Positions 1 through 64,000 of a DNA stretch of 64,000 nt are shown piece by piece. A program made the translations under genes and the position numbers. How positions within the stretch are numbered: position 1 is the first letter of the stretch; each line of letters begins with the position of its first letter. The stretch is from a candidate division WOR-3 bacterium (GTDB taxonomy: Bacteria; Hydrothermota; Tepidihabitantia; Tepidihabitantales; Tepidihabitantaceae). A model generated the notes under the pieces. The model ran no database searches, had not been told where the DNA came from, and worked only from the letters and a program-made list of their open reading frames with translations. The stretch spans positions 193,339-257,338 of the forward strand of contig JBDRTY010000002.1 in assembly GCA_039801085.1 (NCBI GenBank). The letters are read 5' to 3'.

Positions 1-53
1 TTAGACAGCAGAGAAATTCAAAAGGTTTCAGTTTTCGCCTTAAAAACAGAAAA

Positions 54-127
54 TGGGCGATACCTGAATTGAACAGGTGACCTCCTCCTTGTAAGGGAGG
101 CGCTCTCGCCAACTGAGCTAATCGCCC
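54..127 (-). tRNA. tRNA-Val (anticodon TAC)
   Basis: The reverse complement folds as a cloverleaf: a 7-bp acceptor stem (GGGCGAT/ATCGCCC), the D-arm GCTC-AGTTGGCGA-GAGC, the anticodon stem CCTCC/GGAGG with loop CTTACAA (anticodon TAC), and the T-arm ACCTG-TTCAATT-CAGGT. It resembles canonical bacterial tRNA-Val(UAC). CCA is not encoded. Confidence 0.85.
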
Positions 128-389
128 TTGGCTAAATCATAGCGGAGAAAAGGTGGAATGTCAAACCCTTCAGCCGGTTTGTGCCGGACTGACACCGGAC
201 TCGGCAGACAGAAACCGGGGCGGACAGACTCCTGCCCGCGGTGGGGGGAACTGCGGGCAGGGCAGGGATTTCGGGGGTGTGATTATGTAAATATATGATA
301 AAATATAACTTGGATAAACAGGCAGATTAACGGTGAAATCCGGGCGGATTTAAGGCTCTAACTGGATGGAGAACGAAAGGAGGAAAAGT

Positions 390-770
390 ATGAAAAAACG
401 GAATGCACCCGGCATCAGCCGGGTTGAACAGCAGGTGCTCAACTACCTCAAACGGCAGGACCCGGACGATATCGCCCTGCATTTTGCCCGGCAGAGGTCC
501 AGGATGGTGGCAAACTACTACCTGTATGCGATAAAGGCGGACCGGATTTACCGGCTGGTCTGTGAGCTTACCGGACAGGCAGGGGTGGCGCCTCCAGCCC
601 GGCGGCTGTATTACTCCTTTGCCCTGGAGCTGGAAAAGCTGTATCGCACCCGGCGGGACCAGGACCTCGCAACCGAGATTCAGATCCGGCGCTACAAATG
701 GACGGTCCGGGGTCTGGACCCGGAACTGCTGGAGAGGCTGGAAAAATTACTGCGGAGTGAAATCGGGTGA
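390..770 (+). CDS. hypothetical protein (about 126 aa), GC-rich, no recognisable domain
   Basis: An ORF with a strong SD (AGGAGG, 7 nt spacer) precedes the ATG at 390, which is internal to the track ORF 366..770. Its 3' end is convergent with the STAND gene. Confidence 0.5.
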   Translation: MKKRNAPGISRVEQQVLNYLKRQDPDDIALHFARQRSRMVANYYLYAIKADRIYRLVCELTGQAGVAPPARRLYYSFALELEKLYRTRRDQDLATEIQIRRYKWTVRGLDPELLERLEKLLRSEIG

Positions 771-783
771 GAGCAGACGGGTT

Positions 784-2748
784 TTATTCCCCTGACCGCT
801 GAAACCGCTTAATCTTCTTGATTATCTCCTCGGCCAGCAGCTCCGGCTCAAGCTCTATAGCCTTCTGCCAGTCCCGGACTGCCTGCTCCAGCTTGCCCTG
901 ATCTTCATAGGCGTTTCCGCGGTTGAAATAGGCTTTGGGGTAGTCGGGCTTGAGCTTGATTGCCGTTGAGTAGTCCTGGATTGCTGTGTCCAGCTCGCCC
1001 TTCAGGTAATAGGTGGCTCCGCGGTTGTTATATGCTTCGGGGTCGTCGGGTTTGAGCTTGATTGCCTCGGAGAAGTCCTGGATTGCTGTGTCCAGCTCGC
1101 CCTTTTGGTAATAGGCGTTTCCGCGGTTGTTATATGCTTTGGGGTCGTCGGGTTTGAGCTTGATTGTCTTGGAGTAGTCCTGGATTGCTGTGTCCAGCTC
1201 GCCCTTTTTTGCATAGGCGTTTCCGCGGTTGTTATATGCTTTGGGGTCGTCGGGTTTGAGCTTGATTGCCTTGGAGAAGTCCTGGATTGCTGTGTCCAGC
1301 TTGCCCTGATCTGCATAGGCCACTCCGCGGTTGGTGTAGGCATCGGCGTAATCGGGCTTGAGCTCGATTGCCCGGGTAAGCATTTGTATTTCTGCATCAA
1401 CAAGATTTTTGTCTTTAACCGGTCCTGAAGAATGTTCAATCAGAACTGCGGTTGCCAGCGAAAAAAGGAATTCGGTGTGGCTGGAGTTCAGGTTTGATGC
1501 CTTTGCAATTTTTCCAAGATGATTACGGATGGTTTGGTTGCTGAGCCTCAGCCGGTCGGTTATTATTTTTCGAGATATGAATGGGTGCCAGGTGGAAATC
1601 CGGTTTTGGCTCCGGCTGATCACCCGCTTCCTCTCCAGTTCTGCCAGATTTACCTCATTGTCATAAAGTTCAGTGAAAATGTCCTCGGGATAATCTAAAC
1701 CATATCGGTTGACAATCAGGAGCGGGGTCATCAGCTCCTGCTGTTGGGGTGTGAGCGGATTCCAGAAGTCATCAACCGCCTTATCAAATGAAGCTTTGCC
1801 GGTGCTGACGAGCATCACAAGCATCGGGAATATACCCTGCGCAAGGGCAACCATTTCCGGCTTGCCGCGAAACCTCTTAATATAATCCCCGGCTTCGCTC
1901 TCAGTCAGCTGGAGCTCAAATTTTTCAAAATTATATGGAGCGAGATTTTCCCGAACATTAACCTCCCAGACAGCGGTCTGTTCCACCAGTATCAGAGGGA
2001 TATCAAGGCTTTGAGTATGGATGTTGTTGATCAGGCTTACAACCTCATCCTTATAAAGTGCGACATTATCAATGAAAACCAGTTTCTTCTGACCGTTGAA
2101 CTCCGGCTCCTGCAGATAGTGGAGCGCCTTCTGAGCATCGATTTTGCCGTCGCTGATAAAGGGACAGTACTCCTGCTGAAAAAGGTCATAAGCGAGACGC
2201 ATCATCAGGACCGACTTTCCCGAACCGCTGTTCCCCAGGAGGAGGATGTTTTTACCCTTTTTGATGGTATCCAGAATTTTATCTTTCAGCGCCCGTCTGA
2301 TGTCAAAATTATCAATAATGACATTCCAGGTGGGCTTGAAACCGGAGCAGAACTGCTGTTTGTCTGTTTCTGCCCGGCTCCGGTCAATTGTGCTCAGAAC
2401 TGAGGTCAGCGGTTTCAGCCCGCAGGCGGTAATGTAGGATTTCCATTTTTCAGTCAGCTTGTTATAGTCCTGAGTGTATTGTTCAAACTCCTGTTTCAGT
2501 TGATCCAAATTTTTCTGTTCAAGGCTGATTTTTGATTTTTTGCACTGTTCAAAGAAGGAGTAAACAAGCCAGATTGTGCCCAGAAACAGCGGTTGACCGG
2601 CAGTCGCTGCCGGCACAACAATTTTAAAAAAATTTTCAACAAAGGGCTGGTCCAGACCAAGGGCACTGCCGAGTTTTTCAATGCTGTAAATACCGCTTCT
2701 CAGCGTTGTGGCTATACTTTCCTTCAGCGACTGGAATTCAAAATTCAC
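784..2748 (-). CDS. STAND-like P-loop NTPase with N-terminal hydrophobic segment and coiled coil, mid-protein LuxR/GerE HTH and five or six C-terminal TPR repeats
   Basis: Walker A is LLLGNSGSGKSV, followed by a hhhhD box (KLVFIDNV). A LuxR-type HTH (LSNQTIRNHLGKIAKASNL) aligns to GerE helix 2-3. There are 5-6 consecutive 34-aa TPRs (AYNNRGNAY..GELDTAIQDYS..AIKLKPDDP). A 24-residue hydrophobic stretch (IVVPAATAGQPLFLGTIWLVYSFF) lies near the N-terminus. The gene GC (about 47-52%) is well below the backbone. Confidence 0.75.
   Translation of the reverse strand: MNFEFQSLKESIATTLRSGIYSIEKLGSALGLDQPFVENFFKIVVPAATAGQPLFLGTIWLVYSFFEQCKKSKISLEQKNLDQLKQEFEQYTQDYNKLTEKWKSYITACGLKPLTSVLSTIDRSRAETDKQQFCSGFKPTWNVIIDNFDIRRALKDKILDTIKKGKNILLLGNSGSGKSVLMMRLAYDLFQQEYCPFISDGKIDAQKALHYLQEPEFNGQKKLVFIDNVALYKDEVVSLINNIHTQSLDIPLILVEQTAVWEVNVRENLAPYNFEKFELQLTESEAGDYIKRFRGKPEMVALAQGIFPMLVMLVSTGKASFDKAVDDFWNPLTPQQQELMTPLLIVNRYGLDYPEDIFTELYDNEVNLAELERKRVISRSQNRISTWHPFISRKIITDRLRLSNQTIRNHLGKIAKASNLNSSHTEFLFSLATAVLIEHSSGPVKDKNLVDAEIQMLTRAIELKPDYADAYTNRGVAYADQGKLDTAIQDFSKAIKLKPDDPKAYNNRGNAYAKKGELDTAIQDYSKTIKLKPDDPKAYNNRGNAYYQKGELDTAIQDFSEAIKLKPDDPEAYNNRGATYYLKGELDTAIQDYSTAIKLKPDYPKAYFNRGNAYEDQGKLEQAVRDWQKAIELEPELLAEEIIKKIKRFQRSGE
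900..1350. repeat. Four to five near-identical tandem 102-nt repeats encoding the TPR units of the STAND gene
   Basis: The units match at the nucleotide level (gcgtttccgcggttgttatatgctttggggtcgtcgggtttgagcttgattgcct... repeated with period 102). Spurious ORFs 1002..1439(-) and 1105..1428(+) arise from this repeat. Confidence 0.8.
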
Positions 2749-2963
2749 AGTTGGGATATCATATTTTCAGGAGGGGTGCTGTCAATATCCGCAGAAAAAG
2801 GAAAGGTTTTTATCATCAGTTTTCCGGCGAGCTCCTGCTGACATCAGCGGTTTGTTACCGCTTCACTTTAAACAGATCCTGAGGCTTTGCATCTGTGATT
2901 TCGAGTGCAGCGGTCAGCACCTCTTTTTAGTAGTCATTTCTCCCGGCACCTTTTTTATCTCTT

Positions 2964-3074
2964 GTCATTTCGAGCGACGCCCCGAATGGGCGGAGTCGAG
3001 AAATCGCTCCTCTGTATTCATTTTGCATTGCAAAAGGGATTCCTCGACTCGGCTTACGCCTCGCTCGGAATGAC
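2964..3074. repeat. Structured repeat element, copy A: nested inverted repeats, possible operator or small RNA
   Basis: The outer 13-bp stem is GTCATTTCGAGCG...CGCTCGGAATGAC. The inner stem is GAGTCGAG...CTCGACTC. The core palindrome is TTTTGCAtTGCAAAA. It lies in the 620-bp divergent intergenic region between the STAND gene and the ABC transporter. Confidence 0.5.
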
Positions 3075-3140
3075 AGCAAGGAAGAGCACGGCACGGCCGT
3101 AAGATTAAGGCCATCTTAACCGGAGCACTGCCAACATCCG

Positions 3141-3256
3141 GTCATTGCGACCGGAGCGAAGCCGGAGGCGGAGCGGAGTAGAGAAATCGCTTCTCGGTAT
3201 TCATTTTGCCCGGCAAAAGCGATTCTTCGAGCCGGCTGTGCTTCGCCCTAAATGAC
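3141..3256. repeat. Structured repeat element, copy B (paralogue of copy A with compensatory stem changes)
   Basis: It shares GTCATT..., AGAAATCGCTT...AAGCGATTCTT (complementary arms) and the core TTTTGCCcGGCAAAA. The loop TATTCATTTTGC..GCAAAAG is conserved with copy A. Confidence 0.5.
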
Positions 3257-3383
3257 GGAAGGGTGCGAAGTGAACAAGGAATTCCGGATGGAGAATACCG
3301 GCAGGTCATAATGACCGGTTAAATTGAGCTCGGGTTTTTACGGCACAGCTTGCGGGTGCGGGTTTTAATTGTTAAACTTGGGA

Positions 3384-4106
3384 ATGGAGTTTGCGGTTGA
3401 AGTGCGGAGTCTGGTGCGCCGGTTCGGCGCGCTGACCGCAGTTGACAACCTTTCCTTCACGGTCCGGCCCGGTGAGATCTTCGGGCTGATCGGACCGAAC
3501 GGTTCGGGCAAGACCACCACCCTGCGGGTCGTTGCCACCCTGCTTCTGCCCAGCTCGGGCACGGTTGCGGTCTTCGGCAATGATGTGGTCCGGGAGGCGC
3601 AGGCGGTCCGGAGGCTGATTTCCTATCTGCCGGAGGATGCCGGGGCATACAGAAACCTCTCCGGACTGGAGTATCTGCGGTTCATGGCAACATTCTATTC
3701 CGGCGATACGGTGGAGCGGGACCGGCTCGTGGAGCGGGGAATGGAGATCGCCGGTCTGGGCACAAGGATCAAAGACCGGGTGCGGACCTATTCCAAGGGG
3801 ATGGCAAGAAAACTGCTTTTAGCCCGGGCGCTGATGAGCGGACCGAAGCTGGCGATTCTGGATGAGCCGACCTCAGGTCTGGATGTGGAGAATGCGACCG
3901 AGGTCCGGAAGATCATCCGGGATTTCGCCCGCTCGGGCACGACCGTGCTGCTCTCCTCGCACAATATGCTGGAGGTGGAGTTTCTTTCCGACCGGGTGGG
4001 TATCATCCGGCAGGGCAGGCTGATCGCCACCGGCTCACCCGCGGAACTGAAGGCACAGTTCGGGGCGGAAAATCTGGAGCAGGTTTTTCTCAAGGCGGCA
4101 GGATGA
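3384..4106 (+). CDS. ABC transporter ATP-binding protein
   Basis: Walker A is GPNGSGKTTT. The signature is YSKGMARKL. Walker B is ILDEPTSGLD, followed by an H-loop. The ATG at 3384 is preferred over the TTG at 3369. Confidence 0.85.
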   Translation: MEFAVEVRSLVRRFGALTAVDNLSFTVRPGEIFGLIGPNGSGKTTTLRVVATLLLPSSGTVAVFGNDVVREAQAVRRLISYLPEDAGAYRNLSGLEYLRFMATFYSGDTVERDRLVERGMEIAGLGTRIKDRVRTYSKGMARKLLLARALMSGPKLAILDEPTSGLDVENATEVRKIIRDFARSGTTVLLSSHNMLEVEFLSDRVGIIRQGRLIATGSPAELKAQFGAENLEQVFLKAAG

Positions 4107-5362
4107 GGTTTCTCGGGACACTGGTCTGGAAGGAGATGCAGGAGCTGCTGACGGTGCGGATGCTTGTGCCGTTTGTGGCGGTGCTGGTGCTGTTTCTCTT
4201 TATCGGCAGGATGCTGCGCGGTGAGCGGAAGCGGGCAGAGGCACCGCAGCCGGTGCTGGTGGTCAGCGCTGATTCGGGTCCGGTATCCGATCTGATTGTC
4301 CGGCTGCTCGGGCAGAGCGGGTTGACCGCACACCGGTTTTCCGGACCGCTCGATTCGGCGCTGATTCAGAAAAGCGGAAACTGGGTGGCGCTGGTCCGGG
4401 TGCCGGAGAGTGCGGATGTCCGGCTGGAGCGGTTTGAGCCGGTTGGGCTTGAGGTGTATACACCCCTGCGCGGGCTCTCCTTCGGCCAGACGATGCGCGG
4501 GGCAAAGGTGAAGACCGCGCTTGCCCGGCTGGATTCGGTCCTTGCCCGGCAGCAGATTGAACGGCTTGCAGGCGGGCTGGAGCCGGAGGCGGTCCAGCAT
4601 CCGCTGCGGAAGCAGGAGTATGTGGTGCTCAAAGGCAGGGTGGCACCGGGCAGTCCAGAGCAGGCGCAGGGGCTTCTGCTCGGTCAGACCTTTCTGGTGC
4701 CGATCATTCTGCTTTTGGTCATCATCTATGCAAGTCAGATGATTGCTGCCTCAATCGGTCAGGAGAAGGAGAACAAGACCCTGGAGACGCTTTTGACCGT
4801 GCCGGTGAGCCGGGTGCTGATTGTTGCCGGCAAGATGCTCGGGGCGGCGATTGCGGCGGTGGTCATTTCCGCGGTCTTCATGCTGGCGATGGGGTATTAC
4901 ACCACCGGCTTTGCTGAAGGCAGGACCGAGGTGCCATCAGCCGGGATCAGCGGGCTGGGGCTGAGCCTGACAACTGAAGGGGTGGTTGTGCTCGGGATTA
5001 CGCTGTTTCTGGCGATCATGGCGGCGCTGGCACTGGCGACCCTGCTGGCGGTTTTCTCCGAGGATGCCAAGAGTGCGCAGGCAAACATCACCCCGCTGAT
5101 GATGCTCTGCCTGATCCCCTATTTCTTTGTCCTGATGTTTGACATCAGCACCCTTTCCCTGCCCCTGCGGCTGCTGGTGCTGGCGATCCCCTTTTCCTAT
5201 CCATTTCTCGTGCCGCAGGCGCTGATCTTCGGCAATTACCGGCTGATCATCTTCGGCATCGTTTATACCGGGCTGTTTGCGGTGATTCTGGTGCTCCTTG
5301 CCGCCTGGTTTTTCCAGGGGGAGCGGGTTCTGACTGCCCGGCTGCGGCTCAGGCGGCGGTAA
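4103..5362 (+). CDS. ABC-2 type transporter permease
   Basis: Its ATG overlaps the upstream stop (ATGA coupling). It has multiple TM helices and a large extracytoplasmic loop after TM1, as is typical of ABC-2 permeases. Confidence 0.7.
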   Translation: MRFLGTLVWKEMQELLTVRMLVPFVAVLVLFLFIGRMLRGERKRAEAPQPVLVVSADSGPVSDLIVRLLGQSGLTAHRFSGPLDSALIQKSGNWVALVRVPESADVRLERFEPVGLEVYTPLRGLSFGQTMRGAKVKTALARLDSVLARQQIERLAGGLEPEAVQHPLRKQEYVVLKGRVAPGSPEQAQGLLLGQTFLVPIILLLVIIYASQMIAASIGQEKENKTLETLLTVPVSRVLIVAGKMLGAAIAAVVISAVFMLAMGYYTTGFAEGRTEVPSAGISGLGLSLTTEGVVVLGITLFLAIMAALALATLLAVFSEDAKSAQANITPLMMLCLIPYFFVLMFDISTLSLPLRLLVLAIPFSYPFLVPQALIFGNYRLIIFGIVYTGLFAVILVLLAAWFFQGERVLTARLRLRRR

Positions 5363-5366
5363 AGGG

Positions 5367-6743
5367 TTAACGGTTTCTGCCCGGACCGCGGGCAAGCGAG
5401 GCGAAAATTCCCAGAAAACAGAGCAGACTGAAAAGGGCAAAGCCCAGACGGAACACAGGCAGAAGACCGGGTGCATTGCCGGGTTGCAGTTTTACCGGAC
5501 CGACAAAGATGCCCAGCAGCATCATCGCCAGCCCGAGAGAAAGGCTCTGACCGAGCAGGCGCATGGTGGCAAGGATGGCCGAGCCGGTGCTGTAGTCTGC
5601 CGGAGCGAGGGAACCCATGACCGCACTGGTGTTGGGTGCGGAGAACAGGGCAAAGCCGAAGCCCAGAACCAGTAAAGCAGAGATTATCAGCCCGAGCGGT
5701 GTGTCCGGACCGAGCAGGGCAAAAAGTCCGAGCCCGAGAGTTGTCAGTCCCATGCCGACCGAGGCGAGCAGGCGTGGTTCGTGCCGGTCCGCAAGCCTGC
5801 CGGTCAGGGGCGAGAAGAGCGCCATGACCACCGGCTGGCAGACCAGAATCATGCCTGCGGTCTGGACATCAATCTGCCGGAGATACTGGAGATAGAGGCT
5901 GAGCAGAAATCCGACCGCAGCGGTTGCAGCGTAATTGATGAGTGCGGCAAGATTGGAGAAGGTGAAGGTCCGGTTGGTGCGCAACAGCTGAAGGTTCAGG
6001 AGTGGGCTGGCGGTCCGTCTTTCCCAGAACAGGAATGCCAGCAGGCTGAAGGCGCCGGCGATGCTCAGAATGATGGCGGTGCGGTCCGGAATCCGGGTCA
6101 GACCGAAAAGCAGTCCCAGGACACCGGCGGCATAAATCACAGCACCGGTGAGGTCAAATTTCGCAGCACTGCCGGATGCGGAGTCGGGGATTGCCGGGCT
6201 CATCAGCAGGGCGGCAAGGCTGAAGGGCAGATTGATGCCGAACACCATGCGCCAGCCCAGATACCGGGTGATGATACCGCCGAGAAAGGGTCCGAGCGAA
6301 AGGCCGAGATAGGTAACTGCGGTGTTGATGCCCAGTGCCCAGCCCCTTCTTTCCCGCGGATAGACCGCGGTGAGGATGGCGATACCGGTGGCAAATATCA
6401 TTGCGCCCGCAATGCCCTGCAGAAGCCGGCAGATCAGCAGCAGCGTGCCCGAAGGCGCAAGCGTCGCACCGAGCGAGGCGAGCGTATAGGTCCCAAGACC
6501 GAGGTTGAAGATTGTCCGCCGGTGATAGATGTCCGCAAGCCGGCCGAAGGGGAGCAAGAGGATTGCTGAACTTAGAAGTGCGGCAGTGGGCAGCCAGCCC
6601 AGGGTGATCGCATCCAGACCGAGGTCCTTGCCGATTGCAGGCAGGGCGATGTTGATTGATGAGCTCATAAACGGGGTGACAAATGAGCTGATGCTCGTGG
6701 CAACCAGAGTTAAAACCCGGACCCGGGATTCAGTTACTGCCAC
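5367..6743 (-). CDS. MFS transporter (DHA2/EmrB-like, about 14 TMS)
   Basis: TM1 and the conserved ALP(A/T)IGKDLG motif are present, with many TM segments. The track ORF runs to 6971, but its first 70 codons are Pro/Ser-rich and overlap the upstream gene. A GTG at 6743, overlapping the upstream stop by 4 codons, is the likely start. Confidence 0.7.
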   Translation of the reverse strand: MAVTESRVRVLTLVATSISSFVTPFMSSSINIALPAIGKDLGLDAITLGWLPTAALLSSAILLLPFGRLADIYHRRTIFNLGLGTYTLASLGATLAPSGTLLLICRLLQGIAGAMIFATGIAILTAVYPRERRGWALGINTAVTYLGLSLGPFLGGIITRYLGWRMVFGINLPFSLAALLMSPAIPDSASGSAAKFDLTGAVIYAAGVLGLLFGLTRIPDRTAIILSIAGAFSLLAFLFWERRTASPLLNLQLLRTNRTFTFSNLAALINYAATAAVGFLLSLYLQYLRQIDVQTAGMILVCQPVVMALFSPLTGRLADRHEPRLLASVGMGLTTLGLGLFALLGPDTPLGLIISALLVLGFGFALFSAPNTSAVMGSLAPADYSTGSAILATMRLLGQSLSLGLAMMLLGIFVGPVKLQPGNAPGLLPVFRLGFALFSLLCFLGIFASLARGPGRNR

Positions 6744-8115
6744 TGATGACCACAACCTTCTGGAAACGAAAGCGATGGTCCGGGATGAGATAGACACCGG
6801 TGCGGTTGATTCGGACCCGGGTGCCGGCAGGGGTGAAACCGACAAGGGCAGGGTATGCACCGATGTTAACAATCCGGACAGGTTGCTGGCGCTCGGGCTG
6901 GTTGACACCGGTGGCGGGCAGTCTGCCGCCAAGGTAAAACAGGTCGGTGTTGCCGGCGCTGTCCGCAGCAAAGAGAATGTGCAGGGTCCGGTCCCAGGTT
7001 ACGAGCACCGGCTGTTTCACCTCGTGGGTCGTCAGACCGGTGAGCTGCTGTGGTCCGGTCCAGACACCCGCAGACTCCTGGAGGGCAAAGAGCAGCTGTT
7101 TGTGGTCCGGTGAGCCGGCGGTTTTCCCGCACCAGACCGCAGCGCACCGGTTGTTAAAGAGATGGGCGATTGATGGTGATTCCTGATTAAACTGGACATA
7201 ACCGCTGACAGCGGTGATTTCACTCCATCCCGGCGGGCGCCGGCACCGGTAGCAGATCTGATAATAGGGAGAGTTCGCATCATACCCCTGCCAGACGATA
7301 TGCCACCAGTTGTTACCGCCGGCGGTTACTGCCGGTGAATACTGGGCAAGACCGCCGGCAAGCTCTGACACCTGCTCAATCTCCTGCCAGACGCCGCCGA
7401 TCCGGCGCCGGCACAGCACCTGATCACTAAAGCTGCCCAGATCCCTTCCCAGCCAGACAACACACAGATTACCACCGCTGTCCACCGCTACTGACGCATC
7501 CCGGTGATCCGCGGGATAGGCGGTTATCTGCTCTGCCGGCAGCCAGCCGGTGCTGGGCTGATACTCCTTGTGAAACACCTGCGGGACACCGCCGGTATCC
7601 GGATTGCCGTAGTAGACAATATGCAGTGCACCGGTAACCGGCTGGACCGCAACCGCCGGATACTTGAGATTATAGGGCAGGGGTGCGAAAGCGACCAGGG
7701 TTTCGGCAAGCCACCGGCTGGTGGCAGCGTCAAACCGCTTGTACCAGATACCGCGCAGCTGAGGATAGTTCTGGGCGTCAAGGTGCCAGAGGAGGTGGAT
7801 ATTGCCCGCAGGGTCGGCACCGGCGGTCGGCAGATTGAGGTTGATGTCAAACCGGGTGAGCTGAGACTCGGGGAGCCAGATTCCGCTTCCGGCTTCATAA
7901 AGGCGATACCAGATCTGCCGGAAACCGGCACGGCTGTCCAGCCAGAAGACGAAGATATTTCCCTGCGGGTCAACCGCAATGCTTTTCTGATAGCTCAGTC
8001 CGGGCACCTGCACCGCCGGATGGCTCGTGAGCCGGACCAGGCTGTCCCACTCCACCGCCGGACAGAATGAAAAAATGGTAATGACAAGACCAACGCTAAT
8101 CCGGGAGTGCGCCAT
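6730..8115 (-). CDS. Secreted repeat protein (beta-propeller-like; blades with a G-N-I/L-h-V/L-W motif)
   Basis: It has an N-terminal signal peptide (MAHSRISVGLVITIFSFCPA). Recurring blocks are GNIFVFWLD, GNIHLLWHLD, GNLCVVWLG and NNWWHIVWQG. It is co-directional with, and overlaps, the MFS gene. Confidence 0.55.
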   Translation of the reverse strand: MAHSRISVGLVITIFSFCPAVEWDSLVRLTSHPAVQVPGLSYQKSIAVDPQGNIFVFWLDSRAGFRQIWYRLYEAGSGIWLPESQLTRFDINLNLPTAGADPAGNIHLLWHLDAQNYPQLRGIWYKRFDAATSRWLAETLVAFAPLPYNLKYPAVAVQPVTGALHIVYYGNPDTGGVPQVFHKEYQPSTGWLPAEQITAYPADHRDASVAVDSGGNLCVVWLGRDLGSFSDQVLCRRRIGGVWQEIEQVSELAGGLAQYSPAVTAGGNNWWHIVWQGYDANSPYYQICYRCRRPPGWSEITAVSGYVQFNQESPSIAHLFNNRCAAVWCGKTAGSPDHKQLLFALQESAGVWTGPQQLTGLTTHEVKQPVLVTWDRTLHILFAADSAGNTDLFYLGGRLPATGVNQPERQQPVRIVNIGAYPALVGFTPAGTRVRINRTGVYLIPDHRFRFQKVVVISGSN

Positions 8116-8171
8116 CGGTAATAGACTGGCTTGATTAATCAGATTGTCAAGGAAATGACGGGTTATTTTTT

Positions 8172-9473
8172 TTAGCCGCCGGGCTCTTTCTGCTGCAGCT
8201 GTGCCAGGACCGCGCCGGCGAGGTAGAAGGAGCCGGCAACCACAATCGGCATTCGGCCGATCGCCAGTTCACGGACACGGGCAAGCGCAGCCGGGATGTC
8301 GGGCGCAGTCTCGGCCGGGACCTTGAGCCGGGTGAGGATGCCCTTGAGCAGTGCCGGAGCAAGGGCGCGGGGTGATTCGGGCGCAACCGTAATTGCATAG
8401 TCCACATAGGGTGCAACCGGTTCGAGCGTCCGCCTGACCAGTTTGTTGCGGAGCGAGCCGTAGACCAGAATTACCTTTTCCCGGAAGCAGTCGCGCAGGA
8501 CCCGGGCAAGCGCCTGTCCGGATTCGGGGTTGTGGCAGGTGTCAACCAGCAGGGGCGGGTTCTGTTCAATGAGCTGGCACCTGCCGGGAATAACCAGTTT
8601 GCTTAAGCCCTGAAGGACCGGCTCAAATCTGATCCGCGGGTCATTGCGGGCGAGGATGCCGAGGGTGGTGAGGGCGGTGAGGCAGTTTTCAATCTGGTGT
8701 CTGCCCAGAAGTCGGAGCTGAATCCTGCCCGCACCCAGTTCGGTGAAGGCGGAAAAGGCGGTGCCGGTGAGGTCGGTGGATTCATCCCAGTAGCGGGAGT
8801 GTTCCTCGACGAGCACGGGCCGGGCACCGGTCTTTTCTGCCTGCGCCAGCAGTTCTTTTTTTGCCTCGGGCATTTGCGGGGCGATGATCACCGGTTTTCC
8901 CGGGCGCATGATGCCCGCCTTTTCCCGGGCGATTTTGGCGAGCGTACTGCCGAGCACCCTGAGGTGGTCATAGCCGATCCGGGTGATGACCGAGATTTCC
9001 GGGTGGCTGAGGTTGGTGGCGTCCAGCCTGCCGCCGAGTCCGACCTCAATCACCGGATAGTCAAGCCCGCGCCGGGCAAACAGGTCAAGGGCGGCGGCGG
9101 TCAGCAGTTCAAAGTAGGAGACCGGCTGTTTCTTGACCAGCGGCTGGAATTTTGTTATCAGCCGGGCGAACTCAGCCCGGGTGATCCAGCTGCCGTTGAG
9201 CTGAATCCGTTCCCGGACCGAGAGGAGATGGGGCGAAATAAAAAGCCCGGTTCTGAGTCCGCAGGCGCGCAGGCCCGCCTCAATCATATAGGCGACCGAG
9301 CCCTTGCCCTTGGTGCCGGCGATCAGGATGACATTTTTGAGCCGGTCCTGCGGATTGCCGGCAAGCGCAAGCAGGTTGCGGTGCGCATCGAGCTTGAACC
9401 GGTCGCGCGGTCGGGGTTTGCGCTCGTAGTTGACAAGTGCGTCCAGAAACTCAAGCGCGTTTTGGTAGTTCAT
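8172..9473 (-). CDS. folC: Bifunctional folylpolyglutamate synthase/dihydrofolate synthase
   Basis: It carries the Mur-ligase P-loop (IAGTKGKGSV), a FolC-type N-terminus, and a 4-nt ATGA overlap with the lpxA stop. Confidence 0.85.
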   Translation of the reverse strand: MNYQNALEFLDALVNYERKPRPRDRFKLDAHRNLLALAGNPQDRLKNVILIAGTKGKGSVAYMIEAGLRACGLRTGLFISPHLLSVRERIQLNGSWITRAEFARLITKFQPLVKKQPVSYFELLTAAALDLFARRGLDYPVIEVGLGGRLDATNLSHPEISVITRIGYDHLRVLGSTLAKIAREKAGIMRPGKPVIIAPQMPEAKKELLAQAEKTGARPVLVEEHSRYWDESTDLTGTAFSAFTELGAGRIQLRLLGRHQIENCLTALTTLGILARNDPRIRFEPVLQGLSKLVIPGRCQLIEQNPPLLVDTCHNPESGQALARVLRDCFREKVILVYGSLRNKLVRRTLEPVAPYVDYAITVAPESPRALAPALLKGILTRLKVPAETAPDIPAALARVRELAIGRMPIVVAGSFYLAGAVLAQLQQKEPGG

Positions 9474-10249
9474 TGTCCCTCCTGATCAGGTGAACTTTTG
9501 AGCAGAATTCCCCGTTTTGAATTCCGGCAAAATTCCAGCAGGTGCCGGATTTCCGCCTCTGCCGGTCCGGGCAGAAGTTCGGTTTCAATCCGGTTGAGGG
9601 CGGTGTCAAAGAGCAGACCGGAGCGGAAGAGGAGCCGGAAGGCATCGGTGATCAGGGCGATCTTTTCCGGGCTGAAGCCGGCACGCTCCAGTCCGGTGCG
9701 GTTGATGCCCAATATCCGGCAGGGGTTGCCGGCAGCAAGCATGAAGGGCGGGATGTCCTGGTTGACATAGGAGTGGGCACCGACCATCGCCAGTCGGCCG
9801 ATCCGGCAGAACTGATGGACACCGGTGCCGCCGCCGAGGTTGACGCCATCCTCAATCTCCACATGGCCGCCGAGCAGGACACCACTGGTCAGGACACAGT
9901 CGGAGCCGAGCTGGCAGTTGTGGGCGATGTGGACATAGCTCATGATGAAGTTGCGGTCACTGATGCGGGTGATGCTGTCCGGTCCGGTTGCCCGGTGCAC
10001 GGTCGCATATTCAAACAGAATGTTGTCACTGCCGATGATGACCGCGGTGGCTTCTCCCTGATACTTCCGGTCCATCGGCTCACCGCCGATGACCACGCCG
10101 GTTTTGAGCCGGGTGCGGGCGCCGATGGCGACTCTTCCCTCAAGGACACAGAAGGGTCCGATTTCACAATCGGGCGCCAGCCGTGCCTGAGGGCTGATGA
10201 TGGCGGTCGGATGGATCAGCGGACCGCACCGGTGACTGTTGCACTGCAT
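9470..10249 (-). CDS. lpxA: Acyl-ACP--UDP-N-acetylglucosamine O-acyltransferase
   Basis: It has the IHPTAIISPQA N-terminus, left-handed beta-helix hexapeptide repeats, and LpxA length. The ATG at 10249 overlaps the fabZ 3' end by 34 nt, so the start may be slightly downstream. Confidence 0.85.
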   Translation of the reverse strand: MQCNSHRCGPLIHPTAIISPQARLAPDCEIGPFCVLEGRVAIGARTRLKTGVVIGGEPMDRKYQGEATAVIIGSDNILFEYATVHRATGPDSITRISDRNFIMSYVHIAHNCQLGSDCVLTSGVLLGGHVEIEDGVNLGGGTGVHQFCRIGRLAMVGAHSYVNQDIPPFMLAAGNPCRILGINRTGLERAGFSPEKIALITDAFRLLFRSGLLFDTALNRIETELLPGPAEAEIRHLLEFCRNSKRGILLKSSPDQEGQ

Positions 10250-10662
10250 GCGAGTTCTTCACCGACGAGGACCCTGCCTTCAAACTTGAACACGCCGGCC
10301 TTTGCCGAAACGAGCCGGGCGATGATCCGCAGCTGTTCCCCGGGCCGGACGATGCGCCGAAAACGCACCTGCTCGATGCCGGCAAAGAGCGGGGTTTTCC
10401 CCCTGAGTTCAGGCTGCTGGAGCAAAACAAGCAGGATGCCCGCCTGGGCGATCGCCTCCACCATCAGGACGCCGGGCAGGACCGGATTGCCGGGAAAGTG
10501 GCCCGGAAAGTAGAACTCCTCCTGCCGGACGGTCCGGGCGCATTCAATCTCCTGACCGTCAAACCGGACCACCCGGTCAATGAAGAGAAACGGCTCCCGG
10601 TGGGGAAGATACTGTTTGACATCAATCGACGGGTTCAAAATGCCTCCTTTTTTAATTTCCAA
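10216..10662 (-). CDS. fabZ: 3-hydroxyacyl-ACP dehydratase
   Basis: It carries the LPHREPFLFIDRV and FPGHFPGNPVLPGVL(M)VEA(I/L)AQ hot-dog fold motifs. Confidence 0.85.
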   Translation of the reverse strand: MEIKKGGILNPSIDVKQYLPHREPFLFIDRVVRFDGQEIECARTVRQEEFYFPGHFPGNPVLPGVLMVEAIAQAGILLVLLQQPELRGKTPLFAGIEQVRFRRIVRPGEQLRIIARLVSAKAGVFKFEGRVLVGEELACSATVTGAVR

Positions 10663-11396
10663 ACCAGTTTCAGGTTCAGCCGGTGATTCGGATTGTAGGC
10701 GAAAATTTCTGCCCGGAGCGGTCTGCCCAGGAGCGCCAGATCACCGAGCAGGTCCAGAATCTTGTGCCGGCAGGGTTCGGTATCAAAGCGGGGTTTTGCC
10801 GGAAAAAGCCAGCCGGCAACCATTTTTATCCGGAAGGGCAAACGTTCCAAAAGCGGCTGGAGTCCGGTATCTGCCGGTCCGAAGGTCCGAGCCGGTGCGA
10901 TCTCTCGGAGGAAGCGGCCGGGGGTGATAAGAGCGGAGAAGAACTGGGGACCGGTCTGGGGATAGTCAATGAGACAGCTGATCTTCAGGCGCGGAGCGGG
11001 CAGAGCGATGAGAATACCTCCTCCATCTGCCACCGCAACCGGTCCGGTGAGATAAAAGGGCTTGCTGCTGCCGGTGATACCGGCCTGTTGCAGGCGCCGG
11101 GCAAAAAGGAGGCTGCTGCCGTCAGCAAAGGGCGGTTCACCGCGGTCAAGGGTAATGTTGAGGTCGGTGATACCCAGTCCGGTGCAGGCGGCAAGCAGGT
11201 GTTCAACGAGTGCGATCCGGCAGGAATTGTGAGCGAAGGCGGTGGTATGATTTTCCACCCGGGCGTGCCGGATGTCGGCCCGGACTTGGGAGTTGAAGAC
11301 AATGCCAGAGCCGGCAGGTGCGGGAGCGAGCTCGAGCCGGACCGGCCGGCCCTGCCGGTTCCAGCCGTGGATGGTAATCCTTTTTCTGATCGTCAA
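10635..11396 (-). CDS. lpxC: UDP-3-O-acyl-N-acetylglucosamine deacetylase
   Basis: It carries EHLLAA..GLGI and HKILDLLGDLALLG, the conserved LpxC zinc-site region. It is separate from fabZ but overlaps it by 28 nt in another frame. Confidence 0.85.
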   Translation of the reverse strand: MTIRKRITIHGWNRQGRPVRLELAPAPAGSGIVFNSQVRADIRHARVENHTTAFAHNSCRIALVEHLLAACTGLGITDLNITLDRGEPPFADGSSLLFARRLQQAGITGSSKPFYLTGPVAVADGGGILIALPAPRLKISCLIDYPQTGPQFFSALITPGRFLREIAPARTFGPADTGLQPLLERLPFRIKMVAGWLFPAKPRFDTEPCRHKILDLLGDLALLGRPLRAEIFAYNPNHRLNLKLVWKLKKEAF

Positions 11397-12040
11397 TGGT
11401 TTTCTCCAAACTGGTGCCAGAGCCGTGCCCAGAAGCGCTGCATCTGGCGGAGCGGCCGGGCCGGAATTCCCCAGTAATGACTGCCCGGCGGCAGGGAGCG
11501 GAAGACTGCGGATTTGGCATAGATGACGCTGCCTGCGCCGATGGTGATGTGGTCCCGGATTCCGGACTGGCCGGCAATAATTACTCCATCTTCCAGCCGG
11601 GCACTGCCGGCGATACCGCTCTGGGCGGTGATAATGCAGTTTTCGCCGATCCGGACATTGTGGCCGATGTGGACCAGAGCATCAATCTTTGTGCCTCTGC
11701 CGATCCGGGTCTGTCTGCCGGTCTTTGCCCGGGCAATTGAGACCAGCGGTCCGATCTCAACCTCATCCTCAATGATCACCTCACCCTCATGCTCCAGAAG
11801 GTGGTATCTGCCAGCGCGCTGTTCATACCCGAATCCGTGCCAGCCGATGACTGTGCCCGGTCCGATCCGGACATTTCTGCCGATCACCGTTCTGCCGAGG
11901 ATGGTGACATTCGGACCGATGAAACAACCGGCACCAATTTCAACCCCGGCGTCAATGTAGACAAACAGGCTGATGACAGCACTCGGGTCAATTTTTGCGT
12001 GCGGGTCAATCCAGGAGTGGGGGTGCGCTTCAGGGTGCAC
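11393..12040 (-). CDS. lpxD: UDP-3-O-acylglucosamine N-acyltransferase, hexapeptide domain only (lacks the about 100-aa N-terminal UDP-binding domain)
   Basis: It has the GFGY motif, LpxD-type hexapeptide repeats and a C-terminal helical tail. The protein begins exactly at the equivalent of E. coli LpxD residue about 108 (IHPSAVID). Confidence 0.75.
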   Translation of the reverse strand: MHPEAHPHSWIDPHAKIDPSAVISLFVYIDAGVEIGAGCFIGPNVTILGRTVIGRNVRIGPGTVIGWHGFGYEQRAGRYHLLEHEGEVIIEDEVEIGPLVSIARAKTGRQTRIGRGTKIDALVHIGHNVRIGENCIITAQSGIAGSARLEDGVIIAGQSGIRDHITIGAGSVIYAKSAVFRSLPPGSHYWGIPARPLRQMQRFWARLWHQFGENH

Positions 12041-13003
12041 TTAGGGTGTGAGGGCGGAATAGAGAATCTGGATGACACCGCTGACCTTTTCCCGGAGCGC
12101 CTCAATCCGGTCGGCTTCACCCTCCTGGGTGCGGAGCAGCATGCCGGTGCTGACTTCAAGGAGTGAGAGTTTGAACTGGATTTTCCGCTCCCGTTTGGAG
12201 CATTCGCCGAAGATGCAGTAGTCGGCATTGAGCGCCCGGGCAACATCCAGCGCCTGGTCCTGGGTGATCTGCATACCCGCATAGCCCCGGTTCTGGACCG
12301 TCTGATCAACCTTGGCGTCCGGGATGATTTCCACCTGCGTTTTGTCCTTGAGCAGGGCGCCGGCGAACTGCCGGATCCGGGTGCCCAGCCGTTCCCGCTG
12401 CGCCTCATCCGTCGCCTCGTAGACTGGAGCAATGACAAAGACCCGCCTCCGGGTGATTGTGGCGGGCAGCGGGACATACTCCCGGTTGAGCTCCTCAAGC
12501 ACCAGTTCGGTCAGATCCAGTCCGGTTTCACCGTAGACAATTCCCGCCTTGGTGGCATCCAGGACCAGGGCGAACCCTTCAATCTGGGCGATCTTGCGCA
12601 CCGCCGAGTCAATTCGGGTGACGATCGGCGCCAGCAGCTCCTGATTTTTCTGTTCTATTTTCCCCTGGGGACCGTAAATCTCATTCAGGTAGCTGTCATA
12701 CCGTTTCTTTCTTGATTCCACCTCAGCCAGTTTTGCCCGCTTGCCTTCTTCAGAAAGGGTGAGCTGCTGGGATTCGTACTCCTCCTTTGCCTGTTCGTAT
12801 TCGGTCCGGAGTGATTCTGCCTTTGCCTGAAATTTGGCAATAGCATCATTGAGCTGTTTTTTTGCCTCGCTTGCCGCCTCGTAGCGGGCAAGGAGCCGGT
12901 CGGAGTCAATGTAGCCGATCTTGTACTCCCGGGCACCGGCAAGGGCGGTGAGTGTCAGCAGGAGCAGGAGTGCCCGGAACAGAATCAGTCCCTTGGCGTT
13001 CAT
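12041..13003 (-). CDS. Skp/OmpH-family periplasmic chaperone with an about 145-aa C-terminal extension of unknown fold
   Basis: It has a signal peptide, then a coiled-coil OmpH region (KIGYIDSDRLL...). It sits at the canonical skp-lpxD position. The C-terminal half (VFVIAPVYEATDEAQ...) matches nothing I recognise. Confidence 0.65.
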   Translation of the reverse strand: MNAKGLILFRALLLLLTLTALAGAREYKIGYIDSDRLLARYEAASEAKKQLNDAIAKFQAKAESLRTEYEQAKEEYESQQLTLSEEGKRAKLAEVESRKKRYDSYLNEIYGPQGKIEQKNQELLAPIVTRIDSAVRKIAQIEGFALVLDATKAGIVYGETGLDLTELVLEELNREYVPLPATITRRRVFVIAPVYEATDEAQRERLGTRIRQFAGALLKDKTQVEIIPDAKVDQTVQNRGYAGMQITQDQALDVARALNADYCIFGECSKRERKIQFKLSLLEVSTGMLLRTQEGEADRIEALREKVSGVIQILYSALTP

Positions 13004-13045
13004 AGCCGTTCCTCCCTGTTTATATCATAACTTCTTCTGCTCTCG

Positions 13046-14287
13046 TTAGCCGGAGCCGGCATCAATTACTGTCCCTGCCAGCCGGTCTTCATCCGGTTTC
13101 AGCACGAGCCGGACCAGTCTGCCTGCGGGTATTTCAGCGGGGAGCGGTTCACAGGTAAGCCGGAGATAATTGTCAGTGAGTGCCCGGCCGTCGGGTTCAA
13201 GCACCGCCTCCCGGACCGTGCTGATAAACCGGCGGGCATATGCCTGACGCCGCCGGTCTGACCAGTGACGGAGCAGTTGCACCCGGTGCTGCTTCACCGG
13301 TTTCGGGACCGGATCGCCGAGTTCAAACGCCCTGGTCCCGGGCCGGGGAGAATAGGGGAAAACATGCAGGTAATGAAGCGGCAGGGAGTTCAGAAAGTTC
13401 AGAGTGCGGGTAAATGACAGTTCGTCCTCGCCCGGATAACCGACGATCACATCCGCGCCGATGCAGGCATCGGGTTTTACCTGAAGGATTTTGTTAATGA
13501 GCCGGGCATAATCGGCGGTCCGGTAGCGCCGGTCCATTGCCGCAAGCAGCCGGTCGTCACCACTCTGGAGGGGAATGTGGAAGTGACTGCAGATGCGGGG
13601 ATCGGCGATCACCGTCAGCAGTTCATCGGTAAACAGATCCGGTTCAATTGAGGCGAGCCGGAGCCGGAACCGTCCCGGTTGCGCCAGGAGCAGCTGGAGC
13701 AGCCGGGCAAGGTTGCAGTTTCCGCTTTCATACCGGCCAAGGTTCAGCCCGGTGAGGACAATCTCCTGATATCCGGACTGGCGCAGATGCTGAAACTGGC
13801 TGAGCACCTTTTCCGGCTGCACGGCTGCCGGCGCGCCACGCAGCTGGCGGACGATGCAGAAGGAGCAGGTCCGGTCGCAACCGTCCTGAACCTTGAGCAG
13901 GGCACGACTCCGGACCGGTGCCGGCAGAGTGTCTTCCAGCCGGCTTTTTTTCTCCTCCGCGGTCCAGATTTCGTCAATTCCGGGAATGTTTTTCAGGAGT
14001 TCGGGCGCCCGCACCGGCAGACAGCCGAACACAATCACCCGGGGTTTCGGGTTGAGACTGCAGACCGAACGGATGAGCGCCAGCGAACTTTTCTCCGCAT
14101 TGGCGGTTACCGCGCAGGTATTGACAAAGCAGAGATCGGGAGTCGCTCCGGAGTCATTGACGAGCCGGAAGCCCTGCGTCTGCAGCCAGCCGCGCAGCAG
14201 GTCGCTTTCCGCCTGATTGAGCCGGCAGCCGACCGTGGCGATACAGGCGGTGCGCCCCGGTTCAGTGGCGAAGGGCACAGCGGTCAC
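13046..14287 (-). CDS. Radical-SAM methylthiotransferase (MiaB/RimO/MtaB family)
   Basis: It has the N-terminal MTTase Cys triad (C..C..C region ending VFGCLP), the radical-SAM CDRTCSFC motif, and a C-terminal TRAM-like segment. Confidence 0.8.
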   Translation of the reverse strand: MTAVPFATEPGRTACIATVGCRLNQAESDLLRGWLQTQGFRLVNDSGATPDLCFVNTCAVTANAEKSSLALIRSVCSLNPKPRVIVFGCLPVRAPELLKNIPGIDEIWTAEEKKSRLEDTLPAPVRSRALLKVQDGCDRTCSFCIVRQLRGAPAAVQPEKVLSQFQHLRQSGYQEIVLTGLNLGRYESGNCNLARLLQLLLAQPGRFRLRLASIEPDLFTDELLTVIADPRICSHFHIPLQSGDDRLLAAMDRRYRTADYARLINKILQVKPDACIGADVIVGYPGEDELSFTRTLNFLNSLPLHYLHVFPYSPRPGTRAFELGDPVPKPVKQHRVQLLRHWSDRRRQAYARRFISTVREAVLEPDGRALTDNYLRLTCEPLPAEIPAGRLVRLVLKPDEDRLAGTVIDAGSG

Positions 14288-14293
14288 GGGTGG

Positions 14294-15976
14294 TTAAAAA
14301 TCCTTGAAGTCCCGGAGGTGATCCTCAAGTGTAAACCGGTCTAGGGGCCGTTCCGGCGGCAGTTCCTCTTCCTCTTTTTCTTCCGGCTTGGGCTGGAGCG
14401 CTTTCTCGCTCAGAGCGACGCGCCGGTTGTTGAGGTCGATTCTCAAAACCTTCAGTTCCAGCTCCTCGCCGATCTGGTAGTTTTCCCGGACCTTCTTACC
14501 GCCACCCCGGGCGAGCTGACTCAAGGGCACAAACCCCTCAATTCCGTAATTCAGGGCGACCACCAGCCCGGGTTTCGGGATGTCCACAATCCGCGCCCGG
14601 ACAATATCCCCTTCCTTCAGCTCCTGGCTGAGCTTGTAGAACGGGTCCTCCTGAGTCTGCTTTAATCCCAGGGAGATCTTCCGGTTTTCCTTGTCAATTT
14701 CCAGAATGATTGTCTCCACGACCTGGCCCTTGCGCAGCTCCTCGCGCGGGTGTTTGATGCGCTTGGTCCAGGAGATGTCCTGATTATGAATCAGCCCCTC
14801 AATTCCCTCCTCCAGTTCGACAAATGCCCCGAAATCCTTGAGCGACTTGACCTTGCCGGTTACCCGCTGGCCGACCTTGTAGCGTTCATCAATCAGCGAC
14901 CAGGGGTCAGGCTGAGTCTGCTTGAGCCCGAGGGAAATCCGCCGGTTCTCTTTGTCAATGTTAAGTACCACCGCTTCCACCTCCTGGTCAACCGAGAGCA
15001 GCTGTGCCGGGTGGTGGATGGATTTGGTCCAGGACATTTCCGAGATATGAATCAGTCCCTCAATTCCCTTTTCCAGTTCCACAAATGCACCGTATTCGGC
15101 GAGCGTGGTGACCCGGCCCCGGACGCGCGAGCCGATCGGATACTTCTCCTCCACCTTTTCCCAGGGGTGCGGGGTCAGCTGTTTCAAGCCGACGGTAATC
15201 CGGCCGGTATTGGTGTCAGCGGAGAGGACCTTGACCTTCAGTTTTTCGCCCGGCTGCACCACTTCACTGGGATGAACTACCTTGACCCAGGCAAGATCGG
15301 AGATGTGAAGCAGGGCGTCAACTCCGCCGATGTCAATGAAGGCACCGAATTCGGTTACGGTCTTGACCGTTCCTTCAATGATGTCGCCAACCTGGATCCG
15401 CTGCAGGAGTTCCCGGCGCAGCGCCTCCTGCCGTTCCTCAAGCAGTGCCCGGCGGGAAACGACGATATTTTTCTTGTGCCAGTTCACGGAGAGGATTTTA
15501 ACCTCCAGTTCCTGGTTAACCAGGGCATCGAGATTGGGAACGGGCCGGAGGTCAACCTGCGAGCCGGGCAGAAAGGCGTCGAGCCCGAACACATCCACTG
15601 CCAGACCGCCCTTGACCCGGCGCAGCACAACCGCCTTCACCGGTTCACCGCTTTCTGACTTCTGTTTGATGATCTCCCAGGCGAGCTGGAAGTCGGCCTT
15701 TTTCTTGGAAAGGACCGGGAATCCATCCTTGTTTTCCAAAGCGTCAATATAGACCTGAATCTTTCTGCCTTCGACCGCCTCATCGGGATTGCGGAACTCC
15801 TCGAGCGGCAGAATTCCTTCCGCCTTCAGACCGATGTCCACCAGCACCGCATTCTGCACCCGCTTGATGATCGTGCCGGTGACAATTTCTCCCTCGCGAT
15901 AACTGGGGAAAGAGGTGTCGTAAAGCGAGTTGGGTTCTCCGGTATCCGGAGCCGGGTTTGACTGGTAATTATTCAT
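14294..15976 (-). CDS. rpsA: 30S ribosomal protein S1
   Basis: It has six S1 domains, including the typical GEIVTGTI..V.....VDIG repeats. Confidence 0.9.
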   Translation of the reverse strand: MNNYQSNPAPDTGEPNSLYDTSFPSYREGEIVTGTIIKRVQNAVLVDIGLKAEGILPLEEFRNPDEAVEGRKIQVYIDALENKDGFPVLSKKKADFQLAWEIIKQKSESGEPVKAVVLRRVKGGLAVDVFGLDAFLPGSQVDLRPVPNLDALVNQELEVKILSVNWHKKNIVVSRRALLEERQEALRRELLQRIQVGDIIEGTVKTVTEFGAFIDIGGVDALLHISDLAWVKVVHPSEVVQPGEKLKVKVLSADTNTGRITVGLKQLTPHPWEKVEEKYPIGSRVRGRVTTLAEYGAFVELEKGIEGLIHISEMSWTKSIHHPAQLLSVDQEVEAVVLNIDKENRRISLGLKQTQPDPWSLIDERYKVGQRVTGKVKSLKDFGAFVELEEGIEGLIHNQDISWTKRIKHPREELRKGQVVETIILEIDKENRKISLGLKQTQEDPFYKLSQELKEGDIVRARIVDIPKPGLVVALNYGIEGFVPLSQLARGGGKKVRENYQIGEELELKVLRIDLNNRRVALSEKALQPKPEEKEEEELPPERPLDRFTLEDHLRDFKDF

Positions 15977-16814
15977 CTTTTCGTCCTCCTGACATTCTTA
16001 AAATTCGGGCAACTTCTGCCACCACCTTTGCCGGAGTTGACGCACCCGCAGCGATCCCGATCCGGCAGAACCCCTGCCACTCAGCAGGATCGATTTCTGC
16101 CGGGCCGGTGATATGCACAACCCGGCGGCAGTGCGGCTGGATAATCTCCGCCAGGCGGGTGGTATTGGCACTGTTTCTACCGCCAACCACGACTACCGCC
16201 TCGACCCGCTTGGCAAGCCGGACCGCTGCCGCCTGCCGGGCGGTCACTTCAGCACAGATGGTGTTGAAGACCCGGATTTCAGTATAACCAAAATCAAGCA
16301 GGTTGGCAACTGCTGCCTTGAGCCGGTCCCGGCCGATGGTCGTCTGGGCAACGACGCCGATTCTGCCCGACTTCGGGTACCGGCGTGCGGGGGAATAGAC
16401 GGACGCCCGGGGAGCGGCAGCAGCAAGGATCGCCCGGACCTCGGGATGGTTGCGTTCGCCCACAACCACCACCTGATAGCCTTCCGCTGCCAGCTGGCGC
16501 GCCACCTGCTGAACCCGGCGTACATAGGGGCAGGTGGCGTCGATGATTTCCAGTCCCCGAGCCCGGCATTGCGTCAGCACTTCCGGCGGGCAGCCATGGG
16601 CGCGGATGATAATGGCACCATCCCGGACCGCACTGATGCGGGCAGCGATTCTGATGCCCTCGTTTTTCAGTTCGCGCAGGACATCAGGGTTATGGACCAG
16701 TTCGCCATAGGTCCAGACTCTGGGGTATTTTCTTAATGCGTTTCTTGCCAGCCGCAGTGCCCGCTCGACACCGAAACAGAAACCGGTCGGCCGGGCGATC
16801 AGGATGCGGGGCAT
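15969..16814 (-). CDS. ispH: 4-hydroxy-3-methylbut-2-enyl diphosphate reductase
   Basis: It carries MPRILIARPTGFCFGVERA, IIRAHGCPPEV and IDATCPYV. The start is taken at the internal ATG at 16814 (aligned to the E. coli IspH N-terminus), 1 nt after the plsC stop. Confidence 0.85.
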   Translation of the reverse strand: MPRILIARPTGFCFGVERALRLARNALRKYPRVWTYGELVHNPDVLRELKNEGIRIAARISAVRDGAIIIRAHGCPPEVLTQCRARGLEIIDATCPYVRRVQQVARQLAAEGYQVVVVGERNHPEVRAILAAAAPRASVYSPARRYPKSGRIGVVAQTTIGRDRLKAAVANLLDFGYTEIRVFNTICAEVTARQAAAVRLAKRVEAVVVVGGRNSANTTRLAEIIQPHCRRVVHITGPAEIDPAEWQGFCRIGIAAGASTPAKVVAEVARILRMSGGRKDE

Positions 16815-16815
16815 T

Positions 16816-17460
16816 TCAGCCTGCCAGTGTTTGGACCCGTGCCAGGATTTCCCGGGTGAGCTGTTCATAACCGGTCCGGGTGTTGGCAAATCCTTCGGGC
16901 ATTACGGGTGGACCAAACTGCACCGTGATCGGTACACACTGCCGGGGACGGGTGCGCAGCCCCTGCCGGACGAAGTCCCGGTCCACGCACCAGGAAATGA
17001 AGGACTTGTCAACTCCCGCAATGTAACAGGGGATAACCGGCACCGAGTTCCGGACCGCCAGCATTGCCACCCCGGGTTTGAAACTGCCCAGTTTGCCGCT
17101 GCGACTGCGGGTACCCTCCGGAAAGAGCACCAGTGCCTGGCGGTGCCGGAGCAGTTGCGAACAGCGCCGGAGGGCGGTAAGGTCCATTCCGCCCCGCCGG
17201 ACCGGAATGGCATTCCAGCTGGAGATGAGCCAGGCGAAGGGGCGGTAACGGAACAGCTCCTCCTTGGCGAGAAAGAAGATTTCCCGGGCGGCAGCCCAGC
17301 CGAGTATGAGCGGATCGAAGTTGGAGGTGTGATTGGCGGCAATTATTACACCGCGATCTCTTACCATACGGAGGTTTTCCCGGCCTGAGACCCGGAGGCG
17401 CAGCAGCAGCCGGGCAAGCGGGTAGGTGAGACTCCAGGCGAGCCGCCAGCGGAGTTTCAT
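16816..17460 (-). CDS. plsC: 1-acyl-sn-glycerol-3-phosphate acyltransferase (LPLAT)
   Basis: It has the HX4D motif (ANHTSNFDP) and FPEGTRS. The start is the ATG at 17460, directly after the cmk stop. The upstream part of the track ORF is a low-complexity artefact. Confidence 0.8.
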   Translation of the reverse strand: MKLRWRLAWSLTYPLARLLLRLRVSGRENLRMVRDRGVIIAANHTSNFDPLILGWAAAREIFFLAKEELFRYRPFAWLISSWNAIPVRRGGMDLTALRRCSQLLRHRQALVLFPEGTRSRSGKLGSFKPGVAMLAVRNSVPVIPCYIAGVDKSFISWCVDRDFVRQGLRTRPRQCVPITVQFGPPVMPEGFANTRTGYEQLTREILARVQTLAG

Positions 17461-17461
17461 T

Positions 17462-18145
17462 TCAGTCCGGGTCTGCCAGCCGACGCCGGGCAAGGGCGCA
17501 GACGAGCGCCACCTGTTCTTCAATTGTGAGGTGGGTGGTGTCAATGAGAATTGCATCCCGGACCCGGCGCAGCGGACTGTGCCGCCGGCGGGAGTCAATC
17601 CGGTCACGCTCGGCGAGATTTTTCCGTACCTGTTCCAGATTTGCCTTTCCCTTCAGTTCTGCCAGCCGACGCCGCGCCCGCTCTTTCAGATCACAGTCAA
17701 GATAGATCTTGAGCTGGGCATGCGGGAAAACTACACTACCGATGTCCCGGCCTTCGCAGACGACATTTCTACCTGCTGCCAGCCGGCGCTGTTCGGCAAC
17801 CAGTTTTTCCCGCACCGAGCGGATCGCGGACACCGGTGAGACGAGCGCGCTCACCGCTGGCTGCCGGATGGCTTCAGTAACATCCCGTTTATCCAGCAGG
17901 ACCTGCAGCCGGTCATTTTTCCATTTCAGGTCCAGCTGGGTGCTGTCCAGCAGTTGCTGGAGCTGGCGGCGGTTGGTGAGCCGGATTCCCGCCTCGATGA
18001 TTTTCAGCGTGATTGCCCGGTACATCGCACCGGTATCAAGATGAAAGAAGCCCAGTCGCTGGGCAACGAGCCGGGCGGTGGTAGACTTGCCGGCACCTGC
18101 AGGACCATCAATGGCAATAATGAAGCCGGCAGAGTTTTTTTTCAC
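17462..18145 (-). CDS. cmk: Cytidylate kinase
   Basis: It has the P-loop IAIDGPAGAGKST and the Cmk NMP-binding region. Confidence 0.9.
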   Translation of the reverse strand: MKKNSAGFIIAIDGPAGAGKSTTARLVAQRLGFFHLDTGAMYRAITLKIIEAGIRLTNRRQLQQLLDSTQLDLKWKNDRLQVLLDKRDVTEAIRQPAVSALVSPVSAIRSVREKLVAEQRRLAAGRNVVCEGRDIGSVVFPHAQLKIYLDCDLKERARRRLAELKGKANLEQVRKNLAERDRIDSRRRHSPLRRVRDAILIDTTHLTIEEQVALVCALARRRLADPD

Positions 18146-18618
18146 TCGGTTGATTCCCGGAGGGCAAACTGCTGGGCAAGCTGCAGCTGGATGTGGCGCA
18201 GGCGCGAGGCGATCGTCCGGGCAACAAGCCGCATGAGCACATAGCCGAGCCGGGGGTCCTGGTCAAAAAGCCTTTCCAGTTCGGTGACCTCAAACTCCAG
18301 AAAGGTACAGTCGGTCAGCGTTCGGGAGCCGGCGGTGTAGTGCTGGTTACCAACCAGTCCGGACCAGGCAAACATCTGTCCCGGTCCCAGCGTCATAATC
18401 TGATAGGTCTGCTGGGCAACACCGAAGTCAAGGGTGAGAATAACCGCCAGCCTTCCAGAGACGAGGATGTAGAACCGGTCTGCCGGCTGACCCTGAACAT
18501 CAACCGGTTCACCAGCACGGGCAGATTTCAGCTTTCCGAGCCGGGCAAACCGTTCCAGTTCGCTGTCTTCCAACCGTTCAAAACCTTCAATCGTTTTCAG
18601 AAACTCCTTGATGTCCAT
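18142..18618 (-). CDS. Cyclic nucleotide-binding domain protein (no DNA-binding domain)
   Basis: It shows the cNMP-binding beta-roll signature (FYILVSGRLAV...). Confidence 0.7.
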   Translation of the reverse strand: MDIKEFLKTIEGFERLEDSELERFARLGKLKSARAGEPVDVQGQPADRFYILVSGRLAVILTLDFGVAQQTYQIMTLGPGQMFAWSGLVGNQHYTAGSRTLTDCTFLEFEVTELERLFDQDPRLGYVLMRLVARTIASRLRHIQLQLAQQFALRESTE

Positions 18619-18627
18619 TTTCCCTCC

Positions 18628-19317
18628 TTAGAAATGCTCGTTGATGGAGAGGTCAAATACCCGGTTGCGCCGGGTAGCGTCACTGTTTCCAAGCAGGTCC
18701 CGCAGTGCCAGTCCCAAACGGACCCGTTCCTGAAAGGTCCAGGCGATGCCGAAATTGAGCCAGCCACCGCGCCAGCGGTTATCCGGCGGCAAATCATTCA
18801 GCGCCGGGTCATATTCGGCAATGAGCTCAACATTACCGGGGAGCAGCTGATTCAGGACGATGAAGCCGTTAAACCCGCGCCACCAGTTGACGCCGAGTTC
18901 GGCATAGGTACGGCTGGCTTCAATCGTTTTACCGAGGGCAAGATAAACTCCCTTCTCGCGGACGGTGAATTCCTCATTGTCACAGTAGTCATACCCCTGG
19001 CTTTCAAATCCGAATGTCAGGTCCGGCACATAGCCCGCCTCCCGGAAAATTGCCACCCGGGCGAACAGTTCCGGTCTTGGCCTTGATAACTCCGGCGTGC
19101 TGCCGCCGATGATGTGGTTGGCGCTGTAGGACATGCCCATCGTCAGCCGGTCAAACAGTCCGACACCGAACCGGGCGAGAACTCCGCCCTCGCCCCATAG
19201 GCGAAGTCCGGCATAGTATTCACCGTGAGTAAGAGAGATTGGCACCGGGCTGTCAATGTGGTAAAGAATGGCACCAGCCGGGACAACAAGACTCAGAGTG
19301 ATCAGCAGCAGTTTCAT
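18628..19317 (-). CDS. Putative outer-membrane beta-barrel protein
   Basis: The signal peptide MKLLLITLSLVVPAGA starts at the internal ATG at 19317. It has alternating hydrophobic strands and a C-terminal Phe. Confidence 0.5.
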   Translation of the reverse strand: MKLLLITLSLVVPAGAILYHIDSPVPISLTHGEYYAGLRLWGEGGVLARFGVGLFDRLTMGMSYSANHIIGGSTPELSRPRPELFARVAIFREAGYVPDLTFGFESQGYDYCDNEEFTVREKGVYLALGKTIEASRTYAELGVNWWRGFNGFIVLNQLLPGNVELIAEYDPALNDLPPDNRWRGGWLNFGIAWTFQERVRLGLALRDLLGNSDATRRNRVFDLSINEHF

Positions 19318-19438
19318 CAGATGAGCATAAGTCAAACTTGAGCCCAAGTCAAGCCGTTGCGGAGGAAGGCGGTCGTGTCCCAATGAGATCGTATTGACTG
19401 AGCCCTAAAGCAGATTATCTTTGTTGTGGAGGTGCAAG

Positions 19439-22177
19439 GTGAAGCGACTGATTTTAGCTGTTATCTGGGTCAGCCTGACACTGGGTTCAACCCGGGCGTT
19501 ACCGGCGCGTGACAGGCGTCCGCCATTCCGTCCACGGCATCAGCTGAAACAAAGCGGTTTGAATTCAGTCCGGTTCTGGAAGGAGAAATGGTTTGCACAA
19601 AAGCCAAGCAGAGTAACATCAGTGGGGGCGGTTTACAGTCGGATCCGGAAATTTCAGCTCCAGGAATTTCCCTTTGATACCACGGTTGTCCTAGGCCCCG
19701 GTCCCGGGGAAGAGGATTTTGCCGATGTCGCCTTTGATGGTACAAACTTCTTTGTCGTCTGGATGGATTACGAGCAGGGAGAGATTTCGGGTGCCCGCAT
19801 CCGGCCTGACGGGGTGATGATCGACACGACGCCGATTCAGATATCATTCGGCTCCTGGGGCGGAGAGTATCCGGCAGTGGCATTTGACGGCGCAAATTAT
19901 CTGGTGGTCTGGACCGACTGGCGCAATTCTGATCCGGATATTTACGGTGCTCGGGTGACACCTCAGGGCCAGGTGCTGGACCCGGACGGGATTCCGATCT
20001 CCACCGCACCGGAGATGCAGACGTTACCAGCGGTGCTCTTTGACGGGACAAGGTACCTGGTTGCCTGGAGTGATTTGCGGAGTGGCAACTGGGAGTCGGA
20101 TATTTATGCGGCACGGGTGAGCACCGGTGGTGAGGTGCTGGACCCGGACGGAATTCCGGTTAATACTCAGCCCTATGACCAGATTATCTATCACGGTCTG
20201 GCGTTTGACGGCACCAATTACCTTTTTGTCTTTTCAGATGACCGGGATGGCGATCTGTATTACGATGTCTATGGTACCCGGATGAGCACCGACGGTGTGG
20301 TGCTGGACAGTTCGGGTTTTATTATTTCAGCGGAAAATAATGACCAGGCGTTGCCCCGGGTTGGATTTGACGGTACTAACTATCTTGTTGTCTGGTTTGA
20401 TGATCGGGAGGCGGTTGAGGATTACCGGGTTTACGGTGCGCGCATTCAGCCTGATGGCACAATTCTGGACCCGCAGGGTATCAGATTGAGTGATTATTTG
20501 AGTGTTTATCCGGCAGTGGCGTTTGACGGCACCAACTACCTTGTTACCTGGCTGGACTACCGTTCCGGCTGGCAGGCGGATATTTATGGAACCCGGGTGA
20601 GCACTGGTGGTGTGGTGCTGGACAGTGCCGGTATCCCGGTTTCGGCAGAGCCCGAATACGACCAGGTGCTGCCGGCGGTGGTTTTCGGCGGTGGCAGATA
20701 CCTTGCGGTCTGGTCTGATTTCCGGAATTATGAGGGACCGGACATCTACGGTGCGCGAGTTGATACAAGTGGTCAGGTGCTTGACCCGGATGGGGTTCTA
20801 ATTTCCTGGGGAATTATCAGTCCGACCCAGTATGCACCGGTGGCTGCCTTTGACGGCACCAATTATCTGGTGGTCTGGGAGGATTACCGGAACGGAGATG
20901 ATGGGGATATTTACGGTGCGCGGGTGACACCTCAGGGGCAGATTCTTGATCCCGAGGACATTCCGATCGCCACCGGCTGGCAGTATCAGTATTCACCGGC
21001 AATAGCCTTTGACGGAACCAACTTTCTTGTAGTCTGGGTTGATGAGCGGAACGGCTCTCAGGATATTTATGGGGCACGGGTGAGCACTAATGGTGAGGTG
21101 CTGGACCCGGACGGAATTCCGGTTGCAGTTGATGAGTATTACAAGTATCATCCCCAGTCGGGTTTCAACGGTGAAAATTATCTGGTGGTCTATGAGCTTC
21201 ACGACTGGGTCGAAGATAAGCATGACATCTATGGGGTGCGGGTGACACCGGATGGAAATGTGCTGGGAATGGAGGCAATTGCCGGTTTTGACGGCTGGCA
21301 GAGTTATCCTGCGGTTACTACCGGTGCTGAAACTCTGCTTGTTGTCTGGCAGGATGAACGGGATACAACCGGCAGTGCCGACATCTACGGTGCCCGCATT
21401 ACTTCCGATGGTGAGATACTGGATCCGGAGGGGATTCCAGTCAGCACTGCGGAAGATTATCAGTTATTTCCGGATGTGGTTTCCGGCAATGGTGGCTACT
21501 TTGTGGTGTGGACTGATAGCCGGAGCGGTAATTATGATGTTTACGCAGCCCGGGTGACCGCAGATGGCGATGTGCTGGATCCGGATGGTATTGCCATTTC
21601 CAGTAATGAGTATGATCAGTTCTATCCCCGGGTTGAGTATTACAGACCGTTCTGGTTGGTTGTCTGGCGTGATTACTACAATCAGGAAAACATGGATATC
21701 TTTGGTGCCCGGGTTGATTTGAATGGGCGGGTTCTGGACCCGCAGGGGATTGAGCTGATCAACCAGCCGTATGATCGCTACCTTTCCGATATTACAACCG
21801 GCTCGGGCCAGTTGCTGCTTACATTTGACGGCTATGTAGCGGATTATTTCACCAACAAGGCGCTGGGTGCGTTCTGGAATCCGGTTGGAGTTGCCGAAAG
21901 ACCGGAGGGCAGGTCCGCGCGGACTGAACTGCGCCTGCTCGGCAATCCGGTGCGCAATCGGCTGGAGCTGGAGGTGAAATTGCCTCAGACCGGACGGTTC
22001 CGGCTGGAACTGCTGGATGCTGCAGGCAGACAGGTGCGGGTGGTGCACACAGGTGAGCGGAATGCTGGCACGGCAAGAATGAATTTTGATCTCCGGGACC
22101 TGAATGCCGGTGTCTATTTTCTGAAACTGAGCGGTTCCGGGATAAAGTTAAGGCAGCGGTTTACACTGTTGAGGTAA
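19439..22177 (+). CDS. Giant secreted repeat protein (about 16 tandem about 55-aa blades) with T9SS C-terminal sorting domain
   Basis: The GTG start at 19439 has a GGAGG SD 6 nt upstream, followed by a signal peptide. The recurring unit is FDGTNYLVVW.D.R.G..DIYGARV...G.VLDP.GI.VS. The C-terminus (VYFLKLSGSGIKLRQRFTLLR) is a T9SS CTD. Confidence 0.75.
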   Translation: MKRLILAVIWVSLTLGSTRALPARDRRPPFRPRHQLKQSGLNSVRFWKEKWFAQKPSRVTSVGAVYSRIRKFQLQEFPFDTTVVLGPGPGEEDFADVAFDGTNFFVVWMDYEQGEISGARIRPDGVMIDTTPIQISFGSWGGEYPAVAFDGANYLVVWTDWRNSDPDIYGARVTPQGQVLDPDGIPISTAPEMQTLPAVLFDGTRYLVAWSDLRSGNWESDIYAARVSTGGEVLDPDGIPVNTQPYDQIIYHGLAFDGTNYLFVFSDDRDGDLYYDVYGTRMSTDGVVLDSSGFIISAENNDQALPRVGFDGTNYLVVWFDDREAVEDYRVYGARIQPDGTILDPQGIRLSDYLSVYPAVAFDGTNYLVTWLDYRSGWQADIYGTRVSTGGVVLDSAGIPVSAEPEYDQVLPAVVFGGGRYLAVWSDFRNYEGPDIYGARVDTSGQVLDPDGVLISWGIISPTQYAPVAAFDGTNYLVVWEDYRNGDDGDIYGARVTPQGQILDPEDIPIATGWQYQYSPAIAFDGTNFLVVWVDERNGSQDIYGARVSTNGEVLDPDGIPVAVDEYYKYHPQSGFNGENYLVVYELHDWVEDKHDIYGVRVTPDGNVLGMEAIAGFDGWQSYPAVTTGAETLLVVWQDERDTTGSADIYGARITSDGEILDPEGIPVSTAEDYQLFPDVVSGNGGYFVVWTDSRSGNYDVYAARVTADGDVLDPDGIAISSNEYDQFYPRVEYYRPFWLVVWRDYYNQENMDIFGARVDLNGRVLDPQGIELINQPYDRYLSDITTGSGQLLLTFDGYVADYFTNKALGAFWNPVGVAERPEGRSARTELRLLGNPVRNRLELEVKLPQTGRFRLELLDAAGRQVRVVHTGERNAGTARMNFDLRDLNAGVYFLKLSGSGIKLRQRFTLLR

Positions 22178-22209
22178 ACGCCGTAAGAAACCGGGCGCAG
22201 GGCAGGGTT

Positions 22210-22791
22210 TCAGACGCCGAGCCCTTCCTTGATGAACATTATACCCCAGGAGAGGGTGATCAGTCCCATCAGGGTGGAGACTACCTGGAGCGCGGTCTCG
22301 CCGGTGAAGCGGGTGATGCGTGGTGCCTGCAGGAAGATAGCGAGCGTAACCAGCAGGACAATCAGAATGGCGAGCGCGGTAAGCAGTCTTCCATAGTCAT
22401 GGACGCTGATAATTATGGCGGTGATTGATGCCGGACCGGTCAGAAGCGGGGTGGCGATGAGCGAGGCGATCGCCTTCGCCGATTTCTTTGTGCCCATCAC
22501 CCGTTCCGACCCGGCCTGGCCCAGGGACATCTGGATGCCGAGGATGCCGAGGATGATACCGCCGGCAATTTTGAAGTCGTTGATATTTGTATTGAAAAGC
22601 TTCAGAATGCCCGCGCCAAATACCAGGCAGAGCAGAGAGATCCCGATGGCAACGCTGACCGCCAGAATTGCGGTTCTGCGCTTTTCCTGCGGAGTCATGT
22701 CCGCAGTTGCCCCGAAGAACACCACAAAGCTCAGAAGCGGGTCAAAGATGACAAAAAAGAGAATAATCAGCTGGAGCAGGGTATAGACCAT
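22210..22791 (-). CDS. MarC-family (UPF0056) integral membrane protein
   Basis: It has six TM helices and a MarC-like N-terminus (LIILFFVIFDPL). Confidence 0.75.
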   Translation of the reverse strand: MVYTLLQLIILFFVIFDPLLSFVVFFGATADMTPQEKRRTAILAVSVAIGISLLCLVFGAGILKLFNTNINDFKIAGGIILGILGIQMSLGQAGSERVMGTKKSAKAIASLIATPLLTGPASITAIIISVHDYGRLLTALAILIVLLVTLAIFLQAPRITRFTGETALQVVSTLMGLITLSWGIMFIKEGLGV

Positions 22792-22912
22792 CGTGTAGGT
22801 TAGATTATCATACGCAATCTGAAGTTCAAGTCATGTCATATATAACACAATGAATTGACAAGACAAGAAGGGTAGATTATTATAAAATTAAAAATAAAAG
22901 GAGGTTTTAGCT

Positions 22913-23170
22913 GTGCCTAGGAAATCAGTTAAAAGTTTAGGGATAAACGCCAATCTCAGATGTCTTAAAGTTTATCCCTCAGCTCGTACTAAAAAGCAAA
23001 TTCAGGATCTTCAGACAATAGGTATTAAATTGTCTAGAGATCAAGCTTTTCATTTGGCAAAAGCACTTTTGGCTGCTAGCAAAGCATGGAATGAAATCGA
23101 CATTACTGTCTACAGGTTAGAGCCTAGACAGTCGGACGGGACATATCACGTAACAGTGACATCTAAATAA
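22913..23170 (+). CDS. Small hypothetical protein (85 aa), AT-rich
   Basis: An ORF with a GTG start is preceded by AAGGAGG. No domain is recognised. Confidence 0.4.
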   Translation: MPRKSVKSLGINANLRCLKVYPSARTKKQIQDLQTIGIKLSRDQAFHLAKALLAASKAWNEIDITVYRLEPRQSDGTYHVTVTSK

Positions 23171-23204
23171 TTATTATCTCAAGGAAACTGTTATTTTTTT
23201 TCTA

Positions 23205-23903
23205 GTGATGTGTAGTAATTATGTTAATTATGTATTTAATGATATTCAGTACTGTCTGGTACATCAGCTGATACTGGAGGATAATTTTACTGATGAGCGT
23301 GATATCAGGCTGGTTGCCGGTGGTGACGTGGCGTATGAGAAGAATGGAGAGAGACTGGTGGCTGCGGTTGTGGTCTTTGATCTGAGATTGTTTACGGTTG
23401 TGGAACAGGTGATTTGTGCGGGCAGGGCTGAATTTCCCTATGTTCCGGGATTTCTTTCCTTCCGTGAGGGTCCGGTCCTGCTGATGGCGATCAGGAGGTT
23501 AAAAACCGAGCCGGATGTTTTTCTCTTTGACGGTCAGGGGATCGCCCATCCACGGCGGCTGGGAATTGCGAGCCATCTTGGTGTCCTTCTTGACAGGCCG
23601 GCGATCGGCTGTGCCAAATCCCATCTTTTTGGATTTTATGAGGAGCCGGAAAGGCATAAAGGGGCGTTCAGTTTCATCCGGGACCGCGTGGGTAATGCGG
23701 TCGGGCTGGTTCTGCGGACAAAGGATAACACCCGGCCGGTCTTTGTCTCACCAGGACACAGAGTCAGCGTAAAGATGGCAGGCAAGATTATCCTGCGCTG
23801 TGTGAGCAAATACCGGATACCCGAACCGCTCCGCCAGGCGCACATCAGGGCGCGATCAACTGTCAAGGACTCAGTAGGTTGCATTAAAAATCCAGAAAAG
23901 TGA
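23205..23903 (+). CDS. nfi: Endonuclease V (deoxyinosine 3'-endonuclease)
   Basis: It carries DVAY, FPYVPGFLSFREGP, DGQGIAHPRRLGIASHLG and IGCAKS motifs, colinear with E. coli Nfi. Confidence 0.8.
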   Translation: MMCSNYVNYVFNDIQYCLVHQLILEDNFTDERDIRLVAGGDVAYEKNGERLVAAVVVFDLRLFTVVEQVICAGRAEFPYVPGFLSFREGPVLLMAIRRLKTEPDVFLFDGQGIAHPRRLGIASHLGVLLDRPAIGCAKSHLFGFYEEPERHKGAFSFIRDRVGNAVGLVLRTKDNTRPVFVSPGHRVSVKMAGKIILRCVSKYRIPEPLRQAHIRARSTVKDSVGCIKNPEK

Positions 23904-23939
23904 TTGACAGTGACCCGAAAGCTATTAGTATATTTTGGT

Positions 23940-25553
23940 ATGGCACATCCGGCAAATAAGAGGCAAGCGCAGAGATGTTCTATTTGTCAAAATACGGTTT
24001 ATAATGGACTGGGCAAGCACATCATTAATAATCACGGATATGAGTCATTCAAAAGGATAATATTAAAAGCAAGGACATCTGGGGCTTCAGATGCTGAATT
24101 AGGCCAGCGCTTCGGGATTAATTTGCGTCAGCTTGAAAAAATTATCCTCGAATCCTACGGGTTGAATATTTCCGGATTAGTGCAAGTACAAAAGTCGATA
24201 AAGTGCTTGGAACCTAAAGATTTTAAAGAGGAAACAACAACAGTTTGGAGTTTCAAACAGCGAGGAAATTGGGCAACACATAATGGTAAATACCGGGGTA
24301 ACTGGTCGCCTTATATACCGAGAAATGTAATCTTGAAATACTCAAAGCCGGGGGATTTGGTACTGGACTATTTTGCTGGGAGCGGAACGACAGCAGTTGA
24401 AGCTAAGCTTCTTGGCAGAAGATGTATAGCGATAGATATCAATCCGGCATGCGTTGCGCTTACTAAACAACACCTTGATTTCAGTCTACCTTCAAATTTG
24501 TTTTCTGACAAAATATCGGCTTTTGAGCCCGAGGTTCGAGCAGGTGATGCCAGAAATCTGGGCTGGATGTCTGACGAGAGCGTAGACCTTATTTGCGCTC
24601 ATCCTCCTTATGCGGGGATTATAAAGTATGGTTCGGACATCGATGGTGACCTATCAAACTTGGATATCGATGAATTTCTTTTAGAAATCGGGAAAGTTGC
24701 CCGGGAGAGCTACCGGGTGCTCAAGCCTGGTGGTAAATGTGCGATTTTAATTGGTGATACCAGAAGAAAAAAACACATTCTGCCGCTGGGATTTCAGACA
24801 ATCGATGTTTTCCAGAAAGCCGGATTCAGATTGAGGGAGCTGGTGATTAAGCGCCAGCACAACTGTAAAACTACCGGTTTCTGGTATGATAAGAGCGTGC
24901 AATATAATTTCCTGCTGTTGGCACATGAGTACTTGCCGATTTTCGAGAAAGTTCAGGGATCTTTTCCAGCAGTAATGCGAGAAGCCCGTTCAGCTGCTAT
25001 TTCCTCATATGACTGGACGCACAGAAAGTTCCCCGTTGCTAAAGTTAATGAACTTGAGGTCAGCACAGTATGGACTTTTCAGGAAAAAGTGTTGGAGGAG
25101 CAACTGAATGAAAATGTATTTAAGCGTTATGGGAAAGGTAAAGTCCGGCTGACTGTCTATATTAATCCTCTCCCTAGTAATTCCACCTTTTCGGAATTGA
25201 AGGTTAAGAAAAGTGCCGGGTTGCTGTTTATCAAGGCGAATTCACTCCAGCGACCTGAGTCCAGGGTAGAAGTTGAACAGTATATGAAAACGATAGAGGC
25301 GGTTGTTGATCAGCAATTACCGCATATAGCACCTGATGGTTATCTAGTTATTCAAGTGAAAGACGTCAGGGTTACGGGTTACATCGAACCAATGGCTAAA
25401 AACATCATTAGCTTACTTAAGAAAAATCAGCGATTGTGGTTAAAGGAAATTGTTATTGTTGTCGCTAGTAATCAAGACGAAACGAGTCCGAAATCTGATA
25501 GTGCAGAGCTTGAAATTGTGCACCAATACCTGCTGATATATGATGTAAAATAG
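23940..25553 (+). CDS. DNA methyltransferase (N4/N6 amino-MTase, PF01555-like) with permuted motif order, N-terminal C2H2-like/HTH extension and about 200-aa C-terminal domain
   Basis: Motif I is DLVLDYFAGSGTT (about aa 150). Motif IV is ICAHPPYAG (about aa 232), followed by RVLKPGGKC...W.D...........HE. A degenerate second TVWTF block lies at about aa 380. The N-terminus has CSIC-x10-H-x4-H. The start is ambiguous between the TTG at 23904 and the ATG at 23940. Confidence 0.75.
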   Translation: MAHPANKRQAQRCSICQNTVYNGLGKHIINNHGYESFKRIILKARTSGASDAELGQRFGINLRQLEKIILESYGLNISGLVQVQKSIKCLEPKDFKEETTTVWSFKQRGNWATHNGKYRGNWSPYIPRNVILKYSKPGDLVLDYFAGSGTTAVEAKLLGRRCIAIDINPACVALTKQHLDFSLPSNLFSDKISAFEPEVRAGDARNLGWMSDESVDLICAHPPYAGIIKYGSDIDGDLSNLDIDEFLLEIGKVARESYRVLKPGGKCAILIGDTRRKKHILPLGFQTIDVFQKAGFRLRELVIKRQHNCKTTGFWYDKSVQYNFLLLAHEYLPIFEKVQGSFPAVMREARSAAISSYDWTHRKFPVAKVNELEVSTVWTFQEKVLEEQLNENVFKRYGKGKVRLTVYINPLPSNSTFSELKVKKSAGLLFIKANSLQRPESRVEVEQYMKTIEAVVDQQLPHIAPDGYLVIQVKDVRVTGYIEPMAKNIISLLKKNQRLWLKEIVIVVASNQDETSPKSDSAELEIVHQYLLIYDVK

Positions 25554-25565
25554 AAGGAGGCGATA

Positions 25566-26150
25566 GTGATACATGAACCCAGAGTTGGCGATTTCTGGGG
25601 TAGAGGCCGTTTCCGGAAAAAGATTAGAGAAGTAATTACTCTTTCTAACGGTTGGTATCTGATTAAGACCGATGATTCAAAGTCAGAGCGAGATTTCAAG
25701 GTTAAAGTAATTTTTCAGGTTCAACCTTCAAGGTCGATGACTCCCAAACATGCCCACTTTGCGATTGACTTATATGGCAAAATTTGCGCCGATCAGAGTC
25801 GCGCAAGAAAACTCCTTGATGCGATAATTGAAGTATGGGCCGGCAAGGATGTAAGAGAAGTGATTACTAAATACCAACATGACTGTTACGGACTGCCTGG
25901 ATATCCCCTAGAATATGTCCTTCACGCACTGAACTGGATTTTAGAGCAGGAAGACTTGAATTTTACCGGACGCCCGGCAAGAAAACAGGAGGAGCTGGAC
26001 ATTATTTGTGAAAAGCAGGGAATTAATCTCCTTCCAAGCAGGAAAGGGAGTCACTTGGCGATTGCTTTGCTCTGTGATATTATGAATGGTACGCATCCGG
26101 TTGAGGCACTGCTTAAAGCTAATATCGATGTAGCTCCCCGACTGGCGTAA
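25566..26150 (+). CDS. Hypothetical protein (194 aa), co-operonic with the MTase
   Basis: It has a GTG start with an AAGGAGG SD, 12 nt after the MTase stop. A weak D..D-F-K (PD-(D/E)xK-like) pattern is not convincing. Confidence 0.5.
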   Translation: MIHEPRVGDFWGRGRFRKKIREVITLSNGWYLIKTDDSKSERDFKVKVIFQVQPSRSMTPKHAHFAIDLYGKICADQSRARKLLDAIIEVWAGKDVREVITKYQHDCYGLPGYPLEYVLHALNWILEQEDLNFTGRPARKQEELDIICEKQGINLLPSRKGSHLAIALLCDIMNGTHPVEALLKANIDVAPRLA

Positions 26151-26633
26151 ATGCTGAATATGCGGAGGTCCTGGCAGGAGAAATTAAGGAATAGTAAGGA
26201 TTTGCCTAAGGTGGTTGAAATTACGCCGAAGATGGCGGGAAAATGGGGGACAAAGCCGGGTGATACGGTAGTGATTCCGGCGCCGATTGAGGTTGATGAG
26301 ATTATGAGGATGGTGCCGAAAGGCAGGCTCATCACTATTAATCAGATTCGGGAAATTCTGGCAAAGAGGCATAAGGCAACCATCGGCTGTCCGATTACCA
26401 CCGGTATCTTTGCCGCTATTGCTGCCCGCGCGGCTGATGAGATGGCAAAAGAAGGCAAGCGGGATTTTACCCCTTACTGGCGGACACTGAAACAGGGAGG
26501 AGTGATTAACGAGAAATATCCGGGCGGAGCAGAGGCGCAAAAGAAATTCTTGGAAAATGAGGGGCATAAGGTGGTGAAGAAGGGCAGGAAATTTGCTGTA
26601 TTGGATTATGAGCAGAAATTGCTGCGGTTGTAG
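26151..26633 (+). CDS. MGMT/ATL-fold (O6-alkylguanine-DNA alkyltransferase-like DNA-binding domain) protein lacking the catalytic cysteine
   Basis: Its ATG is 1 nt after the previous stop. It aligns to the Ogt/Ada C-terminal domain: VPKGRLITINQIREIL matches IPCGQVMHYGQLAEQL; AARAAD matches AARAVG; TPYWRTL matches VPCHRVI (Cys becomes Tyr, His becomes Trp); KYPGG matches GYAGG; and KKFLENEGH matches KEWLLRHEG. Confidence 0.55.
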   Translation: MLNMRRSWQEKLRNSKDLPKVVEITPKMAGKWGTKPGDTVVIPAPIEVDEIMRMVPKGRLITINQIREILAKRHKATIGCPITTGIFAAIAARAADEMAKEGKRDFTPYWRTLKQGGVINEKYPGGAEAQKKFLENEGHKVVKKGRKFAVLDYEQKLLRL

Positions 26634-26800
26634 TAAGCGGCAAATCGGGGATCAAAGCGAAAAGACAGACGGGTGGTTTACGCTGGTTGACTAAACCCCT
26701 GTTTTCCTTGCAACCTTAGCGGATTTGAATTAGTCTATTTATTATAGATATAACATTTTGTTTTTCGAGGGTTGGATAATTTCTCAAAAAGGAGCAGACT

Positions 26801-27799
26801 ATGGATGAATTGAAGGACGACATCAGACGAATTCACGAAGAGATCGAGCGGGAGAGTCTGTTTGTCCAGACGCTGACCGCGGAAATCGGCAAGGTGATCG
26901 TCGGTCAGAAGTATCTCGTAGAGAGGCTCTTGGTCGGGCTCTTGGCAAACGGGCATATCCTGATTGAGGGTGTGCCGGGTCTTGCCAAGACCTATGCGGT
27001 CAAAAGTCTGGCGGGCGCAATCAGCGCCCGGTTTCAGCGGATTCAGTTTACACCGGACCTGCTGCCGGCCGATATCATCGGCACCCAGATTTACAATCAG
27101 CGCACCGGCGAGTTTACCGCCCGCAAAGGTCCGGTGTTTGCCAATTTTGTGCTTGCAGATGAGATCAACCGGGCACCGCCGAAGGTCCAGAGCGCACTCC
27201 TCGAGGCGATGCAGGAACGGCAGGTAACGATCGGCGAACAGACCTTCAAACTTGAAGAGCCGTTTCTCGTGCTCGCAACCCAGAACCCGATTGAGCAGGA
27301 AGGAACCTATCCCCTGCCCGAAGCTCAGGCGGACCGGTTTCTGCTGAAGCTGAAAGTTGGTTACCCGACAAAGGAGGAGGAAAAGCAGATTGTTGAGCGG
27401 ATGACAAAGGGAGCAGAGCCGAAGACCGCACCGGTGGTTGATCTTCCGACCATTCTCCGCGCCCGGGAGCTGTGCACCAAGATTTATGTGGATGAGAAGA
27501 TCAAGGATTACATCCTGAATCTGGTCTTTGCCACCCGTTTTCCGAAGGAGCACAACCTTGCTGATCTGGCATCATTGATCCGTTATGGAGCTTCACCCCG
27601 GGCGTCAATCTATCTCCTGACCGCAGCGCGGGCGCTGGCATTCCTCAAACGGCGCGGTTTTGTCATTCCCGAGGACATCAAGGAGCTGGCTTATGATGTC
27701 CTGCGCCACCGGATCATCCTGACCTATGAGGCGGAGGCAGAGGAGCTGACCGCTGATGATATCATCCGGCGGGTGCTGGAAGGCGTTGAGGTCCCGTAG
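26801..27799 (+). CDS. moxR: MoxR-family AAA+ ATPase (first gene of the Bat operon)
   Basis: It has Walker A (GVPGLAKT) and the MoxR-typical N-terminus and length. Confidence 0.9.
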   Translation: MDELKDDIRRIHEEIERESLFVQTLTAEIGKVIVGQKYLVERLLVGLLANGHILIEGVPGLAKTYAVKSLAGAISARFQRIQFTPDLLPADIIGTQIYNQRTGEFTARKGPVFANFVLADEINRAPPKVQSALLEAMQERQVTIGEQTFKLEEPFLVLATQNPIEQEGTYPLPEAQADRFLLKLKVGYPTKEEEKQIVERMTKGAEPKTAPVVDLPTILRARELCTKIYVDEKIKDYILNLVFATRFPKEHNLADLASLIRYGASPRASIYLLTAARALAFLKRRGFVIPEDIKELAYDVLRHRIILTYEAEAEELTADDIIRRVLEGVEVP

Positions 27800-27831
27800 A
27801 AAGAAGACTTAATTTGTGAGTACTGCGAGCG

Positions 27832-28734
27832 ATGAACCGGACAGGTGCGCGGGTTGAGCTGAGCAGAATCCGGCAGGTTGAGATCCGGACCAAGCGACTG
27901 GTTAATACCATCTTTGCCGGTGATTACCGTTCCAGTTTCAAGGGCCGGGGTGTGGAGTTTGCCGATGTCCGGGAATATCTGCCAGGTGATGATGTGCGCA
28001 CGATTGACTGGAGTCTGACCGCAAGGTTCGGCAGGCCGTTTGTCAAGCAGTTTGCCGAGGAGCGGGAGCTGCTGGTGCTGCTGCTGGTTGATGCCTCAGG
28101 TTCAAACCGTTTCGGGACTCGGGGACAGTTCAAACTGGAGCAGGCGGCACTTGTTGGTGCCACCCTTGCCTTTTCCGCCATCCGGAACAACGACAAGGTC
28201 GGACTGGTGTTCTTCACCGACCGGATTGAGCGCTTTGTGCCCCCGGCAAAGGGGAGGTTTCATGTCCTGCGGCTTGTCCGGGATATACTGTATTTTGAGC
28301 CGACCGGACTCGGAACTGAACCAATAACCGCACTCAATTTTGTCATGCATATCCTCAAGCGCCGGGCGATTGTTTTTCTGATTTCGGATCTGCTCGGTCC
28401 GGGGTTCAGTCCGGAGCGGATTGAAAAGCCGCTCGGGGTGGTAAGCCGGAGGCATGATCTGATTACAATCAGCATCAACGACCGGGCTGAAGAGGAACTG
28501 CCGCAGCTGGGGCTCGTGGAGTTTGAAGATGCTGAGACCGGCAGACAGCTGCTGGTAAATACGGCGAGCATTCGGACCCGGCAGTATGTAAGCGCGCAGA
28601 TTCAGAAGCGGCGTGAGGCGATGGCAAGACTGTTTCAGCGCTTCGGTGTGGACTGGATTCAGCTCAGGACCGGCGAGGAGTTTACGCCGGTGCTGCACCG
28701 GTTCTTTCAGGAGCGGGCGAGGAGATATCGCTGA
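27832..28734 (+). CDS. DUF58 domain protein (vWA-like)
   Basis: It carries the DUF58 signature FKGRGVEFADVREYLPGDDVRTIDW. Confidence 0.85.
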   Translation: MNRTGARVELSRIRQVEIRTKRLVNTIFAGDYRSSFKGRGVEFADVREYLPGDDVRTIDWSLTARFGRPFVKQFAEERELLVLLLVDASGSNRFGTRGQFKLEQAALVGATLAFSAIRNNDKVGLVFFTDRIERFVPPAKGRFHVLRLVRDILYFEPTGLGTEPITALNFVMHILKRRAIVFLISDLLGPGFSPERIEKPLGVVSRRHDLITISINDRAEEELPQLGLVEFEDAETGRQLLVNTASIRTRQYVSAQIQKRREAMARLFQRFGVDWIQLRTGEEFTPVLHRFFQERARRYR

Positions 28735-29684
28735 TGGTGCTGGTGGCGGTGCTTCTGATTCTGGCTCAGATGCCGTCGGATTCGCTGTTTGCTGACTCAG
28801 CACCCGCAGGTCCGCAACTGGTCGAAAAGGGTCCGGTGCGGGTGGAGTGGCAACTGGTAAGAAAGCCCCGGGTGCTGACGGTTGGTGATCATATCAGGCT
28901 GAGACTGCGGGTGTATCATCCCCGCACGATTGCGGTCTCACCGCCCCTGCCGGCAGACCCGGATGAGGTGGTGGTGCTGGAACAAAAGCATCATATCCAG
29001 TACCGCGGTGATACGGCAGTTGATGTCTATGATCTGACGCTGGCGGTTTTTATGATTGGAGAAAGGAAGCTGGCGCCATTTCTGGTCGGCTATCAGCAGC
29101 AGAACCGGAGCTATCTGGCAGCTTCGGAGTCCATTCCACTAACGGTGCGGAGTCTGATTTCAGAACAGATGCAGGACATCAATGATTTGAAGCCCCAGGT
29201 TACCTTCCCCAATCTGATACCGCTGTGGATTGCACTGGGGCTTGCCGGTGCCGGGCTTGCCGGTTACTTCGGCTGGCGGTTGTGGCAGCGGCACCGGTGT
29301 CGGCAGCAGGCGCTGGCGCCAACTCTTCCTCCCTGGGAGGAGGCGCTGGCGGCACTTGCCAGCCTGCCGGTTGATGATTGGCTGAGTGCCGGTCAGGTCA
29401 AGCGGCTGTATTATACCGTTTCGGAGATTGTCAAGCGCTATCTCACCCGCCGGTTTGAATTTCCGGCGGTTGACCAGACCAGCACCGAAATTGTGCGGGA
29501 ACTGAAGAGCCGGAAGGTAGCGGTCAGCGAGCGATTCGCCACCTTCTTTCTGGACGCAGATCTCGTGAAGTATGCCAAGTATCTGCCCGCCGAGCCTGCT
29601 TCAGTGGTCAATCGGGCGCGGGAGCTGGTGGAACTGACCAAGCCGGCTCCGGAAACGGCGAGCCCGGCAGCGGAGGCAAAATGA
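28734..29684 (+). CDS. Hypothetical membrane protein of the Bat operon
   Basis: Its position is conserved between the DUF58 gene and batA. It has one TM segment and a C-terminal helical domain. Confidence 0.55.
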   Translation: MVLVAVLLILAQMPSDSLFADSAPAGPQLVEKGPVRVEWQLVRKPRVLTVGDHIRLRLRVYHPRTIAVSPPLPADPDEVVVLEQKHHIQYRGDTAVDVYDLTLAVFMIGERKLAPFLVGYQQQNRSYLAASESIPLTVRSLISEQMQDINDLKPQVTFPNLIPLWIALGLAGAGLAGYFGWRLWQRHRCRQQALAPTLPPWEEALAALASLPVDDWLSAGQVKRLYYTVSEIVKRYLTRRFEFPAVDQTSTEIVRELKSRKVAVSERFATFFLDADLVKYAKYLPAEPASVVNRARELVELTKPAPETASPAAEAK

Positions 29685-30661
29685 TGCATTTTGCCAGCCC
29701 GGGATACTTTGCCCTGCTGTTGCTGGTGCCGCTGCTGTGGTGGTGGGAACTGAGGCGGCGGCGGCCGGCGCTGCGCTACAGTGACATCGGGCTGGTGCCG
29801 GAACCGGCGTCCTGGGAACGGGCGCTTAGCCGTCTTCCCCTTGTTCTCTATTCGCTGGCGCTCGTTTTCGGGACGGTTGCGCTTGCGCGCCCCCAGAAGG
29901 GCCGGCAGTTTGAGGAGCTGGAGACCCGCGGGATTGACATCATGCTCTGTCTGGATATCTCCGGTTCGATGCAGGCAATGGACTTTGCCCCGGGCGACCG
30001 GCTTGCCGTTGCCAAGGAGCGGGCAAAGGAGTTTGTCGACAAGCGGCAGGGAGACCGGATCGGGCTGGTTGTCTTTTCGGCGACCAGCCTGACTCAGTGT
30101 CCACTCACGCTTGACCACAGGATTGTCACCGAGATCATTGACCGGCTGCATTTCGGAATGCTGGAGGATGGGACGGCAATCGGCATGGGGCTTGCCAGTG
30201 CCGTTGCCCGGCTTAAGGATTCCAAGGCGAAGGAGAAGGTGATAATCCTTCTGACCGACGGGGTAAACAATACCGGCGACATTGACCCGCTGACCGCAGC
30301 TCAGACCGCAGCGGCACTGGGCATCAAGGTTTACACGATCGGCGTGGGCAGCAAGGGTCCGGTGCCGTTTCCGGTTGACGACCCGATCTTCGGGCGCCGG
30401 TTTGTGCAGGTGGAGGTGGATCTGGATACCGAGACTTTGCAGAAGATCGCCGAGATTACCGGCGGAAAGTTCTTTCTTGCCACCGACCCGCAGGCGCTGA
30501 AGCAGATTTATGACGAAATTGACCGGCTGGAACCGAGTACCTTCAAGACCCGGCGCTGGACGATTTATCAGGAGCTGGCACACAGGCCGCTGTTATGGGC
30601 GCTGGTAAGTCTGCTTGCCGGTGCGGTGGGGAGCATGCTGATTTTCCGGAGGCTGGCGTGA
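29681..30661 (+). CDS. batA: vWA domain protein BatA
   Basis: It has two N-terminal TM segments (LLLLVPLLWWW), a vWA domain with a MIDAS motif (DISGSM), and a C-terminal TM segment. Confidence 0.8.
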   Translation: MMHFASPGYFALLLLVPLLWWWELRRRRPALRYSDIGLVPEPASWERALSRLPLVLYSLALVFGTVALARPQKGRQFEELETRGIDIMLCLDISGSMQAMDFAPGDRLAVAKERAKEFVDKRQGDRIGLVVFSATSLTQCPLTLDHRIVTEIIDRLHFGMLEDGTAIGMGLASAVARLKDSKAKEKVIILLTDGVNNTGDIDPLTAAQTAAALGIKVYTIGVGSKGPVPFPVDDPIFGRRFVQVEVDLDTETLQKIAEITGGKFFLATDPQALKQIYDEIDRLEPSTFKTRRWTIYQELAHRPLLWALVSLLAGAVGSMLIFRRLA

Positions 30662-31659
30662 TCAACTGGGCGCTGCCGGGTTATCTGTGGTTTCTGGCTG
30701 CACCGGTGGTTCTGGTGTTGCTGTGGTTACTTGTCCGGTACCGGCAGGAGCGGCGGCTCCGGCTGGTGCTGGAACCGGTGCTGATCCAGCGGCTGCACAC
30801 CGAGCGCATCCTGCCGGTGGTGGTGGCGCGTTATGGCCTCTTTCTTCTGGCACTCGTCCTGCTGACCGTTGCCCTTGCCCGGCCGCGCTGGGGTGAGCGG
30901 CTGCAGATGTTCAAAGGCAGAGGGATTGCGGTTGTAATTGCACTTGATGCCTCCAAGTCGATGCTTGCTGAGGATGTCAAGCCGAGCCGACTGGCACGGG
31001 CAAAGGCGGAGCTGTCGGCGCTCATTGATGAGCTTGCGGGCAACGCGGTGGGGATCGTCGCCTTTGCCGGCGATGCCCATGCCCTCTGTCCCCTGACCAC
31101 CGACCTGGAGGCGGCGAAGCTGTTTCTTGATATCATCAGCCCGGAGCTGATGCCGGTGCCGGGCACCGATTTCGGCAGGGCAATTGGGGTTGCTCAGGAG
31201 CTGTTTGATCCCAATGCTGCGACCAGGGCGCTGGTTCTCGTCACCGATGGCGAGGACCTGGGCAGAACTACCGAACAGGCGGTGATGGTGGCAAAGGAGC
31301 AGGGTATCCGGATTTATCCTGTGGCGATCAGCACGCCTGAAGGGGCACCGATTCCGGAGTCAGAGGGAACGGGAGTGACCTACAAGAAGGATGCAGGCGG
31401 AAATGTGGTGATTTCCCGGATGGATGAGCGGAAGCTGATTCTTATTGCTCAGGCAACCGGCGGCCGGTTCTTCCGGCTTGAGGGGTTTTCGCCGGAGCGG
31501 CTGCGGGCAGAGCTGGACCGGCTGGAGAAGGAGGAGCTGGGTGGAGGTGAGTTCCGCGGTTATGTGGAGCGCTATCAGGGTTTTCTGCTGGCGGGAATGA
31601 TTATGCTTTTTCTTGCCCTGGTCCTGCCGGAAAGGAAAATTGATTTCAGAAGGTTATGA
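30658..31659 (+). CDS. batB: vWA domain protein BatB
   Basis: The GTG at 30658 overlaps the batA stop. It has a vWA domain (DASKSM). Confidence 0.75.
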   Translation: MINWALPGYLWFLAAPVVLVLLWLLVRYRQERRLRLVLEPVLIQRLHTERILPVVVARYGLFLLALVLLTVALARPRWGERLQMFKGRGIAVVIALDASKSMLAEDVKPSRLARAKAELSALIDELAGNAVGIVAFAGDAHALCPLTTDLEAAKLFLDIISPELMPVPGTDFGRAIGVAQELFDPNAATRALVLVTDGEDLGRTTEQAVMVAKEQGIRIYPVAISTPEGAPIPESEGTGVTYKKDAGGNVVISRMDERKLILIAQATGGRFFRLEGFSPERLRAELDRLEKEELGGGEFRGYVERYQGFLLAGMIMLFLALVLPERKIDFRRL

Positions 31660-32321
31660 AGCGGAGATTCGGACTTTTGCTGTTGATATTCCCGGTATCG
31701 GTGCTGACCGCCGCCGATGTCCGGAGTCTGGTGCGCAGGGGGAACAGCCTTTACCACCGGCAGAAGTTTGAGGAGGCGCTCGCAGTTTACCAGCAGGCGG
31801 AGGTGCTGGAACCGGACAACCTGGGAATTCATTACAATCTGGGCAACACCTATTACCGGCTTAACCGCTATTCGGAGGCAGTTTCCGAGCTTTCGCTGGC
31901 AACGGTCAGTAGAAACCCCAAGGCACGGGCACAGGCGTTTTACAATCTGGGTAATGTCCTTTACCGCGCCGGACAGCTGGACGGGGCGATAAATGCCTAC
32001 AAGCAGGCACTGCTTGCCAATCCAGGAGACCGTCAGGCTAAGGAGAATTTGGAGTTTTGTCTGAAGAAACGGCAACAGCAGAGTCCGCAACCCGATTCAG
32101 CCCAGCAGCAGAAGTCCGGGCAGGACAGACAAAAACCGCAGCAGTCGGCTCAGAACCAGACAGATCAAAAAGCGCAATCTCAGCCTCAAGCCCGGTCCGG
32201 CGGTCAGCTCGACCGTGAGCAGGCGGAGCGGATCCTGCAGGCGGTTCAACAAAAGGAAAGGGAGGCGCAGAAACAGGCGCGCCGGGCAAGGAGACAGAGA
32301 CAGGTGGAAAAGGACTGGTAG
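31656..32321 (+). CDS. batC: TPR protein BatC
   Basis: It has a signal peptide, TPRs and a Gln/Lys-rich C-terminal tail. Confidence 0.7.
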   Translation: MKRRFGLLLLIFPVSVLTAADVRSLVRRGNSLYHRQKFEEALAVYQQAEVLEPDNLGIHYNLGNTYYRLNRYSEAVSELSLATVSRNPKARAQAFYNLGNVLYRAGQLDGAINAYKQALLANPGDRQAKENLEFCLKKRQQQSPQPDSAQQQKSGQDRQKPQQSAQNQTDQKAQSQPQARSGGQLDREQAERILQAVQQKEREAQKQARRARRQRQVEKDW

Positions 32322-32323
32322 AA

Positions 32324-34144
32324 ATGAGCGGTTTTGAGTTCAAAAGACGGCTGACTGCGCTGTCGGCATTAATACTGCTTGCCGGTCTAATCCAGGCAGG
32401 AGAGATCAGTTTCAGCGCCAGTGTTGACCGGACGACGGTCGGGCTGGGCGAGCCCTTTGAGCTGACACTGACGGTGTCCGGGGTAAACATCAGCCGGGTC
32501 CCGCGACCGCAACTGCCGGAGCTTAAGGATTTTGACAATCTCGGTGTTTCCCAGTCCCAGTCCACCAGCATTTCGATCATCAATGGCCGGGTTCAGCAGC
32601 AGACCGCAATCAGCTTTGTCTATACGCTCGTGCCCAGAAAACTGGGAGAGTTGACCATCGGACCGTGCCGGATGGTCTATGATAATACTGAATATACTAC
32701 CGAGCCGATCAGAATTACGGTGGTGAAGTCTGCCACCCGGGCTCAAACCCGAACCCAGCCCCAGCGTCCGATTCCCCCCAGTCCGTTTGACCTGTTTGAG
32801 GAGCCCGAGCCGGAGCCGGCGGGCGGAGATGATGTTTTCCTTGCTGCCGCAGCGGACCGGACCTCGGTTTATCAGGGGGAGCAGGTAACGGTCACCTGGA
32901 CACTCTACACCACCGGTGAGCTTGCCCGCCTGAATCTCAAGGAGACACCAACCCTGACCGGCTTCTGGGCGGATGACATCTATCAGGCACAGGAATTGAG
33001 ATACGAACAGCGGACGGTCCGGGGCAGAGCCTATTATGCAGCAGTGCTGAGAAAGACCGCACTGTTCCCAACCCAGTCCGGAGAACTGCGGGTCGGTCCA
33101 ATGAAGCTTGAGGGTCAGATGGTTACCGGCGGTTTTTTCTTTGGCCGGGCAAGACCGTTCAGTGTCGCATCCGAGCAGTTGAAGATTACCGTCAAGCCCC
33201 TCCCGGAATCGGGCAAACCCGCTTCGTTTACGGGCGGGGTCGGTTCGTTTGAGGTCAGTGCCAGTCTTAGCACCGACCGTTCAACCGGCGGTGAACCGGT
33301 AACGCTGACGATTACGGTCAATGGAACTGGTAATCTCGGACTGCTTACCGCACCGGTTCTGCCTTCGGTGCCGGGTTTGAAAATCCTGACCCCGGAGACC
33401 AAGGATAATTTCAGTTATGCCGGTGGCAGACTTTCCGGTTCCCGGAAGTTTGTTTATCCGGTTCTGCCCACCGCCGATGGCCGATACCGGATTCCGGAGA
33501 TTGAACTGGGCTTTTTTGATCCCAGGACCGGCAGTTACTATGTTAAAAAGACACCGGCACTGGAGTTTGTTGCCACCGATGTGCCGGCAAAATCGGGACC
33601 GGTGGAGACCGCCAGCCCCGGTCTGCGAGTCATCGGTTCGGATATCCGGCACATCAGGGACCGGCTGGTCCGGTCAGCAGGGTGGGAACGGGCTGCCGGG
33701 CTGGAGTTCATTCTTTATCCGCTCGGGCTGCTGCTGCTGATTGGCGGGGTGATTCTGGGAAGACACCAGCGCCGGCTTCAGCTGGACACCGGTTATGCCC
33801 GCAAGAGCCGGGCGTTCCGGCAGGCGCGGCAGCGGCTGAAGCTGGCACAGCGGGCGCTGCGGGAAAAACGGCTTGACGATTTTTACGGTCTGCTCCGTCA
33901 GGCGGTGCTGGGTTTCATCGGTGACCGGACCAATATCGAAGCCGGTGCGCTCACCGGCGCTGAGCTCCAGGCCGAGATGAACCGGTTGGGGGTTGATCCG
34001 GAGCTGGTAAAAGAAATTCTTGAGCTGATTAATCGGTGTGAGATCGCCCGGTTTTCACCCGGGGCGGTGGCGTGTGACCCGGCTGCACTGCTGAGTCAGG
34101 CGGAAAAACTGCTGGGCAGATTTTCAGTGGCAGGTGGCAGATGA
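32324..34144 (+). CDS. batD: BatD (oxygen tolerance protein)
   Basis: It is about 600 aa with a signal peptide and a C-terminal TM segment, in the canonical operon position. Confidence 0.7.
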   Translation: MSGFEFKRRLTALSALILLAGLIQAGEISFSASVDRTTVGLGEPFELTLTVSGVNISRVPRPQLPELKDFDNLGVSQSQSTSISIINGRVQQQTAISFVYTLVPRKLGELTIGPCRMVYDNTEYTTEPIRITVVKSATRAQTRTQPQRPIPPSPFDLFEEPEPEPAGGDDVFLAAAADRTSVYQGEQVTVTWTLYTTGELARLNLKETPTLTGFWADDIYQAQELRYEQRTVRGRAYYAAVLRKTALFPTQSGELRVGPMKLEGQMVTGGFFFGRARPFSVASEQLKITVKPLPESGKPASFTGGVGSFEVSASLSTDRSTGGEPVTLTITVNGTGNLGLLTAPVLPSVPGLKILTPETKDNFSYAGGRLSGSRKFVYPVLPTADGRYRIPEIELGFFDPRTGSYYVKKTPALEFVATDVPAKSGPVETASPGLRVIGSDIRHIRDRLVRSAGWERAAGLEFILYPLGLLLLIGGVILGRHQRRLQLDTGYARKSRAFRQARQRLKLAQRALREKRLDDFYGLLRQAVLGFIGDRTNIEAGALTGAELQAEMNRLGVDPELVKEILELINRCEIARFSPGAVACDPAALLSQAEKLLGRFSVAGGR

Positions 34145-34866
34145 GCAGTCTGGTTTTCATTCTTATTCTCCTGGCCCAGCCGGGGTGGGTTTCAGACTGT
34201 TTTTTGCGGGCAAACGCGGCTTATGAGGCAGGCAGTTATGATGAGGCGATCCGGCTTTACGACTCAACGCTGCTGGGCGTTCAGTCGCCAACGGTTTACT
34301 ATAACCGCGGTAATGCCCATTTCCGGGCAAACCGGATCGGACTGGCGGTCGCCGACTATCTCCGTGCCTGGCGTATGGCGCCCCGGGATCCGGATATCAA
34401 CTATAACCTCAACTTTGCCCGGCAGTTCCGGGTGGACAAAAATCCCGCTCCGGAAGGAGTATGGTCACGGTTGTTCCGGACCATTTTTACCCTGTTCAAC
34501 CCGCCGATTACCAGAATTCTTACCGCATTCAGTTTCTTTCTGAGTGCACTCTTTCTTGCCGGCTATTTTCTCTGGCACCGGTCCGCACTCCTGATTATCG
34601 GGCTGGTGCTGACGGTGCTGTTTCTTTTCGGTCTGGGCTCGGTGCTGTACTGGCGCGGGGCAACCGACCGCAATCTGGCGGTCGTGGTGGTGCCGGAGGC
34701 GGTCCTCCGTGCCGGTCCGGGTGGTGAATACCGGGAGATTGCAGCGGTCCATGACGGGCTGGAGGTGAGGATTGTTGAGCACAGACCTGAGTGGGTGCTG
34801 GTTCAGATTCCGGGTGGACTCGGCGGCTGGATTGAGCGTTCGGCGCTGGAGCGGGTATTTCAGTAG
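34141..34866 (+). CDS. batE: BatE (TPR plus SH3-like domain)
   Basis: It has an N-terminal TPR, a TM segment and a C-terminal SH3b-like domain (WVLVQIPGGLGGWIE). Confidence 0.7.
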   Translation: MSSLVFILILLAQPGWVSDCFLRANAAYEAGSYDEAIRLYDSTLLGVQSPTVYYNRGNAHFRANRIGLAVADYLRAWRMAPRDPDINYNLNFARQFRVDKNPAPEGVWSRLFRTIFTLFNPPITRILTAFSFFLSALFLAGYFLWHRSALLIIGLVLTVLFLFGLGSVLYWRGATDRNLAVVVVPEAVLRAGPGGEYREIAAVHDGLEVRIVEHRPEWVLVQIPGGLGGWIERSALERVFQ

Positions 34867-34876
34867 GCGGTAAAAG

Positions 34877-35797
34877 CTATCTGGTAATTACAATTTTACC
34901 GGCTCTGTTCGCAGCTGATTCCTGCCAGACAAAATAGATACCGGGTACCAATTCCCGGATGCTGTTTACCCCGGGCAGGAGTTCCATCACCTTCCTGCCG
35001 GTGATGTCAAGGAGTGATGCCGGTCCGGTGGAGCGGAGATAGAGCAGATTGCGGGTGATGGTTACGCCGGGTGCAATCTGACGGCCCGGCGACAGCGCGG
35101 TCTGTTCTTCAACCCCGGGACCGCCGTAGAACTGAACGATACGCAGACCCTGTTCACCCGCAGCAAGCAGGGCACAGCCGTTGCTCGTGGCAACTGTGAA
35201 GGCGGTAGGTTCGCCCTAGGTCGTTTCCATCTCATAATCATACCAGCCCGCCTCCTGTGGATATTCAGGGCTGGAGATATCAATAACATCCAGCATCAGC
35301 CAGTCTGCATCAGTCAGATAGGCATAATTGCCAGCCAGGGTTACTCCAACCGCCCAGTTTGGCGTCGGCAGGTGGCTGACCATTTCCGGTTTCTGGGGGT
35401 TGGAGATGTCAATTATTGCAAGTCCGAATTCGCCTGCTGCAATACAGGCATACCCCTCCCGGACTGTAAGCGAATAGCCCCAGTCCGGTAGTTCACATAA
35501 GCCGACCGGCTGCGGGTTGGCAGGATCGGCGATACTGATAATCTGAAGAACACCGTCATCGGTGCCGATATAAGCGAAGCTCTCCTGGGCCGCGATCGCC
35601 AAAGCAACTCCCCTCGTGCGCAACACGCCCACTACCTGTGGCTGGTTGGGATTGGCAATATCGACCATATACAGACTTTCTTCTTCCGTGGCGAAGAGCA
35701 CCAGGGAGCTGCAGCTGGCAACAGATATGGCAGATTTATCCGATTTTATAAGTTTAAAATTTTCATAGACCTGCGCAATTGCACCCCTTGAAACCAT
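34877..35797 (-). pseudogene. LVIVD-repeat protein with T9SS C-terminal domain, interrupted by an in-frame TAG and lacking a signal peptide
   Basis: The frame from 35797 down to 35219 encodes LVIVD-type blades. A TAG lies at 35216-35218. The same frame continues for 113 codons to a typical T9SS CTD (GIYFVWQESAANRAGKIVITR). A TAA sits 3 codons upstream of the first Met, and there is no signal peptide. Confidence 0.6.
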
Positions 35798-35941
35798 ATA
35801 CCCCGGGCAGTTCCCCTGACCGTGGGGTTAAGGGTGGTGAGTGCGGTGCGGGAAGGGGTTGCGGTGTCCGGGTTTTGACTTGTTCAGGTTCCGGATTAAT
35901 ATGGTGGAGCGGAAACGGGTTTGTCCGGAAGGGAGAAAGAG

Positions 35942-36937
35942 ATGAATGAAGCTGCAGTGCAGCTGGTCCGGTTTGTCCTGCCGATCATGTATGCCTGGTT
36001 TGTCATCGGCTTTTTCATCACCGTGTTGTATCATCTCAGTCTGTTTTTTGTCTGGGGTGAGTTTCACAATCCGGATGAGCTGCTTCTGGATTTAGCCTTT
36101 ACTGCGGTCCGGGTCCCGCTCTATTTTTTTGCCTGGCCCGTGGTGCTTTTTTTTGACCGGGGTGCGCTGCACAGTATCAGACTTTTCTGGGAATGGCTGG
36201 AGCCGAAAAACCGGGAGCAGGAGGGTGAGCTGAAGCAGATCCTGGACCAGCGCCGGCTTTATCAGGAGACGAGAAGAAAATATGAGCAGGATGTGGCACG
36301 CCGGGTCAGGCGCAGAAGGGAGCTTCTGAGTGGTGAGGAGAAAAGGCGCCGGACCCGGCAGATCAGGAGTGATGAGCCGGTTCTGGCACAGGTCTGGCTG
36401 ACAATCGGGCTGGGGACGGACAGCAGCGGGGCAAGACAGCTGGTTTTTCTTTTTCCTGAGGCGGTGCTTTCTGAAGAGGTAAAGGAGGCGGCAGGTGATG
36501 AGGTGCGAATCCGGCGGGAGTGGCGGTGTGTGCGCTGCCGGGAGGAGCTGGTACCGGTCCGGATTGAACTGCCCGAGCCCTTTTTTCTTGAGGTGATAGA
36601 TGAGGGTAAGGTGCTTATTTCCGGCTGGGCGTTCGAGGGTGTGTTTCGGGAACGGTTTCCCGACTGCCCGAAGTGTGGCGCGGTGCAGCCGGTTATTGAG
36701 CAACCAGTTACCATCCTGGGCCGGGCGGATGAGGTGGTAACTGCGGTCAAGCAGGGTGCGGGGTTTGCTCCTGAGGAGCCGGAGCCGGTGCTTTCCCGGA
36801 TCATGTACATCCGGGCGGGTGGTGTGGTGCGGGTGCTCGTCGGTCTGCTGGGTCTGATTGCGGTGCTGCTGATGGTCGGGGTGTGCATCTGGGCGGTGGT
36901 TTTCTTTATATTCTACTTTCAGAATCTGGGTGGTTGA
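35942..36937 (+). CDS. Hypothetical membrane protein with CxxC...CxxC zinc-ribbon
   Basis: It has TM helices at both ends, an Arg/Glu-rich coiled coil, and CVRC...CPKCG. Confidence 0.45.
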   Translation: MNEAAVQLVRFVLPIMYAWFVIGFFITVLYHLSLFFVWGEFHNPDELLLDLAFTAVRVPLYFFAWPVVLFFDRGALHSIRLFWEWLEPKNREQEGELKQILDQRRLYQETRRKYEQDVARRVRRRRELLSGEEKRRRTRQIRSDEPVLAQVWLTIGLGTDSSGARQLVFLFPEAVLSEEVKEAAGDEVRIRREWRCVRCREELVPVRIELPEPFFLEVIDEGKVLISGWAFEGVFRERFPDCPKCGAVQPVIEQPVTILGRADEVVTAVKQGAGFAPEEPEPVLSRIMYIRAGGVVRVLVGLLGLIAVLLMVGVCIWAVVFFIFYFQNLGG

Positions 36938-36985
36938 ACCGCAGATTTTGACGGTCGGGAATTTGGCGGTTAGAATTTTCATTCC

Positions 36986-37909
36986 ATGAAGTCGGCAAAA
37001 CCGAAGATCTGCGTTGTCGGCTCACTGATGACGGATCTGGTGTTCCGGGTGGAGCGCCTGCCCAGGCCGGGCGAGTCAATGCCCGGAAAGGAGTTCGGAC
37101 TGTTTCTGGGGGGCAAGGGGTTTAATCAGGCGCTCGCCTGTCACCGGCTGGGTGCGGAGGTTACGATGGTGGGCAGGGTGGGAAAGGACTATTTTGCTGA
37201 ACTGTTTTTCCAGAAACTGACGGAAGAGGGGATGAAAGCTGATTTCATTCTGCAGGATAAGGAGGCTGGGACCGGTGTTGCCTGTCCGATTATTGATGAC
37301 TCGGGTCAGAATGCGATCATCGGGATTGGCAGAGCGAATATGCGGATTGACCTGCGCCAGGTGGAGGCGGCGCGGGAGGAGATTGAGTCCGCAGATGTGC
37401 TGATGCTGCAGTTTGAGATTCCCTATCCGGTTTCCCGGCGGGCGGCGCAGATTGCAAAAGCCTCGGGTGCGCTTGTGCTTCTCGATCCGGCGCCGATTCA
37501 CAACGCCGGGGTGCTGATCAACGAGGAGGTGGATTATATTGTGCCCAATGAGATTGAGGCGGCGGCGCTGGCGCGGACACAGCCGGCTGAGGTCTGGGCT
37601 GAAGCGGAAGTCAAGGCTGGCAGGAGCGGGGTGATCATTTCCCTCGGAGCAGAGGGTGCACTGGTTTTTGATCAGCAGGGACGGCGCCACTTTCCGGCGT
37701 TTCCGGTGCAGCCGGTTGATTCCACCGGGGCGGGTGATGCCTTCCGTGCCGGACTGGCGGTGAGTCTTGCCGAGGGGAAGGGAATTGAGCAGGCGGTGCG
37801 GTTTGCCAACGCCTGTGGAGCGCTTGCCTGCACCGTGCTTGGCGCGGAGCCGTCAATGCCCAGACGGGATGATGTGGAAAGGTTTTTAAAGAGTCAGGAG
37901 TACAGATGA
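36986..37909 (+). CDS. rbsK: Ribokinase / PfkB-family sugar kinase
   Basis: It carries GGKGFNQA and the TGAGDAF anion-hole motifs. Confidence 0.8.
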   Translation: MKSAKPKICVVGSLMTDLVFRVERLPRPGESMPGKEFGLFLGGKGFNQALACHRLGAEVTMVGRVGKDYFAELFFQKLTEEGMKADFILQDKEAGTGVACPIIDDSGQNAIIGIGRANMRIDLRQVEAAREEIESADVLMLQFEIPYPVSRRAAQIAKASGALVLLDPAPIHNAGVLINEEVDYIVPNEIEAAALARTQPAEVWAEAEVKAGRSGVIISLGAEGALVFDQQGRRHFPAFPVQPVDSTGAGDAFRAGLAVSLAEGKGIEQAVRFANACGALACTVLGAEPSMPRRDDVERFLKSQEYR

Positions 37910-38535
37910 TTTTCATTGACAGTGCGGTGAGCAGTGAGGTGGAGCAGGCGGTAGGTCTGGGTTTTGTCCGGGGCTGTACCACCAATCCTGCACTTTTAGC
38001 AAAGGTAAATCAGGAGCCGAAGGCGGTGATTGCGGAGATCTGCCGGCTGGTTCCGGGCCCGGTTTTTTATCAGCTGACCGGCAGAACCAGAGAGGAACGG
38101 GAGCAGGAGGCGCATGAGTTTTATCAGCTGGCACCGGACAAGATCGTGCTCAAGGTGCCGATGACCACTGAGAATATGGCGCTGGTTACCAGACTGACGC
38201 CGGAGATTCCCTGTGCGGCTACTGCGGTTTTCAGTGGCTATCAGACGCTTTTGGCGATTGAGGCGGGCTGCAGCTATGTTATTCCCTATGTCAACCGGGC
38301 AACCAGGCTGCTGGGGGATGGGCTGAAGCTGGTAAGGGAGATGCTTGAGGTGGTGCGGGCGAGCGGCCGGCCGGTGGAGATTGTGGCGGCAAGCATCAAG
38401 ACACCCGAGGAGGCAGGAGCAGCCTATTTAGCCGGTGCTCATCATCTGACCCTGCCGCTTGAGGTGATTGCTGGTCTGGGAAATCATCAGTTTTCCGATG
38501 CGGCGATCGCCGATTTTGAAAAATATCGGCGCTGA
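37906..38535 (+). CDS. Transaldolase-family protein (fructose-6-phosphate aldolase/TalC-like)
   Basis: It has the FIDSA...GCTTNPAL N-terminus, is about 210 aa, and overlaps the ribokinase stop. Confidence 0.8.
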   Translation: MIFIDSAVSSEVEQAVGLGFVRGCTTNPALLAKVNQEPKAVIAEICRLVPGPVFYQLTGRTREEREQEAHEFYQLAPDKIVLKVPMTTENMALVTRLTPEIPCAATAVFSGYQTLLAIEAGCSYVIPYVNRATRLLGDGLKLVREMLEVVRASGRPVEIVAASIKTPEEAGAAYLAGAHHLTLPLEVIAGLGNHQFSDAAIADFEKYRR

Positions 38536-38575
38536 AACCGGTTTGACCAGAGGAGTTCCGGAGTTATACTGAAGT

Positions 38576-39142
38576 ATGAGCATTCAGTGGTTCCCGGGAA
38601 TTGTGATCTTTCTTCTGGGACTGGTTGTTACCTTTTTCGGTTACCGGCTGCTGAAGTTCACGCTCGTCGTGTTCGGTTTCGGGCTGGGGGTTTATCTCGG
38701 CTGGCTGCTGGGAATAAGAATCGGCGCGGTCAAGTGGCTGGTTGTGCTTGCCGGCATCGGGCTCGGGGTTCTGGGTGCGCTGCTCACAGTGTGGCTGTTC
38801 AAGGTGAGCGTATTTCTGCTGGGTGCGGTTGCCGGGATACTGTTGACGCTGATAATCTCCGGGACAACGGGCTGGCACCAGCTGCTGATCGTGCTTGTCG
38901 GAGCGCTCACCGGGGGGATTCTGGCGCTGCTGATTCAGCGGCCGGTTCTGTCGCTGTTGACCGCTTTTGTGGGTGCCTGGGGAATGGTTGCCGGGGTTTT
39001 CAGTCTTTTCGGTAAAACCCGGATCCGGCTCGGTCAAGGTCTGGAGATGCCGCTTCTGGCGATCCTGTGGCTGGGCCTGGGCGGGCTCGGGTTTCTGGTC
39101 CAGTTGCTGAAGACCGGTAAAAAGAAGGAGAAGTCCGGTTGA
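38576..39142 (+). CDS. Hypothetical polytopic membrane protein
   Basis: It has five or six hydrophobic helices and Gly-rich motifs. Confidence 0.5.
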   Translation: MSIQWFPGIVIFLLGLVVTFFGYRLLKFTLVVFGFGLGVYLGWLLGIRIGAVKWLVVLAGIGLGVLGALLTVWLFKVSVFLLGAVAGILLTLIISGTTGWHQLLIVLVGALTGGILALLIQRPVLSLLTAFVGAWGMVAGVFSLFGKTRIRLGQGLEMPLLAILWLGLGGLGFLVQLLKTGKKKEKSG

Positions 39143-39642
39143 TGGCGGATGACAGTGATTTTCAGGAGACGGGCAGAGTGCTGAAGGTAGAGGGTGATCG
39201 GGCAGAGGTGGCAGTAGTACCAACCGGTGGCTGTGAACACTGCGGGGCTGCCGGAATCTGCAACTGGACCGGGAAGCGGGAACGGGTAGTGCTCGCCCGG
39301 AATCTGGCAGGTGCCCGGAGCGGTGAACTGGTGGTGCTCAGGCGCCGGCAGGGGGAAAGTCTTGGTTCAGCGCTCTTGATTTTCGGTCTGCCGGCGATTC
39401 TGATGGTTACGGGAGTTGTGCTGGGTTCGTTATTGGGAAGTGAATGGCTGGCGGTGATATTCGCCGGTGCCGGATTGCTGGCAGGCGGGGGGATTTTAAT
39501 CCTGCTTGACCGGCACCGGAGAGCAAAGCTGCCGGTGATTGTCAGCAGAATAGCAGAATCAAAACAAGGAGGACAGGATGACGAGAGCAATGCTATTATT
39601 CATAACAATAACGGGATTGACCATGGGTGCAGATCAGAATAA
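39139..39642 (+). CDS. RseC/MucC-family protein (SoxR-reducing system / sigma-E regulator family)
   Basis: It carries a GGCEHCGAAGIC cysteine cluster followed by two TM helices. Confidence 0.6.
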   Translation: MMADDSDFQETGRVLKVEGDRAEVAVVPTGGCEHCGAAGICNWTGKRERVVLARNLAGARSGELVVLRRRQGESLGSALLIFGLPAILMVTGVVLGSLLGSEWLAVIFAGAGLLAGGGILILLDRHRRAKLPVIVSRIAESKQGGQDDESNAIIHNNNGIDHGCRSE

Positions 39643-40498
39643 GCCGGAGTTCAAGAATCCGGAACACGGGACCGCAAACTTCTGGCAGGATGTCCGGTTT
39701 GTCCCTGATCCGGGAGATTCCACGGGGAAAAAGGGTGTCTGGAAAGGCTGGTTTCATCAGGACAATGTTGATGTTTCAAAACTGAACCAGGGGCTCATCC
39801 GGGCGAAGGTTGAGGGTCGCTGGCAGGAGTTCCGGGTGGTGGAGCTTCCGGCCGATTTTCTCAAATGGAATTTTGACCGCCGGCTTGCCCAGCTGGGAGA
39901 GATCCGGGAGATGATGAAAAACCGCAGTATGAGTATGCCCGAGATTGCCGGTCCGCACAACGGAATTGTCGCCAGCCACGGCATGAAGCGGCAGGATTCG
40001 TATTTTACGATCAATAATGCGGTCAAGGGAATGGGCTGGCTGCCGAAGCAGGAGAAGCTGGCGGAGCTGATTCAGTTGCTGAAGAAAACCTGGAACGATT
40101 CCACTGAGCGGAAGCTGGCGGTGCTGGAAAGTCTGTATCAGCACGGGCAGGAGATTTTTGACCTGACGAAACAGACCTCACTGGAACTTTATTCCCAGCC
40201 CAATTTTGAAACCCATACCTTCCTTAATCAGATGAGCGACCCCGGTGTGGCGATTGTGTTTCTGGATCTGCCGAAGTCCTATGAACTGCGGGCAATCGCC
40301 CAGATGCTGCATCCGGATGATCCGCAGCTGAGTGAGTATGAAAGACAGGTGGTGGAGTACATCAATCTGGTCCATGACTACTTTCACGGTGAGTCGCCGC
40401 GGAAATCGATCGGTGTCATCTATCACATTGTGCAGGTGTTTGACAATTCGCCGGGCAGGTGGCGCGGACAGCGGATTATGCCGCCGAAGGAGAATTAA
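39578..40498 (+). CDS. Hypothetical secreted protein
   Basis: Its signal-peptide-like N-terminus overlaps the previous gene by 65 nt. The start is uncertain. Confidence 0.4.
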   Translation: MTRAMLLFITITGLTMGADQNKPEFKNPEHGTANFWQDVRFVPDPGDSTGKKGVWKGWFHQDNVDVSKLNQGLIRAKVEGRWQEFRVVELPADFLKWNFDRRLAQLGEIREMMKNRSMSMPEIAGPHNGIVASHGMKRQDSYFTINNAVKGMGWLPKQEKLAELIQLLKKTWNDSTERKLAVLESLYQHGQEIFDLTKQTSLELYSQPNFETHTFLNQMSDPGVAIVFLDLPKSYELRAIAQMLHPDDPQLSEYERQVVEYINLVHDYFHGESPRKSIGVIYHIVQVFDNSPGRWRGQRIMPPKEN

Positions 40499-40545
40499 AA
40501 GGCAATCCAGCGGTTGACAGTTTTGAAAATGTCAATATCCTTATA

Positions 40546-41154
40546 ATGATGCCGGAGAGTAAGGGTCTTCAGGTTGCGGTTCCGGGGTTGCCGGTTTCTG
40601 ATGAGGAGCTGGTGCGGCGGGTTCAGCAGGGCAATATGGAGGCATTTGAGGAGCTGGTGCGGCGCTATGAGCGCAAGGTTTACAACATCACCTACCGGCT
40701 GCTGGGTAATGAGCAGGATGCCACTGAGGCGCTGCAGGACACCTTTCTGCGTGCCTACCGGTTTATGTCCAAGTTTCAGTTCAAGTCCTCATTTTACACC
40801 TGGCTTTACCGGATTGCGACCAATGTGAGCCTGACCCGGTTGCGCCGGCGCAAGAATGTCGAGGTCGTATCACTGGACGCACCGGTCCCGGATACCGATG
40901 ATCTGAAATTTGACCTGCCGGATACCGCCAAGACCCCTGAGGAGGCATTTGCGCAGAAACGGCTGCGCGAGAAACTGGATCAGGCGGTTCGGGAGTTACC
41001 CGAGGAATACCGTAAAGTGGTGGTGCTGCGGGATCTGCAGGGTCTGAGCAATGAGGAGGTGAGCCGGATTCTCAAGCTATCGGTGCCGGCGGTGAAGTCC
41101 AGGTTGCACCGGGCGCGTCTGGCACTTCGGGAAAAACTGGCGGGATATATCTGA
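40546..41154 (+). CDS. ECF-family RNA polymerase sigma factor
   Basis: It has sigma-70 regions 2 and 4 (FEELVRRYERKVYNITYRLLGNEQDA...). The start is taken at the internal ATG at 40546. Confidence 0.8.
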   Translation: MMPESKGLQVAVPGLPVSDEELVRRVQQGNMEAFEELVRRYERKVYNITYRLLGNEQDATEALQDTFLRAYRFMSKFQFKSSFYTWLYRIATNVSLTRLRRRKNVEVVSLDAPVPDTDDLKFDLPDTAKTPEEAFAQKRLREKLDQAVRELPEEYRKVVVLRDLQGLSNEEVSRILKLSVPAVKSRLHRARLALREKLAGYI

Positions 41155-41183
41155 AGTCATGGGGGCAGAGGAAAGGGAGTGTT

Positions 41184-41477
41184 ATGGGTAGAAAAAAGCG
41201 AGACAAAACCACGATTGAACAGGGTTGTGATTGTGCCGAACTTGAGACGCTGGCGCTCCTGTTTGTCGACGGTGAGCTTGAGGATGAGCAGCGCCAGCGG
41301 CTGCTGATTCACATCCAGACCTGCTATCGGTGTGCCCGCATGGTGCGGAGCTTGAAGAGGACCGTTCATTACTGTCATCTCGAGACCGGACCGGAGGTCC
41401 CCGAAACCGCCCACCGGCAGCTGTGGCAGCGTCTGCGGGAGATGCTTAAGTCCAGTAAACCGGGGAAATCAGAGTAA
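41184..41477 (+). CDS. Putative zinc-finger anti-sigma factor
   Basis: It has the HxxxCxxC motif (HIQTCYRCARM) typical of ZAS-family anti-sigma N-terminal domains, directly downstream of the ECF sigma gene. Confidence 0.55.
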   Translation: MGRKKRDKTTIEQGCDCAELETLALLFVDGELEDEQRQRLLIHIQTCYRCARMVRSLKRTVHYCHLETGPEVPETAHRQLWQRLREMLKSSKPGKSE

Positions 41478-41492
41478 CGGGCCAGCTTATCA

Positions 41493-42548
41493 ATGCGGGT
41501 GGTAGCTGCACTTTCTGGAGGTGTTGATTCCGCGGTTGCCGCTGCACTTTTGAAGGCACAGGGATATGAGGTGATCGGGATTCACCTGCTCCTGGCAGAG
41601 TGTGATTCCCTGTGTTGCGGCAGTGCGGGTGCACTCAATGCCCGGCGGGTAGCGGCAGCATTGAATATTCCCTTCTATGTGTTGAATCTGAAAGCCGAAT
41701 TTCAGCGGATGGTGGTCGAGCCCTTCATTGCCGAGTACGGAAGAGGCAGAACGCCCAACCCCTGTATTGAGTGTAACCGGCGGATCAAGTTTGACATTCT
41801 CCGCCACCGGGCAGCCCAGCTGGGTGCCGGTTTGATTGCTACAGGTCACTATGCCCGAATCAACAGGGATGAAAACGGGGTTTTTCATCTCCGGAAAGGA
41901 GCTGATCACAGCAAAGACCAGTCCTATTTCCTTTATACTTTGAATCAGGAGCAGCTGGCAGGTCTGCTGCTGCCACTGGGAGAGTATGAGAAGCAGGAGG
42001 TGCGGCAGCGGGCGCGGGAGCTGGGTCTGCCCAATGCGGAGCAAAAGGAGAGTCAGGAAATCTGCTTTATCCCGGACAACGATTATGCGGGCTTTCTGAG
42101 AAAAAGACAGCCGGAACTTTTCCAGCCGGGTCCGGTCTATGATACTGCAGGCAGACTGCTGGGCGAGCACAAAGGGATTGTGAATTTCACCATCGGTCAG
42201 CGTAAGGGGTTGAGAATGGCGTTTGGTGACCGCCGGTATGTGGTGAAAATTGATGCCCGGCAGCATGCGATTTATCTCGGTGGCGAGGCAGAGGTTTACC
42301 AGACCCGGGTCTGGTCAGAGAATGTTCACTGGGTTGCCGGCAGGCCACCGGTCGGAACGGTGCGGGTCTGGGCGAAGGTGCGGTATCAGGGTGCTGGAGG
42401 TTCTGCGCTGGTTGAGCCTTTACCCGGAGACCGGGTTTATGTAAAATTTGACCAGCCGCAATGGGCACCGACCCCCGGACAGGCGGTTGTTTTCTGGGAT
42501 GGAGATGAGGTGCTGGGCGGCGGTACAATTGAACAGAGTAAGCCCTGA
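41493..42548 (+). CDS. mnmA: tRNA-specific 2-thiouridylase
   Basis: It has the PP-loop SGGVDSAVAA and the MnmA catalytic Cys region. Confidence 0.9.
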   Translation: MRVVAALSGGVDSAVAAALLKAQGYEVIGIHLLLAECDSLCCGSAGALNARRVAAALNIPFYVLNLKAEFQRMVVEPFIAEYGRGRTPNPCIECNRRIKFDILRHRAAQLGAGLIATGHYARINRDENGVFHLRKGADHSKDQSYFLYTLNQEQLAGLLLPLGEYEKQEVRQRARELGLPNAEQKESQEICFIPDNDYAGFLRKRQPELFQPGPVYDTAGRLLGEHKGIVNFTIGQRKGLRMAFGDRRYVVKIDARQHAIYLGGEAEVYQTRVWSENVHWVAGRPPVGTVRVWAKVRYQGAGGSALVEPLPGDRVYVKFDQPQWAPTPGQAVVFWDGDEVLGGGTIEQSKP

Positions 42549-42560
42549 CCAGGAGGTTTT

Positions 42561-44132
42561 ATGGCACTATTAATTTCCCTGTTCTTGGGGATGACCGTTT
42601 CATCCCGGATTGATACCGTGGTTGTCTATCCGAACCAAGTGGTTGTATTCCGCAGTGCTCAGGTTGAGCTCGGCGGTACCGGTGAGCTGGTATTTGCCGG
42701 TTTGCCAGGCGGTCTGGTGGATAATTCGGTCCGGGTCCGGGCACCAGGATTGCGGATCGGTGAGGTTCAGATTAAAAAGGGATATCTGGCCGAGCCGACA
42801 CCCGATGTTCGCCGTCTGGAACAGAGGGTTCGGTCACTGGAGGACAGTTTGAAGATGATGGAGGATGAAGGAGCGGTGCTCAAGGCAAAGGAGGAGTTCC
42901 TGAATTCGGTGAAGCTGGGTGCACCGGAAATTATCTCCAAGGAACTCCAGCAGGGGCGGGTGGCGCCGGAATCCTGGCGCGGGGCGTTGGGTTTTCTGGC
43001 TGATGAACTGACCCGGATCAAAACCCGGCAACTGAGCCTGAAACGGGAGCAGGAAGCGGTCCAAAAGCGGCTGGAGGCGGCAAGGCAGGAGCTCAATTCA
43101 GCCCGCGCGCTGGTTGAAAACCGCAAGGAGCTGCGATTTACGGTTGAGGGTGAACCGGGTTCTTACCGGATAACCTTCTCCTATGTTCTGCCCCGGGCGG
43201 CAGAATGGCGTCCGTATTATGAACTTCGCGCCGACCCGGGAAAGGGCATGGTTAGTATGAGTTATTACGCCCGGCTCAGTCAGCGCACCGGCGAGGATTG
43301 GGAGGATGTCAAGGTGATACTTTCCACTGCGGCACCATCGGCAGCAATTACTCCGCCCGAGCCTGAACCCTGGAGTCTCTATTTGATTGAGGAAACCTTC
43401 CGGGCAAAGGCACTGCCGGCACCGGGTGCTCAGGCAGAAGCGGCGGCATATTATGATGCTGAGACTGAATTGAGAGCAGGAGCACCTCCTGAAGTTATAC
43501 CGGTTGAAACCGGAATTTCACTGCGGTATGTGATCCCGGGAAAGGTAAGTCTGAAATCGGGCGAGGAGGCAAGAAAGTTGAGCCTGACTCAGATTTCACT
43601 GCCCGCAGAGTTTGCATACTACACCCTGCCGCGGATAAGAGAGCAGGTATTTCTTACCGGCAGGGTGCTGAACTCCACCGATTTTGTCCTGCTTGCCGGA
43701 GAGGGGAACACCTATGTTGGTGATGAATTTACCGGTTCAATCCAGATGCCGGCGGTGGCGCCACAGGAGTCGGTGGTGCTCGGTTTCGGCGTTGATGAGC
43801 GGGTGAAGGTCCGGCGGGAGCTGGTAAAGACATTCAAGTCCCGGGTCGGCCTGGGCGGTAAAACTGAGCGGGTGCAGTTTGTCTACCGGACCGTGGTGGA
43901 AAATTATCACCCGAAACCAGTGAAAATCAGGATTATTGAACAGGTACCGGTTTCCCAGCAGCGGGAAATAAAGGTTATAGTGACAAAAATTGAGCCCCGG
44001 TATTCCGGGCAGGATGAGAGCCGGGGTTTTTATGTCTTTGAGCCGGAGATCAGGAGCGGAGAGCGGTTTGAGATCAACCTTGAATATCAGGTTGAATATC
44101 CGGCAGGCCGGCGGGTAAGCGGGCTGTTCTGA
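42561..44132 (+). CDS. Hypothetical secreted coiled-coil protein (DUF4139/DUF4140-like)
   Basis: It has a signal peptide, an N-terminal beta region, a long coiled coil, and a C-terminal beta-rich domain. Confidence 0.45.
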   Translation: MALLISLFLGMTVSSRIDTVVVYPNQVVVFRSAQVELGGTGELVFAGLPGGLVDNSVRVRAPGLRIGEVQIKKGYLAEPTPDVRRLEQRVRSLEDSLKMMEDEGAVLKAKEEFLNSVKLGAPEIISKELQQGRVAPESWRGALGFLADELTRIKTRQLSLKREQEAVQKRLEAARQELNSARALVENRKELRFTVEGEPGSYRITFSYVLPRAAEWRPYYELRADPGKGMVSMSYYARLSQRTGEDWEDVKVILSTAAPSAAITPPEPEPWSLYLIEETFRAKALPAPGAQAEAAAYYDAETELRAGAPPEVIPVETGISLRYVIPGKVSLKSGEEARKLSLTQISLPAEFAYYTLPRIREQVFLTGRVLNSTDFVLLAGEGNTYVGDEFTGSIQMPAVAPQESVVLGFGVDERVKVRRELVKTFKSRVGLGGKTERVQFVYRTVVENYHPKPVKIRIIEQVPVSQQREIKVIVTKIEPRYSGQDESRGFYVFEPEIRSGERFEINLEYQVEYPAGRRVSGLF

Positions 44133-45418
44133 TGGTGATAACCATCATCGGTGCCGGGCTTGCCGGCTGTGAGGCGGCACTGCAATGTGCGCGCCGCGGA
44201 GTCCGGGTTCGGCTGTATGAGATGCGACCGGTTAAGATGACCCCGGCTCATCAGACCGGAGATGTGGCCGAACTGGTCTGTTCTAACTCTCTGAAATCGG
44301 AGGAGCCGACCAATGCCCATGGACTGCTGAAGGCGGAGCTGAAAATTTTAGGTTCGGTTCTCCTGGAGTGTGCGGAGCGTGCCCGGGTGCCGGGCGGTAA
44401 GGCGCTGGTGGTGGATCGGAAACTCTTCTCTCAGGAGGTGGCAGTTGAGCTCCAGAAACTCGGAGTGGAGCTGATCCGGGAGGAGATCACACGAATTCCG
44501 GCAGGGTTGACGATCGTCGCCACCGGTCCGCTGACCTCTGATGGGTTGACGCAGGCTCTGATAAGCATCTTCGGTGACCACCGGCTTTACTTCTATGATG
44601 CGATTGCACCGATTGTCGCTGCTGATTCTCTGAATATGGAGAGGATCTTCCGTGCCTCACGCTATGGCAGGGGAGATGATTACCTGAACTGTCCGTTGAG
44701 TGAAGAGGAGTACAACCGGTTTGTGCAGGAACTGGCAGGAGCTGAGGTTTACCCCGGACACGAATTTGAAAACATTCAGTTTTTTGAGGGCTGTCTGCCG
44801 GTGGAGGAGCTGGCGCGGCGCGACCGGCTGGCACTGGCATTCGGACCGATGAAGCCGGTCGGTCTGGTTGACCCCCGCACCGGCCGACAGCCCTTTGCGG
44901 TAGTTCAGCTGCGGCGTGAGAACCAGGCGGGGACAATGTTTAATCTGGTCGGGTTTCAGACCCGGTTGAAAAGACCGGAGCAGGAGCGGGTCTTCCGGAT
45001 GATTCCCGGGCTGGAGCGGGCGGAGTTTCTGCGTTACGGCAGCATTCACCGCAACACATTTCTCAACAGCCCGGAAATACTTTTGCCGGCATTGCAGACG
45101 AAAATCAGGCAGGACCTTTTCATCGCCGGTCAGCTTGCCGGGGTTGAGGGTTATGTGGAGTCGATCGGCACCGGTCTGGTTGCCGGCATCAACGCTGTCC
45201 GAGTGGTTACGGGCAAAACTCCGCTTACTCTGCCGGAAATGACAATGCTGGGTGCGCTGCTCAAGTATATTACCAGCCCCAACTCCGATTTTCAGCCGAT
45301 GAATGCCAATTTCGGACTGCTGCCCGGTTTGAACCAGCCGGTTCGTGGCATGAGGAAAAAAATGATGCTGGCACACCGTTCTCTGAAGCTGATTCAGGAG
45401 ATACATAAAGAAAGTTAG
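44132..45418 (+). CDS. trmFO: Methylenetetrahydrofolate--tRNA-(uracil-5-)-methyltransferase
   Basis: It has the FAD-binding GAGLAGCEAA motif and is colinear with TrmFO/Gid. Confidence 0.9.
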   Translation: MVITIIGAGLAGCEAALQCARRGVRVRLYEMRPVKMTPAHQTGDVAELVCSNSLKSEEPTNAHGLLKAELKILGSVLLECAERARVPGGKALVVDRKLFSQEVAVELQKLGVELIREEITRIPAGLTIVATGPLTSDGLTQALISIFGDHRLYFYDAIAPIVAADSLNMERIFRASRYGRGDDYLNCPLSEEEYNRFVQELAGAEVYPGHEFENIQFFEGCLPVEELARRDRLALAFGPMKPVGLVDPRTGRQPFAVVQLRRENQAGTMFNLVGFQTRLKRPEQERVFRMIPGLERAEFLRYGSIHRNTFLNSPEILLPALQTKIRQDLFIAGQLAGVEGYVESIGTGLVAGINAVRVVTGKTPLTLPEMTMLGALLKYITSPNSDFQPMNANFGLLPGLNQPVRGMRKKMMLAHRSLKLIQEIHKES

Positions 45419-45457
45419 TCTGGGGTACGGGTTTGTCGCTTAAAGGCGGTTCCGATT

Positions 45458-46849
45458 TCAGGCCGGTTTGCCCAAAAGGAGCCAGGCGAGCGCCAGATAG
45501 ATTGCGGTGCCGAAGATATCGGCAATGGTGGTAATCAGGGGGGTACTGGCAGTTGCCGGGTCTTTCTTAAGTTTCGTAAAGATGAACGGCAGGCTGATGC
45601 CGACTGCACTGCCCACAATAACATTAATTACCATCGCAAGTACAACTACCGGTGCAATTCTGATACCGCCCCGAATGATGCCCATAATTGAGATGCCCAG
45701 ACCCATGGTCAGTCCGAGTGCAGCTGCCAGCAGAATTTCTTTACCCAGCAGATAAATCCAGTCGCGCATCCGAACTGTGCCGACCGCCAGCGCCCGGATC
45801 ACCAGGGTAGCGGACTGGGAGCCGGCATTGCCGGCAGTATCGACAAGTACCGGCAGAAATGTTACGAGGACAACATACCTTGCCAGCAGTTCGGAAAATC
45901 CCTGAATGATACCGCCGGTGATCAGGTCCATTACCAGAAGGGCGAGCAGCCAGACCACCCGGCTGCGATACAGAAGTTTTAACGGGACCTCGCGCAGTTT
46001 GGTGATGAAGGTCAGGTCAATCTTGCCCGGGTGAATACCGGAGATTTTGGTGATGTCCTCAGTCTGTTCCTCACGCAGGATGTCCAGGATATCGTCAATG
46101 GTGACAATCCCGAGCAGTACGCCTTCGCTATTGACTACCGGCAGGGCGAGCAGGTCATAACGCTGCATGATTCTCGCCGCCTCCTCCTGATCGGTGTTGG
46201 CTTCAGCGGAAATGACCTGATTGTCCATCAGGGTCTCAATATTCTCTTCAGGAGCGGCAAGGATCAGTTTGCGCAGGGGGATGTCGTCAATGAGCCGGTT
46301 CTGATCATCGACGACATAAACTGTATTGATGGTTTCCGCATCCACCCCGTTTTTGCGGATGTGTTCCAGTGCCTGCCGCACGGTCCAGTGTGAACGAACC
46401 GCAACATAGTCGGGTGTCAGGAGCCGGCCGACACTGTTTTCCGGGAAGCCGAGGCTCAGGAGGGTCTCACGGCGGTCCTCCGGTGAGAGCAGGTTGAGTG
46501 CGCGCTGGATCAGTTCCGGCGGCAGGTCCTCAAACAGTTCAGTGCGGTCATCCGGAGCCAGTTCTGCCATCAGCGCCTTGACCTGTTCGTCGGTGAGATT
46601 GCGGATCAGGGTAAGCTGGGTGTCAGGGTCAAATTCCGCAAACACCTCGGACTGGAGGTGGCGAGGTAGGAGCCGGAAAAGGATAACTACATCCGGTTCC
46701 CTGAGTGTGGAAATCAGATCGGCGATGTCCGGGGCGGGCCAGAAGGAAAGCACATCCTTGAGCGCATGCCAGTTCTTCTGTCTGATGAGTTCGATGATTT
46801 CCGGTTCCAGCAGCTGGCGGAGGATGTTGACGCGCTTTCTTTCCGGCAT
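45458..46849 (-). CDS. mgtE: Magnesium transporter
   Basis: It has the MgtE N-domain, tandem CBS domains and a five-TM C-terminus. Confidence 0.9.
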   Translation of the reverse strand: MPERKRVNILRQLLEPEIIELIRQKNWHALKDVLSFWPAPDIADLISTLREPDVVILFRLLPRHLQSEVFAEFDPDTQLTLIRNLTDEQVKALMAELAPDDRTELFEDLPPELIQRALNLLSPEDRRETLLSLGFPENSVGRLLTPDYVAVRSHWTVRQALEHIRKNGVDAETINTVYVVDDQNRLIDDIPLRKLILAAPEENIETLMDNQVISAEANTDQEEAARIMQRYDLLALPVVNSEGVLLGIVTIDDILDILREEQTEDITKISGIHPGKIDLTFITKLREVPLKLLYRSRVVWLLALLVMDLITGGIIQGFSELLARYVVLVTFLPVLVDTAGNAGSQSATLVIRALAVGTVRMRDWIYLLGKEILLAAALGLTMGLGISIMGIIRGGIRIAPVVVLAMVINVIVGSAVGISLPFIFTKLKKDPATASTPLITTIADIFGTAIYLALAWLLLGKPA

Positions 46850-46893
46850 AACTGTTATAATAATTGATTATCGGTTGATTGCAAGTTTGATCA

Positions 46894-46922
46894 CTTGACA
46901 AAAGCGCAGTCGGCGGTTATTT
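46894..46922 (+). promoter_or_regulatory. Sigma-70-like promoter (TTGACA-17-TATTTT) about 7 nt upstream of the ATG of the 46930 gene, implying a leaderless or near-leaderless transcript
   Basis: The sequence is cacTTGACAaaagcgcagtcggcggtTATTTTaatccgATG. Confidence 0.35.
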
Positions 46923-46929
46923 TAATCCG

Positions 46930-48399
46930 ATGAGCGGCATTCTGCTGTTCGTGCTGCTGTTATCCAGAGCGGAGGGGTTTTACAAGGATGTCTTTATGGA
47001 TGGCGGAACCGGACTCACCGGTCGCACCCGGCTCTATGCGGCGGAAAGTCTGGGGTTGAGTCTTGAGTTTATCTCCGCACAGGATTCAATCCTGCTGCGC
47101 CGGGTGATCACCGGCTGTTCGCTCGATGATAACGGTTATCTGCTCTATCCGGATGGCGCTCCCCGGTTCCGGGTGATTTTCACCAATGGCGGAGATGCGG
47201 TAACCCACAGCCGGGCGCTGGGTGATTCGGGCCGGCAGCGTATCCGGCAGTTCTTTGCCGCAGGCGGCAGTTACACCGGTGCCTGTGCCGGTGCCTATCT
47301 GGCTTCGCTGTCCAATCAGGATTCCGGTATCTCCCCGTATTTCTATCACCTCTGGCCCGGCAGGACAAAAAATACCGCTATCAGCAGTGCTTGGGTAGGG
47401 AATTTTATCCCTCAGAATTCACCGCTGCTGGCTTACGACTCATTCGGGGGCGATTTCTATATCAGCGGTCTCTATCTCAACGGCGGTCCCTACGCCAATG
47501 AATCGCTGGACTGGCCGGCGGGAACCGAGGTGCTTTTGCGTTACGACACTCTCGGACATCCGGCGCACAACCGTTGTGCGGGCTGGGCCTGGAAGGGCGC
47601 AGATACCAGCGGGCGGGTGGTAGTGATTGGCACCCATCCTGAGGGTTTCAGTTCTGGTGAGCGGCTCCATCTGATGATGACAGTGCTCAGGTATGCGCTG
47701 GATGGGGTCGGGTTGCCACGCTTGAAAGCAGTTCTTCAGTCCGGGGTTCCGCGCATTATGGATCGGGGTATGGAGGCGCCTGAGTTTGCCCGGATCGGTG
47801 ACCGGCAGTATCATCATTTTGCGATTGATGTACCGCCAGGGGCTGAATCGCTCTGCGTGCTGGTTCAGGGAGCGGATTCATTTCAGCTCAACCTTTATCT
47901 GAAATGGAATGGATTTGCCTTTCGCTCCAGCTGTGATTTTGCGGATACTGCGCCCGGAGCCGGTAAATTGATGACGGTCCGGTCTCCTGCCGGAGGCATG
48001 TGGTATATCGGAGTTGAATGTGCTACTACCGTAAACTGCGTTAACGACAGTTTTCCGGTTTATTTCGGCAGAATGGAAGTGCTGAACGGTGTGCCGTACA
48101 GTGTTAATGCCTGGTGGGGAGGAATCGGAATTGCCGAAGACCGCTGGATAACGCTTAAGAAGCAGCCGGGTTTAAGTCCCAATCCGGCAAGGGGTTTTTG
48201 CAATCTGTATCTGCCAGCTGGTAAAGGGGAGATTGCCGTATTTGACCGGATGGGCAGGAAGGTGCAGAATGAACTGGCTGTAATCACTTCTTGCGGTTCC
48301 GGCGTTTACCATCTCCGGTTTGCCCGTTCATTGCCAGCCGGAGTTTATCTGATTACCGGACCGGGTGGATTCCGGAAACCGCTGGTACTGCTGCGCTGA
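46930..48399 (+). CDS. Secreted protein with T9SS C-terminal sorting domain
   Basis: It has a signal peptide and a C-terminal GVYHLRFARSLPAGVYLITGPGGFRKPLVLLR. Confidence 0.55.
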   Translation: MSGILLFVLLLSRAEGFYKDVFMDGGTGLTGRTRLYAAESLGLSLEFISAQDSILLRRVITGCSLDDNGYLLYPDGAPRFRVIFTNGGDAVTHSRALGDSGRQRIRQFFAAGGSYTGACAGAYLASLSNQDSGISPYFYHLWPGRTKNTAISSAWVGNFIPQNSPLLAYDSFGGDFYISGLYLNGGPYANESLDWPAGTEVLLRYDTLGHPAHNRCAGWAWKGADTSGRVVVIGTHPEGFSSGERLHLMMTVLRYALDGVGLPRLKAVLQSGVPRIMDRGMEAPEFARIGDRQYHHFAIDVPPGAESLCVLVQGADSFQLNLYLKWNGFAFRSSCDFADTAPGAGKLMTVRSPAGGMWYIGVECATTVNCVNDSFPVYFGRMEVLNGVPYSVNAWWGGIGIAEDRWITLKKQPGLSPNPARGFCNLYLPAGKGEIAVFDRMGRKVQNELAVITSCGSGVYHLRFARSLPAGVYLITGPGGFRKPLVLLR

Positions 48400-48440
48400 G
48401 GGTTTTGCTTGACACCCGGGTGGAAAGCGGTTAAATTTTT

Positions 48441-48887
48441 ATGTTAATGAGGTTTCTGATTCTGCTTTTACCTCTCAGCGCTGCCTTTCTGCTTTTCTGT
48501 CCGGCGAAGAATAAGACTCAGGTGCGGGAGACCGTACCGGCTGAGAGTCAGGCACCGCTGACAACCGTCCCGGCGCACCAAACTGCTGATGAGTCTTCAC
48601 CACCGGCGCCGAGCGTTTCCTTCCAGCGGGATGTGCTGCCGATTCTCAGGGAGCTGGCAGGTGATTGTCATACAAAGGAGGATATGGCGGGTAATTATGC
48701 GCTGGACTCCTATGAGGCGGTGATGGCAGGAGGCACCGATTCGGTCCCGAATGTAGTCCCGGGCAAGCCGGATTCCAGTCTCCTTTTTATTTATCTGCAG
48801 AAAGGTCATCCCTTCGGCAGAAAACCGGCACCGGAGCAGCTTGAGGTGATCCGGCAGTGGATTCTTCAGGGCGCGAAGAACAATTGA
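48441..48887 (+). CDS. PSCyt1-like (planctomycete cytochrome-C-like) domain protein, secreted
   Basis: It has a signal peptide, and FQRDVLPILRELAGDCH...VPGKPDSSLL...IRQWILQGA matches the PSCyt1 pattern. It has a single Cys-His, not a CXXCH haem site. Confidence 0.5.
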   Translation: MLMRFLILLLPLSAAFLLFCPAKNKTQVRETVPAESQAPLTTVPAHQTADESSPPAPSVSFQRDVLPILRELAGDCHTKEDMAGNYALDSYEAVMAGGTDSVPNVVPGKPDSSLLFIYLQKGHPFGRKPAPEQLEVIRQWILQGAKNN

Positions 48888-48897
48888 AGGAGGGCTG

Positions 48898-49332
48898 ATG
48901 GAAGCAACTGTGCGCTGGACCGGTATGATGCAGTTTGTGGGTATCTCCGGTTCCAGCCACGCGGTGGTTCTGGATACCGGACCGGATCACGGTGGAGCCG
49001 ATACGGCGGCAACACCGATGGAACTGCTGCTGACTGCCCTTGCCGGCTGCACCGGAATGGATGTGGTTTCACTGCTGAAAAAAATGCGGGTCAATTTTAC
49101 CGGTCTGGAGATAAAAGCAAAGGGGGAGCGCAGGGATGAGCACCCGCGCATCTTCACCAGTATTGAACTGGAATATGTGGTTTACGGTAACGGCGTTGAC
49201 CGGGCAGCGGTCCAGCGGGCGGTTGAGCTCTCGCAGGAGAAGTACTGCTCGGTGCGGGCAATGCTCCGTTCTGACTGTCCGGTCAGGTTCAGAGTAGAGA
49301 TTATTGAGAACGCCGGAGAGTCCAATGCTTGA
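48898..49332 (+). CDS. osmC: OsmC/Ohr-family peroxiredoxin-like protein
   Basis: It has the two conserved Cys (LAGCTGMD...C) and OsmC length. Confidence 0.8.
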   Translation: MEATVRWTGMMQFVGISGSSHAVVLDTGPDHGGADTAATPMELLLTALAGCTGMDVVSLLKKMRVNFTGLEIKAKGERRDEHPRIFTSIELEYVVYGNGVDRAAVQRAVELSQEKYCSVRAMLRSDCPVRFRVEIIENAGESNA

Positions 49333-49363
49333 CAACAGTTTACAAAAGTCTAAAATAATTAAA

Positions 49364-49954
49364 ATGAAAAGGAGGACTGCCTTGCGTCGAACATTTTTTG
49401 TTCTTGCGCTCGGTCTGCTGGCACTTGTGCTGCTGCCAGCCTGTCAGCGGGAGAATGCGTTGCGGGTTGTTTCAGTGGATTCACCATATTATGCCGATCT
49501 GGTAGATTACGGACAGGAGCGGGATGAGGAAGGTACTATAACCGAAATTGAAGTTACGCCGATTGATGTTGTGGGAGTGAAATTCCAGTATGTGGAAATC
49601 GGGCCGGGATTGCCGACCTGGACACCCTATCAGGCACATGTGGAGAAGGTAACCATATCCTTCAAGCGCATCGGTGGGGATGAACTTTACCAGCCGCTGC
49701 CTAATATTACCGTGCCGTGCAAGGTGGTAGTGCAGGCTGATCCGACCGGGAAGAAAATCGTCAGCGGTTCGTTTGAGCTTTTCTCCGCCTGGTATAAGGA
49801 AGAATATCTTTCCGGATACGATTATCTGGTTCTGGAGGCAACGCTTAAATTCTCCGGCTATGATGATGCCTCGGGCAAGCCGATCGAGGCGGTAAACAAG
49901 ATGGAAGTTTCGGTTGCGGATTTCTACGACGACCCGACCCGAATCGGACAGTAA
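49364..49954 (+). CDS. Hypothetical lipoprotein
   Basis: It has a lipobox (LLPAC). The start is at the ATG at 49364 or the TTG at about 49382; the latter has a good AAGGAGG SD. Confidence 0.45.
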   Translation: MKRRTALRRTFFVLALGLLALVLLPACQRENALRVVSVDSPYYADLVDYGQERDEEGTITEIEVTPIDVVGVKFQYVEIGPGLPTWTPYQAHVEKVTISFKRIGGDELYQPLPNITVPCKVVVQADPTGKKIVSGSFELFSAWYKEEYLSGYDYLVLEATLKFSGYDDASGKPIEAVNKMEVSVADFYDDPTRIGQ

Positions 49955-50003
49955 GAAGTTTTTTATCAGTCGCAGCAGTTAAATCAAACTCAAAGGAGGT
50001 TGG

Positions 50004-51962
50004 ATGCGCCGTCTGACAGTATTACCTTTAATTTTGCTGGCGGTCTCTGCTTTTGCCTATACCGGATTTGGCGGTGGCAGAGGCCTTTTCCGGGTTCAGG
50101 ATGCCCAGACCGAAGAGGCGGGCCTGAATGTGGCGCTGCATCTTCTGGGCAGGAATCCGTCCTATATTGACACTGTCGGAGATTCAAAGAAAGGTTATAT
50201 TGGGGACCTGCTGGCACCGACCCTGCATTATACTCCGATTTCATCCCGGTATGTGGGAGCAGAAATTTTTGCCACCTGGGGCGGAATTTTCCAGTACGCA
50301 CCCGGGTTTTCCGGTGACCTGCCTTATGATATGGGATTGCACGATCTGAAGGCGGGTGCCAAACTTTCTATCCCTTATCTGCCGGTGCTGAAACTTGGAG
50401 GTATGGCATCTTACACTTTCATCTTCCGGGATCAGACCAGAAACTGGATCGACCCGCAGGCGATTTCAGCTGATACCTTCAGCTGGGCAGGTCTGGCAAC
50501 CCTGCGGTTTCAGGATTTTGTTTCCTCGCTGCCCAATCTTCATCTGAACTATGGCAAATCCGGCTCCTGGACCAATTATGGTGCCGGGCTGGAACTGGCA
50601 GCTGAGGGGCTGGCGATCTTTGCCGAAATGACCTCCCGGCAGGGACCGAACTCGAACGGTATCCTTGATACCGATAACGGACTGGTCCGGTTGACGCCTG
50701 GGGTATCATTCGGCAGCCGGCGCGGTCTGGCACTTTCGCTGGGCTATACCTTCAGTCTGAGCTCAGGTGTTCCGAATGAGGTGATCTTCGGTCTTAATGT
50801 TGCCACGCCGTTCTTCCGCAGGGCGCCGGTGGTTTACGGCGAGTTTTCGGGCAAGGTGATTGACGCGTCAACCCGTGCCCCGCTGGCAGCGCTGGTGGAA
50901 TTTCCGGACAATCCGAAGCTGAAGCCGCTGACCGTTGATGCCAGCGGGCTGTTCCTGCTGAAGAAACTGCCCACCGGTGTCCTCAAGGTCCGGGTGACCG
51001 CCGATGGTTACCGACAGCTTGAGACTTTCGTCAATGTTGAAACGAAACCGAAAGAGCCGGTGCTCTTTGAACTTTATCCGCTGGTGACCTACGGCACGCT
51101 TGCCGGTGCGGTTACCGATGCCAAGACCGGAAAGCCGCTGGCAGCAACAATCGCATTTGCTGAGGGCGGTATTGAGCCGGTGAGCAGTAATCCCGGCACC
51201 GGAGCGTTCCGCAAGGACAACATTCCAGTGGGCACCTATACGATCACCGCCAGTGCGGAAGGCTATTTCCCGTCTACGGTTACGATCCAGATCCGGGAAA
51301 ATCAGATCACCAGTCAGACATTTGCCCTTAATCCGCTGACGGTCAAGTCGGTTCTGACCGGCACAGTGATCGACCGGGGCAGCGAACAGCCGCTCGCCGC
51401 CAGAATCATCCTTCGGGATGCAACGACCGGTAACACGATTACTGAGGTGAACAGTGAACCGGGTACCGGTGTTTATGTCATTGAAGCGCCGGTCGGCGCC
51501 TATTCGGTTACTGCCCAGGCGGAGGGCTACATTGATCAGTCCGCAGCAGTTGTGCTCCAGGAGGGCAAACCGGCGACCCACAACTTCGCACTCGTCAAGG
51601 TGGGAACAACGGTAACGCTCAAGGGGATATACTTCGACTTCAACAAGGCGACGATCAGATTCCCAGAATCGCAGGAGGCGCTGCAGGCTGCCTACAACAT
51701 CCTGAAGGAAAATCCGACGATCAGGGTGGAGATTCAGGGACATACCGACAATGTCGGTTCGGATGAATACAACCAGCGGCTTTCCGAACAGCGCGCCTGG
51801 GCGGTGGTCAATTATCTCGTCCAGCAGATGGGAGTGGATCCGGCCCGGTTGATTGCCAAGGGGTATGGCGAGAGCATGCCCAAGGCACCGAATGACACTC
51901 CCGAAGGCCGGGCGCTTAACCGCCGGGTGGAGTTTGTTGTTATCGGGGAACTGGGTAAGTAA
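50004..51962 (+). CDS. OmpA-family protein with N-terminal beta-barrel-like region, carboxypeptidase-regulatory-like domains and C-terminal OmpA peptidoglycan-binding domain
   Basis: It has an AAAGGAGG SD and a signal peptide. The C-terminus (FDFNKATI...QGHTDNVGSDEYNQRLSEQRA...NRRVEF) is OmpA_C. Confidence 0.8.
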   Translation: MRRLTVLPLILLAVSAFAYTGFGGGRGLFRVQDAQTEEAGLNVALHLLGRNPSYIDTVGDSKKGYIGDLLAPTLHYTPISSRYVGAEIFATWGGIFQYAPGFSGDLPYDMGLHDLKAGAKLSIPYLPVLKLGGMASYTFIFRDQTRNWIDPQAISADTFSWAGLATLRFQDFVSSLPNLHLNYGKSGSWTNYGAGLELAAEGLAIFAEMTSRQGPNSNGILDTDNGLVRLTPGVSFGSRRGLALSLGYTFSLSSGVPNEVIFGLNVATPFFRRAPVVYGEFSGKVIDASTRAPLAALVEFPDNPKLKPLTVDASGLFLLKKLPTGVLKVRVTADGYRQLETFVNVETKPKEPVLFELYPLVTYGTLAGAVTDAKTGKPLAATIAFAEGGIEPVSSNPGTGAFRKDNIPVGTYTITASAEGYFPSTVTIQIRENQITSQTFALNPLTVKSVLTGTVIDRGSEQPLAARIILRDATTGNTITEVNSEPGTGVYVIEAPVGAYSVTAQAEGYIDQSAAVVLQEGKPATHNFALVKVGTTVTLKGIYFDFNKATIRFPESQEALQAAYNILKENPTIRVEIQGHTDNVGSDEYNQRLSEQRAWAVVNYLVQQMGVDPARLIAKGYGESMPKAPNDTPEGRALNRRVEFVVIGELGK

Positions 51963-51982
51963 TACTGCCGTGCAGGATCACG

Positions 51983-52012
51983 GGGGCTCATATTGAGCCC
52001 CCTTTTAATTTT
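51983..52012 (+). terminator. Rho-independent terminator
   Basis: It is GGGGGCTCA-tat-TGAGCCCCC followed by TTTTAATTTT. Confidence 0.7.
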
Positions 52013-52066
52013 ATGCCAAGTTTGACAGTCAGGGGAAATTACCTATGCTGAACTGAAAGGAGGTTA

Positions 52067-52459
52067 ATGGAAGCGAGTATCAGTTCGATTACCGGTGCGG
52101 ACCGGATAAAATCCAACATCCAGGGGATGAAAGGCTGGCTCAAGCTCCTGGGGATCGTGCAGATTGTTGCCGGGATTCTGCAGGCGCTGACGCTTTTCGG
52201 CATCTTCTGGGCATGGCTGCCGATCTGGCTGGGCATTATTCTTAACGGTGCAGCGAACAGGGCGGGTGAGTATGGGGAAAAGGGTGATGAGCAGGCGCTG
52301 GCGGAGTTTACCAGTAAGCTGAAACTCTATTTTATCATCAACGGGGTGATGATGATCATCTCGCTGGCGGTGGTGGCGCTGGCGCTGATGGTGCTTGGTC
52401 TGCTGGCAATTCTGGGGGTGATCAGCCTTCCCAGCCTGATAGAACGTTTCCGGGATTAG
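52067..52459 (+). CDS. Hypothetical small membrane protein
   Basis: It has an AGGAGG SD and three hydrophobic helices. Confidence 0.45.
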   Translation: MEASISSITGADRIKSNIQGMKGWLKLLGIVQIVAGILQALTLFGIFWAWLPIWLGIILNGAANRAGEYGEKGDEQALAEFTSKLKLYFIINGVMMIISLAVVALALMVLGLLAILGVISLPSLIERFRD

Positions 52460-52484
52460 AATCCGGGAACTGTCGGAACCGGCT

Positions 52485-52781
52485 TTATTCAGCAGAGGAG
52501 CGCTGTTCGGCGAGCCAGCGTTCGAGCGTCAGGTGCCAGGATTTTGTCTCATCGCCGATGGTCTCACCGTCCCAGCGGGCAAGAACCCGGTCGCCTTCAA
52601 TTGCCACGACCAGCGGCGGGCTGTCGGTCCAGTCGTAATAGGCAAAGTCGGCAAGATTTTCCACAGTAGCGTTCGGTCCGTCAACATAGCGCACCTGATA
52701 GGGCAGTCCCAGCCGGGCGAGAACCTGCTGTGCCTTGCTGCAAAGTTTACAGCCTTCACGGGCAAAGATGTGAAACTCCAT
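52485..52781 (-). CDS. Glutaredoxin-like thioredoxin-fold protein
   Basis: It has a CKLC (CxxC) motif near the N-terminus in a thioredoxin-fold context. Confidence 0.6.
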   Translation of the reverse strand: MEFHIFAREGCKLCSKAQQVLARLGLPYQVRYVDGPNATVENLADFAYYDWTDSPPLVVAIEGDRVLARWDGETIGDETKSWHLTLERWLAEQRSSAE

Positions 52782-52893
52782 TTTACCTCCTTTTGCTCAG
52801 GATATTTTGTTCAAAATTAACCACGAGGTGACCCAAGTCAAGATAAAATTGATTTTCGGAACCTGAACAATTCGGTTGCCGGTCTAATAAAAT

Positions 52894-53898
52894 ATGATGA
52901 GCGGTATTGCGCTGTTTGCCGGCGGCTGTTTCTGGTGTCTGGAGTATGTGTTTGAATCACTCCCCGGAGTGCTCCAGGTGACATCCGGCTATACCGGCGG
53001 TTCAATCCGCAATCCCACTTACGATCAGGTATGCTCGGGCAGAACCGGTCACTACGAGGCGGTGCGGATTGAATATGATCCGGAACAGATCGGCTATGAA
53101 CGGCTGCTTGAGATATTCTTTCAGAATGTTGATCCGACCGATGATGACGGGCAGTTTGCCGACCGCGGTCCCCAGTACCGGACCGCGATATTTTATCAGG
53201 ATTCACTCCAGCGCCAGCTGGCAGAGGAGGCGGTAAGGCGCCTGGAGGCGGCGAAGATCTTCCGCAAGCGGATTGTCACCCGGATTCAGCAGGCGGGTGA
53301 ATTCTATCCGGCGGAGGAGTATCATCAGGATTTCTACCGCAAATGTCCGGCGCGGTTTCACTCCTATCATCAGAGTTCAGGCAGACCGGTTTATGTGGAC
53401 AGAGTCTGGGAGAAGCATCCCTATTTCCGGCTTTTTCCCGAGCGTTCCGGTTACTGGCGCGGTTACCGCAAACCGGCACCTGAGATACTGAAAGAGATTC
53501 TTACCCCGCTTCAGTTCCGGGTGACCCAGGAGCAGGGAACTGAACCGCCGTTTAATAATGAGTTCTGGAACGAGAAGCGGGCCGGCATCTATGTGGATGT
53601 GGTTTCGGGCGAGCCGCTCTTTTCTTCCCGGCACAAGTTTGATTCCGGCACCGGCTGGCCCAGCTTCTATCAGCCGCTGGTTGCGGAAAATATCGTCACC
53701 CGTGAGGATCGGAGTCATAATCTGCTCCGGACGGAGGTCCGGTCCCGTTATGCCGACTCCCATCTCGGTCATCTTTTTGATGACGGTCCGCCCCCCACCG
53801 GCAGACGCTACTGTCTGAACTCGGCAGCCCTGCGCTTCATTCCCGAGGAGCAGCTGGCACTCTACGGCTATTCCGCCTTCAGTTCCGGCAACAAATAA
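52894..53898 (+). CDS. msrAB: Bifunctional peptide methionine sulfoxide reductase MsrA/MsrB
   Basis: It has the MsrA GCFWC active site and the MsrB C-terminal half ([19 protein letters not shown]). Confidence 0.85.
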
Positions 53899-53902
53899 AG
53901 AA

Positions 53903-53937
53903 GACGGGGCGGAGAAAAACCGCCCCGTCTGGTTTTT
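53903..53937. terminator. Bidirectional rho-independent terminator between convergent genes
   Basis: It is GACGGGGCGG-agaaaaa-CCGCCCCGTC flanked by T and A runs. Confidence 0.7.
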
Positions 53938-53951
53938 ATCCTTTTGACGCC

Positions 53952-54485
53952 TCAGCGCCCGAGGAGGAGCTTCACCGTCTGGCGGTGCTCACCGGCACGG
54001 AACCGGCAGAAGTAGACACCGCCGGCAAGGACCCGACCCGTCTGATCCGCCCCATCCCAGGTCAGCCGGTAGACCCCCGGCATCTGTACCGAGTTGACCA
54101 GTGTCCGCACCACCCGGCCGGAGAGGTCAACGATCTGCAGACTGACCGGTCCGGGTGTTGCCAGCGAGTAGCGGAGCACAGTTCGGCGCTGGAAGGGGTT
54201 GGGTTTCGGCGGATCGAGCCGGGTTACAAGCGGTGTCACCGTCTGCTGCTCCGGTTCGCGGTGCTCCTCCAGCCCGACCGCCGGCTCCGGCTGCCAGAAG
54301 CCGACAAGCGCCAGCAGGTTCGTACCGGTCATCCTGCCGGTAGCGGTCTGAGCGATGGTGGCACCACAGCGGTAATTACCGCTCATAATTCCGCCACTAC
54401 CTGCCACCACCTGCCAGTCACACCGGTAAGGCTGGGCTGAGAGGAACGCTGCCCCCAGCGCCAGTGCCAAAAGCAGCCGTTTCAT
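53952..54485 (-). CDS. Small secreted protein with T9SS C-terminal sorting domain
   Basis: It has a signal peptide and a C-terminal GVYFCRFRAGEHRQTVKLLLGR. Confidence 0.55.
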   Translation of the reverse strand: MKRLLLALALGAAFLSAQPYRCDWQVVAGSGGIMSGNYRCGATIAQTATGRMTGTNLLALVGFWQPEPAVGLEEHREPEQQTVTPLVTRLDPPKPNPFQRRTVLRYSLATPGPVSLQIVDLSGRVVRTLVNSVQMPGVYRLTWDGADQTGRVLAGGVYFCRFRAGEHRQTVKLLLGR

Positions 54486-54487
54486 CT

Positions 54488-56947
54488 TTACCTCACAGTT
54501 TTCGGAGCTTTCATCTGCTCATACCGGGTTCTGCCGGCAGCGGTGCGGAAGTTGATGCCGTCCGCCTTCCCCTCCCGCTCCAGCTGGTCCATACAGCCGG
54601 AGAGGAACTCATCATCCAGCATCCGGCCGGCGAGCGCACCGGTCTTTTTCTGCTCCACCGGCATCAGCCTTCTGATCACCTCGGCTGAGACATCAGCCCG
54701 CTCACCGGTCACGAGCCAGTAGACCCTGGTGCCCGGTCTGCCGCCGATGACAAACCGGTTGCCCTTTACATCCTCAAGGAGATAGACCTCTGAGGTGCCG
54801 ACGCCGGTGAGCTGGACATGGGGGTTGCGGTTGAGTGCGGAGAAGTAGTCGGGCAGGTTGACCTCGGCTCTGCCCGAGGCATCAAGGGTCACCACACCCC
54901 GGTAGATGTTGAGCATCTCCGGACCCTCAACGAAGTAATGGTTGAGGATCTTGCCGTAGGGGTCAAGCGGATGGTCGATCGTAAAGCTGCCGCCTGCCTT
55001 GGACAGGGTGCCGCAGCGGAGCTGGTTGGAGGCGGTGGCGGTCTGGCCGTTGAAGGCGGCGGAGTTGTTGTAGCCGAAAGGCACTACGGAACCGTAGTTG
55101 GTGGTAAAGCTGTAAGGAGCTGCCGAGGTGTCACACCAGCCGCAGGTAACGGCACCTGAGGCACTTGCAACTGACGCGAAACCGCACAGAGCCGCCGAGT
55201 TCATACCACTGGCAGTATTGCGCTCGCCGGCAACCACCGACCAGCTGCCGCTGGCGAGATTGGAACTGCCCCCCAATACGGCTGAATACGAGCCGAAGGC
55301 GTTGTTGTTGGCACCGCCGGTAATACAGGCATAGTTGTTGTTAGTTCTGTTGTTATATCCACCACCGATTGCGGACCAGGAACCAGGGGCGGAGTTGCTG
55401 TCGCCACCGGCAACCACCGCCTCGGTGCCACTAGCGGTATTCCAACGACCGCCGCCGATAAAGGCATCACCACCGCTGGCGGTATTTCGGTATCCGCCAC
55501 AGACGGCTGAATTTACGGCAGAGGCAATGTTTGCACCGCCGCCAGCAACAGTGGAGTTCAAGCCCTGTGCCGAATTGTTCCCACCGCCGCCGACGAATGC
55601 CCCAATATTGCTGGCAGTGTTGTTACTGCCACCACATACGGTTGCGCCCGTATTGCTGGCAACATTGTTCTGGCCTCCGAGAATCGATGCGTAGGGAGCG
55701 GTTGCGATGTTACGGTAACCACCAGCCACAATTACCGCGGTGTCAACGTCATCGTTTCCGGCGACGTTGCCCTGACCGGCGAGGATACCGCCCAGATAGC
55801 CGGTGACGGTATCACCATAGCCGTTGCCGACGAAGCCGTACATCGAGTTGACAATATTGCGGTTACCATTGACCACCGTGGACATGGTGTTCCGGGCTGA
55901 ATTCATGAGGCCGTTGCCGATTAGAGCGTGGTTGCCCTTGGCGGCGTTATTGATACCGCCCAGAACGGTGGAGTACATCATATTGTAGCCGCTCGTCCCG
56001 GTTGTGCAGTAGACGCCGAAGTTGATGTGGGTGTTGCGGGCCAAGCCATGCAGGACATTTCCGGCACCACCCCGGGCAATGCCCAGATACCGGATGGTGA
56101 AGAGCACCGAGTCCTGAGATTCGCGGACCCAGTCCTGATCACCAGTGCCGGTCCCGACACTGTCATTTCTCGGTGCCCAGGCCGAGCCGGTCCACTTCAG
56201 TACCTGCCCGACGGTGGCACCCATCTGGTTGATGTCGGCACCGGTGATCGTGCCATCCTGAATCTTTGCTGAGGTAACGGCATTGTCCGCCAGATCCGCA
56301 GTCTGCACCTGACCGTCGGTGATCATCCCGCTCGTCACCGAGTTTGCCTGTCCCTCGTTCACATACCGGCCATCCAGACCGGTAACGGTGTAACCGCCAA
56401 CCCGCTGCGCACCACCCGCACTGTCAACATAGGTATGGGTGTGATTCGCCCGGGCAAAGTAGGTCGTGTCCCGGCCCTGAAAGAGATCGGCGTTGGCCGC
56501 CCGCTCGGTCAGAAAGGCATAGGCAGAGGAGACGATCCGCAGCCGCGGCGTCAGCTCGGCACCCGCACCCACCTGGAGCGAGAGATAGAGCACTCCCGCA
56601 TCCGGAAGAGAGGTAATCGGGGTGATTGAACCCAGCAGCACCGAGAACAGCCCGTTGCGGACCAGCACGGTCTGTGCCTCGGTCCAGAACGGTGTGCCGC
56701 CGGTCTCCTGGGTGTAGAGCCGGAAGGTGAGCTGGTAGTTGCCATCCGGGACCGGATTGCCCAGACTGTCGGTCAGCCGGCCCTGATAGGAGAGCAGGCG
56801 GGGAATGGTGATCGCATCGGTGTTAGCGATCAGCGGCTCTCTGCCCACGGTAGCCTGAGAACCGGGCACTACTGCCGAAGGCTCACCCGCCTGGACGATA
56901 CCCGCGATCAGGGTGAGCATGAGTGCCAGCATCATTTTTATGTGCAT
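54488..56947 (-). CDS. Secreted tail-fibre-like repeat protein (Gly/Asn-rich beta-helical repeats plus a conserved C-terminal IDHPLDP domain)
   Basis: It has a signal peptide and a long run of about 14-aa repeats (GG..N.AS...A.V.GG). The C-terminal block FTIDHPLDPYGKILNHYFVEGPEMLNIYRG is typical of bacterial 'tail fiber domain-containing' proteins. Confidence 0.6.
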   Translation of the reverse strand: MHIKMMLALMLTLIAGIVQAGEPSAVVPGSQATVGREPLIANTDAITIPRLLSYQGRLTDSLGNPVPDGNYQLTFRLYTQETGGTPFWTEAQTVLVRNGLFSVLLGSITPITSLPDAGVLYLSLQVGAGAELTPRLRIVSSAYAFLTERAANADLFQGRDTTYFARANHTHTYVDSAGGAQRVGGYTVTGLDGRYVNEGQANSVTSGMITDGQVQTADLADNAVTSAKIQDGTITGADINQMGATVGQVLKWTGSAWAPRNDSVGTGTGDQDWVRESQDSVLFTIRYLGIARGGAGNVLHGLARNTHINFGVYCTTGTSGYNMMYSTVLGGINNAAKGNHALIGNGLMNSARNTMSTVVNGNRNIVNSMYGFVGNGYGDTVTGYLGGILAGQGNVAGNDDVDTAVIVAGGYRNIATAPYASILGGQNNVASNTGATVCGGSNNTASNIGAFVGGGGNNSAQGLNSTVAGGGANIASAVNSAVCGGYRNTASGGDAFIGGGRWNTASGTEAVVAGGDSNSAPGSWSAIGGGYNNRTNNNYACITGGANNNAFGSYSAVLGGSSNLASGSWSVVAGERNTASGMNSAALCGFASVASASGAVTCGWCDTSAAPYSFTTNYGSVVPFGYNNSAAFNGQTATASNQLRCGTLSKAGGSFTIDHPLDPYGKILNHYFVEGPEMLNIYRGVVTLDASGRAEVNLPDYFSALNRNPHVQLTGVGTSEVYLLEDVKGNRFVIGGRPGTRVYWLVTGERADVSAEVIRRLMPVEQKKTGALAGRMLDDEFLSGCMDQLEREGKADGINFRTAAGRTRYEQMKAPKTVR

Positions 56948-57070
56948 AGCACCTCCTTTTGGTTTTTAGTTTTAAGGTTTACCTTACTCACCTCTGGTCA
57001 GGGGGGAGTCTGACCAAACCATGGAAATATATCTTTCTAAAATCGGTTGTCAATATTTTTTGGGGGGGCG

Positions 57071-59365
57071 TTACTCCCGGATGTCGTAGACCGCACCGAG
57101 GTTGGTGGCGGCGACACCCTTGAGGGTGAATTTCAGCCCACCGGCGATGAAATGCTCGGGATCATCCATCATCGAGAAAATCTGCAGATGCTCCCGCTCG
57201 TCATTGAAGATCCAGAGCGCCAGCGCCGGTGTATAATCCCGGAGCGTTTTCCGCTGCTGGAAGATTTCCCGGGACACGGTCCGGAAGTCGGTGATCCTGT
57301 CGCCGAAGCCGGCGGTGTCCACTGGCAGAGGCAGGTCAGCAAACGGGATAATAATCGTCTTATAGCGCCGGACCAGTTCCGGGTCCTCGAGCAGCCGGCA
57401 GAGCTGGAGCAGGGTCTGATGCAGCGGAGAACCTTCATACTTCAGCCCCTTGAGCTCAATCAGGGTGTCATGTCTAGCAAAGTAGCAGCGCCGGTCCGGA
57501 TAGCGCAGGGTCAGGGCGGGATTGAAGATGCCGAGGTTCCGGCAGTAGACCACCGGTCCGTCAAGAGTCAGCCGGTTATAGGAAAATCCGTTGCCGAAAT
57601 GATCACAGAAGACCAGTGCGTTGTTCAGGCCCGCCCGCTTCACCGTTTTGTGCACCGTCGCGCTCACCCCGCCGTAGGTATGATACTCGCGCCAGAGCGG
57701 CGGCAGGGCAATTCCCGCAAGAAAGAGCAGGCACAGCACCAGCGCGCGGGGAAAGAACCGGTGCAGGGCGGTTCTTTCTGCCGGCAGACCGAAGGTCCGG
57801 TGCAGCAGTTCGGGCAGGGTTATCAGCCCGCGGGCTCCAAGCAGGAGGAGTGCGGCTGAGGACTCATAAAGAAAGCGCGGTCCGAAGCAGAGGTTGTGAA
57901 ACCAGTAGAAGAAGTAGGCGACAAGCAGGGAAAGGAAGGTGGCAAAAAGGAGTCGGTCATTTCTGTTCTTTGTGCCACGGGCAAGTGGGATGAGGATGAG
58001 CAGCAGGGCAGGAAAGGGCAGTTCAAAGAGAAACTTGTTCAAAAGGTTCAGATTGTTGCCGGTATTCATCAGTCCCTGGTAAGGGGTGTGCGGCGGACCC
58101 CAGCCCGAATGGCCGAAGCCGATCTCATGCCCCGGACCCCACTTGACCACATAGCCGAAGAGCGTCGGACTGCCATTGGCAAGCCAGTTGTAGACAAACA
58201 CCAGGCTGGTCAGGGCAAAGGTGGCGAGAAGTAGAATCAGCAACCGGAGGAAATACCGTCGGGGTGCGCGGAAAAAGATTATCAGGCTGTAAATCGCAAA
58301 CGGCACGCCGAGCGCCAGTGCGGTATAGGGCCGGATATTGGCAACCAGCCCGAGACAGCTGCCGGCAAGGAGCGGATTGAGGGGCGAGGACTGACGGAGC
58401 GTCCGGAAGAAAAACAGCAGAAACAGGCTGGCAAAGAGCAGGGCTGAGGCGTGGTTCATGTACTCCGAGGACATGTTGAAGATGAAGGGCGAGGCGAGGC
58501 CCAGCAGCGCGCCCAGCCTGCCGGTGCGTTCGTCATAAAGCTCCTTTCCCAGAAGATAGATCACCGGCAGGGTCAAGGTGCCGAGGAGCGGATTGAGTAG
58601 CCAGGGCGCTTTCAGAAAGACAAAGAGCATCAGCAGAAAGGAGTGGAGCCAGGGATACTGGGAGTACCACCGGCCGTTGTTGATGATGTGGGTGTAGTCA
58701 AAGAAGTCGGGAAAGGGTGGTGAGGTCAGATGGATTCGGCCGGTGGCAAAGATTCGCGCCTGGAACAGCTGGGAGATTGAATCCTGAACATGGGGCAAAT
58801 GTTCAAAGACAAACCAGGAGATCAGACCGGTCAGGACCAAAAAAAGCAGGCAAACCAGCAGGAGAAACCGGCGGGCAGGCAGGTTCATCAGCCCGCGGTA
58901 GAGCCGGTTGAGGGGTGTGTCGGCAAACCGCAGTCCGGGATACAGGGCAAAGAGCAGGAGCGCAAAGCCGGCGCTGGCAAGTGAAAGGTAGAGCACCAGC
59001 TGGGCGCCGGTCTCATGCTGTTTGGCGGTATCAAAGTCAAACGGGTAGAGGCTGAAAAGGAGCAGGGCAAGGGCAAGGACAAACGGCAGGGCGGTGTCGA
59101 GCCGGCGGAATGGAGCAATGAGCGCCCGGCGGAAACCGGGGAAAGCCAGTCCGAACAGGAGCAGAAGTACCAGCAGTCCGGCAACGAGCCAGAGCACCGG
59201 GAAGTAGTATGCCTCATCCGGTTTCATTCCGGGCAGGCGGAAGAAGACGCTCGGCAGTCCGGTCAGCTGCCAGTGGTCACCCCAGAGCCAGCGTTTGCCG
59301 GTGTAGTTGTTCAGTCCGGCAAGAAAGATAAAGATACCGCCCAGGATGCCGGCTGGTATCCGCAA
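57071..59365 (-). CDS. Large polytopic membrane protein, putative GT-C-type glycosyltransferase (ArnT/PMT-like)
   Basis: It has more than 12 TM helices and an N-terminal region resembling GT-C sugar transferases. The assignment is by architecture only. Confidence 0.45.
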   Translation of the reverse strand: MRIPAGILGGIFIFLAGLNNYTGKRWLWGDHWQLTGLPSVFFRLPGMKPDEAYYFPVLWLVAGLLVLLLLFGLAFPGFRRALIAPFRRLDTALPFVLALALLLFSLYPFDFDTAKQHETGAQLVLYLSLASAGFALLLFALYPGLRFADTPLNRLYRGLMNLPARRFLLLVCLLFLVLTGLISWFVFEHLPHVQDSISQLFQARIFATGRIHLTSPPFPDFFDYTHIINNGRWYSQYPWLHSFLLMLFVFLKAPWLLNPLLGTLTLPVIYLLGKELYDERTGRLGALLGLASPFIFNMSSEYMNHASALLFASLFLLFFFRTLRQSSPLNPLLAGSCLGLVANIRPYTALALGVPFAIYSLIIFFRAPRRYFLRLLILLLATFALTSLVFVYNWLANGSPTLFGYVVKWGPGHEIGFGHSGWGPPHTPYQGLMNTGNNLNLLNKFLFELPFPALLLILIPLARGTKNRNDRLLFATFLSLLVAYFFYWFHNLCFGPRFLYESSAALLLLGARGLITLPELLHRTFGLPAERTALHRFFPRALVLCLLFLAGIALPPLWREYHTYGGVSATVHKTVKRAGLNNALVFCDHFGNGFSYNRLTLDGPVVYCRNLGIFNPALTLRYPDRRCYFARHDTLIELKGLKYEGSPLHQTLLQLCRLLEDPELVRRYKTIIIPFADLPLPVDTAGFGDRITDFRTVSREIFQQRKTLRDYTPALALWIFNDEREHLQIFSMMDDPEHFIAGGLKFTLKGVAATNLGAVYDIRE

Positions 59366-59486
59366 TACGACGGTCAGTGCGCGAGAAAGCCGGGTTGGTG
59401 CGGTGCTTCCCGCCGGCGCAATCTGTCTTTTTTTCTCCTGATGGCGTGCGATGGGGAATTATAGCCGGCAGCCGGTCAGAATCAAA

Positions 59487-59774
59487 TCAGGAGCCGGAAA
59501 CCGGGATGACCGCCGGAACCGGAGTCAGATTCTCAAAATCCACCAGATAGAGTGCGCAGCGAATCCGGCTGTCCGGAAAATCCGGACCGAGGCGCAGCTG
59601 AAGCCGGACTGCGGCGGTGAGCTCGTCAAGATGGTTGTTGATCACCGATTGGGTCGAATCGGCCTTGACCTCACCAATCAGATAATAACATGGAACCGGC
59701 TGTTCGGGGTCAAAAAAGAGGACCTGAAAGGTTTTCATTTTTTTAAATTGCGAGATGGCTGAGATTTTTGCCAT
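59487..59774 (-). CDS. Small hypothetical protein (95 aa) overlapping the 3' end of the nuclease gene
   Basis: It is a GC-rich ORF with no recognisable domain. Confidence 0.35.
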   Translation of the reverse strand: MAKISAISQFKKMKTFQVLFFDPEQPVPCYYLIGEVKADSTQSVINNHLDELTAAVRLQLRLGPDFPDSRIRCALYLVDFENLTPVPAVIPVSGS

Positions 59775-60816
59775 TTAACAATATGCTAAAGTTATTAGAT
59801 TGTGCCTCTTGTTTTAGTAATTTTAAAATATCGCGCTGATGCGGCTTAAGTGCTTGAGGTTTGAATTGACAACCGCTTGTTAGTTTAAGCATAGGGGACG
59901 GTAGATATTTTTGATCCCCGATCCGCACATTTTTAAGATTCACAAGAAGAATCATCTTCAATAACCCATCCTTGATGTCGTCAATAGATGGAATAACGTT
60001 ATTACGGCTGTGCTTGCATTCAATCAACCGTATTTTTCTGTCACGGAGTTCAACTTCATCACAGGTGAAATAATACATCCCCCCAAGGTAATTTCTAATA
60101 GTCAATGTTGCCTTTTTGCCAGAAACTGATTCTTTGGGTTGAATAGTTACGCTTTCTCGATATTGAGCATGCTGAGCCTTGGTCCGTGATGCAGCGATGA
60201 AATTTTCCCGTCCCCTACTTAATTCACTAATTATTTTTTGCGCGCTTTCTGTTGAGTGCATCTGCACCCCAGTTTGTTCAGATATTGTTTTATATGCTCT
60301 TAATGCGCGGTGTGCAATTATGCCAACCTGCTCCAGCTGTTCTAAATTCCAGTGCAAGGCATCGGACTGATATGATAGAAGTTTGTTAATTTCTCGGAGG
60401 ATGTGGTTTATTGCAAAACGCTGGTTTGTAATTTTATTTTTGTAATTTATATTGCGTTCTGCATTATCATAGTAGGAGATTATAACATAAACCCCTAAAA
60501 GACTCATCAAGGAAACGGTATCCCACTGGAGAAAATCCCGGTCACCATCAGCACCCTCATCCTTGTAAACCGGGATTATGGTAATCTTGCGACCCGGGAA
60601 ACTTAATGTATCATATACGCGAGCATAAGGATAAGAGCGGGTTCGTTTTGGTGAAACCCACCAGCTGACCGCTAATTGGTTCTGGCTTTTGAATGTAATG
60701 AGGAAAGCGCCCTGCTGTTTTAACGCTTCGCCAATACTCTGAAACAAGTAAGATTTCAATTCACGGGTAAGATAAGGTTTATATTTAAGTCCGGTGATTT
60801 CAGCTGATACATCCAT
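59743..60816 (-). CDS. Putative Type II restriction endonuclease (PD-(D/E)xK candidate)
   Basis: It overlaps the upstream MTase gene by 17 nt. It is AT-rich (about 38% GC). A candidate catalytic triad is ...TCDEVEL...IECKHS. No other domain was found. Confidence 0.5.
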   Translation of the reverse strand: MDVSAEITGLKYKPYLTRELKSYLFQSIGEALKQQGAFLITFKSQNQLAVSWWVSPKRTRSYPYARVYDTLSFPGRKITIIPVYKDEGADGDRDFLQWDTVSLMSLLGVYVIISYYDNAERNINYKNKITNQRFAINHILREINKLLSYQSDALHWNLEQLEQVGIIAHRALRAYKTISEQTGVQMHSTESAQKIISELSRGRENFIAASRTKAQHAQYRESVTIQPKESVSGKKATLTIRNYLGGMYYFTCDEVELRDRKIRLIECKHSRNNVIPSIDDIKDGLLKMILLVNLKNVRIGDQKYLPSPMLKLTSGCQFKPQALKPHQRDILKLLKQEAQSNNFSILLNGKNLSHLAI

Positions 60817-61711
60817 ACTTTCCGCCTTTGCGTATTATTATTTCAAATGTATCACCATGATGGTCCATTGTCATTTGTCCTGAAAAACCTAACTTTTTTG
60901 ATATTATCGGTAAAAGCGATTTCTTGATTTCAATTCCAATGCTATTACGACCCAACTGCCGTGCAACCTTCATTGTTGTTCCACTGCCGACAAATGGGTC
61001 AAGCACGGTTTCACCAACATAAGAGAAGAGTTTGATAATTCGGTAGGGCAGTTCCTCTGGGAAGGCGGCAATTTCCTTTTCAAGGGGAGAGCCGGGGAGG
61101 ACATTTACCATTTCCCAGAGAGTCATGTACCACTTGTTATCAGAAAATTCTTTTAAATTGATCCGCGATGCTTCTCTGATTTCACGAGGTATTGTTTGAT
61201 AATTAAATTTCCCTTTTTGAAATATAATAATGCTTTCAAGCAGGTTGTCGGGATAAAAATACATGGGGTATGGATTTTGCAGTATTACGCCACTTCTTCG
61301 GCTAATTCGCAAATAGCCGTCAGGTTTTTTCCAAATGATCCGGTCTCGGTATCGGAAACCAACGCTTTGGAATATTTTAATTGCATCAGCGACAATGGGA
61401 AATTTTTCGCCGTTAACAAGCATGTCATCAATGTTTAACACCGCAATCCGACCTTCTTGGAGTACGCGAAAAGTTTCTTTGGCCATTCTTCTGAGTACCC
61501 CCAAATACTGGCCATAGTTTTTAAATAACCCTTTGTAATCAAATGGAGCATTGAAATAAGGTGGCGATGTAACCATTAGATGCACACTTTGGTCGGGGAT
61601 TTCGGGCATTGCCATACAGTTGCCGATGATTAGTTTATGATGGGTTTTGGGGTAAATGTGATCAAACTCAAACTTTGGGGAAACGGTATTATTCTTAGTT
61701 TTAATGTCCAT
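60800..61711 (-). CDS. Beta-class N4/N6 DNA methyltransferase (PF01555)
   Basis: Motif IV (MVTSPPYFN) is N-terminal and motif I (VLDPFVGSGTT) is C-terminal. The middle region is RVLQEGRIAVLNIDD...IIWKK. It is AT-rich. Confidence 0.85.
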   Translation of the reverse strand: MDIKTKNNTVSPKFEFDHIYPKTHHKLIIGNCMAMPEIPDQSVHLMVTSPPYFNAPFDYKGLFKNYGQYLGVLRRMAKETFRVLQEGRIAVLNIDDMLVNGEKFPIVADAIKIFQSVGFRYRDRIIWKKPDGYLRISRRSGVILQNPYPMYFYPDNLLESIIIFQKGKFNYQTIPREIREASRINLKEFSDNKWYMTLWEMVNVLPGSPLEKEIAAFPEELPYRIIKLFSYVGETVLDPFVGSGTTMKVARQLGRNSIGIEIKKSLLPIISKKLGFSGQMTMDHHGDTFEIIIRKGGKYGCIS

Positions 61712-62192
61712 CTTTGATTGTTATTGGGATTATACAAGTCTGTTTTACAGATGTCAATCTGCCCACAGTTAAAATTTGGGCAAGAGCATGAATGGGGCAG
61801 TGTAAAACAGGCTGTTTTAATTGCGCCATTAAATTATTAGAGTCAGCAATCATGATAAATTTAACAGTTGAGCAACGATTCTAGCGGGAAAATTGATTTA
61901 AGATTTTTAATATGAATATATTACAAAATTGGTCTTCTCATTTTTGGGGTATCCCCCCGGCAGTTCCCTATACGGTGGAGGTCAGGGGTTTAGTTGCGGT
62001 GGGGACGGCAGAGGGGTTGGGAATGTAAGTTGCTGTTTTTATTAGCGGTTATGTTTTAGATTATGCCGGGAAATGGCATCTGTTTCCGGTTATGGTGGTT
62101 GTTTGTATCGTTTATTTTTTTATATTTGTGGTATTTGTGGGGATGATATGAGCTTTATAACCGTTTATAACAGCTTTGGTGGTGATGATGAT

Positions 62193-63002
62193 TTAAAATA
62201 TTGGTGATGGTGGAAGGCTGGATGCGGGTGGTGGTGGTTCGGTGGTGGCGATCTCGAGCCGGAACTGTCGGCCATAGGGCTGGTAGCCGACCGCACGGGC
62301 GGTGGCAATCGATGCGGGGTTGAGGTCAGAGGTCAGATAGACCGGTATCCTGCCGGACTTAATCACCGCCCTGGTGGCAAAGGAGAGGCAGGTTTTGCCG
62401 TAGCCTTCGCGCCGTTTTGCCGGAATCGTTCCCGGAACAAGCATCTCCGCAATCTGGTCCTGGAGGTGAGGAACCTCCCAGGTGCCGGCAACCGAGACCG
62501 GAAGGTCCCCTTCAAAGACCGCATAGCAGGTGCCCTCGGCGATGCTTTTGTCAAGGCAGGTGTCGTACAGTCCGGCGTTCCGGAGCGCCGGTATGTCGGC
62601 GGTGGTGAGCGGGCGGCAGGGGTAGAGTTCGACCGCACGGAAGGTGGCGCGGGTGGCAAAGAGGATCGGTCCGGAGAAGGCGCTGACCCGGCCGGAGGCA
62701 TTGAGGGCGCGGGCAACCGTCTCCAGAATCATCCTTCTGCCTTCGGGAAGGTGGAAGATGGTGAGGGGCATGCGGGCGAACAGTTTTCTGAGCGGTGTTT
62801 CCAGTGCCGGCTGGACTGAGATGACACAGCGGCTGCCGGTTGCAATCAGCCAGAGGGCAAAGGGGTTTTCGTAGTGGGGTTCGGGGAGTTCGCGGCGGTT
62901 GGAGGGTATGACCAGTGCCCGGCCCGGAGTGACTTTGGCAAGGTCACATTCCAGGTAAAGGGAGAAGAAGCGGTCGAGGAGGGGACGGACCGTTTCAGAC
63001 AT
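62193..63002 (-). CDS. GNAT-family N-acetyltransferase-like protein
   Basis: The C-terminal half has R-x-x-G-x-G (RREGYGK) and a GNAT-like beta-alpha pattern. Confidence is modest. Confidence 0.45.
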   Translation of the reverse strand: MSETVRPLLDRFFSLYLECDLAKVTPGRALVIPSNRRELPEPHYENPFALWLIATGSRCVISVQPALETPLRKLFARMPLTIFHLPEGRRMILETVARALNASGRVSAFSGPILFATRATFRAVELYPCRPLTTADIPALRNAGLYDTCLDKSIAEGTCYAVFEGDLPVSVAGTWEVPHLQDQIAEMLVPGTIPAKRREGYGKTCLSFATRAVIKSGRIPVYLTSDLNPASIATARAVGYQPYGRQFRLEIATTEPPPPASSLPPSPIF

Positions 63003-63955
63003 TATTCATCAGTTTTTCTGCGGAAGAGGTCAAGGAAACGGTCTTCGTATAAATGGAAGAGTCCCCAGCGGTCCAGTTCCTCCTTGAGTTCCCTGGCCTT
63101 GGAGCGGTCGCGCTGTGCTTCTTCAAAGAGCTGTTCGATGTGTGCCATCAGTTCGTGGGGTTCGGGTTTTTCTGCCGGTTCGGTTCTTTCGCCCGGTTCG
63201 CCCTCATCTTCCGGTTCCTCGTTACGGCGCAGTGCTTCAAGGGCAGCGGCGACCCGGCGTTCAAATTCGCCGAGCATCCGGTCGGTTTCGCGGATGCGCT
63301 CATCCAGTTCGGTCATGTCGATCGTGGTGTTGAGGATTCTGAGGAAGACTTCGATGATCGCCTTGGAGGCTTTGGGGTTGGGCGCTTCAATCGCATACTG
63401 GGGCATGGTGGCGAGGAAGGAGGCGGCAGGGATTTCGCGCGATTTTGCCAGGCCGAGCAGGAGTCCGTTGAGGCCGGAGATTCTGCCCTCCTTGAGCGGT
63501 TCAATGCCGAGGCTGATGAAGCGCTGGCGCATCGTTTCATCGGTGGCAACGCCGAAAACCTTTGAGGGCTGGCGGTAGCTCATGGCGGTGGCAAAGGCGG
63601 CACCGGTGAAGACGGTGCCGATGCCCGCCTGCTGGGCAACATCGAGGAGTTCGCTGGCAATTCTGATTCCGGCTTCGCCGGCGATCTGGGCTTCACCTTC
63701 AAAAATCAATAGCGGCGGTTCGGCAACATAGAAGAGGGTCTGGCGCGGGGGCGGGAGGATGGTGCCGATGCCGTCCCGGACCTCAATTGAGTCGGGCAGG
63801 AAGTAGGGGGTGGCGTCAATCTCGGCATAGGGTTCACCGCCGAGCTTGACCCGCAAATAGCTGGCAGCGAGGATGCCGACATGGCCCATGCCGGGCCAGC
63901 AGGCAATGAGCAGTGGTGCGTGCACCCTTTTTTCGGAATAGAACTTTACCGGCAT
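63002..63955 (-). CDS. PAC2-family protein
   Basis: Its N-terminus (LLIACWPGMGHVGILAASYL) matches the PAC2 (PF09754) family signature. It has an acidic C-terminal tail. Confidence 0.55.
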   Translation of the reverse strand: MPVKFYSEKRVHAPLLIACWPGMGHVGILAASYLRVKLGGEPYAEIDATPYFLPDSIEVRDGIGTILPPPRQTLFYVAEPPLLIFEGEAQIAGEAGIRIASELLDVAQQAGIGTVFTGAAFATAMSYRQPSKVFGVATDETMRQRFISLGIEPLKEGRISGLNGLLLGLAKSREIPAASFLATMPQYAIEAPNPKASKAIIEVFLRILNTTIDMTELDERIRETDRMLGEFERRVAAALEALRRNEEPEDEGEPGERTEPAEKPEPHELMAHIEQLFEEAQRDRSKARELKEELDRWGLFHLYEDRFLDLFRRKTDE

Positions 63956-64000
63956 ACTATAATATTTTAACAGGAAATTACAGTCTTATCAACCAGTTTT

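Follow-up and report, generated by a model that had tools for sequence, protein, structure and literature searches.

A compact STAND NTPase with a five-TPR sensor, encoded on a horizontally acquired insertion in a candidate division WOR-3 bacterium

Many bacterial STAND/TPR proteins regulate host processes without having a defence role, and one regulator, MalT, is itself a STAND NTPase with TPR-like repeats. To our knowledge, every STAND protein contains a winged-helix domain (WHD), a point overlooked in the first-pass annotation of the locus described here, which held that Avs proteins have no HTH. The nSTAND clades of the superfamily were reportedly defined in the conflict-system surveys of the Aravind group. 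Avs1-4, Avs7-21 and the bacterial NACHT proteins follow a common logic in which an effector, a NOD and a TPR-like sensor are joined in a single polypeptide. The effectors of Avs proteins include TM effectors, EADs and effectors of unknown type, and the characterised sensors are much larger than the one reported below (residues 561-1523 in SeAvs7), enveloping whole phage proteins (PMC13581612). Avs5 (AVAST type 5) is a SIR2-STAND protein, represented by EfAvs5 (PDB 9JAP), in which the sensor-1 arginine R453 senses the gamma-phosphate of ATP; EfAvs5 binds ATP without hydrolysing it, yet is functional (PMC11897194).

The window, which denotes here the whole stretch of 64,000 nucleotides that was analysed (contig JBDRTY010000002.1), contains one gene for a small protein of this general build.

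784..2748, minus strand: STAND NTPase gene, 654 aa (ORF, Pfam, family alignment, structure models and fold search)

The strand, limits and length of the ORF are as first annotated; it opens with a GTG codon, and this start position agrees with the homologues. The product consists of an N-terminal orphan module followed by NBD-HD-WHD, a linker, and five TPRs with a cap, and, of the features of the STAND superfamily, the Walker A and B motifs, NBD-HD-WHD, a WHD histidine and C-terminal repeats are present, the sensor-1 arginine being the one exception. An exact-protein look-up contained no record identical to the protein. A search with the full-length protein was swamped by TPR matches and was repeated with the non-TPR part; the full-length search gave only four full-length relatives.

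1549..2373, minus strand: NOD module, aa 126-400, comprising a pre-NBD segment, NBD, helical domain and winged-helix domain (profile, AF2 and Foldseek)
2212..2235, minus strand: Walker A (P-loop) GNSGSGKS, aa 172-179; G-x-GK invariant in a 20-sequence alignment
2065..2082, minus strand: Walker B LVFIDN, aa 223-228; D227 invariant and aligned with EfAvs5 D426
1978..1986, minus strand: sensor-1 position VEQ, aa 255-257 (family alignment and profile alignment to 9jap)
1594..1749, minus strand: core of the winged-helix domain, aa 334-385 (AF2 secondary structure, both models)
1585..1587, minus strand: His388 in STWHPFIS, in the nearly invariant column H264 of the NOD profile A3

The first-pass description of a STAND NTPase with C-terminal TPRs was supported by Pfam, in which model PF25199 (nSTAND_NTPase5), covering the NBD only, matched aa 131-263 over model positions 1-139 of 145 (79.7 bits against a cutoff of 34, E=2.5e-22). 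The window NTPase lies within this clade, and the homologues P0125, P0129 and P0144 also match PF25199 above the gathering cutoff. The match to nSTAND3, the annotation of Avs5, was marginal only (27.1 bits against a cutoff of 27.2). Upstream of the NBD, the pre-NBD segment carries a conserved motif, F..G..P.W..I...DI.R.

By both profile and fold, the closest solved NOD is that of Avs5. The A3 profile matched EfAvs5 in the PDB (9jap_A, E=2.4e-17). A first full-length AF2 model, built from five sequences, gave the NBD at moderate quality only; the fold search used a trimmed model of the NOD built from 20 sequences (pLDDT 83.4), in which five beta-alpha units are followed by a helical domain and by three helices with a beta-wing. 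Foldseek matched this model to EfAvs5 9jap (E=5.4e-10, TMq 0.56) and to 9nc9 (TMq 0.55), an entry titled 'Helical assembly of AVAST5 filament'. Further matches were to SAMD9, Avs4 (8dgf, among the top hits), Dark, NLRP9 and NLRC4. EfAvs5 and the window protein have in common an N-terminal module, NBD-HD-WHD and a C-terminal alpha-helical repeat sensor, and the Walker A lysine (EfAvs5 K379 in the profile alignment) and Walker B aspartate are equivalent, bearing out the P-loop reported at first pass. Unlike Avs5, however, the window protein has no SIR2 domain, its N-terminus being a 125-aa orphan helical module; its sensor contains only five TPRs, its sensor-1 arginine is replaced by glutamine, and identity is about 18%.

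At the sensor-1 position, Gln257 stands in place of the gamma-phosphate-sensing arginine (TTR, R453, in EfAvs5), and asparagine, not an acidic residue, comes after Walker B D227. The five close homologues all share E256 and Q257, while distant relatives have ER or SR. Because E256/Q257 is invariant across homologues that are only 32-45% identical, Gln257 is a conserved feature of the clade and not recent damage. As judged from alignments and models, the glutamine is a clade-specific deviation, with STAND superfamily membership standing, given the profile and fold matches. The winged-helix core is predicted as three helices and a wing formed by a beta-hairpin, with strands at aa 378-380 and 383-385. 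His388, conserved in at least 90% of A3, follows directly after the wing and is presumably equivalent to the histidine of MHD/LHD type that the established STAND literature describes for the winged-helix domain.

The next segment had been interpreted as a GerE-type HTH in the middle of the protein, which would place a LuxR HTH between the NTPase and the TPRs and make the domain order unusual.

1438..1569, minus strand: the proposed GerE/LuxR HTH, aa ~394-437, corresponding to the post-wing helix of the WHD, which bears His388, and linker helices toward the TPRs

Profile scores as LuxR/GerE had been named as the test of this proposal, and the segment did not reach them: GerE, aligned over 23 of its 57 model positions, gave 11.6 bits where 23.5 are required (E=0.23), and HTH_30 gave 15.6 bits where 27 are required (E=0.015). 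In the AF2 models the region forms helices at aa 389-400, 404-415 and 422-441. It is unconserved and acidic in the homologues, and no LuxR fold was found among the top Foldseek matches of the NOD model. An HTH of LuxR/GerE type was rejected on these sub-threshold scores, the lack of conservation and the structural position after the WHD wing. Aa ~394-437 are an intrinsic winged-helix/linker region of the STAND NOD and not a LuxR domain. Since the segment sits just after the beta-wing of the NOD, the layout of 784..2748 is the ordinary STAND order of N-terminal module, NOD and TPR sensor. MalT and other LAL regulators have a STAND NTPase and a helical-repeat sensor in common with the window protein but, unlike it, carry a C-terminal LuxR/GerE HTH; the models AAA_16 (18.5 bits, cutoff 32.6) and TPR_MalT (24.1 bits, cutoff 45) both fall short on the window protein.

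The genomic setting of the gene was compared among four close WOR-3 genomes (the window genome, L001, L005 and L018).

759..3335, no strand assigned: accessory insertion of ~2.57 kb, consisting of the STAND gene and 577 bp of upstream non-coding DNA (empty-site comparison, junction alignment and GC)
2962..3076, no strand assigned: palindromic hairpin-forming element, copy 1, of direct-repeat family D2, in the insert's non-coding DNA upstream of the STAND gene
3140..3258, no strand assigned: palindromic element, copy 2, with an 85% identical core (repeat comparison; fold z=-2.5)
366..770, plus strand: conserved small ORF, 134 aa, flanking the insert and not part of it (junction alignment)
54..127, minus strand: tRNA-Val(TAC) (ARAGORN; Rfam 70.8 bits)

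The locus is intact in the window and in L001, reduced to a TPR-only ORF in L005 by an internal deletion, with stop codons, and empty in L018, where positions 744-3325 of the window are replaced by ~15 bp. Flanks are 84-99% identical across the intact, degraded and empty alleles, and an accessory block, anticipated in the first-pass annotation, is thus borne out by the neighbourhoods of close relatives. The insertion is bounded by an imperfect 10-bp direct repeat, GA(A/G)(A/C)TCGGGT, at 759-768 and 3326-3335. The lower GC content that had been reported was also found, at 0.488 for the CDS and 0.492 for the insert compared with ~0.60-0.63 in the adjacent 3-18 kb; stretches of the same size elsewhere have a mean of 0.561 +/- 0.045. 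The STAND gene is compositionally foreign, and the ~2.57-kb block was acquired horizontally in one WOR-3 lineage. Copy 1 of the palindromic element, which as single-stranded DNA folds at -35.6 kcal/mol (z=-6.7), occurs in L001 and is missing from L005 and L018. An Rfam search of the upstream non-coding region gave no match, the tRNA being the only RNA found. The remaining GC-poor patches in the window contain DNA methylases, probable R-M systems.

L001, L005 and L018 all carry the small ORF (78-99% identity), the empty site included, and its ancestral 3' end is kept at the right junction; profile searches with the 134-aa product gave no known family. Synteny with tRNA-Val is likewise the same in these three genomes. 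The tRNA does lie close to the gene, 657 bp from the 3' end of the ORF, as had been noted, but it does not serve as the integration site: the insertion is ~630 bp away, on the 5' side of the tRNA and 3' of the small ORF, and the 3' end of the tRNA points away from it. A tRNA-targeted island was rejected because the insert lies between the small ORF and abcA, no integrase ORF was found at the insertion, and the only flanking repeat, the imperfect 10-bp one, is unrelated to the tRNA. The immediate neighbours are the tRNA, the small ORF, an ABC transporter and an MFS gene, with no other defence genes in the immediate flanks. The STAND gene and abcA are transcribed divergently, separated by 620 bp of intergenic DNA.

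784..1347, minus strand: TPR array of five 34-aa repeats (aa 468-637), followed by a capping helix/tail and the stop codon (Pfam and DNA repeats)

Where five to six TPRs had been counted, the array comprises five and a capping helix (TPR_11, E=1.7e-61), underlain by tandem 102-bp DNA repeats. In L001 there are four repeats instead of five and the homogenised residues differ, although the flanks are ~99% identical; the C-terminal tail is also altered. The TPR array therefore changes quickly between near-identical genomes. In the non-TPR part, the window protein and L001 are separated by 14 nonsynonymous and 3 synonymous differences; the corresponding ratio for the flanks is 6:10 (Fisher p=0.013). 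The 14:3 ratio matches the neutral expectation, while the flanks are under purifying selection.

2374..2748, minus strand: N-terminal orphan module, aa 1-125, a candidate effector or adaptor conserved only within the small family

In the N-terminal module, short helices are accompanied by a conserved hydrophobic stretch that contains proline (aa ~43-66) and by one long helix (aa ~78-108). Of the hydrophobic N-terminal TM helix proposed at first pass, the conserved stretch was recovered, but its Kyte-Doolittle 19-residue maximum of 1.43 is borderline against the usual membrane-helix threshold of ~1.6 (1.1-1.9 across the family), and a constitutive transmembrane helix was not supported by hydropathy. 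The accompanying coiled coil is matched by the long helix, modelled at a pLDDT below 50 only; the whole N-terminus of the full-length five-sequence AF2 model is below this value and unusable. In P0125 the same position holds a Gly-rich segment of more clearly hydrophobic character (KD 1.92), with a coiled coil after it. No Pfam match was obtained for the module in the window protein or in any family member, a profile of the module found no homologue beyond the family in a database of 5.8 billion proteins, and the same profile gave nothing among PDB sequences. Its best PDB match (4wzs, E=0.0017) was rejected as a coiled-coil-like chance match. The N-terminal 130 codons are 100% identical to L001 at the DNA level. 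The module is a candidate effector or adaptor with no recognisable effector fold. A small helical N-terminal module with hydrophobic helices ahead of the NOD resembles the coiled-coil NLRs such as the plant ZAR1 resistosome, and other N-terminal helical bundles that disrupt membranes under the control of a NOD; this is an analogy only, drawn from a low-confidence model, and no likeness of sequence or fold is implied.

The family is rare and patchy, with only four clusters at E<1e-30 among 1.84 billion representatives, and this N-terminal module occurs together with a five-TPR sensor in about 4-5 sequence clusters only. Its hosts range in GC from 0.32 to 0.58, the WOR-3 host lineage being represented here by metagenome-assembled genomes only; the copy in L002 is, independently, also of low GC (0.41, host 0.53). 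The homologues occupy unrelated neighbourhoods, and one of three independent contexts adjoins an AbiJ_NTD3/Abi_C gene. Immune effectors are found in more distant members of the NTPase clade, namely SIR2_2, HD-CE with HEPN_Swt1, or CHAT with SIR2. In a PADLOC check (database from 2023), which had been suggested at first pass, no curated defence model covered the window protein or its close homologues, the matches being to generic P-loop or TPR segments only (mad8, PDC-S01 and PrimPol TPR). Phage collections gave no match to the STAND protein, and plasmid collections gave two distant matches restricted to the NTPase and no close match.

On this evidence, a single horizontally acquired gene encodes a compact, NLR-like STAND NTPase that belongs to the nSTAND_NTPase5 clade and probably acts as an Avs-like conflict sensor, in which the N-terminal module is an effector candidate only. 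Of the two options left by the first-pass annotation, a compact defence STAND is the better reading than a transcription regulator. Several findings count against a defence sensor, namely the lack of a PADLOC system model, of a phage match, of a close plasmid match, of other defence genes in the immediate flanks and of an effector homologue for the N-terminus, a hydrophobic stretch below the usual membrane-helix threshold, and an array of five TPRs (~170 aa) that is far smaller than in characterised Avs sensors; in addition, Gln at sensor-1 together with the DN of Walker B may impair the ATPase cycle, and the 14:3 ratio may mean decay rather than an arms race. There is a modest chance that the protein is instead a non-immune signalling or scaffolding STAND ATPase, in which a TPR-mediated protein-interaction switch would regulate some host process and the variation of the gene among strains would be incidental. 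No effector domain was recognised and no PADLOC match obtained, the immediate neighbours are housekeeping genes, short consensus-like TPR arrays are typical of general protein-interaction modules, and a 2026 survey of STAND proteins placed many clades as non-defence (PMC13581612). However, a role of this kind sits poorly with a foreign GC content, a locus that is present, degraded or absent between 84-99% identical flanks, a rare and patchy family and a sensor that turns over quickly, and the relatives of the NOD are dominated by immune architectures with SIR2, HEPN and CHAT and by Avs5.

The neutral-like 14:3 ratio beside flanks under purifying selection would also be expected of a decaying or inactive remnant of a STAND system, with an ORF that is intact but drifting toward loss as in L005. 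The glutamine at sensor-1, the DN of Walker B, the internal deletion and stop codons of L005 and the altered C-terminal tail of L001 point the same way. Nevertheless, we regard a remnant as unlikely: the 654-aa ORF is intact in two genomes, E256/Q257 and other motif residues are invariant across homologues as divergent as those described above, the N-terminal 130 codons do not differ from L001, and the example of EfAvs5 indicates that a STAND protein may function although it does not hydrolyse ATP (PMC11897194). An atypical LuxR/MalT-like (LAL-type) regulator, controlling the divergent ABC operon through an internal HTH, is highly improbable. The weak local likeness of aa ~394-437 to GerE and HTH_30, the divergent arrangement across 620 bp and the STAND/TPR-like build of MalT would favour it, but both scores are well below the Pfam cutoffs, the unconserved, acidic segment consists of helices after the WHD wing in a canonical NOD, AAA_16 and TPR_MalT remain below cutoff, and no C-terminal DNA-binding domain is present. 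Furthermore, homologues occur in unrelated neighbourhoods, and the ABC operon is intact in about 30 related WOR-3 genomes that do not have the STAND gene, so the gene is not a dedicated regulator of this operon.

If the protein is a defence sensor, its action may be envisaged by analogy with Avs proteins and NLRs. The TPR array would bind a foreign or danger-associated protein or peptide, and binding would release the autoinhibition of an ATP-bound NOD. The freed NOD would then oligomerise and bring the N-terminal modules together, and the assembled modules would act as the effector, plausibly by exposing hydrophobic helices that perturb the membrane; alternatively, they would recruit a partner unlinked to the STAND gene. 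A more specific version of this scheme, which we consider doubtful, is that the module is an undescribed effector, a helical bundle whose hydrophobic hairpin would be freed by NOD oligomerisation for membrane insertion in a ZAR1/MLKL-like manner, with a peptide-sized ligand read by the fast-evolving five-TPR array and with the sensor-1 glutamine giving a switch that binds ATP but does not hydrolyse it.

The architecture of 784..2748 is ordinary because the supposed LuxR HTH is the winged-helix/linker region intrinsic to any STAND protein, and the gene should therefore not be counted as a new class of regulator. If the defence reading is true, a WOR-3 protein of 654 aa with a five-repeat sensor would be among the smallest NLR-like immune receptors, and its N-terminal module, which has no known relatives, would be a candidate new effector domain. 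The natural allelic series of intact, degraded and empty sites would show the speed at which such a gene turns over, and, being compact, the protein would offer a scaffold on which to determine the minimum number of TPRs needed for sensing.

The STAND NTPase gene lies where the first-pass annotation had placed it, and its GTG start is backed by the aligned N-termini of homologues. The P-loop, Walker B motif and C-terminal TPR repeats described there were all recovered, and tRNA-Val, put at about 650 bp, was measured at 657 bp.

Features of the STAND locus
54..127, minus strand: tRNA-Val(TAC), 657 bp from the 3' end of the STAND ORF
366-770, plus strand: small ORF of 134 aa next to tRNA-Val (identity 99% in L001, 80% in L005 and 79% in L018, all close WOR-3 relatives)
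784..2748, minus strand: STAND NTPase gene, 654 aa, GTG start
aa 172-179: P-loop (Walker A), GNSGSGKS
2065-2082, minus strand (aa 223-228): Walker B, LVFIDN, with Asn after Asp and not an acidic residue
1978-1986, minus strand (aa 255-257): sensor-1 position, VEQ, with Gln257 where STAND NTPases have Arg
aa 468-637: five 34-aa TPRs, then a capping tail (TPR_11, E=1.7e-61; tandem 102-bp DNA repeats)
2962-3076 and 3140-3258: copies 1 and 2 of a ~115-nt palindromic, hairpin-forming element (85% identical 65-nt core)

The lower GC content also held. GC fell to 0.44-0.49 across 1250-3000, against ~0.60-0.63 in the following ~15 kb, and the coding sequence had a GC of 0.488 and a GC3 of 0.59, against a GC3 of 0.72-0.77 in flanking genes. 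The dip is real, yet other stretches of the window go lower (same-sized windows elsewhere in the 64 kb: mean 0.561 +/- 0.045, minimum 0.405).

The first-pass annotation had also read a GerE-type LuxR HTH into the middle of the protein and, with it, an unusual domain order. Neither survived. The mid-protein segment, scanned on its own against HTH profiles at a permissive threshold, did not score as LuxR/GerE (GerE: E=0.23, 11.6 bits, cutoff 23.5, 23 of 57 model positions; HTH_30: E=0.015, 15.6 bits, cutoff 27). In the family alignment, the would-be recognition helix at aa 401-414 (RLSNQTIRNHLGKI) showed no conservation, and homologues have an acidic stretch there, as in ...NDREISEELKKF and ...NNAGLAEEVEQF. 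A trimmed AlphaFold2 model from a 20-sequence alignment (pLDDT 83.4, pTM 0.67) placed a five-stranded P-loop domain and a helical domain ahead of three helices and a beta-hairpin (aa 334-385), which on this model are the winged-helix domain; the claimed HTH (aa ~394-437) is modelled as a helix starting at His388 (STWHPFIS), a nearly invariant residue, together with the linker helices that follow. We take His388 to be at the position of the MHD/LHD-type histidine of STAND proteins. The top Foldseek match in the PDB was the Avs5 protein EfAvs5 (9jap_A, E=5.4e-10, TMq 0.56), and further matches comprised the AVAST5 filament 9nc9 (TMq 0.55), SAMD9, Avs4 8dgf, the Dark apoptosome, NLRP9, NLRC4 and more distant AAA+ proteins, with no LuxR-type fold among them. 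The sequence profile of the NOD region (NBD, helical domain and winged-helix domain) likewise matched EfAvs5 (E=2.4e-17, chain residues 371-656). Because of the modelled winged helix, the Foldseek matches and this profile match, the order of N-terminal module, NTPase, winged helix and TPRs is the standard STAND layout. The protein has no DNA-binding domain.

Pfam nSTAND_NTPase5 (PF25199) spanned aa 131-263 (79.7 bits, cutoff 34), and nSTAND3, the model by which Avs5 NTPases are annotated, was marginal (27.1 bits, cutoff 27.2). The NOD belongs to an Avs5-related nSTAND5 clade. An exhaustive phmmer search of 1.84 billion cluster representatives with aa 1-458 found only four sharing the N-terminus, NOD and linker at E<1e-30, and ~110 more matches restricted to the NTPase. 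Many distant relatives were ~1030 aa long, with the NTPase from about residue 315 preceded by SIR2_2, HD-CE + HEPN_Swt1 or CHAT + SIR2, which are typical immune effectors. EfAvs5, the closest PDB match by fold and sequence profile, is an experimentally validated anti-phage SIR2-STAND that requires Walker A K379 and Walker B D426 for defence and binds ATP but does not hydrolyse it (PMC11897194). It differs at sensor-1, where its 'TTR' (R453) aligned opposite the VEQ of the window protein; Gln257 was invariant in five close homologues, and distant nSTAND5 relatives had ER or SR. On the alignments, the sensor-1 Gln and Walker B 'DN' are a conserved peculiarity of the clade, and by analogy with EfAvs5 may mark an ATP-binding switch with poor hydrolysis.

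The sensor differed between the window and L001, although the flanks were ~99% identical and the first 130 STAND codons had the same DNA sequence. Over residues 131-455 there were 14 nonsynonymous and three synonymous differences, which is the neutral expectation, against six and ten in the pooled flanks (Fisher p=0.013), which deviate from neutrality (p=0.003). The window array has five TPRs and that of L001 has four, each being homogenised internally to its own residues (...LDTAIQ and KLKPDDPKAYNNRGNAY in the window; ...LDKAIP and ELKPDLAEAYNNRGLAY in L001). Within the 34-aa unit, variation was highest at positions 13, 26, 9, 24, 5 and 12 (12 in-phase units, three alleles); positions 5, 9, 12 and 13 of a TPR are on the concave side of helix A, where ligands bind. 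The substitution and array patterns fit either a diversifying sensor or relaxed constraint, with counts too small to separate the two. The C-terminal tail was …LKPELLPEDIKRFLQGDNPPGDALMTYQ in L001 and …LEPELL.EEI..KI.RFQRSGE in the window and L005, a difference that points to a small indel or frameshift in the L001 gene.

The N-terminal module (aa 1-125) was conserved only inside the small family. Residues ~40-66 (...F.KIVVPAATAGQPLFLGTIWLVYSFF...) are hydrophobic and include proline, and a long helix is predicted at aa 78-108, which only partly bears out the hydrophobic helix and coiled coil first described. Its Kyte-Doolittle 19-residue maximum was 1.43 (1.1-1.9 in relatives) and the usual membrane-helix threshold is ~1.6, so that the transmembrane part of that description is borderline on sequence grounds. 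In P0125, a more distant nSTAND5/TPR protein of 1081 aa, the equivalent position is taken by a Gly-rich segment that is more clearly hydrophobic (KD 1.92) and is followed by a coiled coil. No Pfam family matched the module in the window sequence or recurred among ten family members, a profile search of a 5.8-billion-protein collection returned only two fragments of its own family, and PDB sequences gave no credible match; by these searches the module is therefore an orphan. Its AlphaFold confidence was below 50. Its place ahead of the NOD and the lack of a partner gene in the insert suggest an effector, possibly membrane-active.

Comparison of 31 WOR-3 loci, retrieved via the flanking ABC-2 permease and analysed by tblastn, ARAGORN and blastn, revealed a presence/absence pattern.

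Allelic series in close WOR-3 relatives (permease identity in brackets)
L001 (98.7%): STAND gene intact, 626 aa
L005 (94%): 353-aa TPR-only ORF with a C-terminal tail as in the window protein; an internally deleted, degraded allele
L018 (84%): tRNA-Val, small ORF and abcA (of the divergent ABC transporter operon) present, window 744-3325 replaced by ~15 bp; an empty site

In L005 (JAOABP010000003.1, 7822-9061), ~18 N-terminal STAND codons and stop codons precede an in-frame 353-aa ORF with 9-10 TPRs, an arrangement showing loss of the effector and NOD with a free-standing TPR protein kept. About 27 more distant WOR-3 loci carried the ABC operon without a STAND gene. The insert is flanked by an imperfect direct repeat of 10 bp, GA(A/G)(A/C)TCGGGT (759-768 and 3326-3335), which is single in the empty site; it is short and could be microhomology. 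In the junction alignment the right junction retains the small ORF's ancestral 3' terminus, so the polarity is insertion. The small ORF, which matched nothing in Pfam, NCBIfam or PADLOC, had its last few codons replaced by the insertion and ends differently at occupied sites than at empty ones. Apart from the STAND gene, the ~2.57-kb insert consists of 577 bp of non-coding DNA; it encodes neither an integrase nor a transposase. The STAND locus is accessory and was acquired horizontally. tRNA-Val, proposed as the integration site, has its 3' end directed away from the insert, and the conserved 134-aa ORF intervenes; a tRNA-integrated island was therefore rejected, and the site is a variable spot near a tRNA.

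Both palindromic copies are within the non-coding stretch that precedes the STAND gene, and the 64-kb window has no others. L001 has them too, but L005 and L018 do not. Copy 1 folded as single-stranded DNA at -35.6 kcal/mol (z=-6.7), and no Rfam match was found; a MITE/REP-like element and a regulatory structure are the candidate explanations. L001 (1824-1846) lacks 166 bp of the upstream non-coding DNA, seen at window 2798-2963.

Distant homologue contexts were unrelated (L002 near CinA and LigT, L003 near ThiF). P0063, a homologue with 34% identity (L004 574-1803, JGI 3300033144 Ga0366838_1074478), lies directly downstream of an AbiJ_NTD3/Abi_C gene, the only defence-gene neighbour among three independent contexts. 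Host GC of more distant homologues was 0.32-0.53, and the L002 STAND gene (0.41) was below its surroundings (0.53). Two other low-GC patches each carry an N6_N4 DNA methylase and are probably acquired restriction-modification systems.

Other low-GC patches
23205-26633: GC 0.43-0.45, methylase at 23904-25553, plus strand
59743-63002: GC 0.40, methylase at 60800-61711, minus strand

The adjoining ORFs (25566-26150, 26151-26633, 59743-60816 and 62193-63002) had no Pfam match. An endonuclease V gene lies at 23205-23903. Elsewhere, an MFS ORF of 534 aa (5367-6971, minus strand, read from a TTG) shares ~240 bp with the 3' end of another minus-strand ORF (6730-8115, 461 aa, no Pfam match); since the MFS_1 match starts at residue 93, the real MFS start probably lies further downstream.

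We favour, with moderate confidence, a role in defence or conflict. By analogy with characterised Avs proteins and NLRs (PMC13581612, PMC11897194), ligand binding by the TPRs would lift autoinhibition, the ATP-bound NOD would oligomerise, and clustered N-terminal modules would act, perhaps on the membrane, so that the infected cell stops growing or dies. That the module is specifically a membrane effector is doubtful. Against a defence role stand the lack of a PADLOC match or known effector fold in the protein, a sensor far smaller than those of characterised Avs proteins, the atypical sensor-1 and Walker B residues, and the absence of other defence genes from the immediate flanks.

A non-immune signalling or scaffolding STAND is a lesser possibility. 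Somewhat less probable still is a drifting, possibly inactive remnant, a reading consistent with the neutral substitution ratio and the degraded L005 allele; two genomes, however, have an intact ORF, and homologues sharing only 32-45% identity retain the unusual motif residues. It is highly improbable that the protein is a LuxR/MalT-like regulator controlling the divergent ABC operon; this reading failed on every feature tested, and the operon stands without a STAND gene in about 30 relatives. The tripartite STAND/Avs-like NTPase kind and the Pfam nSTAND5 family are already known. What is new is the N-terminal orphan module, a very compact sensor of five TPRs and the conserved sensor-1 Gln, in a family as rare as about 4-5 clusters in public data, with a clear intact, degraded and empty series in WOR-3.

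What the first reader, a model, noticed from the sequence alone, without database searches (positions are those of the whole stretch)
22792..26700. Low-GC island with a methyltransferase-centred three-gene operon
Immediately after marC the GC drops from above 60% to about 40%, and it recovers only at the Bat operon promoter. Besides a small 85-aa ORF and nfi, the island carries an operon with no spacing between genes: a 12-nt gap with SD, then a 1-nt gap. It encodes a DNA amino-methyltransferase with unusual architecture, a 194-aa unknown, and an MGMT/ATL-fold protein that cannot be a suicide alkyltransferase because the Cys is replaced by Tyr. No cognate classical restriction enzyme is recognisable. 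A methyltransferase plus a modified-base flipping 'reader' fold plus an unknown protein, all on foreign DNA, fits a candidate modification-based or modification-sensing defence or epigenetic module that I cannot map to a described system.
Basis: partly seen in the sequence, partly recalled or inferred. Interest (0 to 1): 0.7.

Follow-up and report, generated by a model that had tools for sequence, protein, structure and literature searches.

The report
Mobile methylase pair with unknown-fold partner
The "three-gene operon" is really a mobile two-gene restriction-modification-like cassette (a DNA methylase plus a 194-residue partner that resembles no known protein fold) that landed next to an unrelated, widespread DNA-repair-type gene; the uncharacterised partner is the only unusual part.

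Summary
The sequence features are real: a low-GC stretch (44% against 57%) between marC and the Bat operon, carrying ORF85, nfi, a DNA amino-methyltransferase, a 194-aa unknown (X194) and an ATL/MGMT-fold protein with Tyr in place of the catalytic Cys.

In 65 genomes carrying an X194 homologue, the same methyltransferase family lies adjacent in every intact case (47/47) and in all four gene arrangements. The ATL-like gene and nfi co-occur only in the closest relative, at the same locus. The ATL-like gene belongs to a large stand-alone family (more than 7,600 proteins). None of 80 other loci carrying it has this methyltransferase or X194. A more distant WOR-3 relative has it at the same locus without the cassette.

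The working unit is therefore a mobile M+X194 pair with its own promoter-like site, behaving like a Type II R-M system. X194 is never intact where the methyltransferase is demonstrably absent, and it is often decayed.

X194 has no hit in Pfam, NCBIfam, PADLOC, PHROGs or PDB sequences. A confident model (pLDDT 93) matches no solved fold. It is probably a restriction enzyme of a new family, but this is untested. The methyltransferase is 63% identical to the third gene of the Clostridium thermocellum MboI-type (GATC) cluster, so GATC is a weak guess at specificity.

The parts
22210..22791 (-). marC, the left conserved flank (not part of the cassette)
   Evidence: PF01914 E 3.1e-28. It is 79-90% DNA-identical in WOR-3 relatives L006 and L012, and homology stops at its start codon.
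22913..23170 (+). ORF85, a small basic protein of unknown function. It is separate cargo found only in this genome.
   Evidence: No hit in Pfam, PADLOC, NCBIfam or PHROGs. It is absent from L012 and L006 and is a singleton cluster. GC is 38.8%. A TTGACA-17-TATTAT site lies at 22855-22883, and AGGAGG precedes the GTG start.
23205..23903 (+). nfi (endonuclease V), a neighbour that is not part of the cassette
   Evidence: PF04493 E 2.9e-72; NF008629 240.8 bits against a cutoff of 230. GC is 51%. It is present in L012 only, absent from the L006 locus, and absent from the other 64 X194 loci.
23904..23931 (+). Promoter-like site of the cassette (TTGACA-16-TAGTAT), ending 8 nt before ATG 23940
   Evidence: It matches 10 of 12 consensus positions. 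This is a consensus match only; function is inferred.
23940..25553 (+). DNA amino-methyltransferase (537 aa). N-terminal C2H2-like motif plus a weak HTH; permuted N6_N4 core (motif I, then HPPY); C-terminal degenerate duplicate of the core.
   Evidence: PF01555 114 bits in 2 stretches; PADLOC MTase_II PDLC03376 E 2.1e-94. Closest solved structure is TTHA0409, 2zie. Architecture. The NCBI record gives 537 aa, 'DNA methyltransferase'. The core is 63% identical to the C. thermocellum P0426 gene that follows a D12 MTase and a DpnII-family gene.
25554..25565 (+). 12-nt spacer with an AGGAGG Shine-Dalgarno sequence before X194
   Evidence: Read directly from the sequence.
25566..26150 (+). X194, a 194-aa partner of the methyltransferase and the putative restriction enzyme of an undescribed family
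26151..26633 (+). ATL/MGMT-fold protein (PYWR instead of PCHR), a resident stand-alone gene and not part of the cassette
26801..27799 (+). moxR, the first gene of the Bat operon and the right conserved flank
   Evidence: AAA_3 E 1.6e-66. Syntenic in L006 and L012.

Best explanation
A horizontally acquired two-gene cassette (methyltransferase 23940-25553 plus X194 25566-26150, with its own promoter-like site) sits in a hypervariable spot between marC and the Bat operon. It lies between two unrelated DNA-repair-type genes, nfi and an ATL-like gene.

[quoted passage not shown] The methyltransferase methylates an exocyclic amino group (N6-A or N4-C) in a short target and so protects host DNA. X194, translated from the same mRNA via its AGGAGG site, attacks unmethylated copies of that target in incoming DNA.

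Shown: the pairing, its mobility, the asymmetric decay, and the lack of any known fold in X194.

Inferred: that X194 damages or cleaves DNA. A candidate active site is the conserved polar set H62, D68, E129, D130 and N132. That the target may be GATC is also inferred.

The ATL-like gene is a bystander, probably a sensor of alkylated bases. It is co-transcribed only because the cassette landed directly upstream of it.
For: (1) Pairing. Of 65 genome loci with an X194 homologue, 47 have intact X194, and all 47 have an intact MTase of the same family adjacent. The arrangements are 34 M>X, 4 X>M, 5 convergent and 4 divergent. Even a 32%-identical, Zn-ribbon-bearing relative lies next to the same MTase family.

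(2) Asymmetric decay. The only three intact X194 genes without a detected MTase lie at contig ends. X194 is disrupted next to an intact MTase in L063, L068 (3.2-kb insertion) and L074 (frameshifts). Both genes are decayed in L055, L056, L065 and L072. This is the pattern expected of a toxic R gene and a protective M gene, as described for the PabI family in PMC10273834 sections 4.4-4.5 (section headings seen; those sections were not read).

(3) Mobility. The pair occurs in unrelated housekeeping contexts in Caldarchaeum, Thermodesulfovibrio, WOR-3, Bathyarchaeia, Chloroflexota and others. GC is 43% against 57%. The pair is absent from the orthologous locus of relatives L006-L008, and homology resumes exactly at the ATL gene.

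(4) The MTase is a bona fide Type II-type DNA MTase.

(5) X194 is basic (family median pI 9.5). It has invariant His, Asp, Glu, Asn and Arg residues.

(6) Internal control. PADLOC recognises the REase of a second, classical R-M system in the same window at E 1.5e-97. The silence on X194 is therefore not a tool failure.
Against: - No nuclease motif or fold is detectable in X194, so its activity is inferred only from genomic association.
- X194 is slightly more conserved than its MTase (56-60% against 46-54% identity in the same genomes). This is unusual for restriction enzymes.
- No target-site avoidance specific to carrier genomes could be shown.
- Some 'decayed' copies may be MAG assembly errors.
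- The same MTase family also occurs with DpnII-type enzymes and in more than 6,700 proteins, against 425 X194 homologues. The MTase therefore does not need X194.
Confidence: 0.65

Rival explanations
1. X194 is not a nuclease. It is a non-catalytic partner of an epigenetic methyltransferase, such as a specificity, targeting or regulatory factor, or a reader of the methyl mark. On this reading the pair is a mobile epigenetic module without restriction.
Against: Accessory factors are not expected to be selectively inactivated while the MTase survives, nor to be absent whenever the MTase is absent. The MTase family works without X194 elsewhere. Free variation of gene order and orientation is typical of R-M pairs. 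The invariant His/Asp/Glu/Asn cluster looks catalytic.
Confidence: 0.17
2. One reading: MTase, X194 and the ATL-fold protein form one three-component, modification-sensing defence system in which the ATL-like protein flips and reads a modified base.
For: In this window the genes follow each other with gaps of 12 nt and 0-9 nt. The same order is kept in relative L012. The ATL fold is a base-flipping fold (established knowledge of Atl1 and MGMT).
Against: The trio is found in 1 of 65 X194 loci, and that locus is orthologous by descent; there the ATL gene is frameshifted to 118 aa. None of 80 ATL loci has M or X194, and there is no recurrent neighbour (at most 8 of 80). ATL is present without the cassette at the same locus in L006-L008. 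There is no PADLOC hit.
Confidence: 0.04
3. The whole 22792-26700 stretch is a single island acquired in one event, with nfi, the cassette and ATL acting as one DNA-damage-processing operon.
For: All genes are on the same strand and closely spaced. nfi and ATL are both DNA-repair-type genes. L012 shares nfi-M-X-ATL.
Against: GC is heterogeneous: 39, 51, 42, 44 and 49.5%. Three WOR-3 genomes carry different cargo combinations at this spot. The ATL gene is 91% DNA-identical to that of L006, while the flanks are 69-82% identical. This implies a separate history. Promoter-like sites lie in front of ORF85 and of the MTase.
Confidence: 0.1

Closest known systems
PabI restriction-modification system (R.PabI/M.PabI, Pyrococcus abyssi)
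   Same: It is a low-GC, recently inserted pair of a recognisable DNA methyltransferase and an ORF with no similarity to known restriction enzymes, in a thermophile. It was found by comparing related genomes. Its R gene is often decayed (PMC10273834).
MboI/DpnII-type GATC systems with two methyltransferases (C. thermocellum Cthe_1511-1513; Fusobacterium vincentii cluster)
   Same: The third gene of these clusters belongs to the same permuted MTase family. Core identity is 63% and 56%, conserved end to end, and the N-terminal C2H2-like motif is present in C. thermocellum. GATC m6A is the motif assigned to that C. thermocellum cluster (PMC6791906).
   Different: Those clusters use a DpnII-family (PF04556) endonuclease and an additional Dam-like MTase. 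Here the MTase is alone with X194, and there is no DpnII homologue. That P0426 equals Cthe_1513 and methylates GATC is inferred from gene order, not shown.
Alkyltransferase-like proteins (S. pombe Atl1, V. parahaemolyticus vpAtl, E. coli YbaZ)
   Different: The motif is PYWR (Tyr, then Trp) instead of PW(H/F)R. There is an extra ~45-residue N-terminal extension. The Pfam score is below the gathering threshold. No binding data exist.
Classical Type II R-M in the same window (59743-61711, minus strand)
   Same: It is a low-GC two-gene cassette with an N6_N4 MTase and an overlapping downstream gene.
   Different: Its endonuclease is recognised at once (PADLOC REase_II PDLC03572, E 1.5e-97). X194 is not recognised.

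Membership tests
Type II restriction-modification system | A DNA methyltransferase with amino-MTase motifs | tested here: met
   PF01555 at 114 bits (GA 26.7); PADLOC MTase_II E 2.1e-94; motifs FAGSGTT and HPPY.
Type II restriction-modification system | An adjacent gene that co-occurs and co-moves with the MTase regardless of order or orientation | tested here: met
   47 of 47 intact X194 loci have the MTase adjacent, in four arrangements, in unrelated contexts across bacteria and archaea.
Type II restriction-modification system | The R gene is not maintained without the M gene, and the R gene is preferentially inactivated | tested here: met
   No intact X194 is found with demonstrable absence of M. 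Three loci have disrupted X194 with intact M. Caveat: these are MAG assemblies.
Type II restriction-modification system | The partner carries a recognisable nuclease domain (PD-(D/E)XK, HNH, GIY-YIG, PLD or half-pipe) | tested here: not met
Type II restriction-modification system | Site-specific cleavage that is blocked by the cognate methylation | not testable with these tools
   This requires biochemistry. Palindrome-avoidance analyses were inconclusive.
Beta-class N6_N4 DNA methyltransferases (PF01555 canonical order) | Motif IV (D/S)PPY lies N-terminal to motif I FxGxG | tested here: not met
   Motif I (residue ~159 of the 549-aa ORF) precedes HPPY (~233). PF01555 matches in two swapped stretches. 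It is a circularly permuted relative.
O6-alkylguanine-DNA alkyltransferase (MGMT/Ogt/Ada-C) | An acceptor cysteine in the PCHR motif | tested here: not met
   The motif is an invariant PYWR across 32 family members. Tyr aligns with the Trp of vpAtl PWFR.
Alkyltransferase-like (ATL) proteins | MGMT C-terminal-domain fold without the cysteine | tested here: met
Alkyltransferase-like (ATL) proteins | Binds O6-alkylguanine lesions and channels them to NER | not testable with these tools
The canonical Trp is replaced by Tyr-Trp, so the ligand may differ.
   1 of 65 X194 loci (the orthologous locus in the nearest relative) and 0 of 80 ATL loci.
GATC-specific (MboI/DpnII-type) modification | The methyltransferase methylates GATC | tested here: inconclusive
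   The core is 63% identical to the MTase that follows the D12-MTase and DpnII genes in C. thermocellum. GATC is the motif assigned to that cluster. There is no carrier-specific GATC depletion (MWU p = 0.115).

The most novel reading that the evidence does not exclude
X194 founds a new structural family of restriction enzymes, made of an SH3/Tudor-like beta domain plus a helical domain with a conserved His/Asp/Glu-Asp/Asn cluster. The family has spread by horizontal transfer among thermophilic bacteria and archaea. It may be a thermostable GATC-type enzyme, and it may use chemistry other than the classical nuclease folds, as PabI turned out to do.
Probability: 0.5. Interest if true: 0.6.

Novelty: new variant of a known kind. 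Interest (0 to 1): 0.45.

Why it matters
Restriction enzymes fall into very few structural superfamilies. The last new one, the PabI half-pipe, was found by this same kind of co-mobility argument, and it revealed a different chemistry (base excision).

X194 is a compact family: 425 homologues and 83 clusters at 50% identity. It is strongly conserved and restricted to thermophiles. Its confident predicted structure matches nothing solved, and it is annotated 'hypothetical' in public records.

If X194 is the cognate restriction enzyme, it would be a new fold and a potential thermostable reagent. It would also be a blind spot in current defence-system HMM libraries: PADLOC scores this locus as a lone methyltransferase.

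The negative result also matters. Tight gene spacing on foreign DNA wrongly suggested a three-component system, and comparative genomics separates the resident ATL-like gene from the cassette.

Tried and rejected
(1) Recognition-site inference from palindrome avoidance, attempted three ways:
- In the window, many 4-mers are depleted, which is not specific.
- Carrier loci were compared with control loci. GATC was not significant, and CTAG, GTAC and CATG were all lower in carriers.
- Within the cassettes themselves there was no site-free pattern.
All three were inconclusive.

(2) Flanking direct or inverted repeats around the cassette: only short chance-level matches.

(3) Searches for X194 in plasmid, phage and IMG/VR viral collections: no matches.

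(4) Remote homology.
- An HMM of the family against 1.84 billion representatives returned only the family itself and a few distant relatives without informative domains. These carried weak zinc-ribbon hits only.
- A 1,916-aa repeat protein with a sub-threshold BrxL_N hit was judged a chance or low-complexity match.

(5) Foldseek against afdb50 was unavailable.

(6) A literature search for an HPPY motif gave nothing relevant.

(7) I considered that X194 could be a controller (C) protein. I rejected this because it has 194 aa, no HTH, and invariant catalytic-type residues.

(8) I considered nfi as a partner (AP-site or lesion processing downstream of a glycosylase-type enzyme). I rejected this because nfi accompanies X194 only in the nearest relative.
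Full report
**What is in the sequence**

The window comes from a candidate division WOR-3 bacterium; X194 is 100% identical to MEO0021571.1. Between marC (22210-22791, minus strand) and moxR, the first gene of the Bat operon (26801-27799), lie five plus-strand genes:
- ORF85 (22913-23170)
- nfi (23205-23903)
- a DNA methyltransferase
- a 194-aa ORF, called X194 here (25566-26150)
- a 160-aa ORF (26151-26633)

The stretch 22792-26700 is 44.4% GC, against 56.7% for the rest of the window. It is not uniform: ORF85 is 39%, nfi 51%, the methyltransferase 42%, X194 44% and the 160-aa gene 49.5%. The flanks are 52-58% GC, not above 60%.

There are 12 nt containing AGGAGG before X194. The X194 stop codon TAA is directly followed by ATG. 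Homology to relatives begins at a second ATG at 26160, so that gap may be 9 nt.

The TTG at 23904 that opens the longest methyltransferase ORF is the first base of a TTGACA-16-TAGTAT promoter-like site. The NCBI record and the closest relative both start the protein at ATG 23940, giving 537 aa.

**The proteins**

*nfi.* It is a clear endonuclease V (PF04493, E 2.9e-72).

*The methyltransferase.*
- It is a genuine Type II-type DNA amino-methyltransferase (PF01555 at 114 bits; PADLOC MTase_II PDLC03376, E 2.1e-94).
- It is circularly permuted relative to the beta class: FAGSGTT precedes an invariant HPPY.
- Its N-terminal ~90 residues carry a C-x2-C...H-x4-H motif and a weak HTH.
- Its C-terminal ~200 residues are a degenerate copy of the second half of the core (BLASTP 3e-6; weak PF01555 match).
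- Archaeal homologues have only the ~320-aa core.

*The 160-aa protein.*
- It scores below the Pfam threshold for PF01035 (21 bits against 27).
- Its family has an invariant TPYWRT motif where MGMT has PCHR and ATLs have PW(H/F)R.

*X194.*
- It has no hit in Pfam, NCBIfam, PADLOC or PHROGs at permissive thresholds.
- It has no PDB sequence match, either as a single sequence or as a profile.
- Its AlphaFold model is confident (pLDDT 92.9, pTM 0.89): a four-strand N-terminal beta domain followed by seven helices.
- No Foldseek match has E below 0.1.

**Is the trio a unit?**

No. X194 has 425 homologues at 55-85% identity. They come from WOR-3, Thermodesulfovibrio, Thermodesulfobacterium, Chloroflexota, Caldarchaeum, Bathyarchaeia, Aenigmarchaeota and others.

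In the first five contexts inspected, X194 always directly followed a methyltransferase of the same family and was never near an ATL-like gene.

A scan of one genome per species gave 65 loci.
- The methyltransferase core is adjacent in all 47 loci where X194 is intact. The arrangements are 34 M>X, 4 X>M, 5 convergent and 4 divergent.
- nfi and the ATL-like gene appear in one locus only, L012.
- L012 is the orthologous marC-Bat locus of the nearest relative (flanks 85-92% identical). There the ATL gene is frameshifted to 118 aa.

The ATL-like family is very large, with at least 7,695 proteins at about 70% identity across many phyla.
- It sits alone in variable contexts.
- In 80 metagenomic loci, none has the methyltransferase, X194 or nfi within 4 kb.
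- The most frequent neighbour occurs in only 8 of those 80 loci.

The more distant WOR-3 relatives L006-L008 decide the question. They have marC, a 216-aa unknown, the ATL-like gene, a 272-aa unknown and then moxR. There is no methyltransferase or X194, and DNA homology with the window begins at 26160, immediately after the X194 stop. The tight X194-ATL junction is therefore an insertion scar, not evidence of a shared function.

**What the pair is**

The behaviour of M+X194 is that of a Type II R-M cassette.
- The pairing is conserved while gene order and orientation vary freely.
- It is inserted into unrelated housekeeping neighbourhoods in both domains of life.
- Its GC is low.
- The genes are translationally coupled, by a 4-nt overlap in Caldarchaeum and by an SD sequence here.
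- Decay is asymmetric. The only intact X194 genes without a detected methyltransferase are at contig ends.
- X194 is disrupted next to an intact methyltransferase by a 3.2-kb insertion in L068, by frameshifts in L074 and by 5' truncation in L063. Both genes are decayed in four loci.
- A relative only 32% identical, with a zinc ribbon in place of the beta domain, still sits beside the same methyltransferase family.

The family is basic (median pI 9.5). Its invariant polar residues are T59-P60-x-H62, D68, Y70, K72, Q128-E129-D130-x-N132, R136 and R159. The core TPxH...DxY...QEDxNY survives in the distant relatives.

This is the same reasoning that led to the discovery of R.PabI: co-mobility with a methyltransferase, no similarity to known enzymes, low GC, a thermophile (PMC10273834).

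As an internal control, a second low-GC cassette in the window (59743-61711, minus strand) is a classical R-M. PADLOC recognises its endonuclease at E 1.5e-97.

My best explanation, at about 0.65 confidence, is that X194 is the cognate restriction enzyme of a new family. The catalytic step is inferred, not shown.

**Specificity**

The methyltransferase core family is much larger than the X194 family, with more than 6,700 proteins.
- In Clostridium thermocellum, a 63%-identical member is the third gene after a Dam-like D12 methyltransferase and a DpnII-family endonuclease.
- This matches the cluster Cthe_1511-1513 that Riley et al. assign to GATC, an MboI-type activity (PMC6791906).
- Fusobacterium vincentii has the same arrangement, with a 56%-identical member.
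- The cores align end to end without a variable insert.

GATC m6A is therefore a reasonable guess, at roughly 0.4. Palindrome-avoidance tests could not confirm it.

**Rivals**

X194 might instead be a non-catalytic partner or reader of an epigenetic methyltransferase, at about 0.17.
- For this reading: there is no nuclease signature, and X194 is conserved slightly more strongly than the methyltransferase.
- Against it: the decay asymmetry and the independence of the methyltransferase family from X194.

The three-gene model is left at about 0.04. A single-event 'repair island' comprising nfi, the cassette and ATL is left at about 0.1. Heterogeneous GC, three different cargo sets in three WOR-3 genomes, and the anomalous 91% identity of the ATL gene to L006 all argue against it.

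**Novelty and verdict**

There is a modification-based, defence-like module, but it has two genes and fits R-M logic. The ATL-fold protein is an unrelated resident gene.
- The remaining point of interest is X194: an uncharacterised, thermophile-restricted, strongly conserved methyltransferase partner with no known fold, absent from defence HMM libraries.
- I rate this a new variant of a known kind, with interest 0.45.
- If X194 proves to be a new-fold restriction enzyme (probability about 0.5), it would merit about 0.6.

Noticed in passing
window 59743-61711 (minus strand): A second low-GC (~40%) island holds a classical Type II R-M. It has a 303-aa SPPY-type N6_N4 methyltransferase (PF01555 E 9e-44; PADLOC MTase_II) that overlaps a 357-aa endonuclease (PADLOC REase_II PDLC03572, E 1.5e-97).
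   Followed up: partly
window 784-2748 (minus strand): A 654-aa STAND NTPase (nSTAND_NTPase5) with C-terminal TPR repeats lies in another low-GC patch (~45%). It may be a defence or signalling NTPase.
   Followed up: partly
window 26160-26633 versus L006 8001-8474: The ATL-like gene is 91% DNA-identical to that of the distant WOR-3 relative L006. The flanking marC, moxR, DUF58 and batA genes are only 69-82% identical. The nearer relative L012 is 88% identical in this gene. This suggests recent exchange of the gene between lineages.
   Followed up: partly
marC-Bat interval: window 22792-26800; L012 2535-7258; L006 7209-9497: The interval is a hypervariable cargo spot. ORF85 is found only here. 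L012 has a 335-aa ORF (weak DUF7102 hit). L006 has 216-aa and 272-aa ORFs (low GC, no family hits). All are of unknown function.
   Followed up: partly
L012 5586-6053: The ATL-like gene of the closest relative carries a 2-nt length difference that truncates the ORF to 118 aa. This is either a pseudogene or a MAG error.
   Followed up: no
window, whole 64 kb: Several 4-bp palindromes are strongly depleted outside the island: ACGT 0.17, CTAG 0.21 and GGCC 0.30 observed/expected. Nine of the window's 15 CTAG sites lie inside the 3.9-kb island. This fits un-ameliorated foreign DNA in a genome under heavy restriction pressure.
   Followed up: partly
L068 5001-8717 (Candidatus Calescibacterium nevadense): The X194 homologue is split by an insertion of about 3.2 kb (residues 6-103 and 129-193 are 3.2 kb apart). 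The adjacent methyltransferase is intact. The inserted element was not examined.
   Followed up: no
window 23940-24200 and 24954-25550; P0426 N-terminus: The long-form methyltransferase has an N-terminal C2H2-like zinc motif plus a weak HTH, also present in the C. thermocellum homologue. It also has a C-terminal degenerate pseudo-methyltransferase domain. These may serve autoregulation and dimer mimicry. Archaeal short forms lack both.
   Followed up: partly
window 22855-23170: ORF85 (pI 10.1) has a near-consensus promoter-like site (TTGACA-17-TATTAT, 11 of 12) and an AGGAGG SD. It is a singleton in a collection of 15 billion proteins.
   Followed up: partly
L081 2354-5720 (Fusobacterium vincentii NZ_CP084075.1, listed as a 2.1-Mb 'plasmid'): A Dam-like MTase, a DpnII-like REase, an Mrr-like protein and a permuted MTase form one cluster. 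The record is almost certainly a chromosome mislabelled as a plasmid, and it carries essentially no annotation in PLSDB.
   Followed up: no

Follow-up and report, generated by a model that had tools for sequence, protein, structure and literature searches.

In beta-class DNA methyltransferases of the PF01555 family, the catalytic motif IV is N-terminal, a recognition domain lies in the middle and motif I, which binds S-adenosylmethionine (SAM), is C-terminal. A 537-residue methyltransferase encoded in a candidate division WOR-3 bacterium has motif I ahead of motif IV, and a second, degenerate block of the same kind follows. A first-pass annotation had proposed either a circular permutation or a fused pair of methylase halves, which raises the question of how this protein is built and what it does. 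Here we describe its domain anatomy, rearrangement, duplication and family distribution, its linkage to partner genes and the depletion of GATC around such genes, within a 64,000-nucleotide (nt) stretch of the genome (the window) and across related loci. We consider it probable that the methylase gene and the gene directly downstream form a horizontally acquired Type II restriction–modification (R–M) module, likely GATC-specific and carrying a pseudo-enzyme domain. The features of the locus are as follows.

23904..23931, + strand: promoter-like site TTGACA-16-TAGTAT, a pattern match only (10 of 12 consensus positions), ending 8 nt before the ATG
23940 (ATG)-25553, + strand: methyltransferase gene, 537 residues plus stop
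23940..24209, + strand: N-terminal accessory domain (residues 1–90), a predicted zinc knuckle followed by a three-helix HTH-like bundle (residues 34–73)
23976-24035, + strand: C2H2-type zinc knuckle CSIC-x10-H-x4-H (C13, C16, H27 and H32)
24210..24959, + strand: predicted active methyltransferase core (residues 91–340) with swapped PF01555 halves, in the order X-I-II-III-IV-V-VIII
24240-24254, + strand: TVWSF block of the active core
24372-24386, + strand: SAM loop FAGSG (residues 145–149)
24600-24611, + strand: catalytic motif HPPY (residues 221–224)
24960..25550, + strand: degenerate copy of the core (residues 341–537), recognized by hhalign with controls and by a weak PF01555 match
25065-25079, + strand: TVWTF block of the degenerate copy
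25227-25244, + strand: FIKANS, replacing CAHPPY
25566..26150, + strand: partner gene, 194 residues, GTG start, with an AAGGAGG Shine–Dalgarno sequence 6 nt upstream

The product is identical over its full length (100% identity) to the NCBI protein 'DNA methyltransferase [candidate division WOR-3 bacterium]'. Pfam PF01555 matches it in three stretches with 114.1 bits (gathering cut-off 26.7; E = 1.2e-32), and the REBASE-derived Type II model of PADLOC, MTase_II PDLC03376, aligns colinearly over the whole profile at residues 84–337 (E = 1.9e-94, 314 bits), identifying a Type II-family DNA methyltransferase, as a Type II R–M system requires. PHROGs for phage DNA methylases also match the protein colinearly, and AlphaFold2 predicts a confident, single compact model (pLDDT 82.4, pTM 0.84). 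The foreign composition that the first-pass annotation had put at 40% GC is evident in the measured values, 42.4% for the gene and 55.9% for the window; the module as a whole stands at 42–44% against 56% for the genome, and the same holds in a related WOR-3 genome. All the sequence elements described in that annotation are present in the open reading frame, although its residue numbers are approximate, having mixed two starting points for the count, a TTG at 23904 and the ATG at 23940, which leaves the substance unaffected. The promoter-like site may be the module's own promoter, giving a leaderless or near-leaderless mRNA; no operator-like inverted repeat was found near this site or upstream of the methylase gene.

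Residues 91–340 read as a complete methyltransferase domain in which the two halves of PF01555 are swapped. The best PF01555 stretch, residues 92–176, aligns with profile positions 133–220, the C-terminal part of the profile, whereas the fragment of residues 189–340 aligns with positions 1–87. The same exchange is seen against the solved beta-class structure 2ZIE (residues 190–303 with chain positions 15–135, and 127–184 with 225–282) and against the canonical beta-class enzyme encoded at 60800-61711 on the minus strand of the window (residues 202–353 with 30–182, E = 7e-10; residues 126–182 with 221–277, E = 2e-9). All three alignments thus place the SAM half before the HPPY half, as proposed from the initial reading of the sequence, and the motif I block does correspond to the C-terminal segment of canonical enzymes, including the one in the window. 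Swapping the halves of PF01555 yields the canonical class-I order. Further landmarks of the core are RVLKPGG...GDTR, the KRQHNCKTTGFWY loop and AHEYLPIFEK. The SAM-binding FxGxG loop expected of a PF01555 member is present as FAGSG. In motif IV, the PPY of the classical (D/N/S)PP(Y/F/W) pattern is kept and the first residue is His; HPPY and F-x-G-x-G each occur in all 85 of 85 relatives, and a literature search found no characterized precedent for His replacing D/N/S in motif IV. Pfam displays the rearranged domain as split, out-of-order matches, which are easily misread in annotation.

Motif I followed by motif IV is the order of gamma-class enzymes as well, in which a C-terminal recognition domain comes next. 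The gamma-class profile PF02384 (N6_Mtase) has no match to the 537-residue protein at E values up to 1, and the C-terminal part is a degenerate methylase copy instead of a known recognition domain (TRD). The best sequence matches of the methylase are beta-class PF01555 enzymes (TTHA0409 of Thermus thermophilus (2ZIE), M.RsrI, M.MboIIA, CcrM and the enzyme at 60800-61711), with which it shares the W..F/H..P block before FxGSGTT, an xPPY motif after an sVDLi strand, and RVLKPGG...GD. By analogy with these enzymes, its chemistry is presumably transfer to an exocyclic amino group. Unlike them, it has motif I before motif IV with no intervening recognition domain, has HPPY in place of D/N/SPPY, and adds a dead copy of the core and an N-terminal zinc/HTH domain. 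M.MwoI (delta) and M.TvoORF1413P (zeta) have been proposed as beta-derived permuted DNA methylases (Bujnicki 2002, cited in PMC3874165); they are a precedent for repeated rearrangement of PF01555-type enzymes and, judging by the class names, their rearrangements differ from that of the window methylase.

The rearranged order is common to the whole family and not special to the window gene. The family occurs in at least 585 species genomes of bacteria and archaea, and the order recurs in phage and plasmid relatives. Short members of 244–325 residues, found in archaea, Fusobacterium and plasmids, are single-domain proteins with the same motif order and without both accessory domains; in Caldarchaeum and Fusobacterium, such stand-alone enzymes are 53–55% identical to the core. 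HPPY, KxQHNC and AHE recur in plasmid relatives that carry the name 'DNA adenine modification methylase'. Among these, methylases of conjugative plasmids in Vibrio, Photobacterium and Neisseria (for example WP_069541838.1) have the same order, HPPY, KxQHNC and AHE..L.F.K at about 28% identity over residues 99–420, but are single-domain proteins of 296 residues with no zinc/HTH domain, no dead copy and apparently no nuclease partner. As judged from this distribution, the long two-domain form is the derived state.

The degenerate second TVWTF block lacking FxGxG, also described in the first-pass annotation, belongs to a diverged duplicate of the core. In an hhalign comparison of family profiles, residues 90–340 and 341–537 align with 96.4% probability (E = 1.2e-9), colinearly over 168 columns from TTTVW to HEYLPIFEK, whereas unrelated alignments gave less than 1% and 20 column shuffles at most 1.8%. 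The C-terminal piece alone matches PF01555 positions 24–104 weakly (E = 0.007), and AlphaFold2 predicts an alpha/beta domain for residues 341–537 with a pLDDT mostly of 88–96. In this copy, PDGYLVIQVKDVR stands for KPGGKCAILIGDTR and HQYLLIYDVK for HEYLPIFEKV; FxGxG, HPPY and the motif I–III segment are all missing. Nevertheless, W378, N392, L428, D475, R477, P484, E503, L524, H528, Y530 and L531 are invariant, a mark of purifying selection. Because neither the SAM-binding half nor the catalytic motif survives in the second copy, we read the protein as one full enzyme plus one pseudo-enzyme. Of the two possibilities raised at the outset, the rearrangement and the second copy both stand, as separate events, whereas a fusion of complementary halves does not. 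An arrangement of two active methylase domains was likewise rejected, as motifs I and IV are both missing from the second copy.

A zinc knuckle followed by an HTH-like stretch had been suspected at the N-terminus from the Cys/His pattern, and several lines of evidence agree with this. AlphaFold2 predicts a β-hairpin at residues 11–20 and a helix at residues 24–32 (pLDDT about 90; hairpin plus helices of the domain, 81–92), so that the C2H2 ligands sit on a hairpin and a helix, with a spacer of 10 residues against the classical 12. Of 54 relatives, 41 have all four zinc ligands and the other 13 have none of them; the ligands thus covary as a unit. The sole Pfam hint of a zinc finger is a weak zf-Di19 match (E = 0.05), and the predicted helices that follow have a weak HTH_23 match over residues 39–69 (E = 0.005). 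Secondary structure, model confidence and covariation were the basis for judging how the zinc ligands cluster and how the two methylase-like domains pack. The domain is absent from the 244–325-residue relatives, and would be an optional extra DNA-binding module. Several Type II methylases autoregulate through an N-terminal HTH, and the domain may similarly autoregulate the operon.

The partner gene starts 12 nt after the methylase stop codon. Its product has 425 homologues, all named 'hypothetical' and with no Pfam domain, and gave no match in Pfam, NCBIfam, PADLOC or PHROGs. Its AlphaFold2 model is confident (pLDDT 91.8), but structural searches of the PDB and BFVD returned nothing below E = 1e-3, and a profile search of PDB sequences gave no match. 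The same profile found 83 matches among 1.84 billion representatives, with no informative domain, N-terminal zinc ribbons being present in a few. Its invariant polar residues are D43, H62, H64, D68, Y70, K72, Q128, E129, D130, N132, R136, R159, S162 and N186.

Genome context suggests what the partner may do. At nearly all of 80 genome loci, a same-strand open reading frame adjoins the methylase. A window-type partner lies directly 3′ of a family methylase in 32 of the 80 genomes; the same slot is filled by DpnII-family restriction endonucleases at 10 of 80 loci (in L079, E = 6.5e-35; PADLOC REase_II) and by PD-(D/E)XK_11 proteins at 6 of 80. In total, the downstream partners fall into at least six unrelated families, four of them unannotated. 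Homology among the partner families was considered and rejected, all hhalign probabilities lying below 2%. As the 194-residue partner has no recognizable nuclease motif or fold, we infer its nuclease activity from position alone, and regard it as a candidate restriction endonuclease. The window has no DpnII-family endonuclease (PF04556); it contains a second R–M system at 59743-61711. Endonuclease V is encoded upstream of the module and an MGMT-like protein downstream, both syntenic in one relative. A functional link to these two genes was rejected, their adjacency being kept within WOR-3 alone.

DpnII/MboI cassettes carry a second methylase (DpnA, that is, M2.DpnII, and M.MboIC), with DpnA-type enzymes showing DPPY and an unaltered beta order. 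In Fusobacterium, the gene order is a Dam-like methylase, a DpnII endonuclease (E = 4.7e-109), an Mrr-like protein and the 244-residue core, so that the short HPPY enzyme occupies a DpnA-like second-methylase slot beside a Dam-like methylase and a DpnII-family nuclease. In 10 other genomes, the long HPPY form is the only methylase beside the DpnII-family nuclease; at L034, no other methylase lies near the DpnII gene. A DpnA-named chain in the PDB gives a single weak local match to the window methylase (5HEK, E = 0.006, residues 126–181). A Fusobacterium preprint characterizes the Dam-like GATC methylase and not the HPPY enzyme.

The adenine of GATC is the most likely target. In flanking DNA, the observed/expected ratio of GATC is 0.40 at loci with the window-partner superfamily (AB) and 0.36 at DpnII loci (p = 0.97), as against 0.74 at loci without a conserved partner (p = 0.006), in a comparison that draws on short flanks of uncultured genomes and 8 control loci with no phylogeny matching. 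A depletion equal to that at DpnII loci implies cutting pressure. Furthermore, the methylase tree mixes the partner types rather than separating them, and the candidate DNA-reading loops do not vary among the 54 aligned relatives, the window included, which argues for one specificity for the family. We therefore infer GATC/m6A specificity.

The composition of the window leaves room for a different target. Within the window, palindrome avoidance does not by itself point to GATC, which ranks eighth among 4-bp palindromes with a modest ratio (0.72–0.73 in the 64 kb, 0.73 in the flanks); the most avoided are ACGT (9 observed, 39 expected; 0.23) and GGCC (128 observed, 427 expected; 0.30). Moreover, a long branch of the methylase tree leads to the window's clade, and 50–55% identity is no guarantee of the same specificity. 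The family might hold several specificities, with the window's Type II methylase protecting a non-GATC site and its partner cutting, for example, ACGT or GGCC. We think this unlikely, given the invariance of the candidate DNA-contacting loops and the interchangeable use of DpnII or AB-type partners by sister methylases. In addition, another avoided site can be explained by the second R–M system, GATC is depleted at strong type-A loci elsewhere (pooled 0.53, some 0.12–0.31), and the module itself contains 3 GATC sites against 11 expected.

The lack of a nuclease signature in the partner also bears on whether there is a restriction system at all. The methylase could be an orphan or regulatory enzyme, with the 194-residue neighbour serving as a reader, a regulator or a repair factor, for example in a MutH-like, methyl-directed process. 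The endonuclease V and MGMT-like neighbours would fit this, as would a divergent MutS neighbour at L005 and the few loci where housekeeping genes alone lie downstream of the methylase. However, adjacency to endonuclease V, MGMT or MutS is not kept outside single lineages, true restriction enzymes fill the partner's position in other genomes, and the GATC depletion of the flanks matches that of DpnII loci. The patchy distribution, the foreign GC content and the location of some loci in defence islands (L001–L003 lie in islands dense in other R–M systems plus an integrase) add to the case for restriction, and we rate the orphan reading as decidedly improbable.

Structural comparison raises the further issue of whether the substrate is DNA. 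The seven-strand class-I fold of the core is colinear with Trm11, and the top Foldseek matches are Trm11 m2G10 enzymes (6ZXV and 5E71; E = 6.6e-11), which, like UPF0020 proteins, have motif I followed by xPPY in the same chain order. Colinear matches to TIGR01177 (E = 7.6e-9) and UPF0020 (PF01170, borderline at 22.9 bits with a cut-off of 22.3) point the same way, and some Fusobacterium homologues carry the name 'TRM11 family'. The protein might accordingly be a mis-annotated RNA methyltransferase (a tRNA or rRNA guanine-N2 enzyme resembling Trm11 or RlmKL) or a protein methyltransferase. Yet a high Foldseek rank here indicates a shared chain order instead of close relationship, as a sequential alignment is impossible for beta-class enzymes. 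Identity to Trm11 is 22%, the matches to DNA methylases are far stronger (PF01555, 114 bits; PADLOC MTase_II, 314 bits), the PF01170 match is overlapped by the far stronger PF01555 match, and TIGR01177 scores 35.3 against a cut-off of 316.55. No THUMP or other RNA-binding domain matches the whole protein or residues 1–95, and the gene is patchily distributed and operonic with restriction enzymes rather than translation genes. We consider an RNA or protein substrate very improbable. Finally, a frozen intermediate of the duplication model, in which tandem beta-class genes are fused and both ends trimmed, would explain two tandem PF01555-related copies together with a rearranged order (PMC7544214), but it can hardly be right, as the second copy is colinear with the already rearranged first, its X-like block preceding the IV–VIII-like region, so that the duplication post-dates the rearrangement, and short single-domain relatives have the same order in archaea, Fusobacterium and plasmids.

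On the favoured reading of a Type II R–M module, the methylase core would come from a large amino-methyltransferase family related to beta-class PF01555, with the SAM half first and the catalytic half second. SAM would be bound by FAGSG together with D166, the acid of motif II, and the GDA of motif III (D203), and the invariant H221-P-P-Y224 would take up the target base once it is flipped. The DNA would be read by two invariant loops, RGNWATH..YRGNWSPYIPRN and KRQHNCKTTGFWY, because the minimal 244-residue relatives lack a separate recognition domain. The 194-residue partner would cut unmethylated sites. Roles for the two accessory domains can be suggested by analogy. METTL3–METTL14 and the ciliate MTA1–MTA9 complex (beta-class MT-A70 clade) pair a catalytic fold with a degenerate one, the dead subunit aiding substrate binding, and beta-class enzymes have been argued to need a dimer (PMC7544214; PMC9852454). 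These pairs serve as a working analogy for residues 341–537, although their members belong to another family, have the beta order and are separate chains, whereas the window copies are fused in one chain. The dead duplicate, strongly conserved despite having neither SAM binding nor a catalytic motif, would replace the second subunit in an intramolecular active/inactive pair that holds the DNA. Our literature search found nothing specific on pseudo-dimeric DNA methylases. The fuller proposal, in which the partner, its relatives and three unannotated partner families are all new-fold GATC endonucleases, the methylase is a single-chain counterpart of METTL3–METTL14 and catalysis proceeds through HPPY, is tentative and, taken as a whole, doubtful.

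If the favoured reading is correct, the family would provide a natural case of an active/inactive methyltransferase pair fused in one chain, which bears on the claimed dimer requirement of beta-class enzymes. A widespread family that has so far been annotated generically or as 'TRM11 family' would gain an architecture, a probable GATC target and HPPY as a diagnostic. Moreover, a methylase wired to at least six unrelated downstream families would, if this reading holds, be a useful starting point in the search for new restriction-enzyme folds.

The methylase lies in a mechanically called open reading frame (ORF) from 23904 (TTG) to 25553, and the ATG at 23940 gives a 537-residue protein, in agreement with the coordinates of the first-pass annotation. 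From end to end it matches the NCBI entry 'MAG: DNA methyltransferase [candidate division WOR-3 bacterium]' at 100% identity. Together with the ORF that follows it, it forms a conserved two-gene unit, hereafter the module.

Features of the module
23940–25553, + strand: methylase, 537 residues (N-terminal domain 1–90, core 91–340, second copy 341–537)
Methylase residues 145–149: FAGSG
Methylase residues 221–224: HPPY
25566–26150, + strand: partner ORF, 194 residues, 12 nt past the methylase stop and preceded by AAGGAGG

The methylase matches Pfam PF01555 (N6_N4_Mtase) at 114 bits, split into three stretches, and the same search gave no match to the gamma-class family PF02384. The best stretch pairs residues 92–176 with profile positions 133–220, the C-terminal third of the profile containing FxGxG; scanned alone, residues 189–340 match positions 1–87 (motif IV and what follows), and residues 341–537 weakly match positions 24–104. 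Against TTHA0409 (2ZIE), a solved beta-class enzyme, residues 190–303 correspond to chain positions 15–135 and residues 127–184 to 225–282. As an in-window control we used the canonical beta-class enzyme at 60800–61711 (minus strand), with TSPPY near its N terminus and FVGSGTT near its C terminus: methylase residues 202–353 align with its residues 30–182 (E = 7e-10), and residues 126–182 with its residues 221–277 (E = 2e-9). The swapped motif order noticed in the first-pass annotation is thus borne out, FAGSG preceding HPPY, although the rearrangement is family-wide and yields a standard arrangement, X-I-II-III-IV-VIII being the ordinary order of class-I methyltransferases. Because the methylase has this order and Foldseek aligns sequentially, Trm11 tRNA methyltransferases rank first (E = 6.6e-11), ahead of beta-class DNA methylases; the weak colinear matches to TIGR01177 and UPF0020 have the same cause. 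These comparisons show that the core is a complete SAM-dependent amino-methyltransferase of canonical order and PF01555 ancestry.

A protein search returned 2,889 matches, the best 120 of which are all full-length, 52–79% identical and spread over many phyla. With one genome scanned per species, relatives turned up in at least 585 genomes, including Thermotogae, Chloroflexota, Nitrospirota, Patescibacteria, Omnitrophota, Planctomycetota and others, together with Archaeoglobus, Thermofilaceae and Asgard archaea; nearly all those listed are 46–57% identical to the window methylase. HPPY and FxGxG are each kept in 85 of 85 relatives, and the invariant HPPY motif is apparently new. Short relatives consist of the core only, as in Caldarchaeum (319–325 residues, 53% identical over residues 92–337, with THPPY), Fusobacterium (244 residues, 55.5% identical) and conjugative plasmids of Vibrio, Photobacterium and Neisseria (a 296-residue 'DNA adenine modification methylase'). 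The PADLOC Type II methylase model (249 positions) covers residues 84–337 end to end (E = 1.9e-94), and two phage PHROGs are colinear with the methylase. The rearrangement is thus shared by the whole family and already captured in curated model sets; the family is annotated but uncharacterised, and the zinc/HTH domain and second copy are additions of the long forms.

In an alignment of 54 family members, hhalign matched the columns of residues 341–537 to those of residues 90–340 with a probability of 96.4% (E = 1.2e-9; 168 colinear columns), whereas unrelated alignments scored below 1% and 20 column-shuffled versions at most 1.8%. The pairing sets TTTVWSF against STVWTF, DLICAHPPY against LLFIKANS, RVLKPGGKCAILIGDTR against HIAPDGYLVIQVKDVR, RELVIKRQ against KEIVIVVA and AHEYLPIFEK against VHQYLLIYDV; the motif I–III segment is absent from the second copy. 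An AlphaFold2 model (pLDDT 82.4, pTM 0.84) predicts two domains, the first with a complete seven-strand fold and the second an alpha/beta domain in which one strand replaces beta1–beta3. The first-pass interpretation is supported, with the correction that the second block is a degenerate duplicate of the whole core rather than a complementary half. Since this copy is colinear with the already rearranged core, duplication came later than rearrangement, and we reject the idea that the methylase is an intermediate in permutation by duplication and trimming. A separate set of residues (W378, N392, L428, D475, R477, P484, E503, L524, H528, Y530 and L531) is invariant within the second copy, which is therefore a conserved pseudo-enzyme, not decaying sequence. 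Beta-class enzymes have been argued to require a second subunit (PMC7544214), and the dead copy would stand in for it, by analogy with METTL3–METTL14 or MTA1–MTA9 (PMC9852454). Such a single-chain active/dead methylase pair is apparently new.

The N-terminal domain carries the pattern C13-x2-C16-x10-H27-x4-H32 on a predicted hairpin plus helix (pLDDT about 90). Of the 54 aligned sequences, 41 have all four ligands and 13 have none; in the latter the cysteines are lost by deletion and Q or K takes the place of the histidines. Such an all-or-none pattern is predicted for a real metal site, putatively zinc. Three helices (residues 34–73) with a weak HTH_23 match follow, and the clade without the knuckle has kept them as well. 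The C2H2-type zinc knuckle and HTH-like stretch proposed earlier are thus both recovered, as an optional part of the methylase. The domain may provide extra DNA binding or autoregulate the operon; a promoter-like site lies 8 nt upstream of the methylase ATG, and a search near it found no operator repeat.

The partner has 425 homologues in bacteria and archaea, every one named 'hypothetical', several of them sharing contigs with methylase matches; it has no match in Pfam, NCBIfam, PADLOC or PHROGs. Its confident AlphaFold2 model (pLDDT 91.8), in which four strands precede seven helices, has no match below E = 1e-3 in PDB or BFVD. The invariant residues (D43, H62, H64, D68, Y70, K72, Q128, E129, D130, N132, R136, R159, S162 and N186) are polar and enzyme-like. 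Across 80 genome loci around methylase relatives, nearly every locus with room has a same-strand ORF abutting or overlapping the methylase stop, and these ORFs fall into unrelated families.

Genes downstream of the methylase (loci of 80)
Window's partner superfamily, including a second type 81–86% identical across phyla: 32
Unannotated family of 400–466 residues (C2): 15
DpnII-family restriction enzymes (PF04556; L079, E = 6.5e-35; PADLOC REase_II): 10
PD-(D/E)XK_11 nucleases: 6
Unannotated family of roughly 360 residues (C5): 5
Unannotated family of roughly 190 residues (C6): 3
Housekeeping genes: a few

Partner types are thoroughly interleaved in a neighbour-joining tree of the methylases. 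One locus (L034) has a DpnII-like gene with no other methylase nearby, and in L001–L003 the module lies amid AlwI, MjaI, BsaWI and other restriction–modification genes and an integrase.

Six loci (L013, L019, L038, L044, L051 and L061) carry two tandem partner paralogues downstream of the methylase, a divergent A-like then a type-B protein, so that the nuclease may be heterodimeric or have two components. The type-B partners at L001:7551–8108, L004:7796–8350 and L005:7880–8395, from an Acidobacteriota MAG, a Chloroflexi MAG and a third metagenomic source, are 81–86% identical, a conservation unusual for a putative restriction enzyme, suggesting that the type-B protein either spread very recently or is under strong constraint. 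A zinc-ribbon gene (63–66 residues) lies between methylase and partner in L004 and L005, and a zinc ribbon is fused N-terminally in some remote partner homologues.

The methylase (42.4% GC) and partner (44.3%) stand out from the window (55.9%), in keeping with the foreign origin first proposed. The contrast recurs in a related WOR-3 genome (L006; methylase 78% identical), which also shares the gene order MarC, endonuclease V, methylase, partner and MGMT-like gene. At the other loci examined, the endonuclease V and MGMT-like genes were not found beside the family; we therefore reject them as module parts and treat them as the insertion site. The gene at 26151–26633 (+), whose start abuts the partner stop, encodes a 160-residue protein weakly matching the O6-methylguanine methyltransferase DNA-binding domain (E = 3e-4) and 89% identical to a truncated 118-residue gene in L006; PYWRT replaces PCHRV with its acceptor cysteine, making it alkyltransferase-like without the cysteine. 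Between MarC and endonuclease V, an 85-residue ORF (22913–23170, +; 38.8% GC) has no family match, and the matching L006 interval holds no corresponding called gene; the region's best match to a promoter, TTGACA-17-TATTAT, lies upstream of it (22855–22883). The 918-residue protein at 19421–22177 (+), with many repeats of a motif ending FDGTNYLVVW...D..DIYGARV, has an L006 orthologue with a weak Por secretion-tail match, and is therefore probably a secreted beta-propeller-like surface protein.

DpnII-family enzymes cut GATC. A Fusobacterium vincentii gene cluster ends with the short HPPY enzyme, which follows a D12-class Dam-like methylase (E = 8e-63), a DpnII enzyme (E = 4.7e-109) and an Mrr-like protein, in that order; the arrangement resembles DpnII/MboI cassettes with two methylases. 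In the aligned long forms, two loops that are candidates for reading the DNA (residues 105–129 and 304–323) are invariant. Separately, a 361-residue ORF (L030:1677–2762), upstream of an MjaI-type system and an HPPY methylase/DpnII pair, has both a nuclease-like region of the Type I HsdR N-terminal kind (E = 6e-9) and a weak match (E = 5e-4) to the SeqA C-terminal domain, which binds hemimethylated GATC, and could be a methyl-GATC-directed enzyme.

GATC observed/expected in DNA flanking the module (second-order Markov; short flanks, eight control loci only, no phylogenetic matching)
C2: 0.34
DpnII loci: 0.36
C5: 0.37
Window's partner superfamily: 0.40 (346 against 861)
C6: 0.55
PD-(D/E)XK_11 loci: 0.58
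No conserved partner: 0.74

The window's partner superfamily differs from loci with no conserved partner (P = 0.006; eight control loci, kinship ignored) and not from DpnII loci (P = 0.97; short flanks, kinship ignored), and the depletion by partner type is consistent with GATC restriction by every one of these partners.

The flanks of the window's own module show only moderate GATC depletion (0.73), with 3 sites inside the module against 11 expected. Over positions 1–64000, ACGT (9 observed against 39 expected) and GGCC (128 against 427) are much more avoided than GATC (0.72), which suggests other active restriction systems in the genome. One of these may be the module at 59743–61711 (minus strand), a second low-GC (40%) gene pair. 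Its canonical beta-class PF01555 methylase (303 residues) possibly makes m4C, given TSPPY followed by FVGSGTT, and its stop overlaps the start of a 357-residue ORF that has no Pfam match and is probably the restriction enzyme.

Recent acquisition of the module would reconcile the moderate GATC depletion in the window. The HPPY site would methylate adenine in GATC and the 194-residue partner would cut unmethylated GATC, as one of a set of unannotated partner proteins that is apparently new.
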